From NCBI GenBank assembly GCA_965226495.1, contig OZ245365.1, forward strand, positions 1,504,001 to 1,568,000: 64,000 bases of DNA. Direction: 5' to 3'. The notes beneath the pieces are model-generated. The model was not told the origin of the DNA and made no database searches. It saw nothing but the letters and a program-made list of their open reading frames with translations. The DNA comes from Candidatus Marinacidobacterales bacterium. GTDB taxonomy: Bacteria > Acidobacteriota > Vicinamibacteria > Marinacidobacterales > DATDRI01. Below are positions 1 to 64,000 of the stretch, one piece after another; within the stretch, counting starts at the first letter, position 1, and the number at the start of each line of letters is the position of its first letter. A program made the translations under genes and the position numbers.

Positions 1-1044
1 GGCGTCGACGGAACGTTCGAGATCATCCGCCAGCTACAGGGTTACGAGCTTTCAGCGGCGGCTTGGGAGTCTCGTATTCTTTCCGCTCGGCTGGGCCGAT
101 ACGAATCGGATCTCTTGGATCGGCTCTGCCTTTCCGGAGAAGTCATGTGGGGAAGATTATCGCGGCATCCCGCTTTCAGCGCATCCGGTGACACTAACGG
201 CGGCAACGGCCGGCGGGTTCGACCGACTCGCGTCGCTCCGCTCTCGATCTTCCTCCGCGAAGACGCGGAGTGGTTGCTAGGCGTTGCGAAAGCCGCCGGT
301 CCCGGTGAGCTGGAAACAGCGGCGCTATCGCATCCCGCGCGCGAGGTGTTGGGCGAGTTGGAACGCCGCGGAGCCTCTTTTTTCGAGGAGCTGAGGCGGG
401 GAACGGGTCGTTTGGCGAGCGAAGTGGAAGATTCGTTATGGGAGCTTCTGGCGGCAGGTTTGGTATCGGCGGACGGTTTCGAGAACCTCCGTTCCCTTGT
501 CGACGCTAAGCGGCGGCGAGGCGAAGGCCGTGGTCGATTGGGCCGCCCCCGTCACGCCGCCGGACGGTGGGCGCTATTGCGAGCCATCCCCAGAGTAGGG
601 GACGTCGAGGAAACAGTCGCCGCCGATCCTGTCGAACGTTTCGCTAGGCAATTGTTGCGGCGTTGGGGAGTTGTTTTTCGAGATCTATTGGCCCGCGAGA
701 CCCTAGCTCCCGCATGGCGAGATTTGCTGGTCGTTTTCCGTCGTCTCGAGGCGAGAGGGGAGATCCGAGGTGGTCGCTTCGTGAGTGGCTTCCTGGGGGA
801 GCAGTTCGCGCTTCCGGAGTCCCTCGAGCTCCTACGGTCGGTGCGTAAGTCCAGCAAGGACGGCGAAGAGATTCGGCTCGCCGCCGCCGACCCTCTCAAT
901 CTTCTCGGTATCGTCCTGCCCGGTTCTCGACTGAGTGCGTTATCGGGCGAGGACCTCCGGCTTCGCGACGGTGTACCGTTCGAGCCCTCCGAGGCTACCG
1001 CGCACCCGACTGCTTTTGTGAGCACCAGCCGTGTTTCCATTTGA
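1..1044 (+). CDS. lhr: Lhr-family ATP-dependent helicase, C-terminal part (5' truncated by window)
   Basis: Frame open from base 1. Motifs QLQGYE..AWE, LDRLCLSGEV.WGR, RGASFF, LW.L..AGLV.ADGF, GRW, LLRRWGVVFRDL and RLEARGEIRGGRFV.GF.GEQFA are typical of the C-terminal region of large Lhr helicases. Confidence 0.85.
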   Translation, partial: GVDGTFEIIRQLQGYELSAAAWESRILSARLGRYESDLLDRLCLSGEVMWGRLSRHPAFSASGDTNGGNGRRVRPTRVAPLSIFLREDAEWLLGVAKAAGPGELETAALSHPAREVLGELERRGASFFEELRRGTGRLASEVEDSLWELLAAGLVSADGFENLRSLVDAKRRRGEGRGRLGRPRHAAGRWALLRAIPRVGDVEETVAADPVERFARQLLRRWGVVFRDLLARETLAPAWRDLLVVFRRLEARGEIRGGRFVSGFLGEQFALPESLELLRSVRKSSKDGEEIRLAAADPLNLLGIVLPGSRLSALSGEDLRLRDGVPFEPSEATAHPTAFVSTSRVSI

Positions 1045-1205
1045 AATCTGTCGGTAGCGCCACGGCATATTGGTCCGATCTCTTTGCTGTGCTACAATTG
1101 AGCCATCCTTCAACAAAGAATTTTCTCAACGATCGGCTTGGCCACAAATGCCGTTGGCAAAACCTTCGATAGAACATTTCTAGAAACCACGATGGAGGTG
1201 GGTGA

Positions 1206-1715
1206 ATGAAACGAGTCATGAATTGGTCGCTGGCGCTGGCTGCGATCGCAGGGTTGATGGTTGCAGCGAACGCCCATGCGCAGCGGAAAGGGCGCCAGGA
1301 AGACTACCAGAAGAAACTGCAAAGTAAGTTGGACTCCATGCTTGGGGAGAACATGACCGCGTATGCCGCACAGCTAAGCGAGGAGGGCGGGAAGCTCAAG
1401 AAGAAGGATCGGTGGAAGTGCGAAGTGAGAATGACCGACTCCGCCGACTACCCGGACAAGGCGGACGCCGAGATCAGCCTGACCATGCCTGTCGACGAAT
1501 TCAAAGAGTTCGCCCCGATTGCGGTTCTGGAGGCGGTCGCCGTTCCGCACAATTTCCCGGCCGGGAAGATCTACGTTCGGGAGACCGGAAGCCGGCGTGT
1601 CGGCTCCATCGACTTTCGGGCCGCTGACCCCATCGGTAACAAATACGGGACGGGTAAGCCGAACGCAATGGAGAAGGCTATCGCCGAGATGAACACGGCC
1701 CTCAAGTGGCATTAG
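1206..1715 (+). CDS. hypothetical secreted protein
   Basis: RBS GGAGG upstream; signal peptide ending AHA; no family recognised. Confidence 0.7.
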   Translation: MKRVMNWSLALAAIAGLMVAANAHAQRKGRQEDYQKKLQSKLDSMLGENMTAYAAQLSEEGGKLKKKDRWKCEVRMTDSADYPDKADAEISLTMPVDEFKEFAPIAVLEAVAVPHNFPAGKIYVRETGSRRVGSIDFRAADPIGNKYGTGKPNAMEKAIAEMNTALKWH

Positions 1716-1751
1716 GTCGATAGCTCGAACGCAAGACCAGGGACCGGCTGG

Positions 1752-2223
1752 CTACCTTCCTCTTCGGAGGTAGCGGCCGGTCCCATTTGTTTTTTTGTGA
1801 CCTACTCCCTCGGCCCTCCACTTTTCCAGGAGCGCAATCCACAAACGACCCGTTTCGTCGGTGTAGATCAACTGTCCGTCGGAGTAGACCTTAGCGAGGT
1901 CCTCCAGGCGGTGAGCAGTCGCCCACTCAATGACGGGTTGTAGCGCTATGTTGACCGATCGCATGAAGTCCGTCGACCGCGACGTCCCAACCGACCATAG
2001 CGCGAAACGCCTCGCGGTCGCCGCTGTAGCTTGCGTGTTGGTCGCGGATGACGAAGTCCTCGGCCAAGTGCGACATGGCTGCCTCAACATCATGGCTTTG
2101 AAGGGCGCGGGCAAAGGAGTCGAAGACGGCGCGGGTGTCCGAGGAAAGCGTGATGCCGGCAGCGAGCACAACTAAGCCGGCGATGGAGTACATGGTCTCG
2201 ACTCCCGAATCCAGCTCGAACAT
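1752..2223 (-). pseudogene. SnoaL/NTF2-like exported protein split by a frameshift or internal deletion near 1975
   Basis: The N-terminal frame (signal, F..A...HDVEAAMSHLAEDFV, WD.AV) stops at 1927. A second frame (DFMRSVNIALQPVIEWA...WIALLEKWRAEG) continues as protein-like sequence to 1752. Confidence 0.55.
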
Positions 2224-2240
2224 CCAGGTCTCCTTTCGAT

Positions 2241-2909
2241 TCACGAAGAAGTATTCTTGAGCTCAACGCCCAAATAGGCTAGGTAGGCTCGGCTGAGCTC
2301 GTCGATGAGTTGTTTGTCTGTTCGCTTCATCGGATTCCAGCCGGTCTGGCCGAGAAGAATCCAGTCGTGCAATGTCGCGAGAACGAGCTGGAAGCCGAAC
2401 TCCGTAGCTAGTACCGGATCGGGATGGGTTATGGCAGCCCGGAAGCATAGAAGTAGGTCCCGAACTTTCTCGAACACATAGGCGTTGAGCTCCGCGGTGC
2501 GCTTCGTCGTCGTTGCTTCGGGATGCGTACAGGCATGAAGTCCCAGGGCACGGAGGCGTTGCCCGTACTTGCGATGTCCACGCACCATGACGCGAACGAC
2601 CTCCCGTACAACGTCCTCCACGTGGGCACCTTCCCATCGGGCGGGGGAGAGTAGCTCGTCCCATTTCTGCCTACCCTCCTTCCAGATGCGCTCATCGAGG
2701 CACTGAAGTAGTGATTCCTTGCTGCGAAAGCGTGCATAGAAGGAGCCGACCGAAACGTCGGCCCGCGAGACGATCTCGGAGATGGAGATGCCATCGAGGC
2801 CTCTCTCGCAGATGAGCGCCTCGGCGGCGCTCACGATCCGGTCCAGAGTGTGTTGACTCCGTTCCTGTAAAGCTGGGTTGACTCCGTATGTCATTGAATC
2901 GGTTGCCAT
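2241..2909 (-). CDS. TetR/AcrR family transcriptional regulator
   Basis: Q.RSQ.T..RI..AA..L and HTH ISEIVSRADVSVGSFYARFRSKESL. Confidence 0.95.
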   Translation of the reverse strand: MATDSMTYGVNPALQERSQHTLDRIVSAAEALICERGLDGISISEIVSRADVSVGSFYARFRSKESLLQCLDERIWKEGRQKWDELLSPARWEGAHVEDVVREVVRVMVRGHRKYGQRLRALGLHACTHPEATTTKRTAELNAYVFEKVRDLLLCFRAAITHPDPVLATEFGFQLVLATLHDWILLGQTGWNPMKRTDKQLIDELSRAYLAYLGVELKNTSS

Positions 2910-2920
2910 TACTTTCTAAT

Positions 2921-2967
2921 CTAGAATTAGAATATTAATTCTAGTTCTATGGCGGGGGTTGTGTCAA
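2921..2967 (-). promoter_or_regulatory. sigma70-type promoter of tetR overlapped by a palindromic operator
   Basis: Minus strand TTGACA(2967-2962)-18 nt-TAGAAT(2943-2938). Inverted repeat CTAGAATTA-6 nt-TAATTCTAG at 2921-2944 overlaps the -10 element. Confidence 0.7.
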
Positions 2968-3028
2968 GTGTCCTATCGGCGCGCTCAGGTTGGTTGCTTT
3001 GGGCTTCTGAGCCTGTTAGCCTCGATTC

Positions 3029-3385
3029 ATGCGATGGTTATGGCTGCTTTCAGCGATGGTTGTTTTTGCGATCTCCTGTGGGGTTGCCGGCAAGAAGGCG
3101 CCTCCTGAGGAGACGGTGCTATCACTTCTTCGCGATGAGGCCCAGAAGCTGAAGATAGAAGGAGAGAACCTGGACCCATCGTACGGGGTCACGGCCAACT
3201 GGGAGATCGAGGACGTTCAAGTTCGCAAGCTGAACAAGGACGAATCCCAGCCATGGGGTGGCACCGTCCGGTTCAAGATCACGTCGCGGTTCCGGGAGCC
3301 GGACGGAATGACTTCACAAGAGGAATTCGTGAAGAACTTCGAATACGGTTGGGACATGGTGCTCGAGGGCTGGACGGTTCGCTAG
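3029..3385 (+). CDS. hypothetical lipoprotein
   Basis: Hydrophobic N-terminus with lipobox-like AISC. Confidence 0.7.
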   Translation: MRWLWLLSAMVVFAISCGVAGKKAPPEETVLSLLRDEAQKLKIEGENLDPSYGVTANWEIEDVQVRKLNKDESQPWGGTVRFKITSRFREPDGMTSQEEFVKNFEYGWDMVLEGWTVR

Positions 3386-3445
3386 AGGCGCCCGACCGGC
3401 TGGTTGGGCAGCAGGGCGTCCAAAATACGCGGGGAGACGTGGAAG

Positions 3446-3709
3446 ATGACCGATAAAAGGAACTGCGTCTACAACGCGAGCGGGGAGGCTCAAGCGCAGC
3501 AGATCCGTGCCTTCTTGGAGGCCAATGAGATCCCATGCTCGTTTCAGGGTGAAGCGCTGCGGAAGACTCACGGCTTCACCGTGGACGGTCTAGGCATGGT
3601 GGAAATCCACGTGCCCGAGGCGTTCGTGGAGCAGGCACGCGAGCTTCTGGCCGTCGCGGAGTCGGGCGAGCTGAGTCTTGCGGAAGACGAAGACGTCGAC
3701 GAAGCTTGA
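3446..3709 (+). CDS. DUF2007 / putative signal-transducing protein
   Basis: A..IRAFLEANEIPC...G.VEIHVPE...EQARELL pattern; start chosen at ATG 3446. Confidence 0.8.
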   Translation: MTDKRNCVYNASGEAQAQQIRAFLEANEIPCSFQGEALRKTHGFTVDGLGMVEIHVPEAFVEQARELLAVAESGELSLAEDEDVDEA

Positions 3710-3880
3710 AAACCCAGTGTGCAGCGTCCGATGCGTCGCCGACTGCCCCTGTTCGGGAAGAGGGCGCCTGCCGACATCGATAATGGTAACGCGACGTTTC
3801 GGCGTCGGCCAGGTCTAAGGCGCGCCCGCTTGGGTCGAAAGGGGGGCGCTCACCTGAACTCTAAGGGCATTCTGTCTGAC

Positions 3881-4273
3881 CTAGGCGATGCCCCGGCGGG
3901 GGCTAAGGTCAGTTTTGGCTGCCGCTTTGGTCGTAGTTTTGGCTGCCGCTTTGGTCGTAGTTTTGGCTGCCGCTTTGGTCGTAGTTTTGGCTGCCGCTTT
4001 GGTCGTAGTTTTGGCTGCCGCTTTGGTCGTAGTTTTGGCTGCCGCCTTGGTCGTAGTTTTCGATGTCGTGCTTGTCGCAGCCTTCTTGCGACCTCCCCTT
4101 CGGCGTTTCGGAGGGGGCTCGTCGCTAGACGCGAGGCTGACGATGTCGGTAACGAATTTTTTCTTCCCGTGCTCGTCAAACTCGATCGTTGTGTATTGTG
4201 GGTCGACCTCGGTGATGACACCCAGGCCGTATTTCTGGTGGTTCACTCTCGACGTAACTGGCATCGATTTCAT
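3881..4273 (-). CDS. stand-alone PcrA/UvrD-type Tudor domain with Lys/Ala/Thr histone H1-like tail
   Basis: RVNHQKYGLGVITEV...TIEFDEHGKKKF resembles the RV.H.KFG.G.V...V.F...G.K motif, followed by PPPKRRRGGRKK and (KTTTKAAA)x6. Confidence 0.7.
   Translation of the reverse strand: MKSMPVTSRVNHQKYGLGVITEVDPQYTTIEFDEHGKKKFVTDIVSLASSDEPPPKRRRGGRKKAATSTTSKTTTKAAAKTTTKAAAKTTTKAAAKTTTKAAAKTTTKAAAKTTTKAAAKTDLSPRRGIA
3911..4060. repeat. 24-bp coding tandem repeat, 6 copies plus a partial copy
   Basis: AGTTTTGGCTGCCGCTTTGGTCGT repeated head to tail without spacers; one substitution in the last full copy. Confidence 0.97.
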
Positions 4274-4397
4274 TGGGCTCTTTCTGAATAGGCGGACAGT
4301 AACGCAATATTCTATCCGCTTTGGCGGTCAATAGCAAGTCGTGTATTCGGTGCGTCTTACGGGGAGACTTTGCACCATATCCGCGTTAGGCTTCGGA

Positions 4398-5693
4398 TTA
4401 TCGTGTCGGGAAGTCGGTCGAGACTCCGAAGCCAAAGACGAGCCGATTCTTGGTAAACAGGAAGAAGTTCGACTGGCGATCCAGATAGTCGGCCGACACG
4501 TACGCCCTCCAGAATCCTCCAATACTATGGTTGATGCTCAGGGAGTAGATATCGAACCGATCCTCGATGGCTTGCTCGACCAGCTCTCCTTCGTTGTTGA
4601 TGATCTCCGTGGGCCGCGGATAGTTGTTTCGACCAATGATCACGCCGGGCGTGAAGTAAAAGGAGCGGGTAACCCAAACGTCGACCTCACCTCCGAAGCG
4701 GTGCTCGATGAAGTACCAATTCCCTGCTACCACTGACGGAAAGGTGTCGCGGGAGTAGATCGTCCTGACATCGAACCGCTCACCCATCTGTGTGAGCACA
4801 TCCACGGACCCGACGAGTCCCGAGTACTCGGGTTGTAGCACGAACTTGGGGACCATGTGCTTGTAGCCTATCAGCGCCTGCCCGCTCACGTTGGATTGCG
4901 GCCTGAATTCGAAACCGCCCTCCGCTCGGTAGGCCTGTCCGTCTCGTAGCGATGCGGCCTCATCGAAATCCATGAGCTGATACGACCCCTCGATGACCGC
5001 GGAGGTCTTCGAGCTGAGGTGTCGCGTAAAGCGAAGGGCGTAACTGTGCTCGGTTCGGTTCAGCAGCTCCGTTGAACGGAGCGGACTCGCGAACACGTCT
5101 TGATATTGGAGGCGATTGTGACGGTAGCCCAAAGTCAGTAGATGGCGTGTTCCGAGGGATAGGTCCATCTCTGCCAGGAGCGTGTTTTGTCGACGGTCGG
5201 CAGGAATGTCGAACTCGCTGGAGGGCCTCGTCTTTCCGTTCCGAAACTCGTCGTAAACCCGGAAGAGGATCTTCCTGCCTCCCACTGCGCCTCCCAGGCG
5301 CGTCACGTTGAAAATATCGCGCAAGCCTGCGACCTGGTTGTAGTAGACGAAATTCACTTCCTCATAGACCTCGAGGAGCGCGTGGTTTTTCAATGGAGTC
5401 ACGACGCGGATCCCAGGGGCGATCCTGGCGGCAAAGTCGTCGATCTGTTCGGTTGCGGAGGCCGAGGAGAGGCTGTTCGAGTCGTAGCCGGCCCCGATAC
5501 GGATCTGCGGTCTCATGCGGAAAGGGCCGAGCGTCCAGAGGCTTTCCTCGATCGCCGAGTCGATTTCAGCCTGCGTCAGGTGCTCGCTCTGCGCGAGAAC
5601 CGGCCATGCATTGAGAATGACTAGCAATGCCGCCGCTAGACTGCCAACGAGGATGGGTTTCGTGGTCAATCGTACTTGGCGCACTTGGCGCAT
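4398..5693 (-). CDS. outer-membrane beta-barrel protein, polysaccharide-export associated type
   Basis: Signal peptide (..VLA|Q), GPFR..P......YDSN N-terminal motif and alternating beta-strand pattern with a near-terminal Phe; start ATG 5693. Confidence 0.7.
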   Translation of the reverse strand: MRQVRQVRLTTKPILVGSLAAALLVILNAWPVLAQSEHLTQAEIDSAIEESLWTLGPFRMRPQIRIGAGYDSNSLSSASATEQIDDFAARIAPGIRVVTPLKNHALLEVYEEVNFVYYNQVAGLRDIFNVTRLGGAVGGRKILFRVYDEFRNGKTRPSSEFDIPADRRQNTLLAEMDLSLGTRHLLTLGYRHNRLQYQDVFASPLRSTELLNRTEHSYALRFTRHLSSKTSAVIEGSYQLMDFDEAASLRDGQAYRAEGGFEFRPQSNVSGQALIGYKHMVPKFVLQPEYSGLVGSVDVLTQMGERFDVRTIYSRDTFPSVVAGNWYFIEHRFGGEVDVWVTRSFYFTPGVIIGRNNYPRPTEIINNEGELVEQAIEDRFDIYSLSINHSIGGFWRAYVSADYLDRQSNFFLFTKNRLVFGFGVSTDFPTR

Positions 5694-5872
5694 TTGGTCA
5701 CCCGCGTGGAAGATAGGAACGTCCGGGTCAAGAGAGATCCCGAGGGCTCCCGCTTCGTTGAGTTTTTGTTCTGACTGGGAAAAGGAACTTCTAAAATTGT
5801 GCCATGGGTGTCGGGAAAAGGCAACACGAGGCAACTGTCACACCGCCCGAGCCATGGGGGCCCGGGTGGACA

Positions 5873-5901
5873 TTGACTTACTCGAACTCATTGAATATAT
5901 T
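5873..5901 (+). promoter_or_regulatory. sigma70-type promoter for sat-cysC
   Basis: TTGACT-17 nt-TATATT. Confidence 0.6.
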
Positions 5902-6058
5902 GAGCGATTGCAGGAGCGGCCCAACACCAAAGAATGGGGTGCGGGCCGCTTTCCTGCGTAGGAAGAGGTGGCGCGGAGCCGCCCGGAGGAGCCCAGGCGG
6001 CGTCTCTAGCCGACTGTCGGCCCATCCCACCAACTATTTCACTATCGAGGAGATTTTC

Positions 6059-7783
6059 GTGTCCACTCACGTTGTCGAGCCCCATGGGGGCTCACTACAG
6101 AATTTAATGGTTTCCGACGGGCGGGGTGCCGAGATCCAAGCCGCGTCCCGCGATTGGCCTTCCTGGGATCTCACGGGTCGGCAGCTCTGTGACCTCGAGT
6201 TGCTGCTCAACGGTGCCTTTTCACCTTTGAAGGGGTTCATGGGGCGGGCCGATTACGAAAAAGTCTGCGAGTCCATGCGACTAGCCAACGGCTTGCTCTG
6301 GCCCATTCCGATCGTGCTCGACGTGACGGAAGATGTGGCGAAAGGCCTCGAGTCCGGCTCCACCTTGGCGCTCCGGGATCCAGAAGGCGTCATGCTGGCG
6401 GCGTTGCACGTAGATGACGTATGGCAACCCGATCGCACTGCCGAAGTGAAGTCCGTATACGGGACGGAAAACCGCGAGCACCCAGGCGTCGCGCACGTAC
6501 TCGAGAGGACGAATCCGTACTATGTGGGTGGAAGACTCGAGGGTCTTCAGCTCCCGATTCATTACGATTTCGGTTCGCTTCGGCTAACGCCCGAAGAGCT
6601 TCGGGCCAATTTCTCCCGGCTCGGCTGGCGACGGGTGGTTGCGTTTCAAACTCGTAACCCGATGCATCGCGCACACTTCGAGCTGACCCTGCGAGCCGCC
6701 AAAGAGGCGGAGACCAACCTCTTGATCCATCCGGTCGTTGGAATGACCAAGCCGGGCGATTTGGATCACTACACCCGCGTTCGCTGTTATCAAGCACTAC
6801 TGCCTCACTACCCGAAGAACACTGTCAAGCTTTCTCTGCTGCCGTTGGCCATGCGTATGGGGGGGCCGAGAGAAGCGGTCTGGCACGCGATCATCCGCAA
6901 GAACTACGGGTGCACCCATCTCATCGTCGGACGAGACCATGCCGGTCCGGGTAGCGACTCGAAGGGGAAGCCCTTCTATGGACCCTACGACGCTCAGGAG
7001 CTTCTGAAGAAGCACGAGTCAGAAATCGGCGTCGAAATGGTTCCTTTCAAGATGGTCGTATACGTCGAGGAGCAAGATACCTATTTTCCGGTCGACGAGG
7101 TTTCGGAAGGAACGCGGACCCTCAATATTTCGGGAACCGAGTTGAGAGAGCGACTCGCCGGAGGTAGAGAGATTCCCGGCTGGTTTACCTTCCCCGACGT
7201 GGCGCAAGAGTTACAGCGTACCCATCCCCCACGACACAAGCAGGGATTCACCGTTTTCTTTACCGGGCTCTCCGGCGCTGGAAAGTCCACTATCGCCAAC
7301 GTGCTCCTGGTCAAGTTTCTGGAGCTGGGTGGCCGTCCGGTAACGCTTCTGGACGGAGACATTGTCCGCAAAAACTTGTCGTCTGAGCTGGGTTTTTCGA
7401 AAGAGCATCGAGACATCAACATCCTCCGTATCGGTTATGTGGCGTCCGAGATATCACAAAACGGCGGCATAGCCATCTGCGCTCCCATCGCTCCGTATGA
7501 GAACGTACGTCGCGAAGTGCGTAGCATGATCGAGAAGGTCGGCGGGTTCTGCCTGGTCCACATCGCGACGCCTCTCGAAGTTTGTGAGCAGCGGGATCGA
7601 AAGGGCATGTACGCCAAGGCTCGAGCGGGCATCATTAAAGAGTTCACAGGAATATCGGATCCCTATGAAGCACCTCCGGCGTCGGAGGTGACCGTCAACA
7701 CCACGGACATGAGCCCGGAGGAAGCGGCCAACCAGATCATGCTGCACCTGGAACGGCAGGGCTATATAGGCGTCACGAGCTAG
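6059..7783 (+). CDS. sat: bifunctional sulfate adenylyltransferase / adenylylsulfate kinase (Sat-CysC)
   Basis: QTRNPMHRAH and GRDHAG in the ATP sulfurylase part; GLSGAGKST, LLDGD and FTGISDPYE in the APS kinase part; GTG start with GAGGAG RBS. Confidence 0.96.
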   Translation: MSTHVVEPHGGSLQNLMVSDGRGAEIQAASRDWPSWDLTGRQLCDLELLLNGAFSPLKGFMGRADYEKVCESMRLANGLLWPIPIVLDVTEDVAKGLESGSTLALRDPEGVMLAALHVDDVWQPDRTAEVKSVYGTENREHPGVAHVLERTNPYYVGGRLEGLQLPIHYDFGSLRLTPEELRANFSRLGWRRVVAFQTRNPMHRAHFELTLRAAKEAETNLLIHPVVGMTKPGDLDHYTRVRCYQALLPHYPKNTVKLSLLPLAMRMGGPREAVWHAIIRKNYGCTHLIVGRDHAGPGSDSKGKPFYGPYDAQELLKKHESEIGVEMVPFKMVVYVEEQDTYFPVDEVSEGTRTLNISGTELRERLAGGREIPGWFTFPDVAQELQRTHPPRHKQGFTVFFTGLSGAGKSTIANVLLVKFLELGGRPVTLLDGDIVRKNLSSELGFSKEHRDINILRIGYVASEISQNGGIAICAPIAPYENVRREVRSMIEKVGGFCLVHIATPLEVCEQRDRKGMYAKARAGIIKEFTGISDPYEAPPASEVTVNTTDMSPEEAANQIMLHLERQGYIGVTS

Positions 7784-7811
7784 GTCGGTCGTCGAACTTG
7801 CACGCAATGGG

Positions 7812-7840
7812 TTGCCATTCAGGCGCTTTTCCCGTATCAT
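7812..7840 (+). promoter_or_regulatory. sigma70-type promoter downstream of sat
   Basis: TTGCCA-17 nt-TATCAT. Confidence 0.55.
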
Positions 7841-7845
7841 CGACA

Positions 7846-7949
7846 AGTTCACAAGCAAATAAGTTCTGCGGCCTGTCCGAAGTTATTGGTCGCAAAGAGT
7901 CCGGGCTCCCTTAGCCGGGAGTGCGGTGTGGCTCCTTTCTGAGCCTTTT
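7846..7949 (+). ncRNA. candidate sRNA or attenuator of about 100 nt
   Basis: Follows the promoter. Hairpins TGCGGCC/GGTCGCA and GCTCCC/GGGAGT, then terminator-like GGCTC-ctttct-GAGCC-TTTT. Confidence 0.4.
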
Positions 7950-7959
7950 CCCAACCAGT

Positions 7960-7996
7960 GCTTGGAGGGGCGGCACGTCGTGCCGTCCCTCCAAGC
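7960..7996. repeat. REP-like GC-rich palindrome
   Basis: GCTTGGAGGGGCGGCAC-gtc-GTGCCGTCCCTCCAAGC forms a 17-bp stem. Confidence 0.7.
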
Positions 7997-8026
7997 GTTG
8001 ACCCGCAAGATGGTCTCTTCTTCCGC

Positions 8027-8164
8027 TAATCCCTCTCCCTTTGGGAGAGGGCCTGGGTGAGGGTGGAACGCTCTTCATCCGTTAATGCCTAACCCCTCAC
8101 GGTAGACTGCGGCCGTCAAGATACGCTGTGCCAAAGAAAAACGTTGCCAGACGGCGGGTGAGGG
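8027..8164. repeat. two members of the dispersed CCCTCTCCC/GGGAGAGGG..GGGTGAGGG REP-like family
   Basis: 8027-8063 is nearly identical to 45312-45346; the 19-mer GCCAGACGGCGGGTGAGGG (8146-8164) is identical to 47115-47133. Confidence 0.8.
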
Positions 8165-8311
8165 CAACGGTCGTCTTCGTGGCCGGCGTTCAAAACCATC
8201 CTCACATTCGCAACAGCTTCCGCGGCGGGTGGAACGGCCGGGTAGGTTAGAATGTTCTTCGGCTCTCCCGTGAGCAAATCGAGATTTCATTGAGGAACAG
8301 GTGACTTTGTT

Positions 8312-9094
8312 GTGAGCAACCATGATGTGGAGGCGCGGAGAGAGGATCTCGAGCGCATCAAGAAGGCGCTAGACGAGTCGGCGCGAATCGCTAGTTCTTT
8401 TACGCCGGACAGATTCGAGACCGAGCAGAAGGGGTCTCGTGGTCCCGTCACGGCAGCTGACCGTGCGGTGAACGAGTTTCTACTGGAGACACTTCCTCGC
8501 GACGGGGACGGTTGGCTCTCGGAGGAAACCGTCGATGAGCCCAGCCGTCTGGATCGGCGGAGGGTTTGGGTTGTCGATCCCATCGACGGCACGTTGGAGT
8601 TCGTAGAAGGAATCCCCGAATGGTGTGTCTCGATTGGGCTCGTGGAGGACGGGCGGGCAGTGGCGGGGGGGATTTGCAATCCCGCCGCCGGCGAGGTCTT
8701 CCTTGGCTCGGTGGAGACAGGCATCAGCTTTAACGGCGAGGCGTTGGAGGTTCCCGTGCGACGGGACACCCAGGACCAATTGGTTCTTGCGAGTCGCAGT
8801 GAGATTAAGCGCGGGGAATGGGCCGCCTACGAGAGTCGAGGGTTCACGATTCAACCGATGGGCTCGGTGGCCTATAAGTTGGCTCGAGTGGCGGCAGGAC
8901 TAGCCAATGCGACGTGGACGCTGGTTCCCAAGCATGAGTGGGACGTAGCCGCTGGAGCGGCACTCGTCGTCGCTTCGGGCGGCGTCGTGAAGACGCTCGG
9001 GGGGGAGGTACCGGTTTTCAACCGCTCCAAGCCCAAACTCACAGGCCTCTTGGCCTTTGGTCCCGGCCAAGAGCACCTTTTCGAAACAGCCTAG
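8312..9094 (+). CDS. cysQ: 3'(2'),5'-bisphosphate nucleotidase CysQ (inositol monophosphatase family)
   Basis: PVTAAD, LSEE, VDPIDGT, MGSVAYK and K.EWDVAAG; next to sat-cysC. Confidence 0.9.
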   Translation: MSNHDVEARREDLERIKKALDESARIASSFTPDRFETEQKGSRGPVTAADRAVNEFLLETLPRDGDGWLSEETVDEPSRLDRRRVWVVDPIDGTLEFVEGIPEWCVSIGLVEDGRAVAGGICNPAAGEVFLGSVETGISFNGEALEVPVRRDTQDQLVLASRSEIKRGEWAAYESRGFTIQPMGSVAYKLARVAAGLANATWTLVPKHEWDVAAGAALVVASGGVVKTLGGEVPVFNRSKPKLTGLLAFGPGQEHLFETA

Positions 9095-9103
9095 TCAAGA
9101 AGA

Positions 9104-9212
9104 CCGACGAGAGCCTTCAGCCCGGGCCTTCTCATCAATGCCGCGGGGCCCCACCCCCACGGCTGTCCCTCCGCCGGCAAGCGGCTTCGGGACGGCTGAA
9201 GGCTCTCGCCGG
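9104..9212. repeat. MITE-like 109-bp element with 19-bp terminal inverted repeats
   Basis: CCGACGAGAGCCTTCAGCC (9104-9122) and GGCTGAAGGCTCTCGCCGG (9194-9212) match at 18/19; the interior contains GCGGGGCCCCACCCCC. Confidence 0.6.
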
Positions 9213-9233
9213 CCGCTCGCACCTGAACCCGCT

Positions 9234-9262
9234 TTGACATTCGGCAAACTACTCGATATATT
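9234..9262 (+). promoter_or_regulatory. sigma70-type promoter for the OPX gene
   Basis: TTGACA-17 nt-TATATT. Confidence 0.7.
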
Positions 9263-9304
9263 GGGTTAACTGTTTTCACCGAATCCAAAATCTAACGAGG
9301 CGTC

Positions 9305-10822
9305 ATGAAAAAAGGCGGTAGTTTTTCTACGGCCAGCCGTGTGGGCTTCGCGTTCGCGCTTTGGACCTTGCCGTTCCACGGTGTTGGCGCGCTGGCCGGC
9401 CCCGAAAAAGAGATCAAGTTGGGACCGGCGGAGCACCTCCTCGGGTTGAAGCTAGAGCGTAGCGAGGAAGGCATAGTCGCCATCGTCGAGGCCGATGGGG
9501 CGATGGAGCATCGCGTTTATGTTCAGGACGAGCCCCTGAGGTTGGTGCTGGACATCCTGAACGTCACGAATCCGCTCCAGATTGAAGAGCTGCAGGAGTC
9601 CAATCCGTTATTGGAGCGTGTTTCCTCGCAAGAGTTACCCATGAGCGCCTACGTTCGGGGCGAGTACGAGAAGACATTTGGCCGAATTACGTTTGATCTA
9701 AAAGCCGCTGTTGAGTACCGGATCCTCACCGAGGAGCGGCAACTGACTGTCGATCTCATTCGCAAAACGTTTGACGAGGACGAACCCTCGGCGGTGTCCG
9801 ACGCGGCGGAGACCTCGGACGACTCGAACACCGACAGTCTGGCGACGAACGACCAAATCACCAATGGGCCGACTGGCAATGACCTCGACACCGATTTAAC
9901 GACTGTCATCGACGAGGTTGCGGAGGCCGACGATGCCGCCGAGGAAGACGAGGTTGCCGATGTCGCCGAGCCCGCTGAGGAAGACGCGGCAGTCAATCCA
10001 AACATCGAACCCCCGGATATCGACCCGGCGCTGTTTTTCAATCAAGGTGGCGCTTCGTCAGACGGGTACCGTCTCGGTCCCGAGGACGTCATAGAGGTCC
10101 GGGTATTCGAGTTGGATCAACTCAATCGAACCCTGCGCGTATCGGGTGATGGCAATATGGAGCTTCCTTTGATTGGCTCGTTTCAGGTAAATGGATTGAC
10201 TCCGGACGATGTTGCGAGCCGGGTTGCGGATCGACTTCGGAACCGATTTGTTCAGAATCCCCAAGTGAGCGTTTTCGTCAAGGAGTTTCATTCTCAGAAC
10301 GTATCGCTGCTCGGAGCGATCAAGAACCCGGCTACCTATCCCCTGGTGGGTCGTCGAAACATACTGCAGATTCTGGCAGACGCGGGCGGCTTGAGCGGCG
10401 ACGCGGGCAAAGTACTGTTCGTGTTTCGCCAAGCGGACGACGGGCGAAGCGCTCGCCTTTCCGTCCCGTTGCACGATCTTTTGATCCTTGGCGACCCGCA
10501 GTGGAACATTTGGCTGCGGCCGGGAGACATTGTCAGCGTTCCGCCCGAGGCGGCGCTCAGTGTTTCCGTACTCGGTGCGGTACGAAGCCCCGGTGTCTAC
10601 AAGTTGCCGATGGGGGACGGTGCATCCATTCTGAATGCGATCGCACGTGCGGGCGGTCTCGACGATCGAGCCTCGAAAGGAGGCATTCATATCAAACGGC
10701 GGGACCCATCCGGAGAGGAAACGATTTTGAAAGTAGATCTCGGGGATGTTCTTTCCGGCAAGGATCCGGATGTGGTCCTTCAAGAGGGGGATGTCGTCGT
10801 GGTCAAGGAAAGCTTCTTCTAG
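9305..10822 (+). CDS. polysaccharide export (OPX/Wza-like) protein: AMIN-like domain, acidic linker, Poly_export and SLBB domains
   Basis: PLRLVLDI (AMIN-like); YRLGPEDVIEVRVF..V...G...LPLIG...V.GLT; V.G.V.SPG.Y; ends VVVVKESFF. Confidence 0.9.
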   Translation: MKKGGSFSTASRVGFAFALWTLPFHGVGALAGPEKEIKLGPAEHLLGLKLERSEEGIVAIVEADGAMEHRVYVQDEPLRLVLDILNVTNPLQIEELQESNPLLERVSSQELPMSAYVRGEYEKTFGRITFDLKAAVEYRILTEERQLTVDLIRKTFDEDEPSAVSDAAETSDDSNTDSLATNDQITNGPTGNDLDTDLTTVIDEVAEADDAAEEDEVADVAEPAEEDAAVNPNIEPPDIDPALFFNQGGASSDGYRLGPEDVIEVRVFELDQLNRTLRVSGDGNMELPLIGSFQVNGLTPDDVASRVADRLRNRFVQNPQVSVFVKEFHSQNVSLLGAIKNPATYPLVGRRNILQILADAGGLSGDAGKVLFVFRQADDGRSARLSVPLHDLLILGDPQWNIWLRPGDIVSVPPEAALSVSVLGAVRSPGVYKLPMGDGASILNAIARAGGLDDRASKGGIHIKRRDPSGEETILKVDLGDVLSGKDPDVVLQEGDVVVVKESFF

Positions 10823-10871
10823 CCACTCACCCCGAGGCGGGTCATTGCCTCGACTTCTCCTAGTCTTCCTC

Positions 10872-12152
10872 TTACTCTGGTGGGCTGGCTTCGTCGCCGC
10901 CGGTGGTGGTCACGACCACGGCTCCGCCAGTCGCGACAGCTGCCCCCGACACGACGATGACCAACCCGGTCGTCAGGCCAGCACCCGCTGCCGCGCCACC
11001 CCCTACCGCAGCAGCGGTGACCGCGGTGGTGACACCGGCCGCGCTGATAAAGCTGGTAATGCCGAGTGCTTGAAAGCCGGGTGGAACGGCTCCGGCACCT
11101 GCGGAAGTTGCACCGACCGCAATCTCTGGGGTGCCGTCGTAATAGGCGGCGGGATCGCGCTCGCAGGCGTCGTCGTTGATCGGCGGATCGTGTTCCGCGG
11201 TTTGGGCCGTGTTGTACAACCGGTCGACGGCTTCGACGTAGTAAATGATACGCTCGGTCTCTGGGCTCGGCTTTGGGAGAATCGCTCGGAAATCGTCAGG
11301 CGTCTCCAATCCCAAACCGGCCGCCTCGACGTAATAGAAGTCGGGGTACTTATCGGATCGGAAGTAGACTCGAGAGACTTCCACGTTGGCTCCGGGAATG
11401 ATTTTCGAATCAACCAGCGGGAACTGATCGTGGTTGAGACACTCGAGCTCCGAATGGTGGATGGTGGGTCCGTTCGGGTTGGCCTCCACCATGTCGGGCA
11501 TATGAGGCTCTCCCGCATCCGGCGAAGTCGGACCGAGCGCATCGTTTGTCGTCTGGGGGTCTAGCTCCGGCTGCTGTTCGGTCCCCTCGACTCCTTCTGC
11601 TTCCTCTCCCGTAGACGGAGTGTCCGGTTCGTTCGTTTGAGGTGACTCTGGAAACGGAGAGAGAGGCTTGCCGATCGGTGATTGTTGGGTTAGGAAGCGA
11701 TGCGGCCCGATAGTGACGACCTGGGCTTGTGCGAGCAGCTCGGAGCTACAATTGCCGAGTATCACCGACGCGGTCTTGGCGCTTTTATCGAGACGAAAAC
11801 AACTCTCCAAAAGGAAAGTCATTCCGGCTCGCGCATCCAAACGCTCGGTCACTGGGTACTCTACGCCTTGATGCAGGAGCGTGAAGCCGTAAATGGCGGC
11901 GGGGGCATCCGATACGAAGAAGCTACCATGACCGTCGGTAATCGAGCCGCGCAGCGATTGGTTGTTGGTTATGGCGTGTGCTTGAACTGTGACGTTTGAG
12001 AGAGGTGTCCGGCTATCGGTGTCGAAGACCTTGCCCGTTATGGACCCCATGATCGGTGCGCTCTGTGACAGGGCAGGCACAGGAATTCCGATCGCCAACA
12101 GGGAAGCTGCGCAAATGAGCGCGACAGCGACACGCAATGGGCTCGTGGTCAT
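10872..12152 (-). CDS. secreted protein with a carboxypeptidase-regulatory-like domain and a Gly/Ala-rich hydrophobic C-terminus
   Basis: Signal peptide, GSITGKV.D...PL....V, TD..G.F; later RVYF...YYVE..ILPKP..I.YYVEA; the C-terminal segment resembles a glycine zipper. Confidence 0.7.
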   Translation of the reverse strand: MTTSPLRVAVALICAASLLAIGIPVPALSQSAPIMGSITGKVFDTDSRTPLSNVTVQAHAITNNQSLRGSITDGHGSFFVSDAPAAIYGFTLLHQGVEYPVTERLDARAGMTFLLESCFRLDKSAKTASVILGNCSSELLAQAQVVTIGPHRFLTQQSPIGKPLSPFPESPQTNEPDTPSTGEEAEGVEGTEQQPELDPQTTNDALGPTSPDAGEPHMPDMVEANPNGPTIHHSELECLNHDQFPLVDSKIIPGANVEVSRVYFRSDKYPDFYYVEAAGLGLETPDDFRAILPKPSPETERIIYYVEAVDRLYNTAQTAEHDPPINDDACERDPAAYYDGTPEIAVGATSAGAGAVPPGFQALGITSFISAAGVTTAVTAAAVGGGAAAGAGLTTGLVIVVSGAAVATGGAVVVTTTGGDEASPPE

Positions 12153-12156
12153 CTAA

Positions 12157-12240
12157 CCCTCACCCGGCGTCTGGCGTCGTCGATAGCAGCACGGCATTGC
12201 CTGACGCCCCCTCTCCCACAGGGAGAGGGAATAAAGGAAG
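12157..12240. repeat. long member of the REP-like family
   Basis: CCCTCACCCGGCGTCTGGC...GACGCC-CCCTCTCCCACAGGGAGAGGG-AATAAAGGAA. Confidence 0.75.
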
Positions 12241-12439
12241 AAAACCAGCATCGTTTCCCCTCCTGAACGACTCGACCACACCCATGGATTCGCGCCTCCA
12301 GCCTTTCGGCCAGTCCTCGCAAGAACGATTAACAGTTGTTAGAGCGGAAGTCTTTAGTTGTACGTATTTTAACTCCCCAACCCGGTCCGAGTCAAAGCCA
12401 GTGTCTAGGGCGAAGAAACCCTCGGAGGTGGCTAAACTG

Positions 12440-12886
12440 TTATGCAAGCGCTGAGCCCGGCGTGGCGTAGGCCACCTCCTCTTCATTCTTACAGGCGGTG
12501 GACTCGCTGTTAGCCATCTGCACTTTCCCTTGGAAGAAAGCGCCATCCGCAATGGACACCACTCTCGCTTGGATATCGCCCCGGACCCGACCCGTTGAGT
12601 AGATCTCGACTTTCTCCGTCGCCGTAACCTCACCCTCGATCTCGCCTTCGACTACGATGTCCCTGGCGGTTATGTTCCCAATGAGTCGGCCCGATTCCCG
12701 GATCGCGAGGACACCGTCTACATCGAGGCTCCCCTCTATCGTTCCTCGAAGCTCGACGTTGGACCTGGCCTTGAACTCACCCTTTATTTGAACCCCGGCG
12801 GCAATCACCGTGTTCTCGTTTCTACGGGTGGGTTCAGAAACCCTTCGTGAGGCTGGGGAGGGCTCAGGACCCTTCTTCTGAAGCAT
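12440..12886 (-). CDS. bactofilin (polymer-forming cytoskeletal protein)
   Basis: TVIAAGVQIKGE...G.IEG.....L.I..SG...G.I.A..IVVEG.IEG.V.A..KVEI..TGRV.GDI.A....IADGAFFQG. Confidence 0.93.
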   Translation of the reverse strand: MLQKKGPEPSPASRRVSEPTRRNENTVIAAGVQIKGEFKARSNVELRGTIEGSLDVDGVLAIRESGRLIGNITARDIVVEGEIEGEVTATEKVEIYSTGRVRGDIQARVVSIADGAFFQGKVQMANSESTACKNEEEVAYATPGSALA

Positions 12887-12930
12887 AGTGGTCTCCCTGG
12901 ACCTGGTTACAGGCCACCGCTTCGAGGGGA

Positions 12931-12947
12931 AGCAATCTCTGTACCAA
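12931..12947 (-). promoter_or_regulatory. sigma54 (-24/-12) promoter of bactofilin
   Basis: Minus strand TTGGTACAGAGATTGCT has GG-10 nt-GC spacing and matches TGGCAC-N5-TTGCW; direct repeat GCTAACTTTG x2 further upstream (13109-13128). Confidence 0.7.
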
Positions 12948-13188
12948 CGGTTGGCGGGTTGACGGCCTCCCGGCGTGGGGGGAAGTGATTGACCGGAAAC
13001 GGAGTTGGCGCCCCAAGGCCCGTACGGCCGAGTCGGCAGTGGCAGGCAGTGTGGCAGTTTACCTACATGGCGGCGGGCAATGTCCCAATAGTTTGTCTGG
13101 GCGCCTTAGCTAACTTTGGCTAACTTTGACAAAGTGGCAACTAGCCATTTTGAAACCCGCGGTTAGCAGTGATTGCTACACGTTCCCG

Positions 13189-14709
13189 TTATCCTGCTCC
13201 TCGTACTTTCTCGTGATAGGAAAGTGCGAGTACCGAGCAGGCAGCGCGATTAATGATGTGCATCCCGGTGTCAGGATTGAAGAAAGATGAACGACGGTGC
13301 GCGCGGCGAAACGCGATCAGCAAGTCTCCCTCGCCCGCCAACGCGGTGATCTCGGTCACCGGGTTTCCTTCCCGGTGAATCTGCTCGATTTTCATATGGT
13401 ACAGGGACGCCATGTCCATGACCGTCTTGAGAGCCCGTTTCTGTTCCTCAACCGCTTCGTGTCCGGTGATGAAGCTCGGTGGGGTGACGAGCACCGCGGT
13501 AATTTGAAGATCGAGCTGACGAGAGAGATCGATGGCTAGCTCTGCGGCCAAAAGCGAGCCCTCCGAATCACTGACTGGGAGGAGAATTCGTCTATAGGGG
13601 TGAGTCCCGGCCGCAAGGAGGGTCGGGCAGGGCATCAATTCCATCAGTTTGGTGAACGACGGTCGCAGGAATCCGTGTCGACTCAACCAACCGGCTTTCT
13701 TCTTGCGGATGACCAAGCATCCGCAATCGAGTGATGGAAGGTCACGTCGGATCGCCGCTTCGGCACCTTCGATCTCTGAGAAGGTCGCGACCTCGACTCG
13801 GATCCGATCCATGCTCATATCCGGGCCAGGCGCACTCTGGGGAAGCAGAAGGCGCAGAGCTCGAGTGCGAGTACGAGTGACAAAGTACTCCAGTTCGCTT
13901 CGGTACCTCTCTGGCAGTCGATCTCCGCCCACCGCCACCACTCGAATACCATATTGCGACGGGAATCGCGCGACGCCGGCCCGAAGATAGTCGCCGATAT
14001 GGGGGAGGATGTCTGGATCCCCGGTCAGTAACAAGCGGTCCCCGTTTCGGATCACGACATTGCCGTGAGGAACCATGAACTTGTCACCTCGGTAGATCGC
14101 GGCCACTAACCACCGGCCCGCTCGTAGGTCGGCGACCCGCACATCGACCGCAGGGGACGTGGGTAAGATCGGAATCTCCATGATTTCCCCGCGCCCGAGC
14201 CCCACGTTGATCGCTACTTGTTGTCCTCGTTCGATTTGGTTGAACACCAGGCCTGCTATTGCGGCCGGCCGCGTAAGAGCGACTGCTCCCACCGCCTTCA
14301 GCTTTTCTATCGCCTTGGGTTGACGCAGGATCCCGATGGCGGTTGGCGGTGTCTCGACTGAGAGAGCGACACGACACGCCTCGATGTTCACTTCGTCTAC
14401 ATCCGTAAGGGCGGCCACGAACTCCGCTCCTTCCACGCCGGCTTCGCGCAGGTTAATGAGGCTGGTCCCGTCTTTGTTGTAGATTTTTAGCGGGCGATCT
14501 GGAACCTCTTTGCTGAGCGTATCCAGTTTCTCTTGATCCGTGTCCAGGACCGCGATCTCCCAGGCGGCAGACAAGAGACGGACTAGAGCCCTGCCGGTTT
14601 GCCCAGCGCCCACGATAACGATGCGTCGACGGGGGACGGATTCCCGGTCATCCGCGAGCTGCTGGGACTCGACGTCCTGGGCGGTTGTCTTGATTCGCTT
14701 TTCTACCAT
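13189..14709 (-). CDS. TrkA-N/TrkA-C (RCK) domains fused to a universal stress protein domain
   Basis: IVGAGQTG, DGT....LREAGV, P.G...I..GD.L.L.G, then RILLPVSDSEGS..A...A and HREGNPV..I. Confidence 0.85.
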   Translation of the reverse strand: MVEKRIKTTAQDVESQQLADDRESVPRRRIVIVGAGQTGRALVRLLSAAWEIAVLDTDQEKLDTLSKEVPDRPLKIYNKDGTSLINLREAGVEGAEFVAALTDVDEVNIEACRVALSVETPPTAIGILRQPKAIEKLKAVGAVALTRPAAIAGLVFNQIERGQQVAINVGLGRGEIMEIPILPTSPAVDVRVADLRAGRWLVAAIYRGDKFMVPHGNVVIRNGDRLLLTGDPDILPHIGDYLRAGVARFPSQYGIRVVAVGGDRLPERYRSELEYFVTRTRTRALRLLLPQSAPGPDMSMDRIRVEVATFSEIEGAEAAIRRDLPSLDCGCLVIRKKKAGWLSRHGFLRPSFTKLMELMPCPTLLAAGTHPYRRILLPVSDSEGSLLAAELAIDLSRQLDLQITAVLVTPPSFITGHEAVEEQKRALKTVMDMASLYHMKIEQIHREGNPVTEITALAGEGDLLIAFRRAHRRSSFFNPDTGMHIINRAACSVLALSYHEKVRGAG

Positions 14710-14711
14710 TC

Positions 14712-15647
14712 CTATCGGCGCGTCGGTCGCTTCTTCCGGGAACCTGAACTTTGACTCTTCCTGGCTCGTGGACGCTCGGCCCACCGCAGCTTGTTGCGGA
14801 GCACCTTGAAGTAATCCTGCTCCGGAAGATTCACCAGTTTTACGGAATTACGACTCTTGCGAACCCTTACCGTATCACCGATCTCCATCGGTTCGGCGGC
14901 CTGGCCGTCGAAGGTGGCGTAAACCTCATCGGATTCGCCCCTTAGAGTTAACTCCGCGATCGAGCGATCGGAAATGACGACCGGCCGATACGTCAGAGTA
15001 TGGGGACAAATTGGAGTGAGGAGCATCGAGCCGAGGCCCGGATGGAGAATGGGGCCTCCGGCGGCAAGCGAGTAGGCTGTGGAACCGGTTGGGGTGGAGA
15101 CGATGATTCCGTCGGCTCGAACCAGAGCAACCGAGTGGTCGTCGATTTGAACGCTCACTTCGATGATTCGAGCGATAGCGCCCTTGGTGATCACGACGTC
15201 GTTCAGAACCGTCTGGCGAGTAATCTCCTTCCCGTTTCGGCTGAGTACCGCATCCAGCATCATCCGCGATTGGATTGAGTAATTGCCCGCTAGGATCGAC
15301 TCCAATGCCGGGTAGAGCTGGGGCAAGGCGACATCGGTGAGGAATCCGAGGCTTCCTAAGTTGACGCCCAGGATCGGAATCTGTCGGGCTCCCATCGCTC
15401 GGACTGCCGACAGGAGAGTCCCATCGCCACCCAAAACGATCATGAGCTCGACATCGCGCGGCGGTTTGGTTAGCGCGAAGCTAGGACACTGTCCGTCGAA
15501 GAGTTCGCCGATCCTCGTCTCCACACACGGTTCCACCCGATGGCTCCTGAGCCAATCGACTAGACCGCGAACGACTGAAGAGGCTTCGTCGATATGAGGT
15601 TTGGCAATGATCGCCGCCTTGCGTACTTTCGCTCGTGTTGTTGTCAC
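14712..15647 (-). CDS. nadK: NAD(+) kinase
   Basis: GGDGTLL, GVNLGSLGFLT, LNDVV and DGIIVSTPTGSTAYSLAAGG. Confidence 0.97.
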   Translation of the reverse strand: MTTTRAKVRKAAIIAKPHIDEASSVVRGLVDWLRSHRVEPCVETRIGELFDGQCPSFALTKPPRDVELMIVLGGDGTLLSAVRAMGARQIPILGVNLGSLGFLTDVALPQLYPALESILAGNYSIQSRMMLDAVLSRNGKEITRQTVLNDVVITKGAIARIIEVSVQIDDHSVALVRADGIIVSTPTGSTAYSLAAGGPILHPGLGSMLLTPICPHTLTYRPVVISDRSIAELTLRGESDEVYATFDGQAAEPMEIGDTVRVRKSRNSVKLVNLPEQDYFKVLRNKLRWAERPRARKSQSSGSRKKRPTRR

Positions 15648-15653
15648 GTTGGT

Positions 15654-16451
15654 CTACTCCGGCTCGCAGGCTTTTTTCGCCCGATGTTGTAGCTCTTCGA
15701 AACTCGCATCGCTTGTCGGTCCGAGTCGCAGCGAGAGAAAAAACTCGCGATTACCTTCAACACCCCGAAGGCGAGAGGCGGCCAAGTCCTCGACTGCCAG
15801 CCCACAGCGTCGCGCCGCCTCGATGACCTGGGTGATGGCGCGAAGATGTTTGTCTGGGTCTCGCACGACACCGCCAGACTCCACGTCTTCCCTCGTGAGC
15901 TCGAACTGCGGCTTGACCAAAGCAAGTATCCGCTTGTTCTCATGTACCAGCTTTCTCACGGCGGGAAGGATCTTGGCGAGTGATATGAACGCGACATCGA
16001 CGGTTATGAGATCGAAACGGTCGGGAAAATCCCTTGGTTCGATGTTACGGGCGTTGACGCCTTCCATCAGCCTGACTCGGGAATCGGTACGTAGCTTCCA
16101 GTCGAGCTGGGCCTTGCCGACGTCCAACGCGGTGACGTGGGCGGCACCTTGTTGAAGGAGACAGTCGGTGAAACCCCCGGTGGAGGCGCCAACGTCGAGA
16201 GCGCGCAGGCCGGATACGTCCAACCTCAGGTCGGTGAGGGCTCCCGCCAGTTTTTCACCTCCTCGGCCCACGTAGGGCGAGGGCGGGTGGCGGAGTCGCA
16301 TGGTCGCGTCTCGCTCGACTAGCGTCCCGGGTTTGGCCACCGGAGAGTCGTTTACCAAGACCTCTCCAGCCAGAACTAGCCTCCTTGCCTTTTCCCGTGT
16401 GGGAGCTAGTCCCTGTTCGACGACTAGCCTGTCGATTCGTAGTTTTGGCAT
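15654..16451 (-). CDS. tlyA: TlyA family rRNA methyltransferase
   Basis: S4 domain, YVGRGGEKL, DVGASTGGFTDCLLQ, LVKPQFE and GNREF. Confidence 0.96.
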   Translation of the reverse strand: MPKLRIDRLVVEQGLAPTREKARRLVLAGEVLVNDSPVAKPGTLVERDATMRLRHPPSPYVGRGGEKLAGALTDLRLDVSGLRALDVGASTGGFTDCLLQQGAAHVTALDVGKAQLDWKLRTDSRVRLMEGVNARNIEPRDFPDRFDLITVDVAFISLAKILPAVRKLVHENKRILALVKPQFELTREDVESGGVVRDPDKHLRAITQVIEAARRCGLAVEDLAASRLRGVEGNREFFLSLRLGPTSDASFEELQHRAKKACEPE

Positions 16452-16479
16452 AAATTAGTGCGCGAGATGTTGCAACATG

Positions 16480-17385
16480 CTACGAGCTGCGATCGACGAT
16501 GCGCCGGGCCAAGCAGACGAGGGGTTCACCCGCCGGACCGAATGGAGCTACCAGGTCGCTCGCTTGCTGCGCCAACGCCCTCGCGCGGGAACGAGCATTT
16601 TCGATCCCGTGCACGCCCGGATAGGTTGCCTTGCCGGCCTTCAGATCCTTTCCTGCCGACTTGCCCAGTGTCGCCGCGTCCCCTTCGACGTCCAAAAGGT
16701 CATCCACGATTTGAAAGGCGAGCCCGACTTCTCGACCGAAGCGGCCCAGCGTCTCGATCTGGTCGTCCTCTCCGCCGCCCATGACCGCACCGAGCCGAGC
16801 CGCAACCTCCATGAGAGCGCCCGTCTTTTTTTGGTGGATCTGGTCGAGGGTCTCTTCATCGACTCCTTGGCCTTCAGATTCTAGGTCTATCACCTGCCCG
16901 CCGATCATTCCATTCATTCCGGCAGCCTCGGCAAGAAGCGAGACGGCCTGCAACCGCCTCTCTCCTTCAGACGTTCCCGGAGTACCGTTGGTGCTGGCAG
17001 CCGTAGCCAATACGTGAAAGGCGTGGGTTAGCAACGCATCGCCAGCGAGGATGGCGATCGCTTCTCCGAAAACGACGTGTGATGTCGGCTTCCCACGTCG
17101 AAGGTCGTCATTGTCCATCGCGGGCAGGTCATCATGGATGAGTGAGTATGTGTGGATCATCTCGAGCGCCGCCGCGGCGGGAAGCGCATCCTCTCCGCGA
17201 CCACCGACCGCTTCGGCGGAGGCCAGTGCCAAGACCGGGCGCAGGCGTTTCCCGCCCGCGAACAGGCTGTAGCGGATAGCGCGGTGGATACTGGGTGGAA
17301 AGGCGTCCTCGGTCGGTAAGTTACGATCGAGAAACGATTCGACCTCTCTCGCCCGCTCCGCCAGATACCGATCGAAGTCGAGCAC
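16480..17385 (-). CDS. ispA: farnesyl diphosphate synthase / polyprenyl synthetase
   Basis: GGKRLRP, HTYSLIHDDLPAMDNDDLRRG and FQIVDDLLD; follows xseB. Confidence 0.95.
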   Translation of the reverse strand: MLDFDRYLAERAREVESFLDRNLPTEDAFPPSIHRAIRYSLFAGGKRLRPVLALASAEAVGGRGEDALPAAAALEMIHTYSLIHDDLPAMDNDDLRRGKPTSHVVFGEAIAILAGDALLTHAFHVLATAASTNGTPGTSEGERRLQAVSLLAEAAGMNGMIGGQVIDLESEGQGVDEETLDQIHQKKTGALMEVAARLGAVMGGGEDDQIETLGRFGREVGLAFQIVDDLLDVEGDAATLGKSAGKDLKAGKATYPGVHGIENARSRARALAQQASDLVAPFGPAGEPLVCLARRIVDRSS

Positions 17386-17390
17386 GTTGG

Positions 17391-17654
17391 CTACTCTTTG
17401 TCGTCGAATTCGAGCGGCGTTTGTCGAATGTTTCCTTCCGCGTCTTGGACGGGCTCGCCGCTTTCGTTTTTCTGCAGCATCTCTATCCGTGCTTCGGCTT
17501 CGTTCAGCTTCGCGTTGCAGAAGCGTGCCAAACGCACGCCCTGCTCGTATCGCTCCAAGGACTTCTCGAGGCTGAGCTCGCCTTCCTCCAGGTCCTTGAC
17601 GATCTCTTCGAGCTTCTTGAGGGCGGTCTCGAAATCTTTAGGTTTCACTGTCAT
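17391..17654 (-). CDS. xseB: exodeoxyribonuclease VII small subunit
   Basis: FETALKKLEEIV..LE.GELSLE.SL..YE.G; ATGA overlap with the xseA stop. Confidence 0.96.
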   Translation of the reverse strand: MTVKPKDFETALKKLEEIVKDLEEGELSLEKSLERYEQGVRLARFCNAKLNEAEARIEMLQKNESGEPVQDAEGNIRQTPLEFDDKE

Positions 17655-19021
17655 TGAAGAAGACTCTCCGGGGTCGGACGGCTTCTCTCGACCCGACAAT
17701 CGAGCTCACCTTGTTCGAGGGTGACGCGCACCGCGTCACCCGGCTCCACTCCGCTCGCCTCCCGGAGCAAATTTCCGGCTTCGTCCCAAGTCAGGCTGTA
17801 GCCCCGCCCCAAAACTGCCAAAGGTGACAAGGCTTCGAGTTGGGCGGTCGAACGAGCGAGCAGTTGCCCGGCCCGGCTCAGCCGTTCGCGTTGGGCCGAG
17901 AGCAGCAACGAGCTTAAGTGAGCGAGTTTGGTTCGGGATTGACTCACTTGACGATCCAACTTGAAAGCCTCGAGTTGGCGGGTCAAGCTGTCGAGCTGCG
18001 CTTTTCGATTCTGGACGAAGCGATCGATACAAGCTTGAGTGCGGAAGGTGATCTCGTCAAGACGTTGAGAACCGGACTGGACGGCGTGCCGGACCGCTAA
18101 GAAGGCCTGGTGCGCCGCGAGTCGCTCGACACTGCTGCGAAGCCGGCTCATTCGATGCAAGAGGCTCTGGTCGGCACGTTGTGCGAGTCGTCCGACCTGC
18201 TCTAGAAAGTCTTCTTTTCGAGAAACGACGATTTCGGCCGCTGCGGAAGGCGTCGCGGCTCTCACATCGGCGACGAAGTCCGCTATGGTGAAGTCCACTT
18301 CGTGCCCCACGGCGCTGATCACGGGAATCGCCGACGCAGCGATTGCCCGGGCCACCGGTTCCTCGTTGAACGGCCAAAGGTCCTCGATCGAGCCGCCGCC
18401 GCGACCGATGATGAGGGCGTCGAATCCGCCGATGCGGTTGAGCACTTGTATGCCCTTCGTGATCTCGGCCGCCGCAAGATCTCCCTGCACCTGTGCAGGG
18501 TAGAGCAGGACCTCGATATTGGGGTAACGGCGATGAAGGATGCGACAGATGTCCCGAATAGCAGCGCCAGTGGGGGATGTGACGACACCGATCTTTTGTG
18601 GAAGAAGAGGAAGTGTCCGTTTTCGTTCCGGGGCGAAGAGACCCTCTTTGGCCAACTTTTCCTTGAGCTGCTCGAAGGCGAGCTGCAGGGCCCCTTTCCC
18701 TCGAGGTTCCATCCAGTCGACTTGGAGTTGATAGGACCCGCGAGGTTCGTAGAGCGTGATGTGCCCCCGCGCGAGGACTGCCATGCCGTCGGCCGGTCGA
18801 AACTTGAGAAACCGCTGGGCACTACGAAACATGACGCCGGAGAGTTGGGTGCGAGCGTCCCTGAGAGTGAAGTACAGGTGGCCCGAGGAGGGCTGCTTGA
18901 AGTTGCTGAGCTCTCCTACCACCCAAATGTCGTAGAACTCTCCCTCCAAATGAAGCTTGATTTCTCGCGTCAGTTGGCTGACCGAGTAGATCCTGCTTTG
19001 TTCGGTGGGCTGCGGCTTCAT
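17651..19021 (-). CDS. xseA: exodeoxyribonuclease VII large subunit
   Basis: SGHLYFTL, TSPTGAA, RGGGSIEDLW.FN, SAVGHEVD and TPSAAAE. Confidence 0.97.
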   Translation of the reverse strand: MKPQPTEQSRIYSVSQLTREIKLHLEGEFYDIWVVGELSNFKQPSSGHLYFTLRDARTQLSGVMFRSAQRFLKFRPADGMAVLARGHITLYEPRGSYQLQVDWMEPRGKGALQLAFEQLKEKLAKEGLFAPERKRTLPLLPQKIGVVTSPTGAAIRDICRILHRRYPNIEVLLYPAQVQGDLAAAEITKGIQVLNRIGGFDALIIGRGGGSIEDLWPFNEEPVARAIAASAIPVISAVGHEVDFTIADFVADVRAATPSAAAEIVVSRKEDFLEQVGRLAQRADQSLLHRMSRLRSSVERLAAHQAFLAVRHAVQSGSQRLDEITFRTQACIDRFVQNRKAQLDSLTRQLEAFKLDRQVSQSRTKLAHLSSLLLSAQRERLSRAGQLLARSTAQLEALSPLAVLGRGYSLTWDEAGNLLREASGVEPGDAVRVTLEQGELDCRVERSRPTPESLLQ

Positions 19022-19215
19022 CGTACCTAAGACTATACATTAGACGGGATTAACGCGACATCCAGGATATGGACTGTGGGCACTTTCCGATGCCGCGACC
19101 GAATGGGTGGTCGCCACGCATCGAGGTGGATTTGGGGCGTCAAAATGCCTCGTTGCTAATACTCCAGGTGGAAAGCAGGCATCAAAAGGGCGAGATGCCC
19201 GTCAGACGGCGGTCT

Positions 19216-20007
19216 CTATGCGAGGTCTTGTTCGGTTACACGGGTGCGGGCGATGGAGCGGGCCTTGCCGGTCGATTCGTCGATGTCAACCACCACCGCA
19301 TTCAGCCACGGGTTTTTCGTGGCGGTCTCGAACTTGGACGGTATGCCTTTGAGAAAGCGAGCTAGAGAGGGTTCGCGTTCGATCCCGATGACCGAGTCGA
19401 AGGGGCCACACATCCCGACGTCGGTGATGTACGCAGTTCCTCCGGGAAGCACTCGCTCATCCGCAGTAGGGATGTGAGTGTGCGTTCCGACCACCGCCGA
19501 AACCTTGCCATCCAGAAACCAACCCATGGCCATTTTTTCCGACGTGGCTTCGCCGTGCATGTCCACGAAGATGACACGGGACTCCTTTGCTAAACGAGCC
19601 ACTTCCTGCTCGGCGGCCCGAAACGGGCAGTCGGTAACCGGCATGAAGACTCTACCCTGGACGTTGAGTACGGCCACCGGTGTGCCGGATGCGGTGTGGG
19701 CAACGTAGCGGCCCGTTCCTGGGGAATTCGGCGGGTAGTTGATGGGACGAATGAGTCGAGGCTCCCGGCCCAAGTAACTGATGATCTCTTTCTTGTCCCA
19801 GATGTGGTTTCCCGAAGTGAGCACGTCGATCCCGCTCGCAAAAAATTGGTCAGCGATATCAGGTGTGACCCCGAACCCGGCTGCTGCGTTTTCGACATTG
19901 GCAATGACCAGATCGAATTCCTGATCCTCGCGTAGCTTCTCTAGGCCCCGCTTGAGGATCTGTCTACCAGCCTTACCAACGACGTCTCCGGCGAAAAGGA
20001 TCTTCAC
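19216..20007 (-). CDS. TIGR00282 / YmdB-like metallophosphoesterase
   Basis: GDVVG, NVENAA.G.G, TSGNH, D.HGEATSEK and GTHTH. Confidence 0.95.
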   Translation of the reverse strand: MKILFAGDVVGKAGRQILKRGLEKLREDQEFDLVIANVENAAAGFGVTPDIADQFFASGIDVLTSGNHIWDKKEIISYLGREPRLIRPINYPPNSPGTGRYVAHTASGTPVAVLNVQGRVFMPVTDCPFRAAEQEVARLAKESRVIFVDMHGEATSEKMAMGWFLDGKVSAVVGTHTHIPTADERVLPGGTAYITDVGMCGPFDSVIGIEREPSLARFLKGIPSKFETATKNPWLNAVVVDIDESTGKARSIARTRVTEQDLA

Positions 20008-22499
20008 GTCGCTACCGGCCGACGGGTGCGAACGGAAGGAGCGAGCTTGGGGCGAGCCGTTCGTGAGGAGCGAGAGCGTTGGCTGCCGCTGCGCTGCCCT
20101 ACCAACACGAGTTTGAGCACTTCTTCGACTTGATCAACGAGCTCGAGCTTCATATCCTTCTTGACATAGTCGGGAATGTCTTCGACCTCTTTGCGGTTGA
20201 GTCGCGGCAAGACGACCGTGTCTAGCTTGGCGCGTCGAGCCGCCAGGACCTTCTCCTTGATGCCTCCGATGGGGAGCAGGTTGCCCCGGAGGGTGATCTC
20301 TCCGGTAAGTGCCATGTTCCTGCGGACCGGCGTGTTGGTCAGAACCGACACCATCGCCACCGCGATCGTGATGCCAGCGGAGGGACCGTCCTTGGGGATC
20401 GCGCCCTCGGGTACGTGGATATGCAGATCGTGCGTGGAGAAAATTTCTTCGTCGATTTGGAACTGGCGCGCTCGCGAACGGGCGTAGGAGAGAGCCGCCT
20501 GTGCCGACTCTTTCATCACCTCTCCGAGCTTGCCGGTGAGTATCAGATTTCCTTTTCCTTTCATTGCCGTCGCCTCGACGAACAAGACGTCTCCACCAGT
20601 CGGGGTCCACGCCAGCCCGGTTGCGATACCGATCCGGTCCTTCTTGAGCATTTCGTCGGGCAGTACCTTCGGTGAGCCGAGAAAGTTGGACAGGTTCTTG
20701 GCCGTTACTTTAGTCAGCTCCTGCCTGCCTTCCGCGACCTGCTTGGCTACCTTACGGCAAACTCGGGCGACCTCGCGTTCCAAGTTTCTCAGACCCGCCT
20801 CGCGTGTGTATAGAGCGATGATCTGCCGAATGGCGGGATCGGCGATGGTCAACTCTTTTGTGGTGAGCCCGTTTTCGTCGAGCTGTTTGGGTATGAGGTG
20901 CCGTTTCGTGATTTGAAGTTTTTCCTCCTCGGTATAGCCCGACAGCTCGAGGAGCTCCATTCGGTCGAGAAACGCCGGCTGGATGGGATCGAGCTGATTC
21001 GCCGTTGTGATGAACATGACGTTGGAAAGATCGAACGTCGTGCCGAGGTAGTTGTCCCGGAAGGCGTTGTTCTGCTCAGGATCGAGAACTTCCAGCAAGG
21101 CGGAGCTGGGGTCGCCACGGTAGTCGGCGCCCACTTTGTCCACCTCGTCCAGCATGAAGACCGGGTTATTGGAGCCAGCCTGCTGAATGCCCTGAATGAT
21201 TCTACCGGGCATGGAGCCGACGTAGGTGCGGCGGTGACCGCGGATTTCCGCCTCATCGCGCACGCCCCCGAGCGACACCCGATGGAACTTCCGGCCTATC
21301 GCCCGGGCGATGGAACGCCCGAGAGACGTCTTGCCCACTCCCGGGGGGCCGACGAAGCAGAGGATCGGTCCCTTCATTTTCTTCTTGAGCTTGCGGACCG
21401 CCAAATACTCCAAGATCCGCTCCTTGACCTTTTCTAGCCCGTAGTGGTCCTCGTCGAGAATCGCCTTCACCTGTTTCATGTCCAGGTTGTCTTTGGTTTC
21501 GCGACTCCAGGGAAGGGTGACCATGACCTCGAGATGGTTTCGCAACGTGGCGGTCTCGGCGGAGTCGGGGTGCATGCGCTCGAGTTTTCCGATTTGCCGG
21601 TTCACTTCGGTATAGATGTCTTTCGGCATCTTCGCCCGCCGCGCCTTGTCTCGCAGCTGGCGGACCTCCTCGGACAGTTCGTTTCCTTCGCCAAGCTCGG
21701 TTTGAATAGCCTTCAGCTGCTGCCGCAAAAAGAACTCGCGCTGCGTGCGGTCCATCTCGCCTTTGGCCTGCGAGCTGATCTGCTGCTGCATCGTTAGGAC
21801 CTCGAGCTCCTTGGTGACGAGCTCGTAGACTTTGCGCAGTCTTTCCGCGGGGTCGATCGTATCCAGCACTTCCTGGGCACCGTCGACCTTGAGGTCTAGA
21901 TTCGATACGGCTAGATCGGCCAACCGTCCGGGGTCCTCTAAGTTGGCCGCAATAACCATGACCTCGGGCGAGATGGCCTTACCGAGATTGGCGGATTTCT
22001 CGAGCGCGCCCTTGACGTTTCGCATGAGCGCCTCGAGCTCGAGGGATTCGGACTCCCACTCGGATTCTTTTACCGTAGAGAGCCGAGCTTGAAAGAAAGG
22101 GTCGGCGTGCGAGAACTCTTCGACGACCGCTCGGTGCATGCCCTGCACGAGGACGCGGATGCGCCCGTCGGGCAGCTTGAGCATGCGCATGATGACCGCC
22201 ACCGTACCCATTCGGTACAAGTCGTCGGGCTCGGGGTCTTCTTTTTCCTGATCTCTCTGGGCGAGGAGCAGGATCATGCGGTTTTCGGCTAAGGCGGAGT
22301 CGACGGCCTTGATCGATTTGTCACGGCTCACGTAGAGCGGGACGATCATGAAAGGGAAGATCACGATGTCACGCAGGGGTAACACCGGGAGCAAATCGGG
22401 GATTTGAACGAGATCCAGCTCTTGCTCTTGGAGCGGTTCCTGCTCTTCTTGGTTGTCGGGTTTCTCGGAACTGTCAGGTCGGTCTGGGTCTTCAGTCAT
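20004..22499 (-). CDS. lon: ATP-dependent protease La (Lon)
   Basis: LON N-terminal domain, [27 protein letters not shown] and GGIKEK. Confidence 0.98.
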
Positions 22500-22563
22500 A
22501 GTCAGATCTGCCGAGCTTCTTCACTGACATCACGGCTAGGCCAGTGAGACAGTTGGCGTTGCG

Positions 22564-23019
22564 TTAGCCTTGTTCCTTGATTTTCAGCCGAATCTTGCTG
22601 CCGCGTCGATCTTTGAGCTTGGGTATGGTTATCGTGAGCACTCCCTGGCCTAGCTCCGCGTCGGCTTTGGCAAGGTCCACCGCTTGATCGATGTAGATGG
22701 AGCGTGTGAACTTGCCAAAGCTTCTTTCCATGCACAGGTAGCCGTTGTTCCGTTGCTCGGTCTTCGGTTCTTTCTTTTCCCCGGAGACAATCAACTTGTG
22801 CCCTTGAAAAGCGGCCGTGAGGTCTCTCTTGGTCATGCCGGGAGCTTCCACCTTGATGACCAACGAGTCTTTGGTCTCGAATACGTCGAAGCTGGGAAGC
22901 CACTCGCCCAGACCTACTCCGGCTTCGCTGCGCTCGAAGTGCGTGAGCTGCTCGAAGAGCCTGCTAATCTCCTTCTGGAGCGCCGTCATCTCCGGGAAGG
23001 CGTCCCGTCTTTCAACCAT
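22564..23019 (-). CDS. Hsp20/alpha-crystallin small heat shock protein
   Basis: P..DV.ET, ERSFGKFTRS and GVLTITIPK. Confidence 0.95.
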   Translation of the reverse strand: MVERRDAFPEMTALQKEISRLFEQLTHFERSEAGVGLGEWLPSFDVFETKDSLVIKVEAPGMTKRDLTAAFQGHKLIVSGEKKEPKTEQRNNGYLCMERSFGKFTRSIYIDQAVDLAKADAELGQGVLTITIPKLKDRRGSKIRLKIKEQG

Positions 23020-23055
23020 GGATCCCTCTGAAAAATAATAACTTTCGAATGAACG

Positions 23056-23084
23056 ACCTTAACACATCGGCTACAACCGGTCAA
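23056..23084 (-). promoter_or_regulatory. sigma70-type promoter for hsp20-lon
   Basis: TTGACC-17 nt-TAAGGT with an extended -10 TG. Confidence 0.6.
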
Positions 23085-23147
23085 GAAACGGGAGTTTACC
23101 GCGATCGAGCGTACTTTCGATGAAGATAAAGAGGGGGCGAACCGGAA

Positions 23148-24881
23148 TCAGACGCGTCGCACGACGATCAGCGTTCGGTCGTCGGTGGGACGACCCGTTG
23201 CATAGGCATCGACTTCTTGCTGGATGGTTACCATCATCTCCGGCGCTGAGAGCTTGGCGTGGTTTTTCAACACCTCCGCTAAGCGGTCCTCACCGTATTC
23301 CTCGCCGTCTTCTCCCCAGCTTTCACTGATGCCGTCGGTGAAAACCACTAGTATGTCGCCGGGTTCGAGCGTGGTCTCGCCTTGCTCGTACGGTACGCTC
23401 TCGAACATCTCGACAACGGTGCCGCCTACTTCCAGCCGGTCGGCCTCGCCAGACTTCGCCCGATAGACAATGGGCGGTATGTGGCCTGCATTGACGTAAA
23501 GTAGTTCGCCGGTCTTGGGGTCGAGATCGCCGAGGAAGAACGTCACATATGCATGTTCTGGCGTGTTGTGGAACATCACTTGGTTGGTGTGAGACATGAT
23601 AGACGCCATGTCGTTCTCTTCCTGCTGGCATGCGGAATGAACGGTGGCCCTCAAAACCATCATCATTAGAGCTGCCCCGGCGCCTTTCCCCGAGACGTCG
23701 CCGAGCGCGAAAGCGAGGCGGCCAGAGGGCTTCGGGATGTAATCGAAGTAGTCGCCGCCGATCGTATAGCAGGGCGTATTCGTTCCCGCGATATCCCAAC
23801 CTTCGATTAGTGGAGCTTTGCTGGGAAGGAGGTTTTGCTGGATGTCGCCAGCGAGAGCGAGCTCATGCTCCATCCGCTTCTTCTCGATCATTTGCTCGAC
23901 CAGCTGGGCGTTCTCCAACTTGATTGCCGCGACGTTGGCCAAGGAAGTAAGAAGCGAGAGGTCGTCTTGAGTGAAAATGCTTTCTTGAATCAAGCGGTCG
24001 ACATAGATGAGGCCGGTGACCGCCTTGTTGTTCCAAAGTGGTACGCACATCGCGGAGCGGATACCGACGGAGACGATCGAATCTTGCGATTTGAATCTGG
24101 GGTCGCTCAGCGCGCTGCTGGTTAGGATGGAGACCTTTTCTCCAATTACTTTGTCGGCGATGGTGCGGCTGAAAGTGATCTCCTCCCTGGTTTCTTCGGG
24201 CTTGTCGGAGTTCGTGCGGACCGACTTGACTTCTAGACCGCCGCCGTCGTCCTTGGTTAACATCAACGCTCCGCGTTCCGGTTTCACGACCTTGAAGGCA
24301 AGCTCCAAGATGAAATCTAGCAGCTCGTTGACCGGTCGGTCGCTGATGAGGGCCATACTGGCTTCGCTGAGGGCGGCCAAGATCTGGTTCTGTTTGATGA
24401 TTGCGGACGAATCGGTGGAGCCCGTTTTGGGCCCCGACCGCTTGGTGGGTCCGGCGACGTTATCCCAGGTGTCCTCTTGCCCGCGGGCCTGAGCCAACAG
24501 GTGTTCGGTCGGAACCACTACGGTGCCATCGAGGTCGAGGTCACTGCTCGGGCTTTCTTCGAGCCGGACGCTGCCCGAAGGCTCCTGCATAAAGGTCAAT
24601 TGGTGATCGCCTAGGGTGATGGTGTCTTCGTCGTCGAGCCGCGCCTTGTCGGCGATACGACTACCGTTGACCAGCGTGCCATTCCGGCTCTCCAGGTCGT
24701 GGATGGAGTACGCGTCGCTTTCTTCGCGAATCTCGGCGTGGTGGCGCGACAGCCACTGGTCGGGCAAGACGAGGTCGTTACGCTTTGAGCGGCCTATTGT
24801 GAGGACCGGCTTGTTAAGGGGCACGGTAAACGGCTCCCCGTGCAGGGGACGAACCCGCAACTCGGGGAATTTTTTTGTCAC
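23148..24881 (-). CDS. FHA-GAF-PP2C (SpoIIE-like) serine/threonine phosphatase
   Basis: IGRS..ND...SR.HA..S.NGT (FHA); IRSAMCVPL..GLIYVD (GAF); GGDYFD, DVSGKG, FTDGI and DDRT (PP2C). Start uncertain (GTG 24881 or ATG 24929). Confidence 0.93.
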   Translation of the reverse strand: MTKKFPELRVRPLHGEPFTVPLNKPVLTIGRSKRNDLVLPDQWLSRHHAEIREESDAYSIHDLESRNGTLVNGSRIADKARLDDEDTITLGDHQLTFMQEPSGSVRLEESPSSDLDLDGTVVVPTEHLLAQARGQEDTWDNVAGPTKRSGPKTGSTDSSAIIKQNQILAALSEASMALISDRPVNELLDFILELAFKVVKPERGALMLTKDDGGGLEVKSVRTNSDKPEETREEITFSRTIADKVIGEKVSILTSSALSDPRFKSQDSIVSVGIRSAMCVPLWNNKAVTGLIYVDRLIQESIFTQDDLSLLTSLANVAAIKLENAQLVEQMIEKKRMEHELALAGDIQQNLLPSKAPLIEGWDIAGTNTPCYTIGGDYFDYIPKPSGRLAFALGDVSGKGAGAALMMMVLRATVHSACQQEENDMASIMSHTNQVMFHNTPEHAYVTFFLGDLDPKTGELLYVNAGHIPPIVYRAKSGEADRLEVGGTVVEMFESVPYEQGETTLEPGDILVVFTDGISESWGEDGEEYGEDRLAEVLKNHAKLSAPEMMVTIQQEVDAYATGRPTDDRTLIVVRRV

Positions 24882-25267
24882 CAATAAGGCTACTCTCTCG
24901 AAGGTCGGGCTATTGAGCCACGCAGTCATTGATTCATTGAGTCAATGAATGGCCAGAAACAATTATAAGTAACACTGGCCTTCGGTTGCTGTCAAGACGC
25001 TGCAATTCCAGATGGTTAACCCGAGTGCTCGATGGGCGTGGTGAGCCGGCGCTCGGAAGGGAGCGGCCGTCGATCAGTACAGGTGGTGCAGACCGTGGAG
25101 CAGGTGGGGGCTTACTCTCTTCCTGGCTTTAGGTTGCGGTGGGATTTTAGGGTGCGTGGATGATGAAGCGGGATAGGGAGAATGCCGAAACCTTGGCGTC
25201 CCCTATTGATGGCCATGTGTTTCCCTTAAGAATAAACCCCCGTCCTGCACGAATCTCCGCCTAGTGA

Positions 25268-25298
25268 CCCTCTCCCGGAGGGAGAGGGATTAAAGGAA
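25268..25298. repeat. REP-like family member
   Basis: CCCTCTCCCGGAGGGAGAGGGATTAAAGGAA. Confidence 0.75.
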
Positions 25299-25324
25299 CA
25301 AGAGTCCACTATTATCGTGCCGTG

Positions 25325-25519
25325 AAAAGGAGCCCAAGAGAGACCTGGCTTGGCCATCGCAGCCTCTCAGTGGAGGGCCAGCGGATGCCTCTGAGAGGGC
25401 TCAGCGTCCCACGATCGGGAGCGGCCAGTTTCTATCCGGAGGTAGGACCCCAGGTCTCCCCCGAGCTTGCCGACTTTCCACCGGCATCGCTGCCGGCAGT
25501 CGCTCAGCTTCCCTTCGCC
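25325..25519 (-). ncRNA. candidate sigma54-dependent structured RNA of about 190 nt
   Basis: 18-bp closing stem 25331-25348/25450-25467 whose four non-Watson-Crick pairs are G-U only on the minus strand; GCGA (GNRA) hairpin at 25472-25501; nested inner helices; a U4 tract after the stem. Confidence 0.6.
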
Positions 25520-25529
25520 TCACATGAGA

Positions 25530-25546
25530 GGCAAAGGCTGTTCCAG
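25530..25546 (-). promoter_or_regulatory. sigma54 (-24/-12) promoter
   Basis: Minus strand CTGGAACAGCCTTTGCC has GG-10 nt-GC spacing; AT-rich IHF-like tract at about 25573-25596. Confidence 0.6.
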
Positions 25547-25732
25547 GAAGATCCGTCAAGTGACCCGTCACGTTTTATTGATAACAAAGGGTTTTCGCCC
25601 GCAACTTAGAGAAGGGGAGATCTGGCTCCTTTGGCATTTGGGCGTAGCCGCGCACTCCGCTGAGCCTAATGCCGCAGAATCGGGCGGGAGAGTGAAGGGG
25701 TGTTGTGGGCCGACCGCTTGGAGGGAACGACT

Positions 25733-26923
25733 TCAGGAAGACTTGGGTGACGTCGGCTCACTTTCAGTTGAGTCGCCGCTCAGCTCGGGGGTCAATTCCG
25801 GGGTTGGCTCTGGTGTTATGTTTTCCGTCGGTTCTTTCTCTGCAGGCTCTGCAGGCTCTGCAGGCGGTCCGGGCGATTCGTCACTTGTTGGTTCACCAAC
25901 TGGTGGCGTCGATAGGTCCGTCGCGGAAGGCTCTGGAGAATTGGGAGCCGTCTCGACTTCGGGGGTCTGCGGCGCGTCCTCACCATCTTCAGTGACGTCA
26001 AGAGTAGGCGTATCGGGAGTAGCGGGCCCCGCAATTTCATCTGCGGCTTGATGTGCCGCAGGCTGTTCTTCTTCTGGTTTTGGCTCTGGTACTGGCTCCG
26101 TCGCCACATCTCCCACTGCATCTTGATTTGTTTGTTCGACTGGGAGTGTTAAAACAGGCGTCTCAATAATAACGGGGGCAACGGGGGTGCCGGGAGTAAT
26201 GGCAGCGTTCTCGATCGGCGCCGGCATTACCGGAGTTCCGCCTTCGTCCTCGCTCACTCCTGCCGCGGCGGTCGAGGAAGCTTCCTCCTCTTCTTCCTTC
26301 GCGTTCAAAGCCGCGTCTTCGGCTGCCTTTTGCGCCTTGACCTGGCGCCTTCTCTCCTTCGCCTCTTCCCGTTCCTTGCGGCGATGGGTGTTCATCGCCT
26401 CTTGTAGGATTCGGGTGATAAGAGCCTGTGCCTCGGCCCGCGTGCAGTCCTTGGAAAGCGCAACCTCCGCGGCCAGCCAGCTACGGATCTTTCGGCGACT
26501 CTGCTCGTCTTCTCGACTCAGCCCAGTTGTTTGCCTAAGGAGATGAAGTCGTTTCAATCCTTTCGCCAAGGCGCGTGGGGACCCCTCACTCACGAGATTT
26601 TCGATCAGGCCCTCCAGCTCTTTTTCCTCCTCCAGAGGCTGCTCGAACTCGGCAGCGAGCTCGGCTTCAATCTCTTCGAGTTTCCTGCCGGCGGGCCGGA
26701 GTCCAAGCTTAGGTACACGCTCCGTAGGGATAAGAATCCGGCTGCCCTCCTCGAGGTCCTCCAGTTCGACGAGCCTCTTCCCAGGGGCGGCCCGGTCCTC
26801 GGTGAGTCCCCGATAGACGCAATGTCCGACTTTTGGATAAAAAACAGGCTCGCCCGGTTCAGGAAGCCCGGCAAGGGTGGGATCACCTTGATCCACGAGC
26901 ACCTCCTTTTCGCCCATAAACAT
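25733..26923 (-). CDS. divergent CarD-family protein with a coiled coil and a long acidic Pro/Glu-rich tail
   Basis: PGEPVFYPKVGHC...ILIPTERVPKLGLRP resembles the CarD RID; GS...LAK.LKRL...LS..D....RK.R..LA.EVAL resembles the CarD CTD. Confidence 0.8.
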   Translation of the reverse strand: MFMGEKEVLVDQGDPTLAGLPEPGEPVFYPKVGHCVYRGLTEDRAAPGKRLVELEDLEEGSRILIPTERVPKLGLRPAGRKLEEIEAELAAEFEQPLEEEKELEGLIENLVSEGSPRALAKGLKRLHLLRQTTGLSREDEQSRRKIRSWLAAEVALSKDCTRAEAQALITRILQEAMNTHRRKEREEAKERRRQVKAQKAAEDAALNAKEEEEEASSTAAAGVSEDEGGTPVMPAPIENAAITPGTPVAPVIIETPVLTLPVEQTNQDAVGDVATEPVPEPKPEEEQPAAHQAADEIAGPATPDTPTLDVTEDGEDAPQTPEVETAPNSPEPSATDLSTPPVGEPTSDESPGPPAEPAEPAEKEPTENITPEPTPELTPELSGDSTESEPTSPKSS

Positions 26924-26957
26924 ATCACGTCTACTCCGTTCTGGAACTAAAAGGGCG

Positions 26958-27320
26958 CTAAAAGCGGCAGTAGCGTCCTGGGACGGACTCGAGTTCGTGG
27001 CAAGAAGCGGTGCCGATTTCGGGTAGCGAGGACGCTTCTCCGAGATGTTGGCAGGACGGAGGTACTTCCAAATCGACAGCTCCGAGAGTTCGCCGGACTA
27101 GACAGCGTAGGGAGTTGCTCGGGTAGTCCTCCGTCCAAACCGCGGGTCTAAGCGAGGGGCCCGACTTGGTGCTTCCAAGGTAGTGCGGCCGAATGGCCGG
27201 GTGGTGCGGGGCCTCGAGGTTCGCCGAGGGTGAGACGGAGGCTAGGGAAGGGAAGAGCCGGTGGGTGAAATGGACGACGGCCCCGATTCCCAGGGCGAGA
27301 ACGAAGATGGTGTTTCGCAT
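26958..27320 (-). CDS. hypothetical small protein with an N-terminal hydrophobic segment
   Basis: Strong RBS GAGGAGG before the ATG; MRNTIFVLALGIGAVV; no family recognised. Confidence 0.45.
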   Translation of the reverse strand: MRNTIFVLALGIGAVVHFTHRLFPSLASVSPSANLEAPHHPAIRPHYLGSTKSGPSLRPAVWTEDYPSNSLRCLVRRTLGAVDLEVPPSCQHLGEASSLPEIGTASCHELESVPGRYCRF

Positions 27321-27334
27321 GACTGCCTCCTCAT

Positions 27335-27614
27335 AAAAGTGATGGCCAGGCCATCGAAGGCACCGCCGGCAGGGGGACCGGCAGGAACCCCCGAAAGCAG
27401 GGAGACAGACAAGCTCCAGGAAAGGAGTTCCGAGGCCAAGGGTTGGGGAGCGGGCCCCGAAAACGGCAATTAAAGCCCCGCCACCTTCCTGCTGAGCTTA
27501 TCGAGCTTGGCGGAGGGCGGTGGAGACCATGAAAACTAAAATGCCGACGCGACTTCCCTCAGACTTTTCTCCCTGCTGAAAGGCGCCGTCCTGTTTGGGG
27601 GGAGGATTGAGCGC
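27335..27614 (-). ncRNA. candidate structured leader or sRNA of about 280 nt
   Basis: AGCAGGGAGA/TCTCCCTGCT closes a 182-nt branched hairpin (27396-27577) with minus-strand G-U pairs; terminator-like GATGGC-ctg-GCCATC-ACTTTT just before the RBS. Confidence 0.5.
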
Positions 27615-27620
27615 TGGGCC

Positions 27621-27650
27621 ACTCTATTTCCTCCGGCTTGGGCGTGTCAA
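27621..27650 (-). promoter_or_regulatory. sigma70-type promoter
   Basis: TTGACA-18 nt-TAGAGT. Confidence 0.55.
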
Positions 27651-27699
27651 GCCTGGCATCCGGTAAAGGGTCGAGGCGGACCGAGTCGATTCTCGGCGC

Positions 27700-28527
27700 T
27701 TAATTGGCCATCCCGATCTGCAGTCGCAACCGATCGATGATCCCTTCTACCCGTTCCCGATCCGGGGCATCCGGTTTTAGCTTCAGGTATCTGGCAAGCT
27801 CCCCAACCCCTTCGAGAGGACGGCCGACGCCGGAAAGGAGAATGCCTCTATCACGGACTTCGGACGGCGAGTCGGGGACGAGCAACAGCATTCGTTCGAC
27901 GGCCGCCAGGGCTCTAGCATGTTCGCGGCGATTCACATAGATCCCCTTCAGGTTATTGAGTATTCGGAATAGCATCAGACGGGGTGTGGTGCTCTGCAGC
28001 TGCCTGGGGTGGAACTCCAATTTGTCTTTGAAGTTCTGCTTCAGCCGTTCCCGACAATCGTCGTGAGTCAGGATCTTGCCACGATAAAAAACGTCGATCA
28101 GGATCTCTCCTTCTTCCGTCACGTGTTTCAACAAAAAGTGGCCGGGAAATCCGATCCCTTGTAGCTCGAAGCCGACTCGTCTCGCCACCTCTCCGTAGAC
28201 CGCGGACAAGGTAATAGGAATCCCGATTCGTCGGTCGATCACCTCATTGAGATAACTGTTGCGCGGGTCGTAGTACTCCTTGTCATCGCCGCGGAACCCC
28301 TCTTCGTCGAACAATACTTGGTTGAGCCTGGCCACGGTTTCATGCGGTCCGGCGTCTGCATAGAGACGCTGGCGAACCTGCTCCGCCATGTCATCGAGCT
28401 TCCCAAGGTAGTCGTCCACCATCAGATCCGGGTACTCCTCGGCGGCGATGAGCAAGGCAGTCCGATCGATCTCGATCGCCTTGTCACCGCCCGAAACGAT
28501 GCGTGCGAAGGCGCCCCGAGCACTCAT
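27700..28527 (-). CDS. SirB1/YchA family transglutaminase-like protein with TPR
   Basis: GF.G....YYDPRNSYLNEV..RR.GIPITLS, G.GFPGHFL, R.LNNLK and E.RDRG. Confidence 0.93.
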   Translation of the reverse strand: MSARGAFARIVSGGDKAIEIDRTALLIAAEEYPDLMVDDYLGKLDDMAEQVRQRLYADAGPHETVARLNQVLFDEEGFRGDDKEYYDPRNSYLNEVIDRRIGIPITLSAVYGEVARRVGFELQGIGFPGHFLLKHVTEEGEILIDVFYRGKILTHDDCRERLKQNFKDKLEFHPRQLQSTTPRLMLFRILNNLKGIYVNRREHARALAAVERMLLLVPDSPSEVRDRGILLSGVGRPLEGVGELARYLKLKPDAPDRERVEGIIDRLRLQIGMAN

Positions 28528-28580
28528 CGCCGACGAATCTCCGCGGCCGGAGCGCCGGTTTTTGACATAATGAGACTACG

Positions 28581-29399
28581 ATGAAGACGGCCGCGGGGAA
28601 GCGCGCGCTGCTGATGGCGGTTCTCGCGATCCTCGGCCTGCAGGTGGCTCCATTGATCTTCGAAGAAAAGCTCATTTACTTTCCGTATCGCGCGCACGAG
28701 ATGACGCCCGCCGACCTCGGGCTCGCGTTCGAAGAGGTTACGCTTCAAACCGGGGACGGTGTGCGACTGCACGGTTGGTTCTTGCCGGTTCGGGATGCGC
28801 GCCGCACGGTGCTGGTCTGTCATGGGAACGCCGGCAACATTTCGCATCGGCTCGATCGAGTGCTTCTCTTGCAGGCCAAACTTGGACTGAGCGTCTTTCT
28901 TTTCGACTATCGCGGATACGGGAAGAGTGAGGGCAGCCCCAACGAAGAAGGTACCTACTCGGACGGCCGGGCCGCGTACCAATACCTGGCCGACCGTGGG
29001 CTGGCTCCCGACCAGATCGTTCTTTTTGGTGAGTCGCTGGGTGCGGCGATCGCGGTCCAGTTGGCCCTCGAAAGACCGGCCGCGGCCCTGGTCTTGGAGG
29101 CCCCTTTTTCTTCGATCCGCGACATGGCCGCGGCAGCCTATCCTTTTCTTCCCCTCGGCCGGCTCGTACGCACGCGATACGACAATCTGGCCAAGATCCC
29201 GTCCATCGAGGTTCCGCTCCTTATCTTGCATGGGACGCGCGATCGCATAGTACCCTTCGCCCAGGGAGAGAGCCTCTTTAGGGCGGCCCCAGAACCCAAG
29301 CGCTTCTGGGCGATTGCCGGCGCCGATCACAACGACACTTTTCTGGCTGGTGGCGAAGACTATTGGCTGGCCTGGGAAGATTTCTTGAGCTCCTTGTAG
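28581..29399 (+). CDS. alpha/beta hydrolase (ABHD17/YfhR-like)
   Basis: HGNAGN, DYRGYG.S.G, GESLG, HG..D..VP and GADHND. Confidence 0.93.
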   Translation: MKTAAGKRALLMAVLAILGLQVAPLIFEEKLIYFPYRAHEMTPADLGLAFEEVTLQTGDGVRLHGWFLPVRDARRTVLVCHGNAGNISHRLDRVLLLQAKLGLSVFLFDYRGYGKSEGSPNEEGTYSDGRAAYQYLADRGLAPDQIVLFGESLGAAIAVQLALERPAAALVLEAPFSSIRDMAAAAYPFLPLGRLVRTRYDNLAKIPSIEVPLLILHGTRDRIVPFAQGESLFRAAPEPKRFWAIAGADHNDTFLAGGEDYWLAWEDFLSSL

Positions 29400-29435
29400 C
29401 ATCACTCGCGGCATCGCCTGATTCGGGGGACCTCA

Positions 29436-30620
29436 TCACGACGCTTGCAGCGCTTGAGCGGCAGTGGGGAAACTGAAGCGGGTCTCCTCGGCCTCTCGCA
29501 CCGCGGTTTGGACCAGTTCCTCTGCGTCCAACTTTTGCTCGGCTGCAATCACCTCATCCAGTCGACTCCGTGTCGCAGGATGAGCAGGAATGAAGAGCTG
29601 GCAACAATCCTGCTCCGGAAGGATGGAGATCTCGTAGGTGCCGACCCCTCTCGCCTGGGTCGTGATCTCGGCCTTGTCCATTCCGATTAGGGGGCGTAGT
29701 ATCGGCAGACCCGCGGCCTCTTCGATGACGGCCAAGTTCTCCAGGGTTTGCGACGCGACCTGGCCGAGGCTTTCGCCTGTGACCAGGGAGCGAGCACGTC
29801 GATGTTTCGCTAGCGTGGTCGCGATCCTCATCATAAACCGGCGGTAGAGCACGACTCGCAACGGAGCGGGGGCAGCGAGCATGATCTGGCGCTGCAGGTT
29901 CCCGAAGGCGACGAGGTAAAGTCGCGACCGGTACTGATAGCGTGTCAGAACATCGAGAATCTCATTCACTTTTTGCTGCGAGGCTCTCGAAAGGAAAGGC
30001 ACGCTGTGGAAGTGAATGAAATCCACCTCGCAGCCTCTTTTCATCATTCGGTAGGCCGCCACCGGCGAGTCGATGCCGCCGGACAGGAGTGCGGAAACCC
30101 GACCTGCCGTTCCAACTGGAACGCCTTGCAGCCCCACGATTTTTTCGACATGGAACAGCGCTTCGCGGGAAAGGATCTCGATGTAGACCGTCAGCTCGGG
30201 TGACTTCAAGTCGACCCGCGCCCCGCTAGCCTCCTTGACCCGAGCGCCGACTACCCGATCGATTTCCATAGAGTTGAGGCTGAAGCCCTTGTACGCCCGG
30301 CGAGCCGTAATGCGGAACGACTCGAAACTCTTGTTGGCAAGCGCCTCTACTACTTGGTTGGCGAGGGTCTCTATGTCGAGCTCCACTCGATGGGTGGGCG
30401 AGAAGTTGGCGATCCCTACCACTTGGGCAAGCCGTTCTTTGAGGCGGGGCCAAGCCGTCTCGTCGGTGAGCTCGACCATCAACCGGCCTGGAAGGGCCAC
30501 CACTCGCTTCAAAGGCAAGTCCGCGCCCGCTTTTTCGATGTTGCGCACGAGCCGGTTGATGAAGAACGGTCGATTCCTACCTTTCAACGCAATCTCGTGG
30601 TAGTGGACGACCGCGAACAT
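29436..30620 (-). CDS. thiI: tRNA 4-thiouridine synthase ThiI (short form, no rhodanese domain)
   Basis: EIALKG.NR, THUMP domain, LSGGIDSPVA, TGESLGQVASQT and DCC. Confidence 0.95.
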   Translation of the reverse strand: MFAVVHYHEIALKGRNRPFFINRLVRNIEKAGADLPLKRVVALPGRLMVELTDETAWPRLKERLAQVVGIANFSPTHRVELDIETLANQVVEALANKSFESFRITARRAYKGFSLNSMEIDRVVGARVKEASGARVDLKSPELTVYIEILSREALFHVEKIVGLQGVPVGTAGRVSALLSGGIDSPVAAYRMMKRGCEVDFIHFHSVPFLSRASQQKVNEILDVLTRYQYRSRLYLVAFGNLQRQIMLAAPAPLRVVLYRRFMMRIATTLAKHRRARSLVTGESLGQVASQTLENLAVIEEAAGLPILRPLIGMDKAEITTQARGVGTYEISILPEQDCCQLFIPAHPATRSRLDEVIAAEQKLDAEELVQTAVREAEETRFSFPTAAQALQAS

Positions 30621-30634
30621 CGAGTTACCGCTTT

Positions 30635-31174
30635 CTACCACGGCTTCTCCTCCATGCCGCGATCTTGGTTCTCGAAACGAGCCAAGACGAACAGGAGATC
30701 GGAGAGCCGGTTGAGATAGGGAATCACCGACTCTGCGACGGGCTCCGAGGACGCCAACGACACGACTTTACGCTCGGCGCGCCGGCAAACGGAACGTGCC
30801 TGGTGGAGGAGCGATCCACCCGGGCTGCCTCCGGGAAGGATGAACTGCGTGAGGTCCGGAAGTCGAGAATCGAATCTATCGATAGCGTCTTCCATTCGCC
30901 GCACGTCCTCGGAACCAAGGGAAATCTTGTCGTTCCTCTTTCCGGCTCCGGTCGGATTCGCGAGCAACGCTCCGACCGAGAAGAGATCCCGTTGGATTTG
31001 TTCCAACACCGGGCCGATCTCCGTATTGGATACGTTCGCCGCTACGGTTCCCAGGGAAGCGTTCAACTCGTCCACCTCCCCGTAGGCGTCGACTCGTAGA
31101 TTGCTCTTGGAGACTCGCACGCCTCCGAGCAAACCCGTGTCTCCGGCGTCCCCAGTCCTCGTGTAGATCTTCAT
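30635..31174 (-). CDS. PduO-type cob(I)alamin adenosyltransferase
   Basis: KIYTRTGD.G.T, YGEVDELN, FILPGG, RRAER and YLNRLSD. Confidence 0.95.
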   Translation of the reverse strand: MKIYTRTGDAGDTGLLGGVRVSKSNLRVDAYGEVDELNASLGTVAANVSNTEIGPVLEQIQRDLFSVGALLANPTGAGKRNDKISLGSEDVRRMEDAIDRFDSRLPDLTQFILPGGSPGGSLLHQARSVCRRAERKVVSLASSEPVAESVIPYLNRLSDLLFVLARFENQDRGMEEKPW

Positions 31175-32286
31175 GGCGAGGCGATAAAAGGAAGCTCGGT
31201 CACTTGAGCGTTGAAGACTTGATCTGCGCGATGGATGCGGACCGGTGTTCCGGGAGCGAAACTATCGCGATGGACGTAGCCGAGGGCGATTGGATGCCCC
31301 AAACTGGCGGAAAATGCCGCGCTCGTCACCTGTCCGATTTGTCTATTTTGCCCAACGTTGTCTTCTGATCCAGAGATTCCGTCACCCGGCCGAGGGACGC
31401 GTGAATCGGTCACCTGGAAGCCGACGAGCTTCCGATTCAAGTGGCCGCGATGGGCGAGCCGCACCACGTACTCCTGGCCGAGGTAACAACCCTTGGTGAA
31501 ACTGATAGCCTCGTCCAAGCCGGCCTCGATAGGGAAGTGCGACGGGTCCATGTCCACGCCGAACAGTGGAATTCCGGATTCGATTCGACGGATCTCCATC
31601 GTTTGCCACCCTGCGGGTCGAAGACCGAGCGGCTCGCCAGCGGCAAGCAGCTTCTCTAGCAGCCCAGCGGCATCCTTTGGTGGTAGTGCGATGTCGAAAC
31701 TCTGGCCCGGACCGTGCGGTGTTGCGCTGACCCGGGCCTTCCGTCCCGCGAGGGTCGTCTGAATGAAGTGGAACGCTGCCAACTCGCTCCACCCATCGTC
31801 GGATACGCGTGAGAGTAGCTCTGACGAGCGAGGCCCTTGGACCGAAAAGAGAGCCTCCTCGTCGCTGCTATCCTTCAAGTCGACGTCCTCGGAGATGATG
31901 TAGTGGGAGAGGGCTTCGGTTACCGGAGTGAGAGCCTGGGGCTCCATTTCCAGCAAGGTGGCATCGTCGAGTTGGTAAACGAACAAGTCCGACACTATTT
32001 TGCCGAGCCGGGTCAGCAAGGCTGCGTGCAATCCATCTCCGGGCCCGAGGCTCTTCACATCGTTAGTCAGCATATTGTGTAGGAACTTCACTCGATCGGT
32101 TCCGGTGACACGCAGCTGCGCACGATACGAGCGGTCCCCGACGACGACGGCCTCGCACGCCGCACGATACTCCTGGTCGATACCCGAGAACTCCTCCGCA
32201 ACCTCGTTTCCTCGGTGGTCGGCAAATCGTGCGCCGGCGGCAGCGAGAGCATCCCGCATCGGCGATGGTTTGGACTTGATTGGCAA
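31171..32286 (-). CDS. GcvT/YgfZ family folate-binding aminomethyltransferase-like protein
   Basis: G.DR..FL...LTND and SFTKGCYLGQE (YgfZ signature); TTG start inferred from the GAGG RBS. Confidence 0.9.
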   Translation of the reverse strand: MPIKSKPSPMRDALAAAGARFADHRGNEVAEEFSGIDQEYRAACEAVVVGDRSYRAQLRVTGTDRVKFLHNMLTNDVKSLGPGDGLHAALLTRLGKIVSDLFVYQLDDATLLEMEPQALTPVTEALSHYIISEDVDLKDSSDEEALFSVQGPRSSELLSRVSDDGWSELAAFHFIQTTLAGRKARVSATPHGPGQSFDIALPPKDAAGLLEKLLAAGEPLGLRPAGWQTMEIRRIESGIPLFGVDMDPSHFPIEAGLDEAISFTKGCYLGQEYVVRLAHRGHLNRKLVGFQVTDSRVPRPGDGISGSEDNVGQNRQIGQVTSAAFSASLGHPIALGYVHRDSFAPGTPVRIHRADQVFNAQVTELPFIASP

Positions 32287-32338
32287 TAGTATCCTCTGTT
32301 TGTGTGAACTATTATAATGGTCTCGGATGGAGACTGCC

Positions 32339-32692
32339 ATGTCTCGCAAAGTACTGGCCGCGGTTAACAATCTGTTTTTCGTGGGAAAGCTGCAGTCTGC
32401 GGCCAAACAGGCGTCCGTCGAGTTGACGTTCGCCTCGTCGGAGGACGACCTGCTGGAGAAAGCGCGAGAGGGTGCGGAATTGGTTGTGCTCGACCTCGGA
32501 GATCAGGAAATGGACGCGGTGGAAGCGATCAAGAAGCTACGATCGGCCCCGGAGACATCCAACCTCCGGATGCTGGCTTTCGTACGGCACACTGACCCGG
32601 ACCGCGCGGAGCAGGCCCGTCAAGCGGGGTGTGAGAGGGTCATGGCTCGCTCGGAGTTCAGCGCTCAGCTGGTCGATCTCCTGCGCGGCTAG
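32339..32692 (+). CDS. single-domain atypical response regulator receiver
   Basis: LVVLDL retained; the acidic pocket reads VNN and the conserved Lys is missing. Confidence 0.75.
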   Translation: MSRKVLAAVNNLFFVGKLQSAAKQASVELTFASSEDDLLEKAREGAELVVLDLGDQEMDAVEAIKKLRSAPETSNLRMLAFVRHTDPDRAEQARQAGCERVMARSEFSAQLVDLLRG

Positions 32693-32818
32693 TGGCGCGT
32701 CTCCTGCCTGGCGCCCAAATAGGCTGCGGCCACTAGCGGACCTAGCCAGGCGGCCGTGTTATACTCTCCTCTTTTTGCGGGACGGCTTCGATGGAATGGG
32801 TGGAGTAGGAGCTCGTAG

Positions 32819-34087
32819 ATGGAATTTCCTATTGATTACGTACGCGGATGTTTTCCGGCCGTTGCCAGCTCAGACTTCGTTTTTTTTGACAACGCCGCCG
32901 GTGCCCAAGTACCGCAGACCGTCGTCGATGCGGTGGCCGGTCATCTTACCAGCCACAATGTGCAACGCGGTGGCCGCTATCGCTTCTCCGAAGAAGTGGA
33001 CGAGGGCGTGCGCCAGGCGCGTGAGAGTGTCGCCGCATTCCTGAACGCCTATGAAACCGACGAAGTAGTTTTTGGCCTCAACGCGACAGGATTCATTCGA
33101 CTCGTCAGCCTCGCCCTTGGGGAGCTGCTGAAACCCGGCGACGAGATCGTCGTCACCGAACTCGATCACGAAGCGAACATTGCTCCCTGGTTAGGATTGC
33201 AAGAATCGCGAGGCATCAAGATCAAGTATTGGCCGGTGGAGGCGGATACGCGCTTGGATATCGAGAAGCTCGAGGCCCTCCTGACCGATCGCACACGCGT
33301 GGTTGCGGTCACCAAGGCGTCGAACGCCACCGGCTCCATCGTTGAGCTCATCCCGATCGCGGAGCGGATCCATGCCCTCAAAGGCTACCTTTTTGTAGAC
33401 GCCGTTCAGTTTGCACCACACGGTCCACTCGATGTGCGTTTCTTTGGTTGTGATTTTCTAGTGTGCTCCGGCTACAAGATCTTTGGTCCCCACATGGGCT
33501 TTCTTTGGGGCCGGCAAGAGCTTTTGGACTCGCTTCCCACCTTTCGCGAGTACTTCGTTGCGGACAAGGCTCCCGACAAGTTTGAAGTCGGGACCTTTAG
33601 CTATGAAGCCGTTGCCGGCATGAATGCCGCCATTAGCTACGTTGAAGAACTGGGTCGGCGTTCCAAAGACATGCCTCTGGCTCCCGCCGATGACGTGGGT
33701 AGGCGCGGGGATCTCCGGCGGGGCATGCAGGCCATCCGTCACTACGAGCGCACGCTTACCGCGCGCCTTCTAACGAAAGTCGCTGAAGTTCCCGGGTTGA
33801 CCGTCCACGGAATCGAAGGACCGAATCACGACGCGCTACGAACCCCGACACTCTGCTTCAGCGTGAAAGGAGTGGCCCCCGCTGACGTGTCTCGCCAACT
33901 CGCCCAGCAAGGGATCTCGGTCCGCGATGGGCATTTGTACTGCCCGCGCCTTATGAGGGCGCTGCGTCTTTCCGAAGAGGAGGGTGCGGTTCGCGCCTCA
34001 CTCGTCCATTACAACACGCTCGAAGAAGTGAAAGTCTTTACCGAAGCGCTCGAGAAAGTCGCCACAACCGCGAAAGTATCCAAGTAA
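32819..34087 (+). CDS. cysteine desulfurase-like protein (aminotransferase class V)
   Basis: DNAAGAQVP, LDHEAN..PW, VDAVQ, CSGYK.FGPH and VRASLVHYN. Confidence 0.9.
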   Translation: MEFPIDYVRGCFPAVASSDFVFFDNAAGAQVPQTVVDAVAGHLTSHNVQRGGRYRFSEEVDEGVRQARESVAAFLNAYETDEVVFGLNATGFIRLVSLALGELLKPGDEIVVTELDHEANIAPWLGLQESRGIKIKYWPVEADTRLDIEKLEALLTDRTRVVAVTKASNATGSIVELIPIAERIHALKGYLFVDAVQFAPHGPLDVRFFGCDFLVCSGYKIFGPHMGFLWGRQELLDSLPTFREYFVADKAPDKFEVGTFSYEAVAGMNAAISYVEELGRRSKDMPLAPADDVGRRGDLRRGMQAIRHYERTLTARLLTKVAEVPGLTVHGIEGPNHDALRTPTLCFSVKGVAPADVSRQLAQQGISVRDGHLYCPRLMRALRLSEEEGAVRASLVHYNTLEEVKVFTEALEKVATTAKVSK

Positions 34088-34139
34088 AGAATCCCGAGAG
34101 CGGGCCTACCGCACGCCTGAAGAAAGTCGACTAGGACTC

Positions 34140-34514
34140 TTGAAGCTAATTGGTGACCCGTTATTCCCGGTTTTGGTCGTCAAGAAGCTTAAGCGAGCCG
34201 GCCACGACGCGGTGCACGCCGTCGAGATCGGCGCGGGAGATCTCCCTCTGACCGAGATATTGAAGCTGGCCCTTTTGGAGAATCGCGTCGTCCTTACGAA
34301 AAATCAACGGTTGGCTCGATTGGTGGAGTCCAAGCCGGGTTCGTGGCCGTCGGTTGTCCTTTTGAAGCTCAAAGGGGGAAGCTCGGACTCAATGAGCCGC
34401 CTTCTAACCAAATTGCTCGCCCTCTTCGATGACGATCTTGCTAGTGGAGCGGTTGTGGTCGTGAACGAGGGCCAGACCTTACTGAAAAAGTTTATGCCCC
34501 GCTCCGAGGCCTGA
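34140..34514 (+). CDS. DUF5615 / Mut7-C PIN-like protein, degenerate
   Basis: MK...D......V..L..AGHDAVH...G, A..ENRVVLT and PSVVLL. Confidence 0.7.
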   Translation: MKLIGDPLFPVLVVKKLKRAGHDAVHAVEIGAGDLPLTEILKLALLENRVVLTKNQRLARLVESKPGSWPSVVLLKLKGGSSDSMSRLLTKLLALFDDDLASGAVVVVNEGQTLLKKFMPRSEA

Positions 34515-34615
34515 CTAGGCTCAACCTCGAGATCATTTCGCGCGATTTCGGGTCTTCCTTTTCACTTTCACTCCGTTGCCGTCAGGCGATCGTGCCCGCT
34601 CTGGGCAACCACCGT

Positions 34616-34637
34616 CCTCTCCCGGAGGGAGAGGGGG
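34616..34637. repeat. REP-like family member
   Basis: CCTCTCCCGGAGGGAGAGGGGG. Confidence 0.65.
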
Positions 34638-34717
34638 CTCGGGGCGGGGGCGCTATATAATGCCGCGAGCGTCTCTTGCGTCTTGCCCTTCCGGGGAGAA
34701 AGGAACAAGCATCGAGC

Positions 34718-35974
34718 ATGTCGAGTCAACCGTTCTACCTTCGCGAGGGCAAACTCCATTGCGAGGACTGCTCGTTGGAGCGGATCCCATCGTCGGTGAC
34801 CACGCCCTTTTATGTTTACAGCACCCGCGAAGTGGTCGAGAGGTTTCGACGCCTCGATAGGGCCTTCGCCGCTCACCCTCATCTCCTTTGCTACGCTCTG
34901 AAGGCGAACTCTCAACCAGCCTTGCTTCGATTGCTGGTCGCCGAAGGGGCAGGGGCTGAAGTCGTATCCGGCGCGGAGCTTGCGCTTGCTCTCAAGGTGG
35001 GGTTCCCCGCCGAGCGGATCGTGTTCTCTGGCGTCGGCAAGGCGGAATGGGAGCTTCAGGCCGGGCTCCAAGCTGACATCCTACTTTTTCACGCCGAGTC
35101 CGAAGGTGAGGTGATTCTTCTCGATCGTTTGGCGCATCAGGCCGAGCGCCGCGCGCGGGTGAGCATTCGCATAAATCCCGACATCGATGCTGGTACGCAT
35201 CCCCACATCGCGACCGGCGTCCAAACCGCCAAATTCGGGCTGGATTTGGATACGGCGATGGCGCTCTATGGCCGACATGAGGAGTTTCCAAACCTCGAAT
35301 TTTGCGGGATCCACACCCACATCGGGTCGCAAATTACCTCCTTGCATCCTTTGGGTGAAGCCGCGCGGACATTGGCGAAGGCGATCGGCGAGCTGAAGAC
35401 CCAAGGGGTCACGATTACACAGGTCGACATCGGGGGAGGGCTCGGAATCGCCTATGGCGAGGAGCCCGCACCCGAGTTCAGCGCGTATGCGCACGAAGTG
35501 CTTCCCTGGCTCACCGGCACCGGGGCTCGCGTGATCGTCGAGCCGGGACGTGCTCTCCTGGGTCCGGCGGGCGCGTTCGTTGTCAAGGTCCTCTACGTGA
35601 AGCGGGTTCATGACCGAAGTTTTGTCGTGGTCGACGCGGGCATGAACGATCTGCTGCGGCCGGCACTCTACGATGCTTATCACCGCATTGTGCCAATCGA
35701 ACCGCGCGAGGGTGCGCGAGAAACGGTCGATATCGTTGGGGCGGTCTGCGAGACCTCGGACACGTTTGGGCGCGATCGGCTACTGGTCGATCCTCGCCCC
35801 GGCGATCTACTGGCGGTCTTGGACGCCGGCGCCTACGGCTACGCAATGAGCTCCAATTACAATTTGCGCCCGCGTCCGGCGGAAGTGTTGGTCGACGGTG
35901 GCGAGTTCCGCATCGTTCGCGATGCCGAGAGCACGGAGGATCTTCTGGCGCGTGAGCTCGGGGAAGAGTCGTGA
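34718..35974 (+). CDS. lysA: diaminopimelate decarboxylase
   Basis: TPFYVY, YALKAN, HIGSQI, EPGR, CETSD and GAYG..MSSNYN. Confidence 0.96.
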   Translation: MSSQPFYLREGKLHCEDCSLERIPSSVTTPFYVYSTREVVERFRRLDRAFAAHPHLLCYALKANSQPALLRLLVAEGAGAEVVSGAELALALKVGFPAERIVFSGVGKAEWELQAGLQADILLFHAESEGEVILLDRLAHQAERRARVSIRINPDIDAGTHPHIATGVQTAKFGLDLDTAMALYGRHEEFPNLEFCGIHTHIGSQITSLHPLGEAARTLAKAIGELKTQGVTITQVDIGGGLGIAYGEEPAPEFSAYAHEVLPWLTGTGARVIVEPGRALLGPAGAFVVKVLYVKRVHDRSFVVVDAGMNDLLRPALYDAYHRIVPIEPREGARETVDIVGAVCETSDTFGRDRLLVDPRPGDLLAVLDAGAYGYAMSSNYNLRPRPAEVLVDGGEFRIVRDAESTEDLLARELGEES

Positions 35975-36477
35975 GCAACACCCGATGGGCGGCGCTAGCT
36001 CTCGTCGTGATGGCGGTGGTTGTCTCGGTGTCTCGGTTTCTCACTGGAGAGCCTTCGATGGATGTGGTTCTCCGAGTGGTAATCCAGATTCTGGTTTTTT
36101 GGCCGATCAAGGGGGCCCTGATTCGATTCCTCGGCGGAGCTCGCCCCTACCGGAGCGCTCTGGCAGCCAACTCGTCCTCGGAGCTCATCGGATTGGGATT
36201 TCCGCTTGCCGCGTTGGGTGGACTATGGCCGGCTCTCATCGCGAGCTTCTTCTTGTCTAGCGGCATCGAGGGGCTGACTTTCAACGCTGTCGGCACGGCC
36301 AACCCGAAAACCAGCGTCAGCATGGCCGTCTACGTCAACTTCTTCGTCCACCTGTTGATGGCGGGTATAACTCTATGGGATCCGCGACCGCTGGTGGGGG
36401 GCACGGTCATCTTCCTAGCGTTCATAGTTTTTATTCTTCCCATATTCTTGGTTTCGCGTCCCGTGCCTGCGTCTTGA
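35971..36477 (+). CDS. hypothetical integral membrane protein
   Basis: About 5-6 hydrophobic segments; GTGA overlap with the lysA stop. Confidence 0.7.
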   Translation: MSNTRWAALALVVMAVVVSVSRFLTGEPSMDVVLRVVIQILVFWPIKGALIRFLGGARPYRSALAANSSSELIGLGFPLAALGGLWPALIASFFLSSGIEGLTFNAVGTANPKTSVSMAVYVNFFVHLLMAGITLWDPRPLVGGTVIFLAFIVFILPIFLVSRPVPAS

Positions 36478-36523
36478 AGTGGAAAGTTATACTGACGGAG
36501 TGACAAGTTTTCCGGGGGGCTAG

Positions 36524-37303
36524 ATGAATCGCAGAGAGTTTCTGAAGAATTCGACTGCTGTCGGTGGGATGCTCGCGACGCCGCCGCTTTGGCTCTGTTC
36601 GCGTGGCGAGGCGAAGCAACGTTCTTATCGACCCGGCGACGAGGTCGACTCTAGCGTCTCTTTTCTGGATCCCGAGGGGCGGGCGGTTACCTTGGCCGAC
36701 CAAATAGACGGATCCACCAAGGTCCTGTATCTCATCATCTTTGGAGGCGCCTACGCGAAGAAGAAGCCGGACAAACGTGGCCGCCTCTGGTGTGGGGACA
36801 GCTCGGACGATATGGCGGTACATCGAACCGTGTATTTTAACTATGCCGGCGAGGGGGTGACGTTCGTTCCTGTCGCCACGCCTCCCGTTTACAGCACCGG
36901 TTATGGTTTCAAGGAGGATGTCTTCTTAGTCGAGCCGGAGAACTCCGCAGCTTATCAGAGTGCGCTTGCGGAGTTCATCGAAAAGACGGAGGCGTTGAAG
37001 CAAGACGGGACTCTTCCTTTTGACGCGGTCTTCTACGATCCGCGCTTTCGCTTGCTCGACAATCCCAGTGAGCACGAGCATGTCCCGGCGTACGGAACGA
37101 TCCATCCCTGGCAGGGGCATTTCAAGTGGTTCGAGGACGAACAGCGATACGGCACTCCCACGATTTGGCTCCTGGACGCCAAGTTACGAGTTATTCGTAC
37201 GCCCTTTTGGGGAAACGTTTACGAGGGGGTGCCGGTTCAGATCAATTACACCGTGCACGATGTCATTCGGGCACTCGATGAAGCTCTCGAGGCAGCCGAT
37301 TAA
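36524..37303 (+). CDS. Tat-exported redoxin/thioredoxin-like protein
   Basis: MNRREFLK twin-arginine signal; F.D.EG..VTL, LWCGDS and YGTPT..LLD pattern. Confidence 0.6.
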   Translation: MNRREFLKNSTAVGGMLATPPLWLCSRGEAKQRSYRPGDEVDSSVSFLDPEGRAVTLADQIDGSTKVLYLIIFGGAYAKKKPDKRGRLWCGDSSDDMAVHRTVYFNYAGEGVTFVPVATPPVYSTGYGFKEDVFLVEPENSAAYQSALAEFIEKTEALKQDGTLPFDAVFYDPRFRLLDNPSEHEHVPAYGTIHPWQGHFKWFEDEQRYGTPTIWLLDAKLRVIRTPFWGNVYEGVPVQINYTVHDVIRALDEALEAAD

Positions 37304-37320
37304 GATGGTCTCTTCGTCCA

Positions 37321-37347
37321 TTAATCCCTCTCCCTTTGTAGGGGAGA
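37321..37347. repeat. REP-like family member (degenerate)
   Basis: TTAATCCCTCTCCCTTTGTAGGGGAGA shares its first part with 8027. Confidence 0.55.
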
Positions 37348-37434
37348 CTGTGGCCGTCAAAATACATTGTGCCATTTCGGCCGCCAACATATGGGAGTGC
37401 CGATACCAAATGTGGCAAGACGGCGGTGAGGGCG

Positions 37435-38646
37435 CTAGAGCCGTCTCACCCGAGCGTTTTCTTTGAGGATGCGCCCGACTTCCGCCAGAACCGTTTCGAT
37501 CTCCTCTTCTGTCACCACGCCGTCGGCTCGCGCCTCGCTGTAGACCCACATCAACTTAAAGAATTCCGGGACGCTCAGTTGGTTCTCCTCATTGAATTCG
37601 AGAAGGGCGTCGAACTCGTCGGTGATTCGGGCCCTCAGAGCGCCTTGCCCCGCCGCCTCCCGTAGTGTCTCCTTCATTTCGAGTATCGGTTGGTGTCTAA
37701 CTTGAGGGGCGTAGAGGAGTGAAAAGGAAAACAGGCCGAGCACGACGGTGGCTCCTCCCACCACCGCGCAACCCACGGTGAACCATCCGAGGCTGCGGCG
37801 TTCGATGGGTGGCTCTGCGCGGAGCGGCTCGAGCGACGGACGTGACAGGGCGGGTGGCGTCGCCGGTGTCTCGGCCGCGTCTGTTTCCGTGGCGCGTCTC
37901 ACATAGTGGGTGAGAGTGAGAGTGAAGATGAGAGCGGCGGGGATCAAGATGCCCGGAGGAATCCATACCGGTTGGCCGAGGCTCTCCAGTCCCGCCATGT
38001 TGAGAAGCATGATCGCCGCCGCGTTATTTGCCACGTGGATGAGAATTGGTATCAAGATGCTCTCGGTCGCGATGGCGGTGATACCCAAAACCAAGCCCGC
38101 CAAGGTGTAGCTGGCTAGCCCTTGGGGTATGAAGTGCATCACTGCGAATAGAAAAGAGGTGAGCAGAATAGCTCCGACACGGCCCAGCGAGCTCCGTTCG
38201 AGACTCTTTTGAATGAAACCACGGAAAAGGACCTCCTCTGCTACAGCTGCGCCGATCGCCAATCCCAAGATTCTGACGATCCATTCGTACGCGGTCTCTG
38301 CTTTGAGGAGGCCGACGATGCCTTCCCTGAACTCCTCAGGAATGGGGAAGACCAGGCTGGTGAGGTTGGAAACCTGATCGTTGAGTACGGCGAGGGACAC
38401 TGCCAGGGGTATGGCGAGAAGAAGATCCGTCGTGGACGGGAGTCGTAGTCGCAGGGTTGTCCTCACGTCCGCTCCAAGAATACGGACTGCCAGGACGGTG
38501 GGGATCAGAATCGCCAAGAGCTCGCCAAGGAGAATTCCTAGGTTCGGTACGGTGACCAGCAGAATGCCATTGATGACGGTGTTCAGGACAAGGACGGTCA
38601 GGAATAGAAGGAGCGCCCAGCCAGGAGTCGGAACTTTCGGTTTCAT
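37435..38646 (-). CDS. CPBP (Abi/CAAX) family intramembrane glutamic endopeptidase with a C-terminal extension
   Basis: EEVLFRG, FAVMH and HVANN; start ATG 38646. Confidence 0.9.
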   Translation of the reverse strand: MKPKVPTPGWALLLFLTVLVLNTVINGILLVTVPNLGILLGELLAILIPTVLAVRILGADVRTTLRLRLPSTTDLLLAIPLAVSLAVLNDQVSNLTSLVFPIPEEFREGIVGLLKAETAYEWIVRILGLAIGAAVAEEVLFRGFIQKSLERSSLGRVGAILLTSFLFAVMHFIPQGLASYTLAGLVLGITAIATESILIPILIHVANNAAAIMLLNMAGLESLGQPVWIPPGILIPAALIFTLTLTHYVRRATETDAAETPATPPALSRPSLEPLRAEPPIERRSLGWFTVGCAVVGGATVVLGLFSFSLLYAPQVRHQPILEMKETLREAAGQGALRARITDEFDALLEFNEENQLSVPEFFKLMWVYSEARADGVVTEEEIETVLAEVGRILKENARVRRL

Positions 38647-38901
38647 ATAATGTACTGCCAGTCGTTGCCCGGCGGGCGACCATGGGGCTCCTGCCGCAAG
38701 GCGATTTGGGGTGCGATCGTATCCGGAATCGGTCGGAAAACCTAACGATGAGCAAGATCTGCGCCGGTGCGAAGTCTTTTGTTCGAGACGACCTCCAGCA
38801 AAATAAGTGTTGTTCGGGCTCGCTACCTGGGATAGCATTTTGCTTCCGCCGATTGTTTGCGCCCGCTTTGGTGGTGCAATAACCCAAGGAGGTTCGTTCT
38901 T

Positions 38902-39915
38902 ATGGCCTCTCCCGAGAAGCTCCGGGTCGTGCAATACGGGGTCGGTCCCATCGGCCTCGCTGCCATCCGCGCAATTCTTGCCCGCTCAGATCTGGAACTG
39001 GTCGGAGCCATCGATATCGATCCCGACAAGCAGCAGCGCGATGTGGCCGATCTCGCTGGGCTCAAACAGCCCAGTGGCATCCGTGTGTCCGATCGACCCG
39101 AGGAGGTGCTCGGCACCAAGCAGCCCGATGTCGTTCTGCACTCAACACAGTCCCATCTCAATGAAGTGCTGCCCCAGTTGCGAATCTGTCTGGAAGCCAA
39201 GGCCAGTGTGGTGAGCACGTGCGAAGAGCTACTCTTACCTTCGGTACGACACCCGAGAATAGCGAGAGAGCTTGACGCTTTGGCGCGCTCGAAAGAAGTG
39301 GTTGTCTTGGGAACGGGCGTGAACCCGGGCTTCGTGATGGATACGATGGCGCTGGTTTCGACCTCCCCCTGCCTGGAAGTTCGATCGATTCTGGTGGAGA
39401 GAGTCGTCGACGCGGCGACGCGACGTCAGCCGCTCCAAAGAAAGGTAGGCGCTGGCATGACCCCGGCGGAGTTCCGGCGCGGTGCCAAGAAAGGTCAGTT
39501 GGGACACGTCGGCCTGTTGGAGTCCTTGCATCTTGTGGCGCAGGGGCTTGGTTGGGCTCTCGAGGGTGTGAGCGAGAAACTCACTCCGGTGCTGGCCAAG
39601 AAATCGGTGCGAACCCCGTACCTGACCGTAAAAGCCGGACAGGTTGCTGGGATTCATCACGTTTGCCGTGGGCTTCGGAACGGTAAGGAAGCTCTCAAGC
39701 TCGAACTACAAATGTTTGTCGGCGCGAAGAAGCCATTCGACAAGATCTCGATTCGCGGGAATCCTTCGCTCGACATTCTGGTCGAAGGCGGCGTCGCCGG
39801 AGATGAAGCCACGGTTGGGATGTTGCTCAACATGGCTCCTAGTGTCTTGGGTTTGCGGCCAGGTCTGCGAACCATGATCGATTCAACCCTTCCCAGGTTT
39901 CGCGCCGCACCCTGA
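38902..39915 (+). CDS. 2,4-diaminopentanoate dehydrogenase-like / DapB-N family oxidoreductase
   Basis: QYGVGPIG, VVSTCEEL, GTGVNPGF.MD, RR.PLQ.KVGAG and GHVGL.ES. Confidence 0.85.
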   Translation: MASPEKLRVVQYGVGPIGLAAIRAILARSDLELVGAIDIDPDKQQRDVADLAGLKQPSGIRVSDRPEEVLGTKQPDVVLHSTQSHLNEVLPQLRICLEAKASVVSTCEELLLPSVRHPRIARELDALARSKEVVVLGTGVNPGFVMDTMALVSTSPCLEVRSILVERVVDAATRRQPLQRKVGAGMTPAEFRRGAKKGQLGHVGLLESLHLVAQGLGWALEGVSEKLTPVLAKKSVRTPYLTVKAGQVAGIHHVCRGLRNGKEALKLELQMFVGAKKPFDKISIRGNPSLDILVEGGVAGDEATVGMLLNMAPSVLGLRPGLRTMIDSTLPRFRAAP

Positions 39916-39996
39916 CAGACCGGCAGTGAATTTCGGGGACTGAATTCCATAAGATCCGTGGTTCGCGTGACCCTCTGCCCGCGGATATGATGAGCC

Positions 39997-40269
39997 ATGC
40001 GCTTGGTGGCGTTTGCCGGCCTAGGGATGCTCTTGGGCTACCTGTACTTCGCATGGGCACGTCAGGCTAGGGGATTTGTACAATTCCAAAGGACACCGCT
40101 CGCCCGGCGAGGCTTCGTCGCGATGGTCTTACGCCTCGCGGTGTTCGCGCTGGTGCTCGGCATTCTCCTTCATCGCTTCGGCCCCCTCGCGGGCGTCGCT
40201 GCGCTGGCGGGCGCGGCGGTCACCCGCGGCCTGATGGTTCGGGCTGAGCCCACGCTCCGGGGGCACTAA
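39997..40269 (+). CDS. small membrane protein, AtpI/AtpR-like
   Basis: G..LG.LYF..L-type N-terminus, LRL and three hydrophobic segments. Confidence 0.5.
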   Translation: MRLVAFAGLGMLLGYLYFAWARQARGFVQFQRTPLARRGFVAMVLRLAVFALVLGILLHRFGPLAGVAALAGAAVTRGLMVRAEPTLRGH

Positions 40270-40278
40270 GCCGTCCAG

Positions 40279-40770
40279 ATGGCGCGCTCCAAGGCTTCAG
40301 CGGGCAAGATCAAGTTCGAGGTCTCGGCGGGGGGAGTCATCTACCGGGAAGAGGCCTCCTCACTACAGGTGTGTCTGATCGCTACACAGGGTGGTACCCG
40401 GTGGCAGCTACCGAAAGGCCTACCCGGTGGCAGCTACCGAAAAAAGGGCGAGCCGGTGGTCGCCGCGGCGGCGCGAGAGGTCAGAGAGGAAACGGGTCTG
40501 GAAGGGGAAGTTGAAGGGGAACTCGAAAAGATCGAATACTGGTTTGTCTGGAAGGAAGCCGACGGGCGTTCCGTTCGCCATCACAAGCTGGTACATTTTT
40601 TTTTGATGCGCCACACGGGCGGCGACACGTCGCTGCACGATGAAGAAGTCGACGAGGCCCGCTGGTTCCCGATTTCCAAGGCTGTTAAGAAAGTGGCTTT
40701 CGCCAACGAGCGCAAGATCGTTGAGAAGGCGCGTCGCGTATTGACTGACAAGCCGGCGTCGAGAGAATAG
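40279..40770 (+). CDS. NUDIX hydrolase with a short duplication in the Nudix box
   Basis: SAGGVIY, WQLPKG, AAAREVREETG and EVDEARW. Confidence 0.88.
   Translation: MARSKASAGKIKFEVSAGGVIYREEASSLQVCLIATQGGTRWQLPKGLPGGSYRKKGEPVVAAAAREVREETGLEGEVEGELEKIEYWFVWKEADGRSVRHHKLVHFFLMRHTGGDTSLHDEEVDEARWFPISKAVKKVAFANERKIVEKARRVLTDKPASRE
40395..40442. repeat. 22-bp direct repeat (period 26) inside the NUDIX gene
   Basis: TACCCGGTGGCAGCTACCGAAA at 40395 and 40421. Confidence 0.95.
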
Positions 40771-40771
40771 G

Positions 40772-43070
<2,299 letters not shown>

Positions 43071-43213
43071 TGTCCTCTGACGCCCGTGGATCCGCGATGG
43101 TCTCTCCGTGTATGCTTATTTCAACAACGACACAGGTGCTTATACACTGAGAAATGCTCGCGATCTTGCGATGCGCCCGACGTTGAATAGAAAGCAATAA
43201 CAGAGACTTCCTT

Positions 43214-45295
43214 ATGACAGGGAAAACCGTAGTAGGGATGATCGTCCTAATTGGAGTCTCATGTGCAGGGGGCCGAGTAGAAGCGTTGTCGAACAAGAAG
43301 ATGATCGGAGAGCTAGAGCGTCTCGGCAAGGACGGCCGGGATTGGTTAGTTTTGGGTGCCGAAGCGGGCGGTTTTGACGATCTGAGCCTCGAGCAGAAGA
43401 AGCTCGCTTATTACCTTTATCGGGCGGCGATTGCGGGTAACGACATTTTCTATCGGCAAAACCATCGGTACGCCCTCGAGATCAAAGATCTGTTGGAAGC
43501 GCTCCACCTGTATTCAGCGGGCCTTGACGCAGAAGCTGCCTATGCGGTCCATGATTATTTGAAGTACATCTGGATCCATGATTATTTGAAGTACATCTGG
43601 ATCAACCACGGTCAGTACGATGCAATCGAAGGTACGAAGGTTGTTCCTAATGAGCTCACTCCGGAGATGCTCTCCCGGGCGGCGGAGTACGCTCAGGACC
43701 TAGGCGCGACGCTCCATTTCCCGCGCGAAGAGACACTTCGAGGCAAGCTAGCGCGGCTTGAGCGTTCCATCTTTGATGCGAGCTATGAGCCCGTTCTCAC
43801 CGAGCAGGGTCATGGTAAGGACATCATCGCCGAGAGTGCGGTGAACTTCTGGGATCCAGACATTACGTCCAAAGACATGGAACCCGTTCTCGACTTCTGG
43901 AAAAAGAAGCTCAACGTGCGTTTCGCGATGGAAGAGGACGGAAGAGTCGCGCCCCAGGAGTATCGGATTGGAGGTCTCTTCGACCGGGATCTCCAAACCA
44001 TCAGCTACTTTCTCCGCAAGGCTCTGCCTCTCGCGGAGAGTGAGAAGCAAAGATCGGGTCTGAAGGCTCTGTTGGGCTACTACCAGACCGGCGACGAGGC
44101 TCTCTTCCGCGAGTACAGCGTCCACTGGTTGAAGTCGGAGACAGTCGTCGACTATTTGAACGGTTTCGTCGAACAGTACACCGATCCTCGCGGAATCATC
44201 GGCGCCTTCGAGGCGAATGTAAGCTTCTTAGCCGACTCGGAGCTGATAGGGAGGTTGGCCGTCAGCGCGCAGTATTTCGAGGACCGCATGCCGTGGCCCG
44301 ACGAGTACAGACGCGAGAAAGTCCATCCGCCGGTGGCCAACGTGGTGAAGGTGATCGTCGAGACGGGGGACAGCGGGCCGTACAGTCCCGCTGCTTATAA
44401 CCTTCCAAACTATGCTGACATCCGCCGCGACCACGGAAGCAAGAATATCATCCTGCTCAACATCGAGACCGCTGATTCCCAAGGTATCCGCGAGGCGACT
44501 ATCGAGGGCTTCTACCTGCCTGAAGTACAAGACGTGTATCGAAAATATGGTGCCGTGGGTCGAGCTTGGGAAGTTTATATGCACGAAGTGATCGGTCACG
44601 GCTCGGGCAAACCGGATCCGTCCTTGTCTGAGGACCCCCGTACGGTGCTCGGCCGTGCGTATTCGGCGCTGGAAGAATGCCGCGCCGATCTAGTCGCTCT
44701 GTATCATGTCCTCGATCCCAAGCTCGTCGAGATCGGAGCGTTCACCGCTGAAGAGCAGCGGGATGTCGCTCTCGCCATGTATCAAGGCTACCTTCAGAGA
44801 CATTTGAACGGTTATCGACGCTACGAAGACGACACGGTGCGAGAGGCACACGACAAAGGTCGGCAGCTGGTGCTGATGTACTTACACTCGGGTGGTGAAT
44901 CGGGAGACCGCGACTTCGGTGTGAGAGTCGTGGAGCGTGGCGGGGATTTCTTCGTAAAGATCTCAGACATCGACGCTGCCCGGAAGGGTGTCGGAGAGCT
45001 TCTCGGCCGCCTCCAGGTGATCAAGTCGAGAGGCGATAGTGAGGGGGCCAACTGGCTCTTCGATCGCTTCGGGACGAAGCTCGACGTGGAATGGCGGGAC
45101 AATGTCAAGGCCCGCGCTGCCAAGTTGAAGCTGCCCAACGGGACGGCGTTCGTATTCCCACAACTGATTCCCGTTGCGGGCGGGAAAGACGGGAAGGAGA
45201 TCGTGGACGTTCGTCTGGTCTACGAGGAGGATTTGACGGCGCAACAGCTTCGATGGTCTCGCCTTGCCGGCGTCGCCGACGAGTGGACGTATTAG
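43214..45295 (+). CDS. dipeptidyl-peptidase III (peptidase M49)
   Basis: HEVIGH hexapeptide zinc motif, EECRAD, NLPN and GSKN. Confidence 0.92.
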   Translation: MTGKTVVGMIVLIGVSCAGGRVEALSNKKMIGELERLGKDGRDWLVLGAEAGGFDDLSLEQKKLAYYLYRAAIAGNDIFYRQNHRYALEIKDLLEALHLYSAGLDAEAAYAVHDYLKYIWIHDYLKYIWINHGQYDAIEGTKVVPNELTPEMLSRAAEYAQDLGATLHFPREETLRGKLARLERSIFDASYEPVLTEQGHGKDIIAESAVNFWDPDITSKDMEPVLDFWKKKLNVRFAMEEDGRVAPQEYRIGGLFDRDLQTISYFLRKALPLAESEKQRSGLKALLGYYQTGDEALFREYSVHWLKSETVVDYLNGFVEQYTDPRGIIGAFEANVSFLADSELIGRLAVSAQYFEDRMPWPDEYRREKVHPPVANVVKVIVETGDSGPYSPAAYNLPNYADIRRDHGSKNIILLNIETADSQGIREATIEGFYLPEVQDVYRKYGAVGRAWEVYMHEVIGHGSGKPDPSLSEDPRTVLGRAYSALEECRADLVALYHVLDPKLVEIGAFTAEEQRDVALAMYQGYLQRHLNGYRRYEDDTVREAHDKGRQLVLMYLHSGGESGDRDFGVRVVERGGDFFVKISDIDAARKGVGELLGRLQVIKSRGDSEGANWLFDRFGTKLDVEWRDNVKARAAKLKLPNGTAFVFPQLIPVAGGKDGKEIVDVRLVYEEDLTAQQLRWSRLAGVADEWTY
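43548..43603. repeat. perfect 27-bp in-frame tandem duplication
   Basis: TCCATGATTATTTGAAGTACATCTGGA x2, giving HDYLKYIWI twice. Confidence 0.95.
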
Positions 45296-45311
45296 AAGCT
45301 CTTCATCCTTC

Positions 45312-45346
45312 AATCCCTCTCGCTTGGGAGAGGGCCTGGGTGAGGG
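45312..45346. repeat. REP-like family member between convergent genes
   Basis: AATCCCTCTCGCTTGGGAGAGGGCCTGGGTGAGGG is nearly identical to 8028-8063. Confidence 0.8.
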
Positions 45347-45357
45347 CCCAACCATAC

Positions 45358-46992
45358 CTACGGTGTGCGTTGTTTTTCTCTCGTCGCTCGGAACTCGCTC
45401 TTCTCGCTCCACTCCGGCCACTCCGTGCCGGTGGCCAGCTCGTATCCCATGAGGTAGAAGAGCTCCAGATCTTCGACCGCTCCGGACAGATCCCAGTAGT
45501 CCTTCACCTCGTCCGAGGGCTTGTGGTAGTCCTCGTTTGTGTACTTCTTCCTCATCTCGATGCCCCAGCCCTCCGGCTGGTTGATAAACTCGATGCCTGC
45601 GTTAGGGTAAAAAGAGGGGATCCCGACTTTCGCGAGCTCGAAGTGATCGGACCGGTAGTAAGAGCCCTTTTCCGGCTCCGGGTCCGGTCGCAAGATGCGG
45701 CCCTGTTGTGAAGCGAGCTTGGTCGCGAGGCCGTCCAGCGCCGATTGCCCCATTCCCACGACGGTTACATCCCGTGTCGGTCCCAGCAGGTTGAGGCCAT
45801 CCATGTTGATGACCGCGACCGTGTCCTTGGGCGGATAAAGCGGATTGCGACCGTAGTATAGCGAGCCAAGGAGGCCCCGTTCTTCCGCGGTCACCGCCAG
45901 AAAGAGGACGCTCCGAGCAGGGGGCTCGTCGAGTCTTCCGAACGCCTGGGCGATCTCCAGTAGGCCCGCGGTTCCGCTGGCGTTATCGTGGGCACCGTTA
46001 AAGATGTTGTCACCGTCGAGCTCGGGATCGATCCCCATGTGATCCCAGTGGGCGGTGTAGATGATCCATTCGTCGGGCGACCGCTGGCCTTGAAGCTTCG
46101 CCACGACGTTGGCAGACTCGATCTCCCGGATCGAATTCTCCAGCGCAGCGCTCATGATCGCTCCTAGCGGGACCGGCTCAAAGGAACGATCCATGGCCGC
46201 CTGCTTCATCTCGTCGAAATCCAGTCCCGCCATTTCAAAGATCCGTCGAATGGCATCGATGCGGATCCACCCTTCTGCACCTAGTAGGTGTCTTTCCTCG
46301 CCCGAGGTTGCCAGAACGAATTGCTGCTCGGCACCCCAGCCGGAAATCACCTCCCAGGGATAGCCGGCGGGTTCGGTCTCGTGGATCACGAAAGCTCCGG
46401 CCGCACCGAGCTCCGCTGCGGTCTCGAGCTTGTAGGTCCAGCGACCGTAATAGGTCATTGCCTTACCGCCAAAGATATCTTCGCCGGGCGGGTCATTGAC
46501 CAACGCGATGAGGATCTTGCCGCGCACGTCGAAGCCCTTGAAGTCGTCCCACTGGTACTCGGGAGCCGAGACGCCGTAGCCCACGAAGACGAGCTCGCCT
46601 TCCACTTCGACACGCTCTTCCACGCGTCGAGTGCGGGCGGCAATGTCTACCTTCTGTTCGAGCTCAAACACTGAGGTTCCCTTCTTCACCACGACAGGGT
46701 TCAACTCGGTTGGAGTCAAGCTCACCAGCGGGACTTGCTGAATGAAGGCGCCATTGGGATTGCCGGGACCTAGACCGAATGAGCGAAAGCTGTCGATGAG
46801 ATACTCGACGGTCTTCTCCTCACCCGGCGAGCCGGGAGCTCGCCCCTCGAACGCATCCGAGGAGAGGAGCTGGATCCGGTTCATAAGGGACTCGGCGTTG
46901 ATCGCATCGGGATGCGACTCTTGGGGGGATTCTTGACAAGCGACGGCGATGACGCCGAGGGAAAGGCAGACCAAGGTGGTCAAGGTGCGCAT
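45358..46992 (-). CDS. M28 family metallopeptidase lipoprotein with PA domain
   Basis: Lipobox AVAC, EGRAPGS.GE, AHWDH, GAHDNASG, AEE.GLLGS and RSDH. Confidence 0.93.
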   Translation of the reverse strand: MRTLTTLVCLSLGVIAVACQESPQESHPDAINAESLMNRIQLLSSDAFEGRAPGSPGEEKTVEYLIDSFRSFGLGPGNPNGAFIQQVPLVSLTPTELNPVVVKKGTSVFELEQKVDIAARTRRVEERVEVEGELVFVGYGVSAPEYQWDDFKGFDVRGKILIALVNDPPGEDIFGGKAMTYYGRWTYKLETAAELGAAGAFVIHETEPAGYPWEVISGWGAEQQFVLATSGEERHLLGAEGWIRIDAIRRIFEMAGLDFDEMKQAAMDRSFEPVPLGAIMSAALENSIREIESANVVAKLQGQRSPDEWIIYTAHWDHMGIDPELDGDNIFNGAHDNASGTAGLLEIAQAFGRLDEPPARSVLFLAVTAEERGLLGSLYYGRNPLYPPKDTVAVINMDGLNLLGPTRDVTVVGMGQSALDGLATKLASQQGRILRPDPEPEKGSYYRSDHFELAKVGIPSFYPNAGIEFINQPEGWGIEMRKKYTNEDYHKPSDEVKDYWDLSGAVEDLELFYLMGYELATGTEWPEWSEKSEFRATREKQRTP

Positions 46993-47126
46993 TTCTCAAA
47001 CCTCCGATTCGATTCCCCATCCTATCACTTGCGACGGGCCCCTTGAGGGGAGTGAACCACTTGGGGGAGGGTAGCGATGACAGAGGCCAAAAAGGGATAA
47101 GCTATCAATTGGTGGCCAGACGGCGG

Positions 47127-47321
47127 GTGAGGGTTCTGAAACACACACGGGAAGGTCTCGCACGAAGCACTACGGAGCTCGGGCTGAAGCTCGACTCGAA
47201 AGCCTTGGAAGCCTTGTTTCGCCGGTTGCATTCATTGAGCGAGGCTCTCGATGTGTTAGAGGAACTCGTCGAGCCAGCCCTCGAGCCGTTTCCGACCGTG
47301 ACACTGCCCGAGGACGAGTAG
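47127..47321 (+). CDS. small GatC/AtzG-like amidase partner protein
   Basis: About 60-aa helical ORF ending EP.P motif, 2 nt upstream of the amidase; start uncertain. Confidence 0.5.
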   Translation: MRVLKHTREGLARSTTELGLKLDSKALEALFRRLHSLSEALDVLEELVEPALEPFPTVTLPEDE

Positions 47322-47323
47322 CA

Positions 47324-48730
47324 ATGGTAGCCGATGAGCTATCATTTTGCTCGCTTTCTGAGATAAGCGCACTCATTCGCCGCAAGGAAGTCTCGGTTCA
47401 GGAACTAGTGGACCAACAGCTGACCCGGCTCAAGTCCCTGGAACCGCGTTTGAACGCATTCATCACCGTGACCGAGGAGGAAGCCCGCGGCGCTGCCAAG
47501 GACGCCGATCGAAAACTGGCGCGTGGTGAACCGGCGGGGCCCCTGCATGGAGTCCCCATGACCCTCAAGGATCTTCTTTGGACACGGGGGGTCCCCACGA
47601 CATCAGGCTCCAAGGTTTCCGCCGACTTCGTACCCCAAGAGGACGCCACTACCGTGGCTCGGCTGCGCGAAGCGGGCGCCGTGTTCTTGGGTAAGACCAA
47701 CTTACACGAGTTTGCCTACGGCATCTCGAACGTCAACCCTCACTTCGGTCCAGTGCACAATCCGTGGGACGAGGAACGCATCAGCGGGGGCTCGAGCGGC
47801 GGTTCGGCGGCCAGCCTCGCGGCGGGAATCGGCTATGGATCGGTCGGGACCGACACCGGTGGTTCGATACGCATACCCTCATCGCTTTGCGGGACGGTAG
47901 GGCTGAAGCCTACTTACGGGTTGGTGAGTCGTTACGGCGTAACGCCGCTCGCGTGGAGCCTAGACCATGTCGGACCCATGGCTCGCAGCGTGAGGGATGT
48001 CGCGATCCTCTTCGACGTTCTCGCTGGGTACGATCCGAAGGACCCCACCTCGCGAAAGGGAAAGCTCGCCTCGGTAAGTAGCGGGCTCGATGAAATCCCT
48101 TCGGGACTTCTAATGGCCATACACCCCGGTTACTTCTTCGAAGACCTGGACCCTCGAGTGCGGAAGCTGGTCGAAGCCGCGGTCGAGGATCTCGAGAAGT
48201 TGGGGCTCGAGCGCGTCGAAGTTTCGATTCCGGAAATCGAGCACCAGGGCACTTGTCGAAATGTTATTACCTTTGCAGAGGCGGCTTCGTACCATGAGCC
48301 GTCGCTTCGAGGGCGGCCCGAGGATTACGGGCCGGCCACGAGAGAGTTGCTGGAGATCGGCTTGCTGGTGCGGGCCACTGAGTATCTGACCGCGCAACGT
48401 GCGCGCAGGCGAATCGTCGAAGCGTTCAGCGAGGCGTTTCAGGGATTCGATGTCCTCGTCTCTCCAACCGTTCCTGTTCCGGCGCCTCGGATCGGGGAGG
48501 AGCTACTAGCAAATGGCGAGAAGCTGCGCCCCGGGCTTCTACGGTTACCAACTCCGTTCAATACGACTGGCTTTCCCGCCATTTCGGTTCCCTGCGGCTT
48601 CACAGCGGAAGGCCTACCGGTAGGCCTCCAGTTGGCGGCCCGCCCATTTCACGAGAAGCGCTTGCTACAAGTTGCTTACGCCTACGAGAAGTCGCATCCA
48701 TGGGTGGATAGGCATCCGGGCTCGAGCTAG
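47324..48730 (+). CDS. amidase (amidase signature family)
   Basis: LKD, GKTNLHEF, GGSSGGS and GTDTGGSIR.P. Confidence 0.95.
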   Translation: MVADELSFCSLSEISALIRRKEVSVQELVDQQLTRLKSLEPRLNAFITVTEEEARGAAKDADRKLARGEPAGPLHGVPMTLKDLLWTRGVPTTSGSKVSADFVPQEDATTVARLREAGAVFLGKTNLHEFAYGISNVNPHFGPVHNPWDEERISGGSSGGSAASLAAGIGYGSVGTDTGGSIRIPSSLCGTVGLKPTYGLVSRYGVTPLAWSLDHVGPMARSVRDVAILFDVLAGYDPKDPTSRKGKLASVSSGLDEIPSGLLMAIHPGYFFEDLDPRVRKLVEAAVEDLEKLGLERVEVSIPEIEHQGTCRNVITFAEAASYHEPSLRGRPEDYGPATRELLEIGLLVRATEYLTAQRARRRIVEAFSEAFQGFDVLVSPTVPVPAPRIGEELLANGEKLRPGLLRLPTPFNTTGFPAISVPCGFTAEGLPVGLQLAARPFHEKRLLQVAYAYEKSHPWVDRHPGSS

Positions 48731-48793
48731 GACGAGCCTATCGAGAAGACGCAGCCCGGGTTGCGGTGATAAGCTTCGCGGCTGGAGGTGAAG

Positions 48794-49591
48794 ATGCTCC
48801 TTGAGGGCAAAAAAGGTCTGGTAGTTGGGATCGCGAACAAAAGGTCTCTCGCTTGGGGGATTGCCAAGTCGGCTTCGCGAGAGGGGGCCCGCTTGGCAGT
48901 CACTTACCAAGGCGAAAGGTTGGAAAAGAACGTTCGCAAGTTGGCAGAAGAACTGAACGAACCGGTCATCCTCCCTTGCGACGTCACGCGGGATGAGGAA
49001 ATGGACTCCCTGGCGGCGACCATAAAAAACGAGTGGGGTGGTTTGGATTTCGTCATCCACGCGGTGGCGTTTGCGTTGCGGGAGGAGTTGGACGGGGAGT
49101 ATCTCGACACGTCACGGGAAGGCTACCGCGTCGCACAAGACGTCTCGGCCTATTCTCTCGTCGCTCTCGCGCGCCGCATGGCGCCCTTGATGGAGACGGA
49201 AGGTCGAGGGGGGAGCATCGTAACCCTGACCTATTTGGGAGGGCCGCGCGTTGTCCCCCATTACAACGTTATGGGGGTGGCGAAGGCGGCGCTCGAGGCG
49301 TCGGTGCGCTATCTGGCCGCCGACTTGGGGCCTCGCGGTGTTCGTGTGAACGCTATCTCCGCGGGCCCGGTCAAGACGATCGCCGCCTCGGGGGTGCACG
49401 GTGTTTCGAAGATGCTCGAGTACCATCGGAGTCATGCTCCGATGCGGAAGAACACCGAGCAGGGTGAAGTAGGGGACGCGGCGGTTTTTTTGGTGTCAGA
49501 GCTATCGCGTGGCGTCACCGGCGACGTGCTGTACGTGGATGGTGGATTTCATATCATGGCAATGACCGACCTCGGGCGCTCGCAGTCTTGA
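48794..49591 (+). CDS. fabI: enoyl-ACP reductase
   Basis: G.ANKRSLAWGIA, YNVMGVAKAALE and NAISAGP. Confidence 0.96.
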   Translation: MLLEGKKGLVVGIANKRSLAWGIAKSASREGARLAVTYQGERLEKNVRKLAEELNEPVILPCDVTRDEEMDSLAATIKNEWGGLDFVIHAVAFALREELDGEYLDTSREGYRVAQDVSAYSLVALARRMAPLMETEGRGGSIVTLTYLGGPRVVPHYNVMGVAKAALEASVRYLAADLGPRGVRVNAISAGPVKTIAASGVHGVSKMLEYHRSHAPMRKNTEQGEVGDAAVFLVSELSRGVTGDVLYVDGGFHIMAMTDLGRSQS

Positions 49592-49607
49592 TTCGGAAAG
49601 GGGAGCA

Positions 49608-50909
49608 ATGATGTCAACCCGTACGACAAGTTTCCTACTGGTCGCTTGTGTTTCGGGGCCCATCGCCCTCGGAGCGTGTACAGGGGGCGACGCTGCCTCG
49701 CCTTCAACCCCGCTCGAGCGGGCCCGAGCTTTACACGGTCGGGTGCCTCTCATCGACGGGCACAACGATTTGCCATGGCAATACCGTCAGCAGTTCCAAC
49801 GAGCGGTGGCACGGCTCGATATCGCACAGCCTCAACCCCAACTGATGACGGATATCCCGCGATTGCGTGAAGGCGGAGTCGGGGCGCAGTTCTGGTCGGT
49901 TTATGTACCGACTAGCCTGGACGGAGGGGATGCGGTGCTCGCGACCCTCGAGCAGATCGACGTGGTCTACCAAATGATTCTCCGTTACCCGGATACTTTC
50001 GAGCTCGCCTTGACCGCGAATGAAGTAGAAGCAGCGTTCCGTGACGGGAAAATCGCCTCGTTGATCGGAATGGAGGGTGGTCATTCCATTAACAACTCTT
50101 TGGCCGCGCTTCGCATGTTCCACAAACTCGGGGCGCGTTACATGACGCTGGCCCACAGCGCGAACACGCCTTGGGCAGACTCGGCCACCGATGAGGCGCG
50201 CCTGGACGGACTCTCGGCCTTTGGCAGGGAAGTAGTCCGGGAGATGAACTGGTTGGGGATGCTGGTAGACCTCTCTCACGTTTCGCCGGCCACCATGCAT
50301 GACGCGTTGGACGTCTCCGAGGCGCCTATCATCTATAGTCATTCTTCGGCGCGCGCGATCACCGGTCATCCTCGAAACGTGCCCGATGATGTCCTGAGTC
50401 GGCTTCCGGACAATGGTGGCGTGGTCATGGTTACCTTCGTATCGAGCTTCATTTCGGTGGAAGCGTTCGAGCATCGTCGTGCCGGTGACGCGGAGCGGGG
50501 GCGGTTGCGCGGCTTGCCGGGAAGCACGGAAGACTTGGTACGGGTAGCGATGGAGCAATGGACCGAGGCCAACCCTGCTCCGCGAGGGACGGTTTCCCTG
50601 GTGGCGGATCATATAGACCACATACGCGAGGTAGCAGGCATCGATCACATCGGAATCGGTTCTGATTACGATGGCACGACCTATGTGGCGGAAGGCCTCG
50701 AGGATGTTTCAAAGTTGCCGACACTTACCGCGGAGCTCTTGGAAAGAGGTTACTCGGATCAGGACGTCATGAAGGTACTCGGACTCAATGTCCTTAGAGT
50801 GATGCGTAGCGTGGAAGGTGTTGCCGAACGGCTGCAACGGGAACGCGGTCCGTCGGAAGCGCTCATCGAAGAGGTCGACGGCGCGGGCCCTCCTCGCTCG
50901 GGGAGTTAA
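49608..50909 (+). CDS. membrane dipeptidase (peptidase M19)
   Basis: IDGHNDLP, GAQFWS, EGGH, DLSH, SHS and GIGSDYDG. Confidence 0.95.
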   Translation: MMSTRTTSFLLVACVSGPIALGACTGGDAASPSTPLERARALHGRVPLIDGHNDLPWQYRQQFQRAVARLDIAQPQPQLMTDIPRLREGGVGAQFWSVYVPTSLDGGDAVLATLEQIDVVYQMILRYPDTFELALTANEVEAAFRDGKIASLIGMEGGHSINNSLAALRMFHKLGARYMTLAHSANTPWADSATDEARLDGLSAFGREVVREMNWLGMLVDLSHVSPATMHDALDVSEAPIIYSHSSARAITGHPRNVPDDVLSRLPDNGGVVMVTFVSSFISVEAFEHRRAGDAERGRLRGLPGSTEDLVRVAMEQWTEANPAPRGTVSLVADHIDHIREVAGIDHIGIGSDYDGTTYVAEGLEDVSKLPTLTAELLERGYSDQDVMKVLGLNVLRVMRSVEGVAERLQRERGPSEALIEEVDGAGPPRSGS

Positions 50910-51030
50910 TGAACTACCGGATCGGGGGGGCACTCGTTGGGTTGCTCCTACTCTGGTCCTCGCTCGGTCTTGGCCCATCCCTAGGTTTTGGTGAAGCTCG
51001 GGAATTCACGGAATCGGTTGGGGAACACTA

Positions 51031-52128
51031 ATGCGAGTCGCCGCTCTGGTCGCGGCTCTTCTCTCCGTCGGATGCACGGCCGCGGAGGAACTCTCTCTCG
51101 ATCGAATCAAGCTCCCGCCCGGATTCGAGATTCATCTCTACGCGACAGGGGTTCCCAATGCCCGCTCGATGGCTCTTGGGCCCAACGGCACCCTGTTCGT
51201 GGGCACGATGGACGAAGGCAATGTCTATGCGGTCCTCGACCAAGACCAAGACGGCAGCGCCGACAAGATCATCACTCTCATCGAAGAGTGGAACATGCCC
51301 AACGGGGTGGCGATTCGGGAGGGGGCGCTGTATGTCGCGGCAGTGAATCGGGTCGTCCGTTTCGATAACATCGAGTCACATCTGGAAGATCTTCCCACTC
51401 CGGTTGTGATTCGCGACGATTTGCCTCAAGACGAGTCCCATGGTTGGAAGTTCATCGCTTTCGGGCCGGACGGCAAACTCTACGTGCCGGTAGGCGCACC
51501 CTGTAACATCTGCGAGCGAGACGATGAACGCTATGCCTCGATTCTTCAGATGAATCCTGACGGGACGGACCTGCAAGTCTATGCGCGGGGCGTGCGGAAC
51601 ACCGTCGGATTCTCCTGGCACCCCGAGACCGAAGAGCTGTGGTTCACTGACAATGGCCGAGACCAGTTGGGAGATGATATTCCTCCCGACGAGCTCAACC
51701 ACGCCCCTGCTCCAGGGCTACATTTTGGCTTTCCCTATTGTCATGGCGGCAAATTTCTCGACCCAAAGTTCGGAGGCGATCGAGCCTGCGATGAGTTCGT
51801 GCCGCCGGCGAAGGCGCTCGGCCCTCACGTCGCGGCGCTTGGCATGCGTTTCTACACCGGGTCGATGTTTCCTGAGACATATCGAGGCCAGATTTTCTTC
51901 GCCGAGCACGGGTCGTGGAATCGAAGCAACAAGATCGGTTACCGGGTGATGCGCGTGGAGCTGGATGGAGATCAGCCGGTAAGCTACGAAACCTTCGCCG
52001 AAGGCTGGCTGCAGGGCGAAGAGGCCTGGGGCCGACCAGTCGATGTCCTAGTCATGCCGGATGGGGCGCTTCTCGTTTCTGATGACGAAGCCGGTGTTAT
52101 CTACCGGATTGTATACAAGGCTTCCTGA
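51031..52128 (+). CDS. sorbosone/glucose dehydrogenase-like beta-propeller lipoprotein
   Basis: HGWKFIAFGPDG, GAPCN.C, G.RN.VG, HGSWNR and GRP.DV. Confidence 0.9.
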   Translation: MRVAALVAALLSVGCTAAEELSLDRIKLPPGFEIHLYATGVPNARSMALGPNGTLFVGTMDEGNVYAVLDQDQDGSADKIITLIEEWNMPNGVAIREGALYVAAVNRVVRFDNIESHLEDLPTPVVIRDDLPQDESHGWKFIAFGPDGKLYVPVGAPCNICERDDERYASILQMNPDGTDLQVYARGVRNTVGFSWHPETEELWFTDNGRDQLGDDIPPDELNHAPAPGLHFGFPYCHGGKFLDPKFGGDRACDEFVPPAKALGPHVAALGMRFYTGSMFPETYRGQIFFAEHGSWNRSNKIGYRVMRVELDGDQPVSYETFAEGWLQGEEAWGRPVDVLVMPDGALLVSDDEAGVIYRIVYKAS

Positions 52129-52191
52129 GAATCCTTCAGCCAATTCGTTTCCAGCGAGTGGATCGATCTACAATGGGGCGAGGACACATCA

Positions 52192-53427
52192 ATGGGGGCG
52201 CGGGAGAGAAATCTCATCTATGACTGGAACCGCGAGGGGACGGCGCCCCCCGAGTTGTCGAAAACGATCGAATTCGATGATGAAACCCTGAGGGATGGGC
52301 TCCAGAGCCCTTCGGTCATTTCTCCTCCCATCGAGAAGAAACTCGAGATCCTCCATCTCATTAACGAGCTCGGGATCCACTCTGCCGACATCGGTCTTCC
52401 CGGCGCCGGTCCGCATGTTCAAGAGCAAGTCCTGCGTTTGGCGAAAGAGATCGCGGATCAGAAGCTTTCGGTCGCACCTAACTGCGCAGCGCGCACTCTA
52501 AAGTCTGATATCGAACCCATCATCGAGATCTCGCAAAGGGTTGGGTTGCCGATCGAGTGCGGCACGTTCATTGGCTCCAGTCCGATTCGACAGTACGCTG
52601 AAGATTGGGAGCTCGATCGGTTACTCAAGCACACTCGGGATGCGGTGACCTACGTCGTTGAGAACAATCTCTCTGTTATGTATGTCACAGAGGACACGAC
52701 TCGCGCCCGCCCGGAGACGCTGCGAAAGCTCTACACGACTGCTATCGAGTGTGGCGCTCGGCGTATTTGTCTCTGCGATACGGTCGGGCACGCTACTCCG
52801 GAAGGTGCGTGCAACCTCGTCAATTTCATCAAGGGAGTTGTCGCTGACACTGGTGAGCCCGTCAAGATCGACTGGCACGGGCATCGGGACCGCGGGCTGG
52901 ACATACCGAACACCCTGGCCGCCATCGAGGCCGGCGTGGATCGCGTGCACGGATGCGCCCTCGGACTCGGTGAGCGATGTGGTAACACTTCGATGGATCT
53001 CCTTCTGGTGAACCTCAAGCTGATGGGCATTATCGACAACGATCTTAGGCGGCTTCCCGATTACTGCCGGACCGTTTCCGAGGCGACCGGGATCCCTATC
53101 CCCGTCGGCTACCCGGTCGTCGGTTCCGATGCATTTCGCACCGGTACGGGCGTTCACGCCGCGGCCGTCATCAAGGCTTTCAAGAAGAAGGATACCTGGC
53201 TAGCCGACCGCGTGTACTCGGGCGTGCCGGCAGGAGAGTTCGGCCTACGGCAGAAGATCGAGGTCGGCCCGATGTGCGGTGTGTCGAACGTGCAATTCTG
53301 GCTGGCCTCACGAGGTCTGCCGGTGAAAGACGAACTGGTCCAGGCCATCTTTCAAGCAGCGAAAAAATCCGAGCGAGTGCTCGAGGACTCCGAGGTCGAG
53401 GCCGTCGTCCGACAATACATCGACTGA
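52192..53427 (+). CDS. 2-isopropylmalate/homocitrate synthase family (DRE-TIM), no C-terminal regulatory domain
   Basis: DETLRDGLQ, DTVG, HGH.DRGL, G.GER.GN and GVHA. Confidence 0.88.
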   Translation: MGARERNLIYDWNREGTAPPELSKTIEFDDETLRDGLQSPSVISPPIEKKLEILHLINELGIHSADIGLPGAGPHVQEQVLRLAKEIADQKLSVAPNCAARTLKSDIEPIIEISQRVGLPIECGTFIGSSPIRQYAEDWELDRLLKHTRDAVTYVVENNLSVMYVTEDTTRARPETLRKLYTTAIECGARRICLCDTVGHATPEGACNLVNFIKGVVADTGEPVKIDWHGHRDRGLDIPNTLAAIEAGVDRVHGCALGLGERCGNTSMDLLLVNLKLMGIIDNDLRRLPDYCRTVSEATGIPIPVGYPVVGSDAFRTGTGVHAAAVIKAFKKKDTWLADRVYSGVPAGEFGLRQKIEVGPMCGVSNVQFWLASRGLPVKDELVQAIFQAAKKSERVLEDSEVEAVVRQYID

Positions 53428-53462
53428 GCCAGACCGATCCCACGGAGGCATCCCCTCACACC

Positions 53463-54245
53463 ATGTCCGTCCATTCCACTGCGATCGTGAGTTCCGATAG
53501 CGAGATCGGCTCAAGAATCGAGATCGGTCCACTCGTCATCGTCGAGCCCGGAGTTGTAATAGGCGACGGATGTCGGATCGGGGCTCGCGCGGTGCTCAAG
53601 CGAGGCCTGCGTTTAGGGAAGGACGTAAGGATCTTCGAGGGAGCCGTTCTCGGAGGTGAACCCCAGGATCTGAAATATCGATCGGTCGAGAGTTTCGCGG
53701 AAGTCGGCGACCAGACCGTGATTCGCGAGTACGCTACAGTGCATCGCAGTGGACAAGAGGGCGGTGTTACCAGACTGGGTCGAGATTGTTTCCTCATGGC
53801 CTATGGCCACGTCGCTCACGATTGTGACATTGGGGACGGGGCCATCGTTGCAAGCTACGTTGCATTGGCCGGACACATTCACGTGGGAGCGAAGGCGTTC
53901 ATCTCGGGCGGCGTGGTGGTACATCAGTTTTCTCGAATTGGAGAGCTCGCGATGGTCGGCGGAGGATCGAAGATCAACTTGGACGTGCCGCCCTTTTTTA
54001 CGGTTGACGGTGTGCCCGGTCGCGCGGTGGGCCTCAACTTGGTTGGTTTGCGACGAGCTGGGTTCAGCCCGGATGACATACGGGTTCTCAAGGAGGCGTA
54101 TCGCCTTTTGTATCGAATGAATCTCCAAAGGGAGGAAGCCCTTCGTCGCATTCAGAGTCTGGGTGCCGAGCCCAGCAATCGACTTGCGGAGTTCATCCGG
54201 GCTAGTAAACGTGGAATCTGTGGAGATCGACGCACGCGTCGTTGA
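53463..54245 (+). CDS. lpxA: acyl-ACP--UDP-N-acetylglucosamine O-acyltransferase
   Basis: Hexapeptide repeats, PQDLKY, IREY.T.HR, HVAHDC, VHQF and GLN.VGLRR.G. Confidence 0.93.
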   Translation: MSVHSTAIVSSDSEIGSRIEIGPLVIVEPGVVIGDGCRIGARAVLKRGLRLGKDVRIFEGAVLGGEPQDLKYRSVESFAEVGDQTVIREYATVHRSGQEGGVTRLGRDCFLMAYGHVAHDCDIGDGAIVASYVALAGHIHVGAKAFISGGVVVHQFSRIGELAMVGGGSKINLDVPPFFTVDGVPGRAVGLNLVGLRRAGFSPDDIRVLKEAYRLLYRMNLQREEALRRIQSLGAEPSNRLAEFIRASKRGICGDRRTRR

Positions 54246-54611
54246 CCCCTCCTGAGAAACCCCTCCGCTTTGTTGGCTGCTTAACAGGCAGAGCAATTTG
54301 CACGCGATAGCATGTCTGGCATGCACATGGTTGGTGCGGGTCGACATCCTGAGCAGGCTGAGCCGGCTGAACCGGCCGAGCCGGCCGAAGGGGCACAACG
54401 GCATCCCTCGGTCATCCGAAGAACGGTTGACGCGTTGGTGTGCTGGTGGGTGCTCCTCCGTGCCCGCCTCCTGCGCACCGGGCGATCAGACCCTGAAGTC
54501 GAGCTTTGTCTGCAGTTACAGAAGGGGGCCCGCTTTCAGATACGCGGTGGCGAAGTCCATTTCGTCGATTCCGGAGGCCATCGCGCCGACGCAACGGTTT
54601 CGTCGTTTTCG

Positions 54612-57110
54612 TCAGGCCGGTCGGGAAATGACGAATGAGGTGGACTGGGCGATTTCCTTGAGCGCACTCGCTACTTTGTTCTCTTGATCCGAGGCGAGTG
54701 CTCGTCGGTAAGCATCTCGGATGACCCGGTTGACGTCGAACGAGGTGGACACGTTGACGTAAGGCATGGGTAGGACAACCGGCCCGCTTTCTTCTCCCGC
54801 TGGCTTCGTCAGCCCGACTCGGTGAATAGCTTTAAGGTATTCCTGAGCCGCTTTCGGAAAGTCCTTCATTTGGGAGTGAACGAGCCCCAGCGATAGCGCG
54901 ATAGCGGGGTCGGTAGGAGCGAGGAGTTCGGCGGACTCGAGCTCCTTGGCCGCTCCTGCGAAATCCTGCGTCCCAAAACGAGCTTCGGCGAGGCCGAGCC
55001 GAGCCGAAAGGCGATTTCCACCTTGGGCGATGGAGTTCTCGAAGAAGTTGATTGCGTTGAACGCGTCTCCCTCCGCCAGGGAGATCTGTCCGAGAGTCAA
55101 CAAGAGATCGCCCCTCGGAATTTCACTAGCGTCCTGCAAAATCTGTCTCGCCTTGGCGAAGTCTCCTCGATCTCCCCTGGACCGGCCGATTGCCAACCAG
55201 ACTCGGCCGAGGGCCAATTGCGCACGGGGTTGATCGGCATTTGCTTGCAAAGCGGTGATGAGCTCTTTACGAGCGGCTTCGAAACGCCGTCGCTCCAAGT
55301 AGACTTCTCCCAGCAACGTGTGTGCTCGAGCGTCGCCAGGATCGTAGCGCTCGAAGTTCCTCGCGATCTCTTCCGCTCCGTCCAGCTTCCCTTGGCCTAG
55401 GAGAGCGAGTCCGAGCTCGACGAAGTAATCGGCACCCGGATCGAAACGCGCCCTCGCTCCGCGGATCTCGTTTTCGGCTTCCGCGAACCGGCCTATGGAG
55501 TTGAGTAACGCTCCGTAGAGGTAGCGCGCTTCTCCGTGCGATGCGTCGAGACTCAGCGCCGCCTCGAGGTGGGAGACCGCCTCTTCTCGGCGGTCGAGTT
55601 GTACCAGGCTCGTGGCCAGGCGGTAACGGGCGTTCGCGCTGTCTTTGCCGAGCGATATCGATTTGCTATAGACGGTTGCCGCCTCAACGAATCGGCCGCG
55701 TGCGTAGAGTCCGTCCGCCATCTCCTCGAGTATCTCGGGAGAATCAGGAGCGAGCTCTGCGGCGCGAGTTAGATCGTCCAGCCCCTCCTCGCGTCCAGCC
55801 GCCAGCCGCGCCCGACCCCGCCCGAGGTAGGCGAGCACTTCGAACTGGCCAGACCCAAGGATCTGGTCGTAGGCTGCGATGGCGCGATCGAATTGGCCGG
55901 TCGCCGCTAGACTGGCCGCCTTTTGCAGTTGTTCATTCCCGGGGTCCTTGCCCCGGCCCAAGAAAAAGACCATGCCCACCGCGACAAGAATCAGTGCACC
56001 TACTCCACCGAGAACGATCGTGGGAGGGAGTCCTAGCTGTTCCCAAAACGCGCCTCCAGCAAAGTGACGTCGCGACGAGCTGTGGCGTGGCACCGGATGT
56101 TTACGGGCCGCCTCCCCTTCTGCCTCGCTGGCCTCCACCAGTGCGGCCTCTCGCTCTGGCTGTTCGTCGAGTGACTGGTCGACGAGGAGTCCAGCGGAAG
56201 GCGAAGCGGGGCGAGACGTGGTTCCACTCTCCATCAGCGTTAACAAGGAAGCGGGAGGATTCTTAAGAGTGGGTTGCGTATCGGTCGGTTTCAAATTCGG
56301 CGGACCCGACGGATCGGAAGAAAAGGTCGGGCCGATCGTTGTTCCGGAGAGCTGAGGGGAGATATTTTCCGGGTCTTCAATAGCCTGGAGAGCGAGGAGC
56401 AAAGCGTGGGCCTCTTCGGAGCGGTTGCTCGCAAGCAATTGTTGACCCATGGTTAGGAGCTCTTGGAGGTAGTTCGTTCTTCTTTCTGCCGACCGCGAGG
56501 TCGTTAGAAGCACCAGTAGCTGGAAGATGCGGTTCGACGGCTCGGCAGATAGTCCCCGAGCCCAGTTCTGGATGGCTGAGCTCTTCCATCCTCTTGTCAA
56601 CGCTTCAGCACCGGCCCGCAAGCGATCGGACCTGCTGGCGGCTGGAGGAGCCTTTTCCGTGCCGGAGGCGTGCACGATCTCGAGGAGCTCTTGCGCTTCT
56701 GTAAAATTGGGATCTCTGTCTAAGATCTCGCGAAGCTCGCGCTCGGCTAATGCAAAATCCTTTTTGCCCAAGTAGGCGAGCGCTCTCTGCAGCTTCTTTT
56801 CCAAACCGGGAACTTGCGGCTGAGGATCTCCCGAAGGCGGACCCGCCTGTTCTTGGGGCGTGGGCTCAAGGCCTCCTTCCTGGATTTCTCCAAGAATCGT
56901 CGAGTGTTGAACTTCCACGCGACGAACGATTTCCTGGCTATGGGCGAAAATAGGCTTCAAATCTTCGATGGGTACAGCGGTGCGGAAGACGACCTGCCCC
57001 TGATTCGAGACCAGGGTCTCAATCGTCGGGTGGTCTCCGGTGCGCAGCTTGGTGGAAACGCTGAGGGCATCGGAGCCGACGGTCACTTGCGTTGTACGGC
57101 CGACTCCCAT
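54612..57110 (-). CDS. membrane-anchored TPR protein
   Basis: N-terminal small domain and TPRs, disordered linker, one TM segment (IVLGGVGALILVAVGMVFFL), then many TPR repeats. Confidence 0.85.
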   Translation of the reverse strand: MGVGRTTQVTVGSDALSVSTKLRTGDHPTIETLVSNQGQVVFRTAVPIEDLKPIFAHSQEIVRRVEVQHSTILGEIQEGGLEPTPQEQAGPPSGDPQPQVPGLEKKLQRALAYLGKKDFALAERELREILDRDPNFTEAQELLEIVHASGTEKAPPAASRSDRLRAGAEALTRGWKSSAIQNWARGLSAEPSNRIFQLLVLLTTSRSAERRTNYLQELLTMGQQLLASNRSEEAHALLLALQAIEDPENISPQLSGTTIGPTFSSDPSGPPNLKPTDTQPTLKNPPASLLTLMESGTTSRPASPSAGLLVDQSLDEQPEREAALVEASEAEGEAARKHPVPRHSSSRRHFAGGAFWEQLGLPPTIVLGGVGALILVAVGMVFFLGRGKDPGNEQLQKAASLAATGQFDRAIAAYDQILGSGQFEVLAYLGRGRARLAAGREEGLDDLTRAAELAPDSPEILEEMADGLYARGRFVEAATVYSKSISLGKDSANARYRLATSLVQLDRREEAVSHLEAALSLDASHGEARYLYGALLNSIGRFAEAENEIRGARARFDPGADYFVELGLALLGQGKLDGAEEIARNFERYDPGDARAHTLLGEVYLERRRFEAARKELITALQANADQPRAQLALGRVWLAIGRSRGDRGDFAKARQILQDASEIPRGDLLLTLGQISLAEGDAFNAINFFENSIAQGGNRLSARLGLAEARFGTQDFAGAAKELESAELLAPTDPAIALSLGLVHSQMKDFPKAAQEYLKAIHRVGLTKPAGEESGPVVLPMPYVNVSTSFDVNRVIRDAYRRALASDQENKVASALKEIAQSTSFVISRPA

Positions 57111-57361
57111 TTGTTCTTGCTATTCGATTTTTTGGACGCGCTTACTCGAAGTATACAGTAAGGAGGCGGGATTCGGCCACTCGAAGGCGGGCCTCTATGG
57201 GACGGTGCGTCAACCGTGTCGGGGGTAGGCCCGTCGGACACCCACCTGAGCAGCCAAGCCTCTTGCGCAAATGGTCGCTCCCTTGGTAGCATGGAACGAT
57301 AGACCTACAACTAAATAGGGATAACTTGGGTGGCGGGCACCTGCGCCATCGGAGGGAGGAG

Positions 57362-58867
57362 ATGGCTACCAACGCTGAGGCCTTCGCCGAAGTTGGGCTG
57401 GGCGAGCTGCTGGAACTCGAGACGTCGGTTCTCCAGACACTGTGTCTGACCGTCAACACGGCGGGCTCCGAGATCAAGTACAAGATCCTGGACGTCCTTA
57501 CCAGCCACGACTTCTATTTTCCAGTGAACGGGTCGATCTTCGAGGCCTTGGAGGACATGCATCGTAAGGGAGACTACATCGTCCATAGCAATTTGGACGA
57601 GGAGCTCCGGGGGCGATCGGTCGACTATCCGGAAGGCTTCTACTTGGAGGATCTGTTCAACGGCGAGCTTCCCCCGATTCAAGAACTGGAGCAAAGTGTC
57701 TCGAAGGTAAAGGAACGTTCGTCCTTGGATCTTCCGCCGCGGCCCGATGAGGCGGAGGCGGAGGCGGAGGCGGAGACGAATCCGAGGTTCACGGTCGCGG
57801 AGCGGCGTCCTGCTAAACCGTCGGTCACGGCCCAAGCGCCTAAGGACCCGAAGCCCGACCCCAGTCAGACTCAGGTCAATATTGGCGCGAACGCTGCGAG
57901 AAAGAACAAAGAGCCCGATGTGCAGCGCGACCCATCGTTGACGAACGCAAAGAGAGCTGCGCCCGCCCTCGCTAAAAGCGATCCCGCTGTAAGTAGGGCC
58001 AAAAGTGATCCTAAAAGCGATCCCGCTGTAAGTAGGGCCAAAAGTGATCCGGGGATAGGCAGGCCCAAGAGTAGACCCCCCTTGGCCAAGAGCAGCCCTC
58101 TCGTTCTGGCGTCAGAAGGCACCGAGCTCGGCAACTATCTGGAAGAGCTGGGATCGAAACAAGGAAAGACGCTTGAAAGCGGATTTGCTTCTCTGGATGA
58201 GGCGACGGAGGGGCTGGGCCCCGGGGTCATGCTGGTTGTCGATGACGAGCCCGATCGGCTCTCTGGTTTTCTCAAGCAGCTCACCGATCAGATCGCCGAA
58301 GGCGCTCGCGTGCCCTGCCTTTATGTGTCTTTCCGCCTTTCCAAGGATGTGTTGCGAGTCCGTACGTTGGCGCGTTTGTCCGGAGTTTCTGCTCGGGACA
58401 TCGAGAAGGGCCGCCTCAAGAAGGACTCGTCCGAGTGGAAAAAGATCGAGACAAGCGGAAAACAAGCCTCTCCTTGGATGAAGCGGGTCTTCGTGGTCGA
58501 GGCCGGCAGCGAGACGAACATCGGCCTGATCCGCAAGATGTGCCGGCAGCTTTTGGAGTCGAGCGGGGGTGCTATCTGCGCTCTGTTCGTGGACGGCATC
58601 GAGTCCCTAGGCAAAAATGGAGAGACGGTTACTTCTTGCGCGAAAGGTCTAAAAGAGCTCAGCGAATCGATGGACGTGGTGGTGATCGCAGGGGCCAAGG
58701 GGGCCGAGCCCTTGACCGATCCTTCTATAGACTTTGCTGGGGTGCTGCGCGACGGCAAGGGCGGAATGATGACATTCGAACTGCTAGCGGCTGGCGAAAG
58801 TGAACCACAGCTTTTGTCATTCGAATACCTACCAAGCCTCCATCGTTTTATTGATCGGAGTAAGTAG
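57362..58867 (+). CDS. DnaB-like helicase paralogue, predicted catalytically inactive
   Basis: DnaB-N-like L..HDFY......IF.A...M; C-terminal SGF.SLDE.T.GL.PG, R.LAR.SGV...I.KG.L and LK.LS...DV.VIA, with no Walker A. Confidence 0.8.
   Translation: MATNAEAFAEVGLGELLELETSVLQTLCLTVNTAGSEIKYKILDVLTSHDFYFPVNGSIFEALEDMHRKGDYIVHSNLDEELRGRSVDYPEGFYLEDLFNGELPPIQELEQSVSKVKERSSLDLPPRPDEAEAEAEAETNPRFTVAERRPAKPSVTAQAPKDPKPDPSQTQVNIGANAARKNKEPDVQRDPSLTNAKRAAPALAKSDPAVSRAKSDPKSDPAVSRAKSDPGIGRPKSRPPLAKSSPLVLASEGTELGNYLEELGSKQGKTLESGFASLDEATEGLGPGVMLVVDDEPDRLSGFLKQLTDQIAEGARVPCLYVSFRLSKDVLRVRTLARLSGVSARDIEKGRLKKDSSEWKKIETSGKQASPWMKRVFVVEAGSETNIGLIRKMCRQLLESSGGAICALFVDGIESLGKNGETVTSCAKGLKELSESMDVVVIAGAKGAEPLTDPSIDFAGVLRDGKGGMMTFELLAAGESEPQLLSFEYLPSLHRFIDRSK
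57972..58050. repeat. 39-bp tandem duplication in the DnaB-like linker
   Basis: CTAAAAGCGATCCCGCTGTAAGTAGGGCCAAAAGTGATC x2; also (GAGGCG)x4 at 57749-57772. Confidence 0.95.
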
Positions 58868-58886
58868 TAGTTCCTGCCGGCGTCAC

Positions 58887-59963
58887 TCAACGTTGGTCTT
58901 TTCGGGCAGCGCGGATCAACGCATTTACCAGACGTTCGTTCTGGTCGGGGCGGCCAATTGCGATTCGCAACACACCTTCCAACCCCGTGTCATGACTGCG
59001 ATCGCTTACGATGATCCCCTGCTTAGCAAGCGTAGCGGCCAGTTCGGGGCTGTCATGCCCGGCGCGCAGCAGAAAGAAGTTGGTACGGGTGGACATCGCG
59101 TCGAATCCCAAGCCCCGCAGTGCCCCCACCAGCGACGACATCTCCTTCCGCACCAGCTGGACATGTGCGCGAAGGAAGTCTGGGTCCTCTAGCGCGGCAC
59201 ACGCTGCCACCAAGGCGGGCGTGCTCACTGAAAATGGCGTTCGGACCTTTAGCAGCGAGGCGACGACCTCTGCGTGCGCGACCACGAAGGCTACTCGTAA
59301 ACCTGCGAGGCCATATGCTTTGGAGAAGGTGCGCACGACGGCGAGGTTTGCCGGCCGGGAGCGAATAGAGAGGGTCGTCTCGCCGTGGTACTCCACGTAG
59401 GCCTCGTCGCAAACGACGAGCGTGTCGGGGGCCGCGCTGCAAAGCTTGGCGATCCAATCGATCTCCACCGCCGTGCCGGTGGGGTTATTAGGGTTCACGA
59501 TGATCGCCATCCGTGGTCGTGCCGCCATCGCTTCCAAGAACTCTTTCCGGGGGAACTGCAGGTCTTGCCGGTATGGAACGCGCTGGATGGTCTCCCCGGT
59601 CGTTTCGGCTTCGCTCAGAAACGTCACAAAGGTCGGATCGGGAAGCACCACCGTATCGTGCGGCTCTCTAAACACTTCGAACAGGAGAGAAATGCCTTCA
59701 TCTGCCCCTGCGGTGATCAGGATTTCGTCGGTCGGAATGTGCAAACGCTCGGAGAGCAGGTCGAGCAGCTGTTCATGGAACCCATAAAGCGACAAGGCTC
59801 GGCCATCATCTTCCAACAAAGGCAAGAGGGCGGCGAGAACCCGAGGCGAGGGGCCCCATTGGTTTTCGTTCATGTCCAAGCGGAGCTTGCCTTCTCGATG
59901 ATGGTCCGGGATCTCGACCGGTCGAGCGGCAGCGATGAGAGGGCGCGGAGGCGGAGGCTTCAC
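58887..59963 (-). CDS. hisC: histidinol-phosphate aminotransferase-like (class I/II PLP enzyme)
   Basis: LDMNEN.WGPSP, GADE, NPNNPTG, DEAY.EY and RTFSKAYGLAGLR. Confidence 0.8.
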   Translation of the reverse strand: MKPPPPRPLIAAARPVEIPDHHREGKLRLDMNENQWGPSPRVLAALLPLLEDDGRALSLYGFHEQLLDLLSERLHIPTDEILITAGADEGISLLFEVFREPHDTVVLPDPTFVTFLSEAETTGETIQRVPYRQDLQFPRKEFLEAMAARPRMAIIVNPNNPTGTAVEIDWIAKLCSAAPDTLVVCDEAYVEYHGETTLSIRSRPANLAVVRTFSKAYGLAGLRVAFVVAHAEVVASLLKVRTPFSVSTPALVAACAALEDPDFLRAHVQLVRKEMSSLVGALRGLGFDAMSTRTNFFLLRAGHDSPELAATLAKQGIIVSDRSHDTGLEGVLRIAIGRPDQNERLVNALIRAARKDQR

Positions 59964-60315
59964 TTCATGGGCCGTCTTTCCCGAGGAAGTGCTTAGATCT
60001 AGTTGCGTCGAAACTCACGACCGGTTCGTCCCCGACGGCGAGCTTGCTCTCGATTAGTTCGCCCCACTCCGGCTGCCAATTGTGCCACACGATGTTCCCT
60101 GCTAATCTGATTCTACTCCCAACGTTTCCTTGAGGTTCGTTGATGAAGCCCGTTCGTCCTTTGAGTCCCGGCAAGTTCCTGCGCCGGGAGCCCGATTGGG
60201 ACGCGATACGGCGGCTGCTGGAGCGACCGGTCGCGAAATGCTGTGCGTCGGAACCGCCATGCGAACTTTGTCCCTCCGCTCAACATTCCTCGTCGAAAGA
60301 GTCGCGGTCCGGCAA

Positions 60316-60822
60316 CTAGCGTTTGTAGCCGATGTCGCGGAGGAATTCCTTCCTCTTCTCGACGTCTTCATCTCTCTCGATGCCTAGGGGGGATGCTCCG
60401 TCAACCACACCGAGGATGGCTCGCCCCTCGCCGGCCGGTGCAACGAGAACCGTAACCGGGTTAGCCGTCGCACAATAGATTCCGCACACTTCTGGACATT
60501 CACGAATGCGTGGCAGGACGTTGATCGGATAGGCCTTCCTCATGATCAAGAGAAAGCAATGCCCGGCGGCAAGCGCCATCACGTTTTTGATCGCGAGCTG
60601 CTTGAGCTCTTCGTCATTCCCTTCGGCTCGTACTAGGCGGGGGCCGGAGGCTTCGCTAAAGGCGACTCCGAACGGAGCTCCCGGCACCGTCGTCACCATG
60701 ATCTCGTAGAGATCTTCTACGGTCTTGATGAAGTGCGATTGTCCGAGGATGATGTTCGTGTCGGAAGGGAACTCTAGTCTAACGTTTTGGATTTCCAACG
60801 CGGCACTCCATGAGTTCAGCAA
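60316..60822 (-). CDS. adenosine-specific kinase family (DUF355)
   Basis: N.ILGQSHFIKTVED, F.EASG, GH.F, YPINVL and ATANP..GRAILGVVDG. Confidence 0.9.
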   Translation of the reverse strand: MLNSWSAALEIQNVRLEFPSDTNIILGQSHFIKTVEDLYEIMVTTVPGAPFGVAFSEASGPRLVRAEGNDEELKQLAIKNVMALAAGHCFLLIMRKAYPINVLPRIRECPEVCGIYCATANPVTVLVAPAGEGRAILGVVDGASPLGIERDEDVEKRKEFLRDIGYKR

Positions 60823-60872
60823 CCACCGCTCTTGCCTGGCAGGAGCGAGGCCTCAGTCTAGTTGGAACGGAA

Positions 60873-61295
60873 CTAGGAAGTCTTTTCGCGGCGGCCTTTT
60901 TTCCCGGCGCCCGCTTTTTCGGCGGCGATCAGTATCTTTTCTCGAAGAATTAGGCGGGCGCGTCTCTCCTCGCCGGTGATGAAGCTGTAGACTTCTTTAG
61001 TTACGTGCTGAAGCAGTGCAACCTCCGGTTGGTCTACCTCGAGGACGATGAGGCCACCGCCGCCCGCGGTGGGACGGCTGAAGTCGATGTCCAGCAATTT
61101 ATCTCGGAGCGAGAGCCGCGCAGCGCGTTCCTTGACGGAGGATGGTTCGAATTCTCGCTTGGTAATCTTTCTGAGAAAATCGACCTCGCCGTAGGAAAAC
61201 ACTATTTCCACGGACTTGGCACGGTTCGGCTGTGCCGCAGGTTTGCTCTTACGGCTCGTTTTGCTACGGGTCGCTTTCTTCGTTTTCCTCGCCAC
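60873..61295 (-). CDS. hypothetical basic protein with an internal 32-aa duplication
   Basis: RBS AAAGGTGA before GTG; Lys/Arg-rich termini; two similar helical units. Confidence 0.7.
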   Translation of the reverse strand: MARKTKKATRSKTSRKSKPAAQPNRAKSVEIVFSYGEVDFLRKITKREFEPSSVKERAARLSLRDKLLDIDFSRPTAGGGGLIVLEVDQPEVALLQHVTKEVYSFITGEERRARLILREKILIAAEKAGAGKKGRREKTS

Positions 61296-61413
61296 GATTC
61301 ACCTTTCTCGCGGATGTTGATCCCCTGTTGCTCCGGTTGCAGACGCTCGGTCAGGGTAGGAGCTCTTGACCGCAAGCACAAGGGGCGCGACGGTTTCTCC
61401 CGAAAACCCGCCC

Positions 61414-61749
61414 CTAGCTCTCCTTGGTGTTCGACTCACCAATCTCCACGTCACCGTCCAGGGTCGCTCCTTCTTTGACGGTGAGCGTCTTGGCGCGAAA
61501 GGTGCCGGAAGCACGTCCCTGTTCCAAGAGTTGGAGTGAATCGGCTTGCACCTCTCCCTGAAAGCGGCCATCGATTTCGACCCGGTTGGCCTTGATCTTG
61601 GCGTCGATGTCGGAGCCGTCCACGATACGTAGCACACCCGAGGCTCGCAGATTTCCTTTGAATCGTCCGCGGATCGTGATGTTACTACCCTCGAGCTTGC
61701 CCTCGAAGCGGGCGTTGCGGTCGAGAATGGTTTCTTTATCGTCGTCCAC
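61414..61749 (-). CDS. bactofilin (second copy)
   Basis: ETIL...ARFEGKL...I.G.F.G......L.I..G..I.A.I.A..V.IDG.F.G.V.A..L.L...G...G...A..L.V.EGA.LDG. Confidence 0.9.
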   Translation of the reverse strand: MDDDKETILDRNARFEGKLEGSNITIRGRFKGNLRASGVLRIVDGSDIDAKIKANRVEIDGRFQGEVQADSLQLLEQGRASGTFRAKTLTVKEGATLDGDVEIGESNTKES

Positions 61750-61852
61750 GGGTACACTCCGGAAGGGTCGGTCAACAGAGTCCCTTCACGAGAGAATAGG
61801 GTCCAAAACTCGATGGATATCATTGCGCGCCTTGCGAGCGCTATGAAGAAAA

Positions 61853-61881
61853 ATGATACCTTGCCCTCGAAAACGTGTCAA
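61853..61881 (-). promoter_or_regulatory. sigma70-type promoter for the second bactofilin
   Basis: TTGACA-17 nt-TATCAT. Confidence 0.7.
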
Positions 61882-61943
61882 TTCGTGCGTTCGGGCGTCT
61901 CGGTGTCGCGAGAGTTCCCTCGGCAGGTTTTCTTGAACGGAAC

Positions 61944-62465
61944 TCAGTCGCTCGACTCCAGTGAGCCGGTGCGTACGAAACGCTCCACGTCCTCGCTGAG
62001 TCGATCGCCCACGGCGCCGAAGTACTTCTTGACGATGTAACCATCCTTGCCGATCAAGTACTTGGTGGGATAGCCGAGAAAGGGTCCGAACGCCTCCTTG
62101 GTACCCTCCTCGCCGAGTAGGTTGGGGTAGGTAACGCTCTGCTCCCTAATGAACTCCTCGATGTCTTTCCTATCTCCTGATTCCAGCACGATCCCCAACA
62201 TGAGGAACTCGTTCGGATCGAAGGAATCGGCGAGCTCTTGCAGATGGGGCAGCTCGGCTAGACAGGGAGCGCACCATGTGGCCCAAAGGTCTACTAACAC
62301 CACCGCCCCCTTATGATCTGCCAACGATAGCGTCCCTGTGTCGTTGAGCCTCTCCAAGACGAGATCAGGGGCCGGCCGGGGTTTCTCATCGACCGGGGGG
62401 GCCTGACAGGACTGACAGGCCCCCGCGACTAGTCCAACTGCCGCCAGCCAACTAAGCGCTCGCAT
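61944..62465 (-). CDS. TlpA-family thiol-disulfide oxidoreductase lipoprotein
   Basis: WATWCAPC, GYPT.YLI and an N-terminal lipobox. Confidence 0.93.
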   Translation of the reverse strand: MRALSWLAAVGLVAGACQSCQAPPVDEKPRPAPDLVLERLNDTGTLSLADHKGAVVLVDLWATWCAPCLAELPHLQELADSFDPNEFLMLGIVLESGDRKDIEEFIREQSVTYPNLLGEEGTKEAFGPFLGYPTKYLIGKDGYIVKKYFGAVGDRLSEDVERFVRTGSLESSD

Positions 62466-62526
62466 ATTTGCGCTCCTCCGTAGCGTTGATTTCCGAGGGG
62501 CGAAGGGCTAGGCTCTCCGCAGATTG

Positions 62527-63195
62527 ATGCCCCGCAAGTCGACCCTCCGCCAGTACCTCGAGTCGCTTCTTCTCTCGGTCGTGGTGGTTCTTTTCATTAG
62601 GGTCTTCTTGGGGGAGGCGGTGCAGATCCCGACCGGAAGCATGGAGGATACCCTGTTGCCGGGCGACCACCTCCTCATCAACAAATTCGCGTTTCGCTGG
62701 TACGGAGGCCAAGAGCCCGTTCGGTTCCTTCCCTTCGCCGAAGTCGTACGGAAGGACGTCGTCGTGTTCAAACACTGGGAGGCCGCTTCCGAACCCGCCT
62801 ACTACGTCAAACGGGTGGTAGCTTTGCCCGGTGAAACCGTCGAGATCTTGGAGAAACAAGTCTTCATCGATGGGGCGCCGCTTGATGAGCCTTATGCGGT
62901 TTTCAAAGAACCGACCAGAAGAGATCTGAGTCCGCGCGATAACTACGGCGCGGTCACCGTTCCTGGGGGTCACTTTTTCGTTCTCGGAGACAATCGGGAT
63001 CGAAGTTACGATAGTCGCTTCTGGGGGTTCCTCGCGCGAGACAAGATCGTTGGCAAACCACTCTTTGTGTGGTGGTCGATCGACGTGGCCAGGGGAGAGC
63101 ATTTGCCCATCGGCTTCACCGACCGCCTGGGCGGCATATTCACGCGCTTCTTCCGAGACACGCGGTGGGGCCGCACCGGCAAAGTGATCGGCTAA
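62527..63195 (+). CDS. lepB: signal peptidase I
   Basis: IPTGSMEDTL, YVKRVVALPG and GDNRD.S.DSRFWG. Confidence 0.95.
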   Translation: MPRKSTLRQYLESLLLSVVVVLFIRVFLGEAVQIPTGSMEDTLLPGDHLLINKFAFRWYGGQEPVRFLPFAEVVRKDVVVFKHWEAASEPAYYVKRVVALPGETVEILEKQVFIDGAPLDEPYAVFKEPTRRDLSPRDNYGAVTVPGGHFFVLGDNRDRSYDSRFWGFLARDKIVGKPLFVWWSIDVARGEHLPIGFTDRLGGIFTRFFRDTRWGRTGKVIG

Positions 63196-63212
63196 GAAGC
63201 ATCGTATCAACA

Positions 63213-63632
63213 TCAATCGACTTTCAGACCTCTCACATAGTGAACGAGCGCCCACCGCTCGTTGTCGGAGAGTTTCTTGCCGAAGGGAGGCATCGGTTTT
63301 TTCCCGACTGTCAACTTCCAGAATATACCCCCGTCCGCCATTTTCGATTGCACTGCGGCTGTGCTGATGTCGTGTGGCGCCGGCTTGACGAACTGTGTCG
63401 CCGGGCCGTCGCCTTTGCCGGTAGCACCGTGACACATCTCGCAGTTCTTCTTATAGAGATCCGAGCCCTCGGCGAGCACTTCCGAGGTAGATGGCAACGG
63501 GTTCGGTTTGGCTTTGGCTTCCTCCGGTACTTCCCAACTCGTGCCGTGATCGCCTTCCTCCTGCTGGCCGGTGTGGGCCAACGTTCCAACGCTCGCTAGC
63601 ACGATGAAGGAAATGGGGAGACCAACACGCAT
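63213..63632 (-). CDS. monoheme cytochrome c
   Basis: Signal peptide, CEMCH, distal MPPF and W.LV.YV; start ATG 63632. Confidence 0.92.
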   Translation of the reverse strand: MRVGLPISFIVLASVGTLAHTGQQEEGDHGTSWEVPEEAKAKPNPLPSTSEVLAEGSDLYKKNCEMCHGATGKGDGPATQFVKPAPHDISTAAVQSKMADGGIFWKLTVGKKPMPPFGKKLSDNERWALVHYVRGLKVD

Positions 63633-63740
63633 GTAAGAACCTTTCCCCCGACGAAAAAACCGAACGGGCCCAACCCGTGCGAGAGTGTCGTTGAGTGAGC
63701 GGATCATAACATGGGGAGCACTGGGAAGAGCCCGCTCTGT

Positions 63741-64000
63741 CTATCCGAGCACAGGGAGGAAGGTGAAGTAGCGCGACAGGGCTTGAAGCTTATCCGTAGC
63801 CACTAGGACCCCCACGACGACCAACAGGACTCCCGCCGTAATTTCGACGTATCTCATGTGTTTCTTCACGCGGCCGAAGAGGTCGAGGAAGCGGTTCGTG
63901 GCAAGGCCGGTAGCGATGAAGGGCACGCCGAGGCCGAGCGAGTAAGCGACTAGCAGTCCCACTCCTTGGGCGACAGTATCTTGCGTAGCCGCTAGGGCGA
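63741..64000 (-). CDS. ccdA: cytochrome c biogenesis protein CcdA, C-terminal part (truncated by window)
   Basis: LL.AYSLGLGVPF...G.LL...G; next to cytochrome c and TlpA. Confidence 0.85.
   Translation of the reverse strand, partial: ALAATQDTVAQGVGLLVAYSLGLGVPFIATGLATNRFLDLFGRVKKHMRYVEITAGVLLVVVGVLVATDKLQALSRYFTFLPVLG

Follow-up and report, generated by a model that had tools for sequence, protein, structure and literature searches.

The 64,000 nt stretch of DNA analyzed here (the window) carries, on its minus strand, a CarD-like gene flanked by two conserved structured RNAs, each preceded by a promoter of a different type. On balance, this arrangement probably reflects two independent, lineage-specific RNA elements that were added around an older CarD-like/PP2C gene pair, namely, a cis-regulatory leader upstream of the CarD-like gene and a sigma54-dependent, conditionally expressed regulatory RNA downstream of it. 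The computed basis for this reading comprises sequence conservation, covariation, conserved promoters, a fixed genomic position, and absence from Rfam. The two RNA families are new to Rfam and come from a barely studied, largely uncultured acidobacterial class.

Organization of the locus

The features of the locus, in the order of the minus strand, are as follows.

27621..27650, minus strand: sigma70-type promoter of the leader/orf120/CarD-like transcript (TTGACA-18-TAGAGT)
27389..27617, minus strand: conserved structured 5' leader RNA (model R2, score 177.9 bits)
27333..27355, minus strand: terminator-like hairpin (GATGGCC-TGG-CCATC) and T tract, immediately ahead of the ribosome-binding site of orf120
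26958..27320, minus strand: orf120, a 120-aa ORF for a fast-evolving small protein with a hydrophobic N-terminus
25733..26923, minus strand: CarD-like ORF (396 aa), predicted CarD/CdnL-fold paralogue
25633..25678, minus strand: conserved element about 90–150 nt upstream of the sigma54 box (by eye)
25570..25585, minus strand: IHF-like tract of the TCAA-N4-TT type, between the conserved upstream element and the −24 box
25531..25545, minus strand: sigma54 −24/−12 box, TGGAAC-N5-TTTGC (TGGAACAGCCTTTGC)
25320..25523, minus strand: conserved structured RNA of about 200 nt (model R1, score 185.1 bits)
25267..25314, minus strand: REP-like palindrome, CCCTCTCCC-TCC-GGGAGAGGG, adjoining the downstream RNA on its 3' side
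24962..24995, minus strand: conserved TTGACA-type promoter-like element before the FHA-GAF-PP2C gene (by eye)
23148..24929, minus strand: FHA-GAF-PP2C (SpoIIE-type) phosphatase gene, followed by Hsp20 and Lon

Most of this layout had been proposed in an initial annotation, and its individual parts were recovered: the sigma70-type promoter at 27650–27621, an upstream paired region (about 290 nt) that runs to a terminator-like hairpin with a T tract at 27355–27333, the 120-aa ORF and the CarD-like gene on the minus strand where they had been placed, the sigma54 box at 25545–25531, and a downstream paired region of about 200 nt with a U tract, ending in CUCCUUUUC. The closing helices containing GGGAGA paired with UCUC(C/U)C that had been described are also present in both RNAs, as GGGAG(A) paired with (U)CUCCC or UCUCUC. 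The R1 and R2 RNAs are not homologous to each other.

The CarD-like protein

Judging from profile searches and a structural model, the CarD-like protein is a true CarD/CdnL-fold paralogue without the wedge Trp, in agreement with its earlier description as a degenerate CarD paralogue. Residues 1–197 correspond to the CarD/CdnL fold and are followed by an acidic, Pro/Thr-rich tail of about 200 aa that is variable in length. A profile of 16 orthologues matches M. xanthus CdnL (2lwj) with an E value of 4.4e-13 over positions 12–163, spanning both domains, and Foldseek searches with the AlphaFold model (pLDDT 88.4) retrieved 4l5g, 4xax, 8hvr_H, and 6edt_M with E values of 5e-10 to 1e-7 and TMt values of 0.77–0.82. 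The single protein scored 21.4 bits in hmmscan for both Pfam CarD_TRCF_RID and CarD_C, slightly below either cut-off (23.1 and 23.0), and a six-frame genome search gave 25 bits for RID, above the cut-off.

The conserved Trp at the start of the CarD C-terminal domain is the wedge that is inserted into the minor groove. Opposite the wedge Trp of CdnL and of Mtb CarD, the CarD-like protein has either a gap or acidic residues in the alignment, and in all 16 orthologues the wedge segment lacks a Trp and is acidic instead, whereas the ordinary CarD encoded in the same genome retains it. The two-domain fold is common to the CarD-like protein and the CarD/CdnL family (2lwj, 4l5g, 4xax, 6edt), from which the former differs by the additional acidic Pro/Thr-rich tail, the missing wedge Trp, and its confinement to a single order. 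It was found in 40 of the 41 genomes of the order and in none of the 200 genomes sampled elsewhere in the phylum (E≤1e-15). Its conserved downstream partner is the FHA-GAF-PP2C gene. The protein is an order-specific CarD paralogue that lost the promoter-opening Trp and has become fixed beside an FHA-GAF-PP2C phosphatase, Hsp20, and Lon. The small protein encoded by orf120 matched no Pfam family and has a dN/dS of 0.41–0.50; orf120 is dispensable, given that it is deleted in one haplotype of genome G006 in which the leader is retained.

Conservation of the two RNAs

Features of the single sequence are not above chance, so that the support for the RNAs comes from comparison. The fold z-scores of the two regions are weak, −2.08 (6 of 200 shuffles were as good) and −1.06 (31 of 200), and the sigma54 pattern has one match in the window for 0.79 expected. 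Across homologues, both RNAs retain 63–70% identity to other genera, versus 34–48% at four-fold degenerate positions in the neighboring gene. For each RNA, nine distinct homologous sequences show conservation of the region, its promoter, and most of the helices; all of them come from one family and are hence kin that are not independent.

In the nine leader sequences, 99.0% of the cells are paired, versus 43–55% when the partners are slid, and six pairs change on both sides, versus 2.5±1.0 in shuffles (reached by 2 of 500). For the downstream RNA, the respective values are 95.9% versus 33–50%, and 11 pairs versus 5.9±1.6 (again reached by 2 of 500). The alignments used for these pair counts were fitted to the R1 and R2 models, which favors the structures. 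In the leader, covariation is limited to helices 5 and 6 and most other helices are invariant; four of the six helices show no two-sided change, and 19 of their 20 pairs are invariant or vary on one side. Helix P3 of the leader, in which AGGGAA pairs with UUYCCU, appears in single folds; because two rows of the alignment are shifted by one column there, it was left uncounted.

These patterns bear on whether the constraint acts on RNA at all. Operator DNA could account for long invariant stretches, of which the first 80 nt of the leader are an example, and the weak single-sequence z-scores would also fit conservation that is due to DNA-level protein-binding sites or other constraints rather than to RNA structure. 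However, double compensatory changes preserve helices in both elements, the variable hairpin of the leader is kept in shape but not in sequence, and the conserved stretches lie downstream of conserved promoters, which makes a DNA-level origin of the conservation highly improbable. The earlier proposal that the flanks are conserved, structured, promoter-preceded RNAs is borne out by identity above the neutral level and by compensatory changes, which are two-sided in both RNAs (in the leader, within helices 5 and 6) and come with fixed positions next to the CarD-like gene.

Neither RNA corresponds to a known Rfam family or to a repeat. Searches of the whole window yielded no match at the gathering score, those of 24900–27800 at E≤10 gave only chance matches (Pab91, MIAT), and those of three homologous loci at E≤1 gave nothing. 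A repeat search found both RNAs to be single-copy in the genome.

Phylogenetic range

Both RNAs are confined to one family of Vicinamibacteria. In family f2, R1 and R2 were each found in 0 of 19 genomes, with the CarD-like/PP2C gene pair present and separated by at most 150 nt in eight of nine cases. In family f3, each model gave one weak match among 28 genomes. Three low-scoring matches, R1 in G042 (21.6 bits) and R2 in G044 (30.6 bits) and in G007:C843 (22.2 bits), were taken as chance. The CarD-like/PP2C gene pair is older than both RNAs. Even within the genus of the window, the two closest relatives (G001 and G002) keep the CarD-like gene and the leader and lack the downstream RNA, which is therefore dispensable. 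Given the gene pair without RNAs in f2 and the absence of the downstream RNA in these two genomes, the linkage between the parts is one of adjacency only, except in the case of the leader and the CarD-like operon, which are in cis.

The leader RNA upstream of the CarD-like operon

The sigma70-type site is the only one of its kind in 24800–27900 (mean in shuffles, 0.6). By eye, its −35 and −10 boxes are kept in all nine leader loci as TTGACA and TAnAGT with a spacing of 17–18 nt, with the −35 variants TTGGCA in G001 and TTCGACA in G003. The leader proper, of about 210–230 nt, has a 5' hairpin whose loop is C-rich, and GCAGGGAG pairs with CUCCCUGC to form the closing helix; two further hairpins, one variable and the other G/C-rich, complete the structure. 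At the variable position, every homologue has a stable hairpin of differing sequence. In all nine distinct loci, the leader lies 5' of (orf120)-CarD-like, on the same strand and behind the promoter, and this position holds even where orf120 is deleted (L063) or an IS is inserted (G003).

Like riboswitch and attenuator leaders, the upstream element is conserved, structured, promoter-proximal, and always located 5' of the same operon, but it matches none of the riboswitch or leader families in Rfam. Control of carD at the RNA level is described for mycobacteria, in the form of the antisense RNA AscarD (PMC8820732); the upstream element, in contrast, is a sense leader.

The terminator-like hairpin that follows the leader is less widespread. 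Hairpin and T-rich tail (ACTTCTTTG) are retained in G001, only a T tract and a weak 4-bp stem are left at this site in G002, and other genera have, by eye, a different hairpin that lacks a T tract, so that the U tract is limited to genus g1. Four contigs from RNA libraries cover this part of the locus. One, from a metatranscriptome, is 260 nt long, has 100% identity, and covers 27333–27592; its end at 27333 is a weak hint, as contigs cannot show transcript ends. The remaining three map to the CarD-like gene and to its junction with orf120, and DNA carry-over is possible for all four.

The hairpin also raises the question of whether transcription stops at this hairpin and its U tract, ahead of orf120, so that the upstream element would be a stand-alone small RNA and the CarD-like operon would be transcribed from another site. 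The presence of the hairpin at 27355–27333 would fit this, as would the contig of exactly 27333–27592, with a depth of 4.85 versus 2.8 at the orf120/CarD-like junction (a weak hint from a single run). Yet the U tract occurs only in the window's genus, no other promoter-like site was found between 27333 and the start of the CarD-like gene, and in L063 the element continues over about 90 nt to the start codon of the CarD-like gene. We thus regard a stand-alone small RNA as quite unlikely and prefer the cis-acting leader. Transcription starting at the sigma70-type promoter would produce the structured leader in cis to (orf120)-CarD-like, and the leader would set the amount of transcript or of translation that reaches the operon; in the genus of the window it might do so via the hairpin with its U tract that precedes the ribosome-binding site of orf120.

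The downstream RNA and its sigma54 promoter

The sigma54 box TGGAA(C/T)-N5-(C/T)TTGC is kept in all eight distinct full-length RNA loci and in G005. The genome encodes rpoN (216 bits), alongside 20 strong activator genes; no activator gene was found within the window. The IHF-like tract that had been noted upstream of the box, a call based on what we take to be the IHF consensus, is present, and, by eye, a TCAA(C/T)NNNTT-like motif occupies this position in six of the seven distinct full-length relatives (L068 was left out); in the window itself, only the TCAA half of the motif is matched. The more distal element at 25633..25678 may be an activator-binding site or belong to the 3' end of the CarD-like gene, and it is also present in G001 and G002, both of which have no sigma54 box.

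In addition to a 5' hairpin, the R1 RNA has a multi-branch core that is enclosed by a closing helix of 20 bp. A hairpin loop bears an invariant CGCUGGCCC, and an unpaired CCUCCGGA is likewise conserved. By eye, the RNA contains no conserved ORF. Its presumed 3' end is formed by a long-range helix and a U-rich tail, and only a weak terminator-like site was found; outside the genus of the window, no canonical intrinsic terminator was found for either RNA. In G005, all that remains is the sigma54 box and the hairpin with CGCUGGCCC, the stem of which is compensated; R1 recovers just the loop hairpin there, with 8.3 bits, and G005 was counted, by eye only, as a diverged variant. None of three RNA libraries yielded a contig over 25320–25545, which is uninformative about expression because contigs drop rare sequences.

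Sigma54-dependent small RNAs are known from other bacteria, including the Qrr RNAs of Vibrio. GlmY and GlmZ of Enterobacteriaceae are described as sRNAs whose sigma54 promoters depend on an activator and on IHF (PMC3045617). The locus resembles that of GlmY/GlmZ, by eye, in that a non-coding RNA is preceded by a −24/−12 promoter and, farther upstream, by a putative site of the IHF type and a conserved element. Unlike GlmY/GlmZ and Qrr, the downstream RNA is about 200 nt long, multi-branched, and devoid of a clear terminator, and it has no sequence or Rfam similarity to them. Our literature searches found no described counterpart of this candidate sigma54/IHF-dependent regulatory RNA in the phylum.

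The surroundings of the downstream RNA allow for a second interpretation of its promoter. In metagenome contigs, PP2C lies downstream of the RNA in 8 of 8 cases and the CarD-like gene upstream in 7 of 8, the eighth contig being cut inside the RNA; wherever a contig extends far enough, Hsp20 and Lon come next. The RNA is on the same strand as the PP2C gene, about 100–125 nt upstream of its start in the relatives, and has no canonical terminator. Sigma54 control of small-heat-shock and lon genes occurs in other bacteria. The RNA could, accordingly, be the structured 5' leader of a sigma54-dependent, stress-induced read-through transcript into FHA-GAF-PP2C, Hsp20, and Lon, parallel to a constitutive transcript from the nearer TTGACA-type promoter, an element that is also retained in genomes without the downstream RNA. 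However, the stretch that separates the RNA from the PP2C promoter lacks conservation and, in the window, amounts to about 325 nt including the REP-like repeat. Moreover, in G003, where IS elements caused a break, the RNA stays beside the CarD-like gene, some 300 kb from the PP2C orthologue. This read-through leader is a possibility to be taken seriously, even if we consider it rather unlikely.

As a conditionally expressed regulatory RNA, the reading we prefer, the downstream RNA would be made under an inducing condition, when an enhancer-binding activator acts on the sigma54 promoter with its IHF-like site to yield the multi-branched transcript of about 200 nt. It would act through its invariant C-rich single strands, the loop CGCUGGCCC and the linker CCUCCGGA, which would most likely pair with G-rich ribosome-binding regions. 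A target search with the reverse complement of the invariant loop, allowing one mismatch, showed no enrichment (80 matches, versus 99 for the reversed control) and yielded no target. For both RNAs, it is transcription from the promoters, the 3' ends, the action in cis or in trans, and the targets that we infer from the computed features.

Relation of the RNAs to each other and to RNA polymerase

The initial annotation had tentatively joined the two RNAs and the CarD-like protein into a single module, which would bind RNA polymerase or modulate it after the fashion of 6S or Ms1 RNA, or switch between sigma70 and sigma54 programmes. In its favor, five distinct loci contain the three parts side by side, the fold of the protein is that of the RNAP-interacting CarD, and each sigma type is represented by one promoter. 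Like 6S and Ms1 RNA, both RNAs fall into a similar size range and lie beside an RNAP-related gene (the Ms1 features being taken from general background). However, the canonical 6S RNA is located elsewhere in the genome, at G000:C1:1663744-1663919 (RF00013, 107.6 bits), and RF00013 was matched neither in the window at the gathering score nor in 24900–27800 at E≤10, which leaves the 6S/Ms1-like reading unsupported. Both RNAs are multi-branched, with two to three branch points in each consensus structure, versus the rod with a large central bubble that characterizes 6S RNA. They are mutually unrelated and not co-inherited (G001 and G002 have only the leader), and the protein occurs without a match to either model throughout the sampled f2 genomes and, save for the single weak match to each, in f3. 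In addition, the RNAduplex energy between the two RNAs was no better than that of shuffles in six of six genomes. A joint RNAP-modulating module is thus very improbable, and this part of the initial annotation is not supported.

A broader integration of the parts also appears improbable to us. According to this scenario, the Trp-less CarD paralogue, the leader, the sigma54-driven RNA, and FHA-GAF-PP2C would form one stress switch: the protein would occupy the CarD site of RNA polymerase without opening promoters, one or both RNAs would bind the protein or its mRNA, and the Thr-rich tail would be phosphorylated, with this mark being read and erased by FHA-PP2C. For two independently acquired RNA elements, which we favor, as for any other reading, the promoters, the R1 and R2 models, and the protein family provide handles on the diversification of RNAP accessory factors and on regulation beyond model organisms.

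The REP-like repeat

The palindrome just 3' of the downstream RNA is specific to the window's genome, in which it has 32 further partial copies. In one DNA run, strain variants break at 25298 and 25309, inside this repeat.

Organization of the locus

The initial annotation had located all of its named parts correctly, each on the minus strand. In the order of transcription, the region comprises:

27700-28527, minus strand: transglutaminase-like/TPR gene, the first gene of the region
27650-27621, minus strand: promoter TTGACA-18-TAGAGT
27355-27333, minus strand: hairpin and T tract forming the 3' end of a paired leader of ~290 nt
26958-27320, minus strand: orf120, an ORF of 120 aa
25733-26923, minus strand: CarD-like ORF of 396 aa
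803 nt between the CarD-like and PP2C genes, minus strand: intergenic region with an AT-rich tract, a sigma54 box and a paired stretch of ~200 nt
25545-25531, minus strand: sigma54 box TGGAACAGCCTTTGC
25267-25314: perfect palindrome CCCTCTCCC-TCC-GGGAGAGGG, a dispersed REP-like repeat
24962-24995, minus strand: promoter-like element TTGACA-N17-TACT(T/A)A(T/A)A 5' of the PP2C gene, highly conserved in relatives
23148-24929, minus strand: FHA-GAF-PP2C (SpoIIE-type) phosphatase gene, followed by Hsp20 and Lon

By itself, the window sequence is no better than chance for the folds (single-sequence z-scores of -2.08 and -1.06 for the two RNA regions) and for the sigma54 pattern (one match vs. 0.79 expected). 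The REP-like palindrome has 32 more partial copies across the genome (27-53 nt, 79-100% identity), and strain variants in one DNA run split exactly within it, at 25298 and 25309. The promoter-like element 5' of the PP2C gene is followed by a conserved GTTTCTGGC and is kept also in relatives lacking the downstream RNA.

The CarD-like paralogue and its neighbors

The genome also carries Mfd and an ordinary CarD. Residues 1-197 of the paralogue score slightly under both Pfam cut-offs. A profile from 16 orthologues matched both domains of M. xanthus CdnL (2lwj) at E 4.4e-13, and an AlphaFold model (pLDDT 88.4) matched CarD structures at TMt 0.77-0.82. The paralogue shares the two-domain match and the structure with CarD/CdnL but lacks the tryptophan that CdnL and Mtb CarD have; a gap or acidic residues align with it, and none of the 16 orthologues has it at that position. 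Strong purifying selection acts on the N-terminal part (dN/dS 0.07-0.10), whereas the length of the acidic, Pro/Thr-rich tail varies among orthologues. Because this tail is Thr/Ser/Pro-rich and adjoins an FHA-PP2C enzyme, the arrangement suggests that the protein may be subject to phospho-regulation. The paralogue is present in 40 of the 41 genomes of the order, the sole miss being a genome that is 73% complete, and was found in none of 200 genomes sampled in the remaining phylum (E<=1e-15).

Among 19 loci of relatives (five from f1, the family of the window, and ten and four from f2 and f3, other families of the order), with the window counted separately, the PP2C gene comes next after the CarD-like gene in 4/5, 10/10 and 0/4 loci, respectively; the window has the same order. 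Hsp20 and Lon follow wherever the locus is long enough. The gene string of CarD-like, FHA-GAF-PP2C phosphatase, Hsp20 and Lon is conserved in f1 and f2 (20004-24929 in the window). In f2, the gap between the CarD-like and PP2C genes is at most 150 nt in eight of nine measurable loci; therefore, the gene pair predates both RNAs. In the relative G003, locus L036 is interrupted at 3670-4761, 6201-7157 and 8026-8727, where an IS630-type DDE_3 transposase, a DruA-like ORF and IS66 TnpB lie, and the PP2C orthologue of this genome lies ~300 kb away, with a match restricted to residues 9-285.

Structured RNAs on both sides of the CarD-like gene

In comparisons with five loci from other genera, both RNAs showed 63-70% identity vs. 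34-48% for the CarD-like gene at its four-fold sites. This conservation, together with two-sided pair changes in excess of shuffled alignments, bears out the proposal that structured RNAs on both sides of the gene are real. The unpublished genome G007 contributes one row to alignments A1, A2 and A4-A6, and thus to the models of the downstream RNA (R1) and the leader (R2), and is counted once each in the paralogue census, the R1 scans and the R2 scan; without it, eight other distinct sequences are left for each RNA.

The R1 model, built from four sequences, gave strong matches in four of the eight f1 genomes, including that of the window, and matches in 5/55 genomes of the order. One of the latter, at 21.6 bits, was taken as chance. 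An exact-pattern scan returned the same three MAGs (genome_contigs) and eight metagenome contigs. Altogether, 12 matches of at least 119 bits represent nine distinct sequences, one 5'-truncated. PP2C lies downstream in all eight metagenome contigs and the CarD-like gene upstream in seven, the eighth beginning inside the RNA. The box TGGAA(C/T)-N5-(C/T)TTGC is retained in all eight distinct full-length loci, with a TCAA-N4-TT motif ~30-45 nt and a second conserved element ~90-150 nt 5' of it. The consensus fold comprises a 5' hairpin and a 20-bp closing helix that encloses a branched core. Across the nine sequences, 95.9% of the cells are paired (33-50% with partners slid), with 11 two-sided changes vs. 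5.9±1.6 in shuffles (2/500) and a covariation score of 0.188 vs. 0.144 (0/500), statistics that are tilted toward structure because the alignment was fitted to the model. What remains in the relative G005 is the sigma54 box and, of the RNA, a single hairpin that carries the CGCUGGCCC loop on a compensated stem; box and RNA are both missing from G001 and G002, of the same genus as the window, where the intergenic region is 270-330 nt. The genome encodes rpoN and 20 strong enhancer-binding proteins, none of them within the window.

The leader model matched 7/55 genomes of the order, namely that of the window, five of seven other f1 genomes, including G001 and G002, and one weak match in f3. Nine distinct sequences are available with the metagenome loci. 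Promoter hexamers are retained in every locus, the first ~80 nt are almost invariant, and the middle hairpin varies in sequence with its fold retained in each homologue. Pairing holds for 99.0% of the cells (43-55% slid), with six two-sided changes vs. 2.5±1.0 in shuffles (2/500); four of the six helices are without compensatory change, and 15 of their 20 pairs are invariant. In one metatranscriptome run, a 260-nt contig matches the leader (27333-27592) at 100% identity and a second covers 26871-27072, and two further RNA libraries contain contigs within the CarD-like gene; being assembled, these contigs document presence in RNA libraries but do not show where transcripts end, and they may reflect carried-over DNA.

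Both RNAs occupy fixed positions in the loci that carry them, and each was found in 0/19 f2 genomes.

Relationship of the RNAs to the gene and to known RNAs

The initial annotation had suggested that the parts may form an RNA-plus-protein module that modulates RNA polymerase or switches between sigma70 and sigma54 programmes. That reading is not supported: a canonical 6S RNA lies elsewhere in the genome (G000:C1:1663744-1663919, 107.6 bits vs. RF00013), and neither RNA was found by the model of the other. As to linkage, the leader is tied in cis to the CarD-like gene, and this is the sole demonstrable link. An IS630-type transposase separates orf120 from the CarD-like gene in G003, and one G006 haplotype lacks orf120, with the leader kept ~90 nt from the CarD-like start. 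The evolution of orf120 is fast (dN/dS 0.41-0.50).

Neither region matched an Rfam family, and no description of either element was found in the literature listings searched. Each is a genuine, novel RNA motif of a kind already known. The nearest analogue of the downstream RNA is glmY/glmZ, on account of the sigma54/activator/IHF promoter architecture described in PMC3045617.

The MAG of G006 holds two contigs, L063 and L078, that represent two haplotypes, one with orf120 and the other with a clean deletion of it; the leader RNA is kept in both.

What the first reader, a model, noticed from the sequence alone, without database searches (positions are those of the whole stretch)
25325..25596. 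Unannotated sigma54-dependent structured RNA (about 190 nt)
CTGGAACAGCCTTTGCC has exact GG-N10-GC spacing and an AT-rich IHF-like tract upstream, but no convincing ORF follows. The predicted transcript begins with a 9-bp hairpin capped by a GCGA GNRA loop. It then forms a multibranch domain (UGGCC/GGCCA, UCCC/GGGA, CUCUCAG/CUGAGAG) closed by an 18-bp stem followed by UUUU. All four non-Watson-Crick pairs in that stem are G-U on the minus strand and A-C on the plus strand, which points to selection on RNA structure in the promoter's direction. I could not match it to any riboswitch or ribozyme I know. Sigma54-driven sRNAs are known (for example Qrr, GlmY and Pxr) but are few.
Basis: partly seen in the sequence, partly recalled or inferred. 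Interest (0 to 1): 0.75.

Follow-up and report, generated by a model that had tools for sequence, protein, structure and literature searches.

The report
New sigma-54-driven structured small RNA
Between two regulatory genes of a marine-sediment acidobacterium lies a gene for a folded, non-coding RNA of about 195 bases with a conserved sigma-54 promoter; it matches no catalogued RNA family and its job is still unknown.

Summary

- **Promoter.** Window 25545-25531 (minus strand) carries TGGAAC-N5-TTTGC. This motif is kept in all 10 homologous loci, although the flanks diverge.
- **Fold.** The RNA behind it folds into six helices. On 9 distinct sequences, 95.1% of pair cells are standard pairs, against 35-51% in slid controls, and 10 pairs show compensatory changes.
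- **Strand.** There are 51 G-U cells against 7 A-C cells, which fixes the minus strand.
- **Non-coding and single-copy.** No ORF is conserved and indels are 1-2 nt. There is one copy in the genome, no Rfam 15 match, and no phage or plasmid match.
- **Distribution.** It always follows a CarD-like gene. It was found only in one family of Vicinamibacteria (4 of 5 genera), and is missing, promoter included, from both same-genus genomes searched.
- **RNA libraries.** Close relatives turn up in metatranscriptome contigs from four studies. Those contigs run past the proposed terminator, so the 3' end near 25325 is not established.
- **Function.** Unknown. My best guess is a trans-acting regulatory RNA that uses its invariant C-rich loop CUGGCCCUCC. 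Y-RNA and CsrB-like roles are unlikely, because the genome lacks Rsr and CsrA. A leader role for the downstream phosphatase gene is unlikely, because in one genome the two lie about 300 kb apart.

It is a new RNA family of a known kind.

The parts
25572..25588 (-). AT-rich tract about 40-55 nt upstream of the -24 element; possible IHF-type bending site (inferred only)
   Evidence: Sequence. A TCAA core at the same distance is kept in the 9 aligned homologues. The IHF consensus is recalled, not tested.
25530..25545 (-). Sigma-54-type promoter TGGAACAGCCTTTGCC (GG 25544-25543, GC 25532-25531)
   Evidence: TGGAAY-N5-YTTGC is kept in 9 of 9 aligned homologues while the flanks diverge, and in the diverged G005 variant. 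It is one of 66 such sites in the genome.
25325..25519 (-). Conserved structured RNA core. The 5' end is predicted from promoter geometry; the 3' end is uncertain.
   Evidence: Covariance-model hits of 176-216 bits in 3 relatives' genomes and 8 metagenome loci. Structure statistics.
25478..25499 (-). P2: 9-bp hairpin with GCGA loop
   Evidence: The corresponding helix 1 has 8 scored pairs. Three of them carry compensatory changes and 98.6% of cells are paired.
25450..25467 (-). P3 5' arm (18-bp stem in the window)
   Evidence: Helix 2: 19 pairs, 3 compensatory, 8 changed on one side, 91.8% of cells paired.
25331..25348 (-). P3 3' arm, followed by CCUUUUC
   Evidence: Its four wobble pairs are G-U on this strand.
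25428..25449 (-). J3/4: 22-nt unpaired strand holding the invariant UCCGGA (25440-25435) and a CCUCC motif
   Evidence: Invariant columns.
25422..25427 (-). P4 5' arm UGGCCG, pairs with 25356-25351
   Evidence: Helix 3: 6 pairs, 100% of cells paired, 1 compensatory.
25351..25356 (-). P4 3' arm UGGCCA
25407..25420 (-). P5: hairpin UCCCG-AUCG-UGGGA
   Evidence: Helix 4: 5 pairs, 100% paired, no compensatory change, so conserved but uninformative.
25358..25406 (-). P6: long hairpin. Its apical part holds the invariant CUGGCCCUCC (25381-25372).
   Evidence: Helices 5 and 6: 16 pairs, 3 compensatory. The loop is invariant in 9 of 9 sequences. CGCUGGCCCC is kept in the G005 variant.
25100..25324 (-). 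Lineage-specific 3' extension, shared only with the 89%-identical relative L077. It is contiguous with the core in RNA-library contigs of relatives.
   Evidence: It is absent, together with the core, from same-genus G001 and G002.

Best explanation
This is a stand-alone gene for a structured non-coding RNA. The conserved core is about 195 nt on the window's minus strand.

Transcription is inferred to start from a sigma-54 promoter. It would therefore be switched on only when one of the cell's enhancer-binding proteins is activated, most likely an NtrC-type response regulator.

Shown:
- a conserved promoter motif;
- a conserved six-helix fold with covariation;
- the strand;
- no coding potential;
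- a single copy;
- a fixed position after a CarD-like gene;
- restriction to one family of Vicinamibacteria.

Inferred: the RNA acts in trans as a regulator. Its contact surfaces would be the invariant unpaired segments, namely the apical loop CUGCUGGCCCUCC-type sequence of P6 and the UCCGGA/CCUCC strand J3/4. These C-rich, anti-Shine-Dalgarno-like sequences would pair with GGAGG-containing ribosome-binding sites of mRNAs, possibly with Hfq, or else dock a protein.

I put about 0.85 on 'sigma-54-driven structured ncRNA gene' and about 0.4 on the trans base-pairing mechanism.
For: Promoter
- TGGAAY-N5-YTTGC is kept in 9 of 9 aligned homologues amid diverged flanks, and in the G005 variant.
- rpoN is present in one copy. 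Twenty matches to the sigma-54 activator domain score 159 bits or more.

Fold
- 54 pairs were scored. 95.1% of 485 cells are paired, against 35-51% when partners are slid.
- 10 pairs carry compensatory changes, against 4.9 +/- 1.6 in shuffles (1 of 500 reach the observed value).
- Covariation score is 0.233 against 0.176 (0 of 500).
- Without the unpublished genome G007, the figures are 94.4% paired and 9 compensatory pairs.

Strand
- 51 G-U/U-G against 7 A-C/C-A cells.
- Folding z = -2.59 on the minus strand against -0.06 on the plus strand.

Not coding.

Autonomy from neighbouring genes
- In G003 the RNA and promoter are intact, but the next 8 kb downstream hold DruA-like, IS66 and DDE-transposase genes.
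- The phosphatase orthologue of G003 lies about 300 kb away.

Other support
- Hfq is present.
- Contigs 90-99% alike to the core occur in 4 of 4 laid metatranscriptome runs from 4 studies. One contig has depth 111.
Against: - No transcript end was mapped, and contigs cannot show strand or ends.
- No target was found. The 10-mer complement of the loop occurs 17 times elsewhere in the genome, 4 of them near ORF starts. The best of these, a 783-aa secreted peptidase-like gene, has no orthologue in three RNA-bearing genomes.
- No enhancer site or specific activator was identified. None of the 7 enhancer-binding proteins shared by RNA-bearing genomes is missing from both RNA-less genomes.
- A six-helix fold with invariant junctions is more elaborate than most base-pairing sRNAs. 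This favours the protein- or ligand-binding rival.
Confidence: 0.55

Rival explanations
1. The RNA is a protein- or ligand-binding structured RNA: a ribonucleoprotein component, a sponge, or an orphan riboswitch-like sensor. It would not be a base-pairing sRNA. The invariant junction and loop nucleotides would form a tertiary pocket or a protein-docking site.
For: - The architecture has six helices and two multi-helix junctions.
- Invariant nucleotides concentrate in J3/4, P4, P5 and the P6 loop.
- A GNRA cap on P2 is seen in 7 of 10 distinct sequences (my reading).
- The RNA is dispensable within a genus, as accessory RNPs can be.
Against: - No partner is indicated. The Rsr/TROVE domain is absent and CsrA is absent.
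- No conserved neighbouring gene other than the CarD-like gene.
- No Rfam riboswitch or ribozyme matches.
- The diverged G005 variant lacks P5 and J3/4 as such. A strict tertiary core is therefore not conserved across the whole family.
Confidence: 0.2
2. The RNA is a cis-acting leader. Sigma-54-driven transcription would read through the P3 stem into the downstream FHA-GAF-PP2C (SpoIIE-type) phosphatase gene, and the fold would tune termination.
For: - The phosphatase gene lies downstream on the same strand. Pfam shows this in the window and in G007. In L077, L054, L059, L073 and L071 I recognised it only by a conserved coding-sequence anchor, and in G006 by reading the sequence printed. That is my reading, not a Pfam result.
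- The U-tract after P3 is weak and not conserved.
- RNA-library contigs bridge the proposed terminator and continue for 130 nt or more.
Against: - In G003 the RNA is intact while the phosphatase gene is about 300 kb away.
- The phosphatase gene has its own conserved TTGACA...TAnAAT-like promoter and leader between it and the RNA (my reading of the sequences).
- Same-genus G001 and G002 keep the phosphatase gene and that promoter without the RNA.
- The 160-410-nt spacer is not conserved between genera.
Confidence: 0.12
3. The sigma-54-like motif is not the promoter. The RNA would be made from another promoter, or processed from the 3' UTR of the CarD-like mRNA.
For: - The RNA always follows the CarD-like gene on the same strand.
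- No transcription start has been mapped.
- The one contig end seen lies 12 nt downstream of the predicted +1 (reported under Tried and rejected).
Against: - The -24/-12 motif is the best-conserved block of the upstream 250 nt, and it sits at a fixed distance from the fold in 10 of 10 loci.
- No sigma-70-like promoter was found in 24850-25800.
- In same-genus G002 the motif has decayed to CGGCGAGCCCCTTGCG where the RNA is missing (my reading).
Confidence: 0.08
4. The region encodes a small protein: the 28-codon ORF inside the RNA, or the antisense ORF of about 65 codons.
For: - A 28-codon ORF runs from 25487 to 25401 on the minus strand.
- Open antisense frames of 64-66 codons occur in 5 of 9 sequences.
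Against: - The 28-codon ORF is absent from 8 of 9 homologues, including the 89%-identical L077.
- The antisense frames change register between homologues.
- All internal indels are 1-3 nt, and only one is 3 nt.
- Variable columns by codon phase are 36/36/35.
Confidence: 0.02

Closest known systems
Qrr1-5 (Vibrio; LuxO/sigma-54-dependent Hfq sRNAs)
   Same: - An independent sRNA gene behind a -24/-12 promoter.
- Presumably activated by an NtrC-type response regulator.
- Hfq is present in the host.
- A conserved unpaired segment is the candidate seed.
The LuxO-Qrr biology is recalled; I saw only the search listings of PMC4878744 and PMC11407668.
   Different: - No sequence or structure match to any Rfam family.
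- About twice as long, with six helices and two junctions rather than four simple hairpins.
- Single copy.
- Acidobacteriota, not Gammaproteobacteria.
GlmY / CrcZ / NrsZ / Pxr (other sigma-54-dependent sRNAs)
   Same: - Sigma-54 promoter in front of a non-coding RNA.
- GlmY and CrcZ act by sequestering proteins, which is one of the rival readings here.
These names and mechanisms are recalled. For CbrB/CrcZ I saw only the listings of PMC8871633 and PMC6296734.
   Different: - No homology.
- No A-rich Hfq/Crc motifs are evident.
- The genome has no CsrA.
- The activator is unknown.
Bacterial Y RNAs (YrlA/YrlB, in the sigma-54/RtcR-controlled rsr-rtcBA operon of Salmonella)
   Same: - Sigma-54-linked.
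- A structured RNA of roughly 100-200 nt with a long stem enclosing a multi-branch module.
This is recalled. The listing of PMC9879122 mentions RtcR and the RNA repair operon.
   Different: - No TROVE/Rsr protein in the genome (0 matches).
- No rtc genes adjacent.
- No Rfam Y-RNA match.
Acido-1 (RF01686) and Acido-Lenti-1 (RF01687) motifs
   Same: Orphan non-coding RNA motifs known from Acidobacteria. I read passages of PMC2864571.
   Different: Both are in Rfam. Neither is among the matches at E<=10 in 24900-26000.

Membership tests
Sigma-54 (RpoN)-dependent promoter | GG and GC doublets exactly 10 nt apart, in a TGGCAC-N5-TTGCW-like context (consensus recalled) | tested here: met
   TGGAACAGCCTTTGCC at 25545-25530. 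The same motif is present in 10 of 10 homologous loci.
Sigma-54 (RpoN)-dependent promoter | The host encodes RpoN and enhancer-binding ATPases | tested here: met
   One Sigma54_DBD match of 216 bits. Twenty strong Sigma54_activat matches.
Sigma-54 (RpoN)-dependent promoter | An upstream activator (enhancer) site and a cognate enhancer-binding protein | tested here: inconclusive
   - No conserved inverted repeat specific to RNA-bearing loci was seen by eye.
- Of the 20 enhancer-binding proteins in G000, 7 have reciprocal best hits in both RNA-bearing G003 and G006 (49 proteins of G001, G002, G003 and G006 were fetched for the comparison).
- None of the 7 is absent from both RNA-less genomes.
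- Six of the 7 are REC-AAA+-HTH_8 or REC-AAA+ proteins, and one is AAA+-HTH_8 only.
- G005's 28 proteins were not fetched.
Sigma-54 (RpoN)-dependent promoter | Transcription start about 12 nt downstream of GC, dependent on rpoN | not testable with these tools
   Only contigs were available, with no raw reads.
Any Rfam 15 family (4227 models, including riboswitches, ribozymes, 6S, Y RNA, Qrr, GlmY, Acido-1) | Covariance-model score at or above the family's gathering threshold | tested here: not met
   0 matches over the 64-kb window. The best match at E<=10 within the RNA is 15 bits against an 82-bit threshold, to a microRNA model on the opposite strand.
Structured non-coding RNA (generic) | A fold conserved through compensatory changes, with no coding signal | tested here: met
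Rho-independent terminator at the 3' end | GC-rich stem directly followed by a U-run, conserved | tested here: inconclusive
   - The window has UUUU two bases after P3.
- Homologues have UUUCCCAUUCUU, GUUUUCC or UUCCCAUUAAAAA.
- The scan result is at chance level.
- Contigs in RNA libraries bridge the site.
Y RNA / Rsr RNP | A Ro60/Rsr (TROVE) protein in the genome | tested here: not met
   0 matches in a genome that is 94.8% complete. The control genomes gave positive matches.
CsrB/RsmZ-type sponge | CsrA/RsmA present in the genome | tested here: not met
   0 CsrA matches.
Hfq-dependent base-pairing sRNA | Hfq present; Hfq binding and seed pairing with targets | tested here: inconclusive
   Hfq is present at 94 bits. 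Binding is not testable here, and no conserved target was found.

The most novel reading that the evidence does not exclude
This is the first member of a new class of complex-folded regulatory RNA in Acidobacteriota. It would be produced only on a sigma-54/two-component signal. Its invariant loop and junction would bind a protein or small molecule rather than an mRNA. The partner might be linked to the transcription factor (CarD-like) or to the Ser/Thr-signalling phosphatase between which it has stayed for the whole history of the family.
Probability: 0.2. Interest if true: 0.7.

Novelty: new member of a known kind. Interest (0 to 1): 0.55.

Why it matters
- **Few sigma-54 sRNAs are known.** Those known come almost entirely from Proteobacteria and Myxococcus (recalled). 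Regulatory RNAs of Acidobacteriota, a dominant soil and sediment phylum, are essentially uncharted. My searches found no paper that describes one like this.
- **It is ready for study.** The RNA has a clear promoter class, a covariation-supported fold, and natural 'knock-out' relatives in the same genus.
- **It may be active in nature.** Close relatives appear in sediment and salt-marsh metatranscriptome libraries.
- **It is a tractable entry point** for asking what sigma-54 signalling controls post-transcriptionally in this phylum.
- **Limit.** The family is narrow and no function is known yet.

Tried and rejected
1. **Ends from RNA-library contigs.** No laid contig covers 25523-25700. One contig (X17, depth 111) stops at 25507 and is followed by sequencing-adapter letters. 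The other three stop, by their loose ends, at about 25480-25504. The stops differ between studies and contigs cannot show ends or strand, so I do not use them as evidence.
2. **A terminal helix between the purine-rich 5' leader and the pyrimidine-rich 3' tail.** It was suggested by single-sequence folds. Duplex energies are no better than shuffled tails in 10 of 10 sequences, with the fraction of shuffles at least as good ranging from 0.10 to 0.84. Not claimed.
3. **Target search with loop and J3/4 complements in the own genome.** Counts look like chance. The best candidate is not conserved.
4. **Whole-RNA duplexfold against the phosphatase leader (after a time-out).** Uninformative, because the method ignores intramolecular structure. 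A 9-nt loop complement (GCCAGCGGA) in that leader occurs only in G007 and L073, by eye.
5. **Enhancer-binding-protein phylogenetic profile.** It narrows 20 proteins to 7 but singles out none.
6. **Wider homologues.**
   - BLASTN in 61 genomes: G053 gave a 25-nt match at E = 0.005, which the covariance model did not confirm.
   - Model R1 in 55 genomes of the order and 151 of the class: only the four known carriers. Five other matches scored 17-20.5 bits and I take them as noise.
   - R1 also misses the diverged G005 variant, so its reach is limited.
   - Of the 58 metagenome stretches from the pattern scan, 50 were chance matches.
7. **The 34-codon ORF at 25112-25216 in the 3' extension.** By my hand count from the sequences printed, the window and L077 differ at 10 sites, 8 of them non-synonymous. 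No coding constraint.
8. **Y RNA, CsrB-like sponge, mobile repeat, phage or plasmid origin.** Rejected.
9. **Earlier notes of this scan.** Nothing was returned.

Full report
**What is in the sequence**

Read on the minus strand, the 800-nt gap between two genes holds the features below. The upstream gene is a CarD-like ORF (25733-26923). The downstream gene is an FHA-GAF-SpoIIE/PP2C phosphatase ORF (23148-24929).

- An AT-rich tract at about 25588-25572.
- TGGAACAGCCTTTGCC at 25545-25530, with GG and GC exactly 10 nt apart.
- A 9-bp hairpin capped by GCGA, at 25499-25478.
- An 18-bp stem, 25467-25450 with 25348-25331. It encloses a 22-nt single strand, a 6-bp helix (UGGCCG/UGGCCA), a 5-bp hairpin (UCCCG/UGGGA) and a long hairpin (25406-25358).
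- CCUUUUC after the stem.
- The four non-canonical pairs of the 18-bp stem are all G-U on this strand.

**More than chance**

- The minus strand folds to -99.5 kcal/mol, z = -2.59. The plus strand gives -80.8 kcal/mol, z = -0.06.
- A relaxed sigma-54 motif, TGG[ACT]A[CT]N5TTGC[ATC], occurs only 66 times on both strands of the 6.34-Mb genome.
- The genome has one rpoN and 20 strong sigma-54 activator domains.

**Not a known family, repeat or mobile element**

- Rfam 15 gives no match at gathering score anywhere in the window. At E<=10 in 24900-26000 there are only sub-threshold chance matches.
- The stretch is single-copy in its genome.
- It has no match among phage or plasmid records.
- Four literature searches found no description of it.
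- The two acidobacterial motifs of PMC2864571 (passages read) are Rfam families that did not match.

**Homologues**

- BLASTN in 61 related genomes found the 3' two-thirds of the RNA in G003, G006 and G007.
- A covariance model built from these four sequences (R1) scores them at 185-216 bits. It finds nothing else in 8 genomes of the family, 55 of the order or 151 of the class.
- A pattern scan of genome contigs returned three stretches. Their titles name Vicinamibacteria and 'Candidatus Marinacidobacterales' MAGs.
- A looser pattern in metagenome contigs returned 58 stretches. Eight of them are true hits at 176-208 bits.
- Together this makes 9 distinct sequences, 63-91% identical between lineages, plus an 89%-identical relative of the window, L077.
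- A tenth, diverged and shorter version sits at the same place in G005. It has the promoter TGGAACGGCTCTTGCA, a fold of -80.2 kcal/mol with z = -3.84, and the hairpin GCGAGG-AUCGCUGGCC-CCUCGC.
- G007 is an unpublished genome. It contributes one row to alignments A1-A3 and to R1.

**Promoter conservation**

In the alignment of the 260 nt upstream, TGGAA and TTGC are invariant in 9 of 9 sequences at a fixed distance from the fold. The rest of the region is poorly conserved. A TCAA core about 37 nt upstream of GG is also kept. This is weak support for a bending-protein site, which I did not test.

**Structure**

- One search scored 54 pairs in 6 helices. 95.1% of 485 cells are standard pairs, against 35-51% when 3' partners are slid by 1-3 columns.
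- 10 pairs carry compensatory changes, against 1-7 when slid and 4.9 +/- 1.6 when shuffled (1 of 500 shuffles reach 10).
- The covariation score is 0.233 against 0.176 (0 of 500).
- The sequences are related and few, so these controls overstate significance. Even so, helices 1, 2, 3, 5 and 6 each carry at least one double change. Helix 4 never co-varies.
- Without G007 the figures are 94.4% and 9 pairs.
- G-U/U-G cells outnumber A-C/C-A cells 51 to 7 of 486. This places the RNA on the window's minus strand.
- The invariant unpaired nucleotides are UCCGGA in the 22-nt strand and CUGGCCCUCC at the tip of the long hairpin.

**Not coding**

- The 28-codon ORF (25487-25401) exists only in the window.
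- Antisense frames of 64-66 codons are open in 5 of 9 sequences but shift register between them.
- Internal indels are 1-3 nt, nearly all 1-2.
- Variable columns fall 36/36/35 over the three phases.

**Context and distribution**

- A CarD-like gene precedes the RNA in every genome locus examined.
- CarD-like orthologues exist in 53 of 55 genomes of the order.
- Among 30 fetched loci, the promoter motif plus the loop motif follow the gene only in the 5 carriers of family f1. They follow it in 0 of 19 loci of family f2 and 0 of 4 loci of family f3.
- The two same-genus genomes G001 and G002 keep the CarD-like gene, the phosphatase gene and its own promoter. They lack the sigma-54 motif, the RNA and the 3' extension (R1 with filters off scores at most 8.9 bits).
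- G002 retains a decayed motif at the junction (my reading). Together with presence in 4 of 5 genera of the family, this suggests loss rather than gain.
- In G003 the RNA and promoter are intact, but the next 8 kb hold DruA-like, IS66 and DDE-transposase genes. The phosphatase orthologue lies about 300 kb away. The RNA therefore does not depend on that gene.

**RNA libraries**

- Fourteen runs hold the whole 501-nt stretch. Six metatranscriptome runs hold 8% of its words.
- Four of those six were laid. They come from four studies and are labelled salt marsh, marine sediment or sediment.
- Each gave one contig of 292-354 nt, 90-99% alike, that covers 25342-25461 (X17: 25326-25507, depth 111). 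Each contig also bridges the proposed 3' end into 25269-25200 and beyond.
- This shows that close relatives of the RNA are present in RNA libraries, and that the core is contiguous there with the lineage-specific 3' extension. It does not prove transcription, strand or ends.
- The terminator reading is therefore open. The scan result is at chance and the U-run is not conserved.

**Mechanism**

- Shown: the promoter class by sequence, the fold, the strand, non-coding status, autonomy from the phosphatase gene, and dispensability within a genus.
- Inferred: activation by an NtrC-type enhancer-binding protein. Of the 7 activators shared by RNA-bearing genomes, 6 carry a receiver domain.
- Also inferred: trans action through the invariant C-rich loop and strand. 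These resemble the anti-Shine-Dalgarno sequence and could pair with GGAGG sites. Hfq is present.
- Against this reading: I found no conserved target, and the elaborate fold also fits a protein- or ligand-binding RNA.
- Two specific versions of that rival are unlikely, because the genome has neither Rsr/TROVE nor CsrA.

**Verdict**

This is a real, conserved, sigma-54-type-promoter-driven structured RNA gene. It belongs to a new family restricted to one family of Vicinamibacteria. The kind (sigma-54-dependent sRNA) is known. The family, host phylum and architecture are new. The function is unknown.

Noticed in passing
window 25265-25288 (within 25270-25325): A perfect palindromic hairpin, CCCTCTCCC-TCC-GGGAGAGGG, sits in a stretch of about 56 nt. 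That stretch is missing from the 89%-identical relative L077 and is skipped by the RNA-library contigs. It is a recent small insertion or deletion just 3' of the RNA core.
   Followed up: partly
window 25112-25216 (-): A 34-codon ORF with an AAGGG box 6 nt upstream, in the 3' extension. By my hand count from the sequences, the window and L077 differ at 10 sites, 8 of them non-synonymous, so it is probably not coding.
   Followed up: partly
window about 24950-25000 (-), and the equivalent place in L054, L059, L014, L073, L016, L071, L083, L084, L085: A conserved TTGACAGC...GTGTTACTTATAAT-type promoter and a conserved leader precede the FHA-GAF-SpoIIE phosphatase gene. They are also present in genomes that lack the RNA. 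The simple sigma-70 scan missed this promoter, probably because of the spacer length.
   Followed up: no
window 25640-25690 (-): A conserved block after the CarD-like stop codon (GGCATTAGGCTCAG...GCTACGCCCAAATGCC). It has an inverted repeat GGCATT/AATGCC and is also present in RNA-less G001 and G002. It may be the terminator or 3' UTR element of the CarD-like gene.
   Followed up: no
window about 12946 (-) (genome 1516946): Another sigma-54-like site, TGGTACAGAGATTGCT, lies inside the window. Its context was not examined.
   Followed up: no
window 25733-26923 (-): The CarD-like protein carries a long Pro/Glu/Thr-rich C-terminal tail, making it 396 aa. The ORFs I scanned in relatives are 275, 328 and 295 aa. 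Pfam scores for both CarD domains are just below the curated cut-offs.
   Followed up: no
L172 701-7690 (G003): Directly downstream of the RNA in G003 lie a DruA-like gene, an IS66 TnpB fused in frame to a Ppx/GppA fragment, and a DDE transposase. The displaced phosphatase orthologue matches only residues 2-330 and carries an in-frame TGA, so it may be broken.
   Followed up: partly
L085 2326-2520 (G005): A shorter variant of the RNA, about 175 nt. It lacks the small P5 hairpin and has GGCAC/GUGCC in place of UGGCC/GGCCA. It keeps the promoter, the base of P3 (CCCGGAG/CUCCGGG), the apical loop and a UUCCCAUU tail. It would be useful for a broader model.
   Followed up: partly
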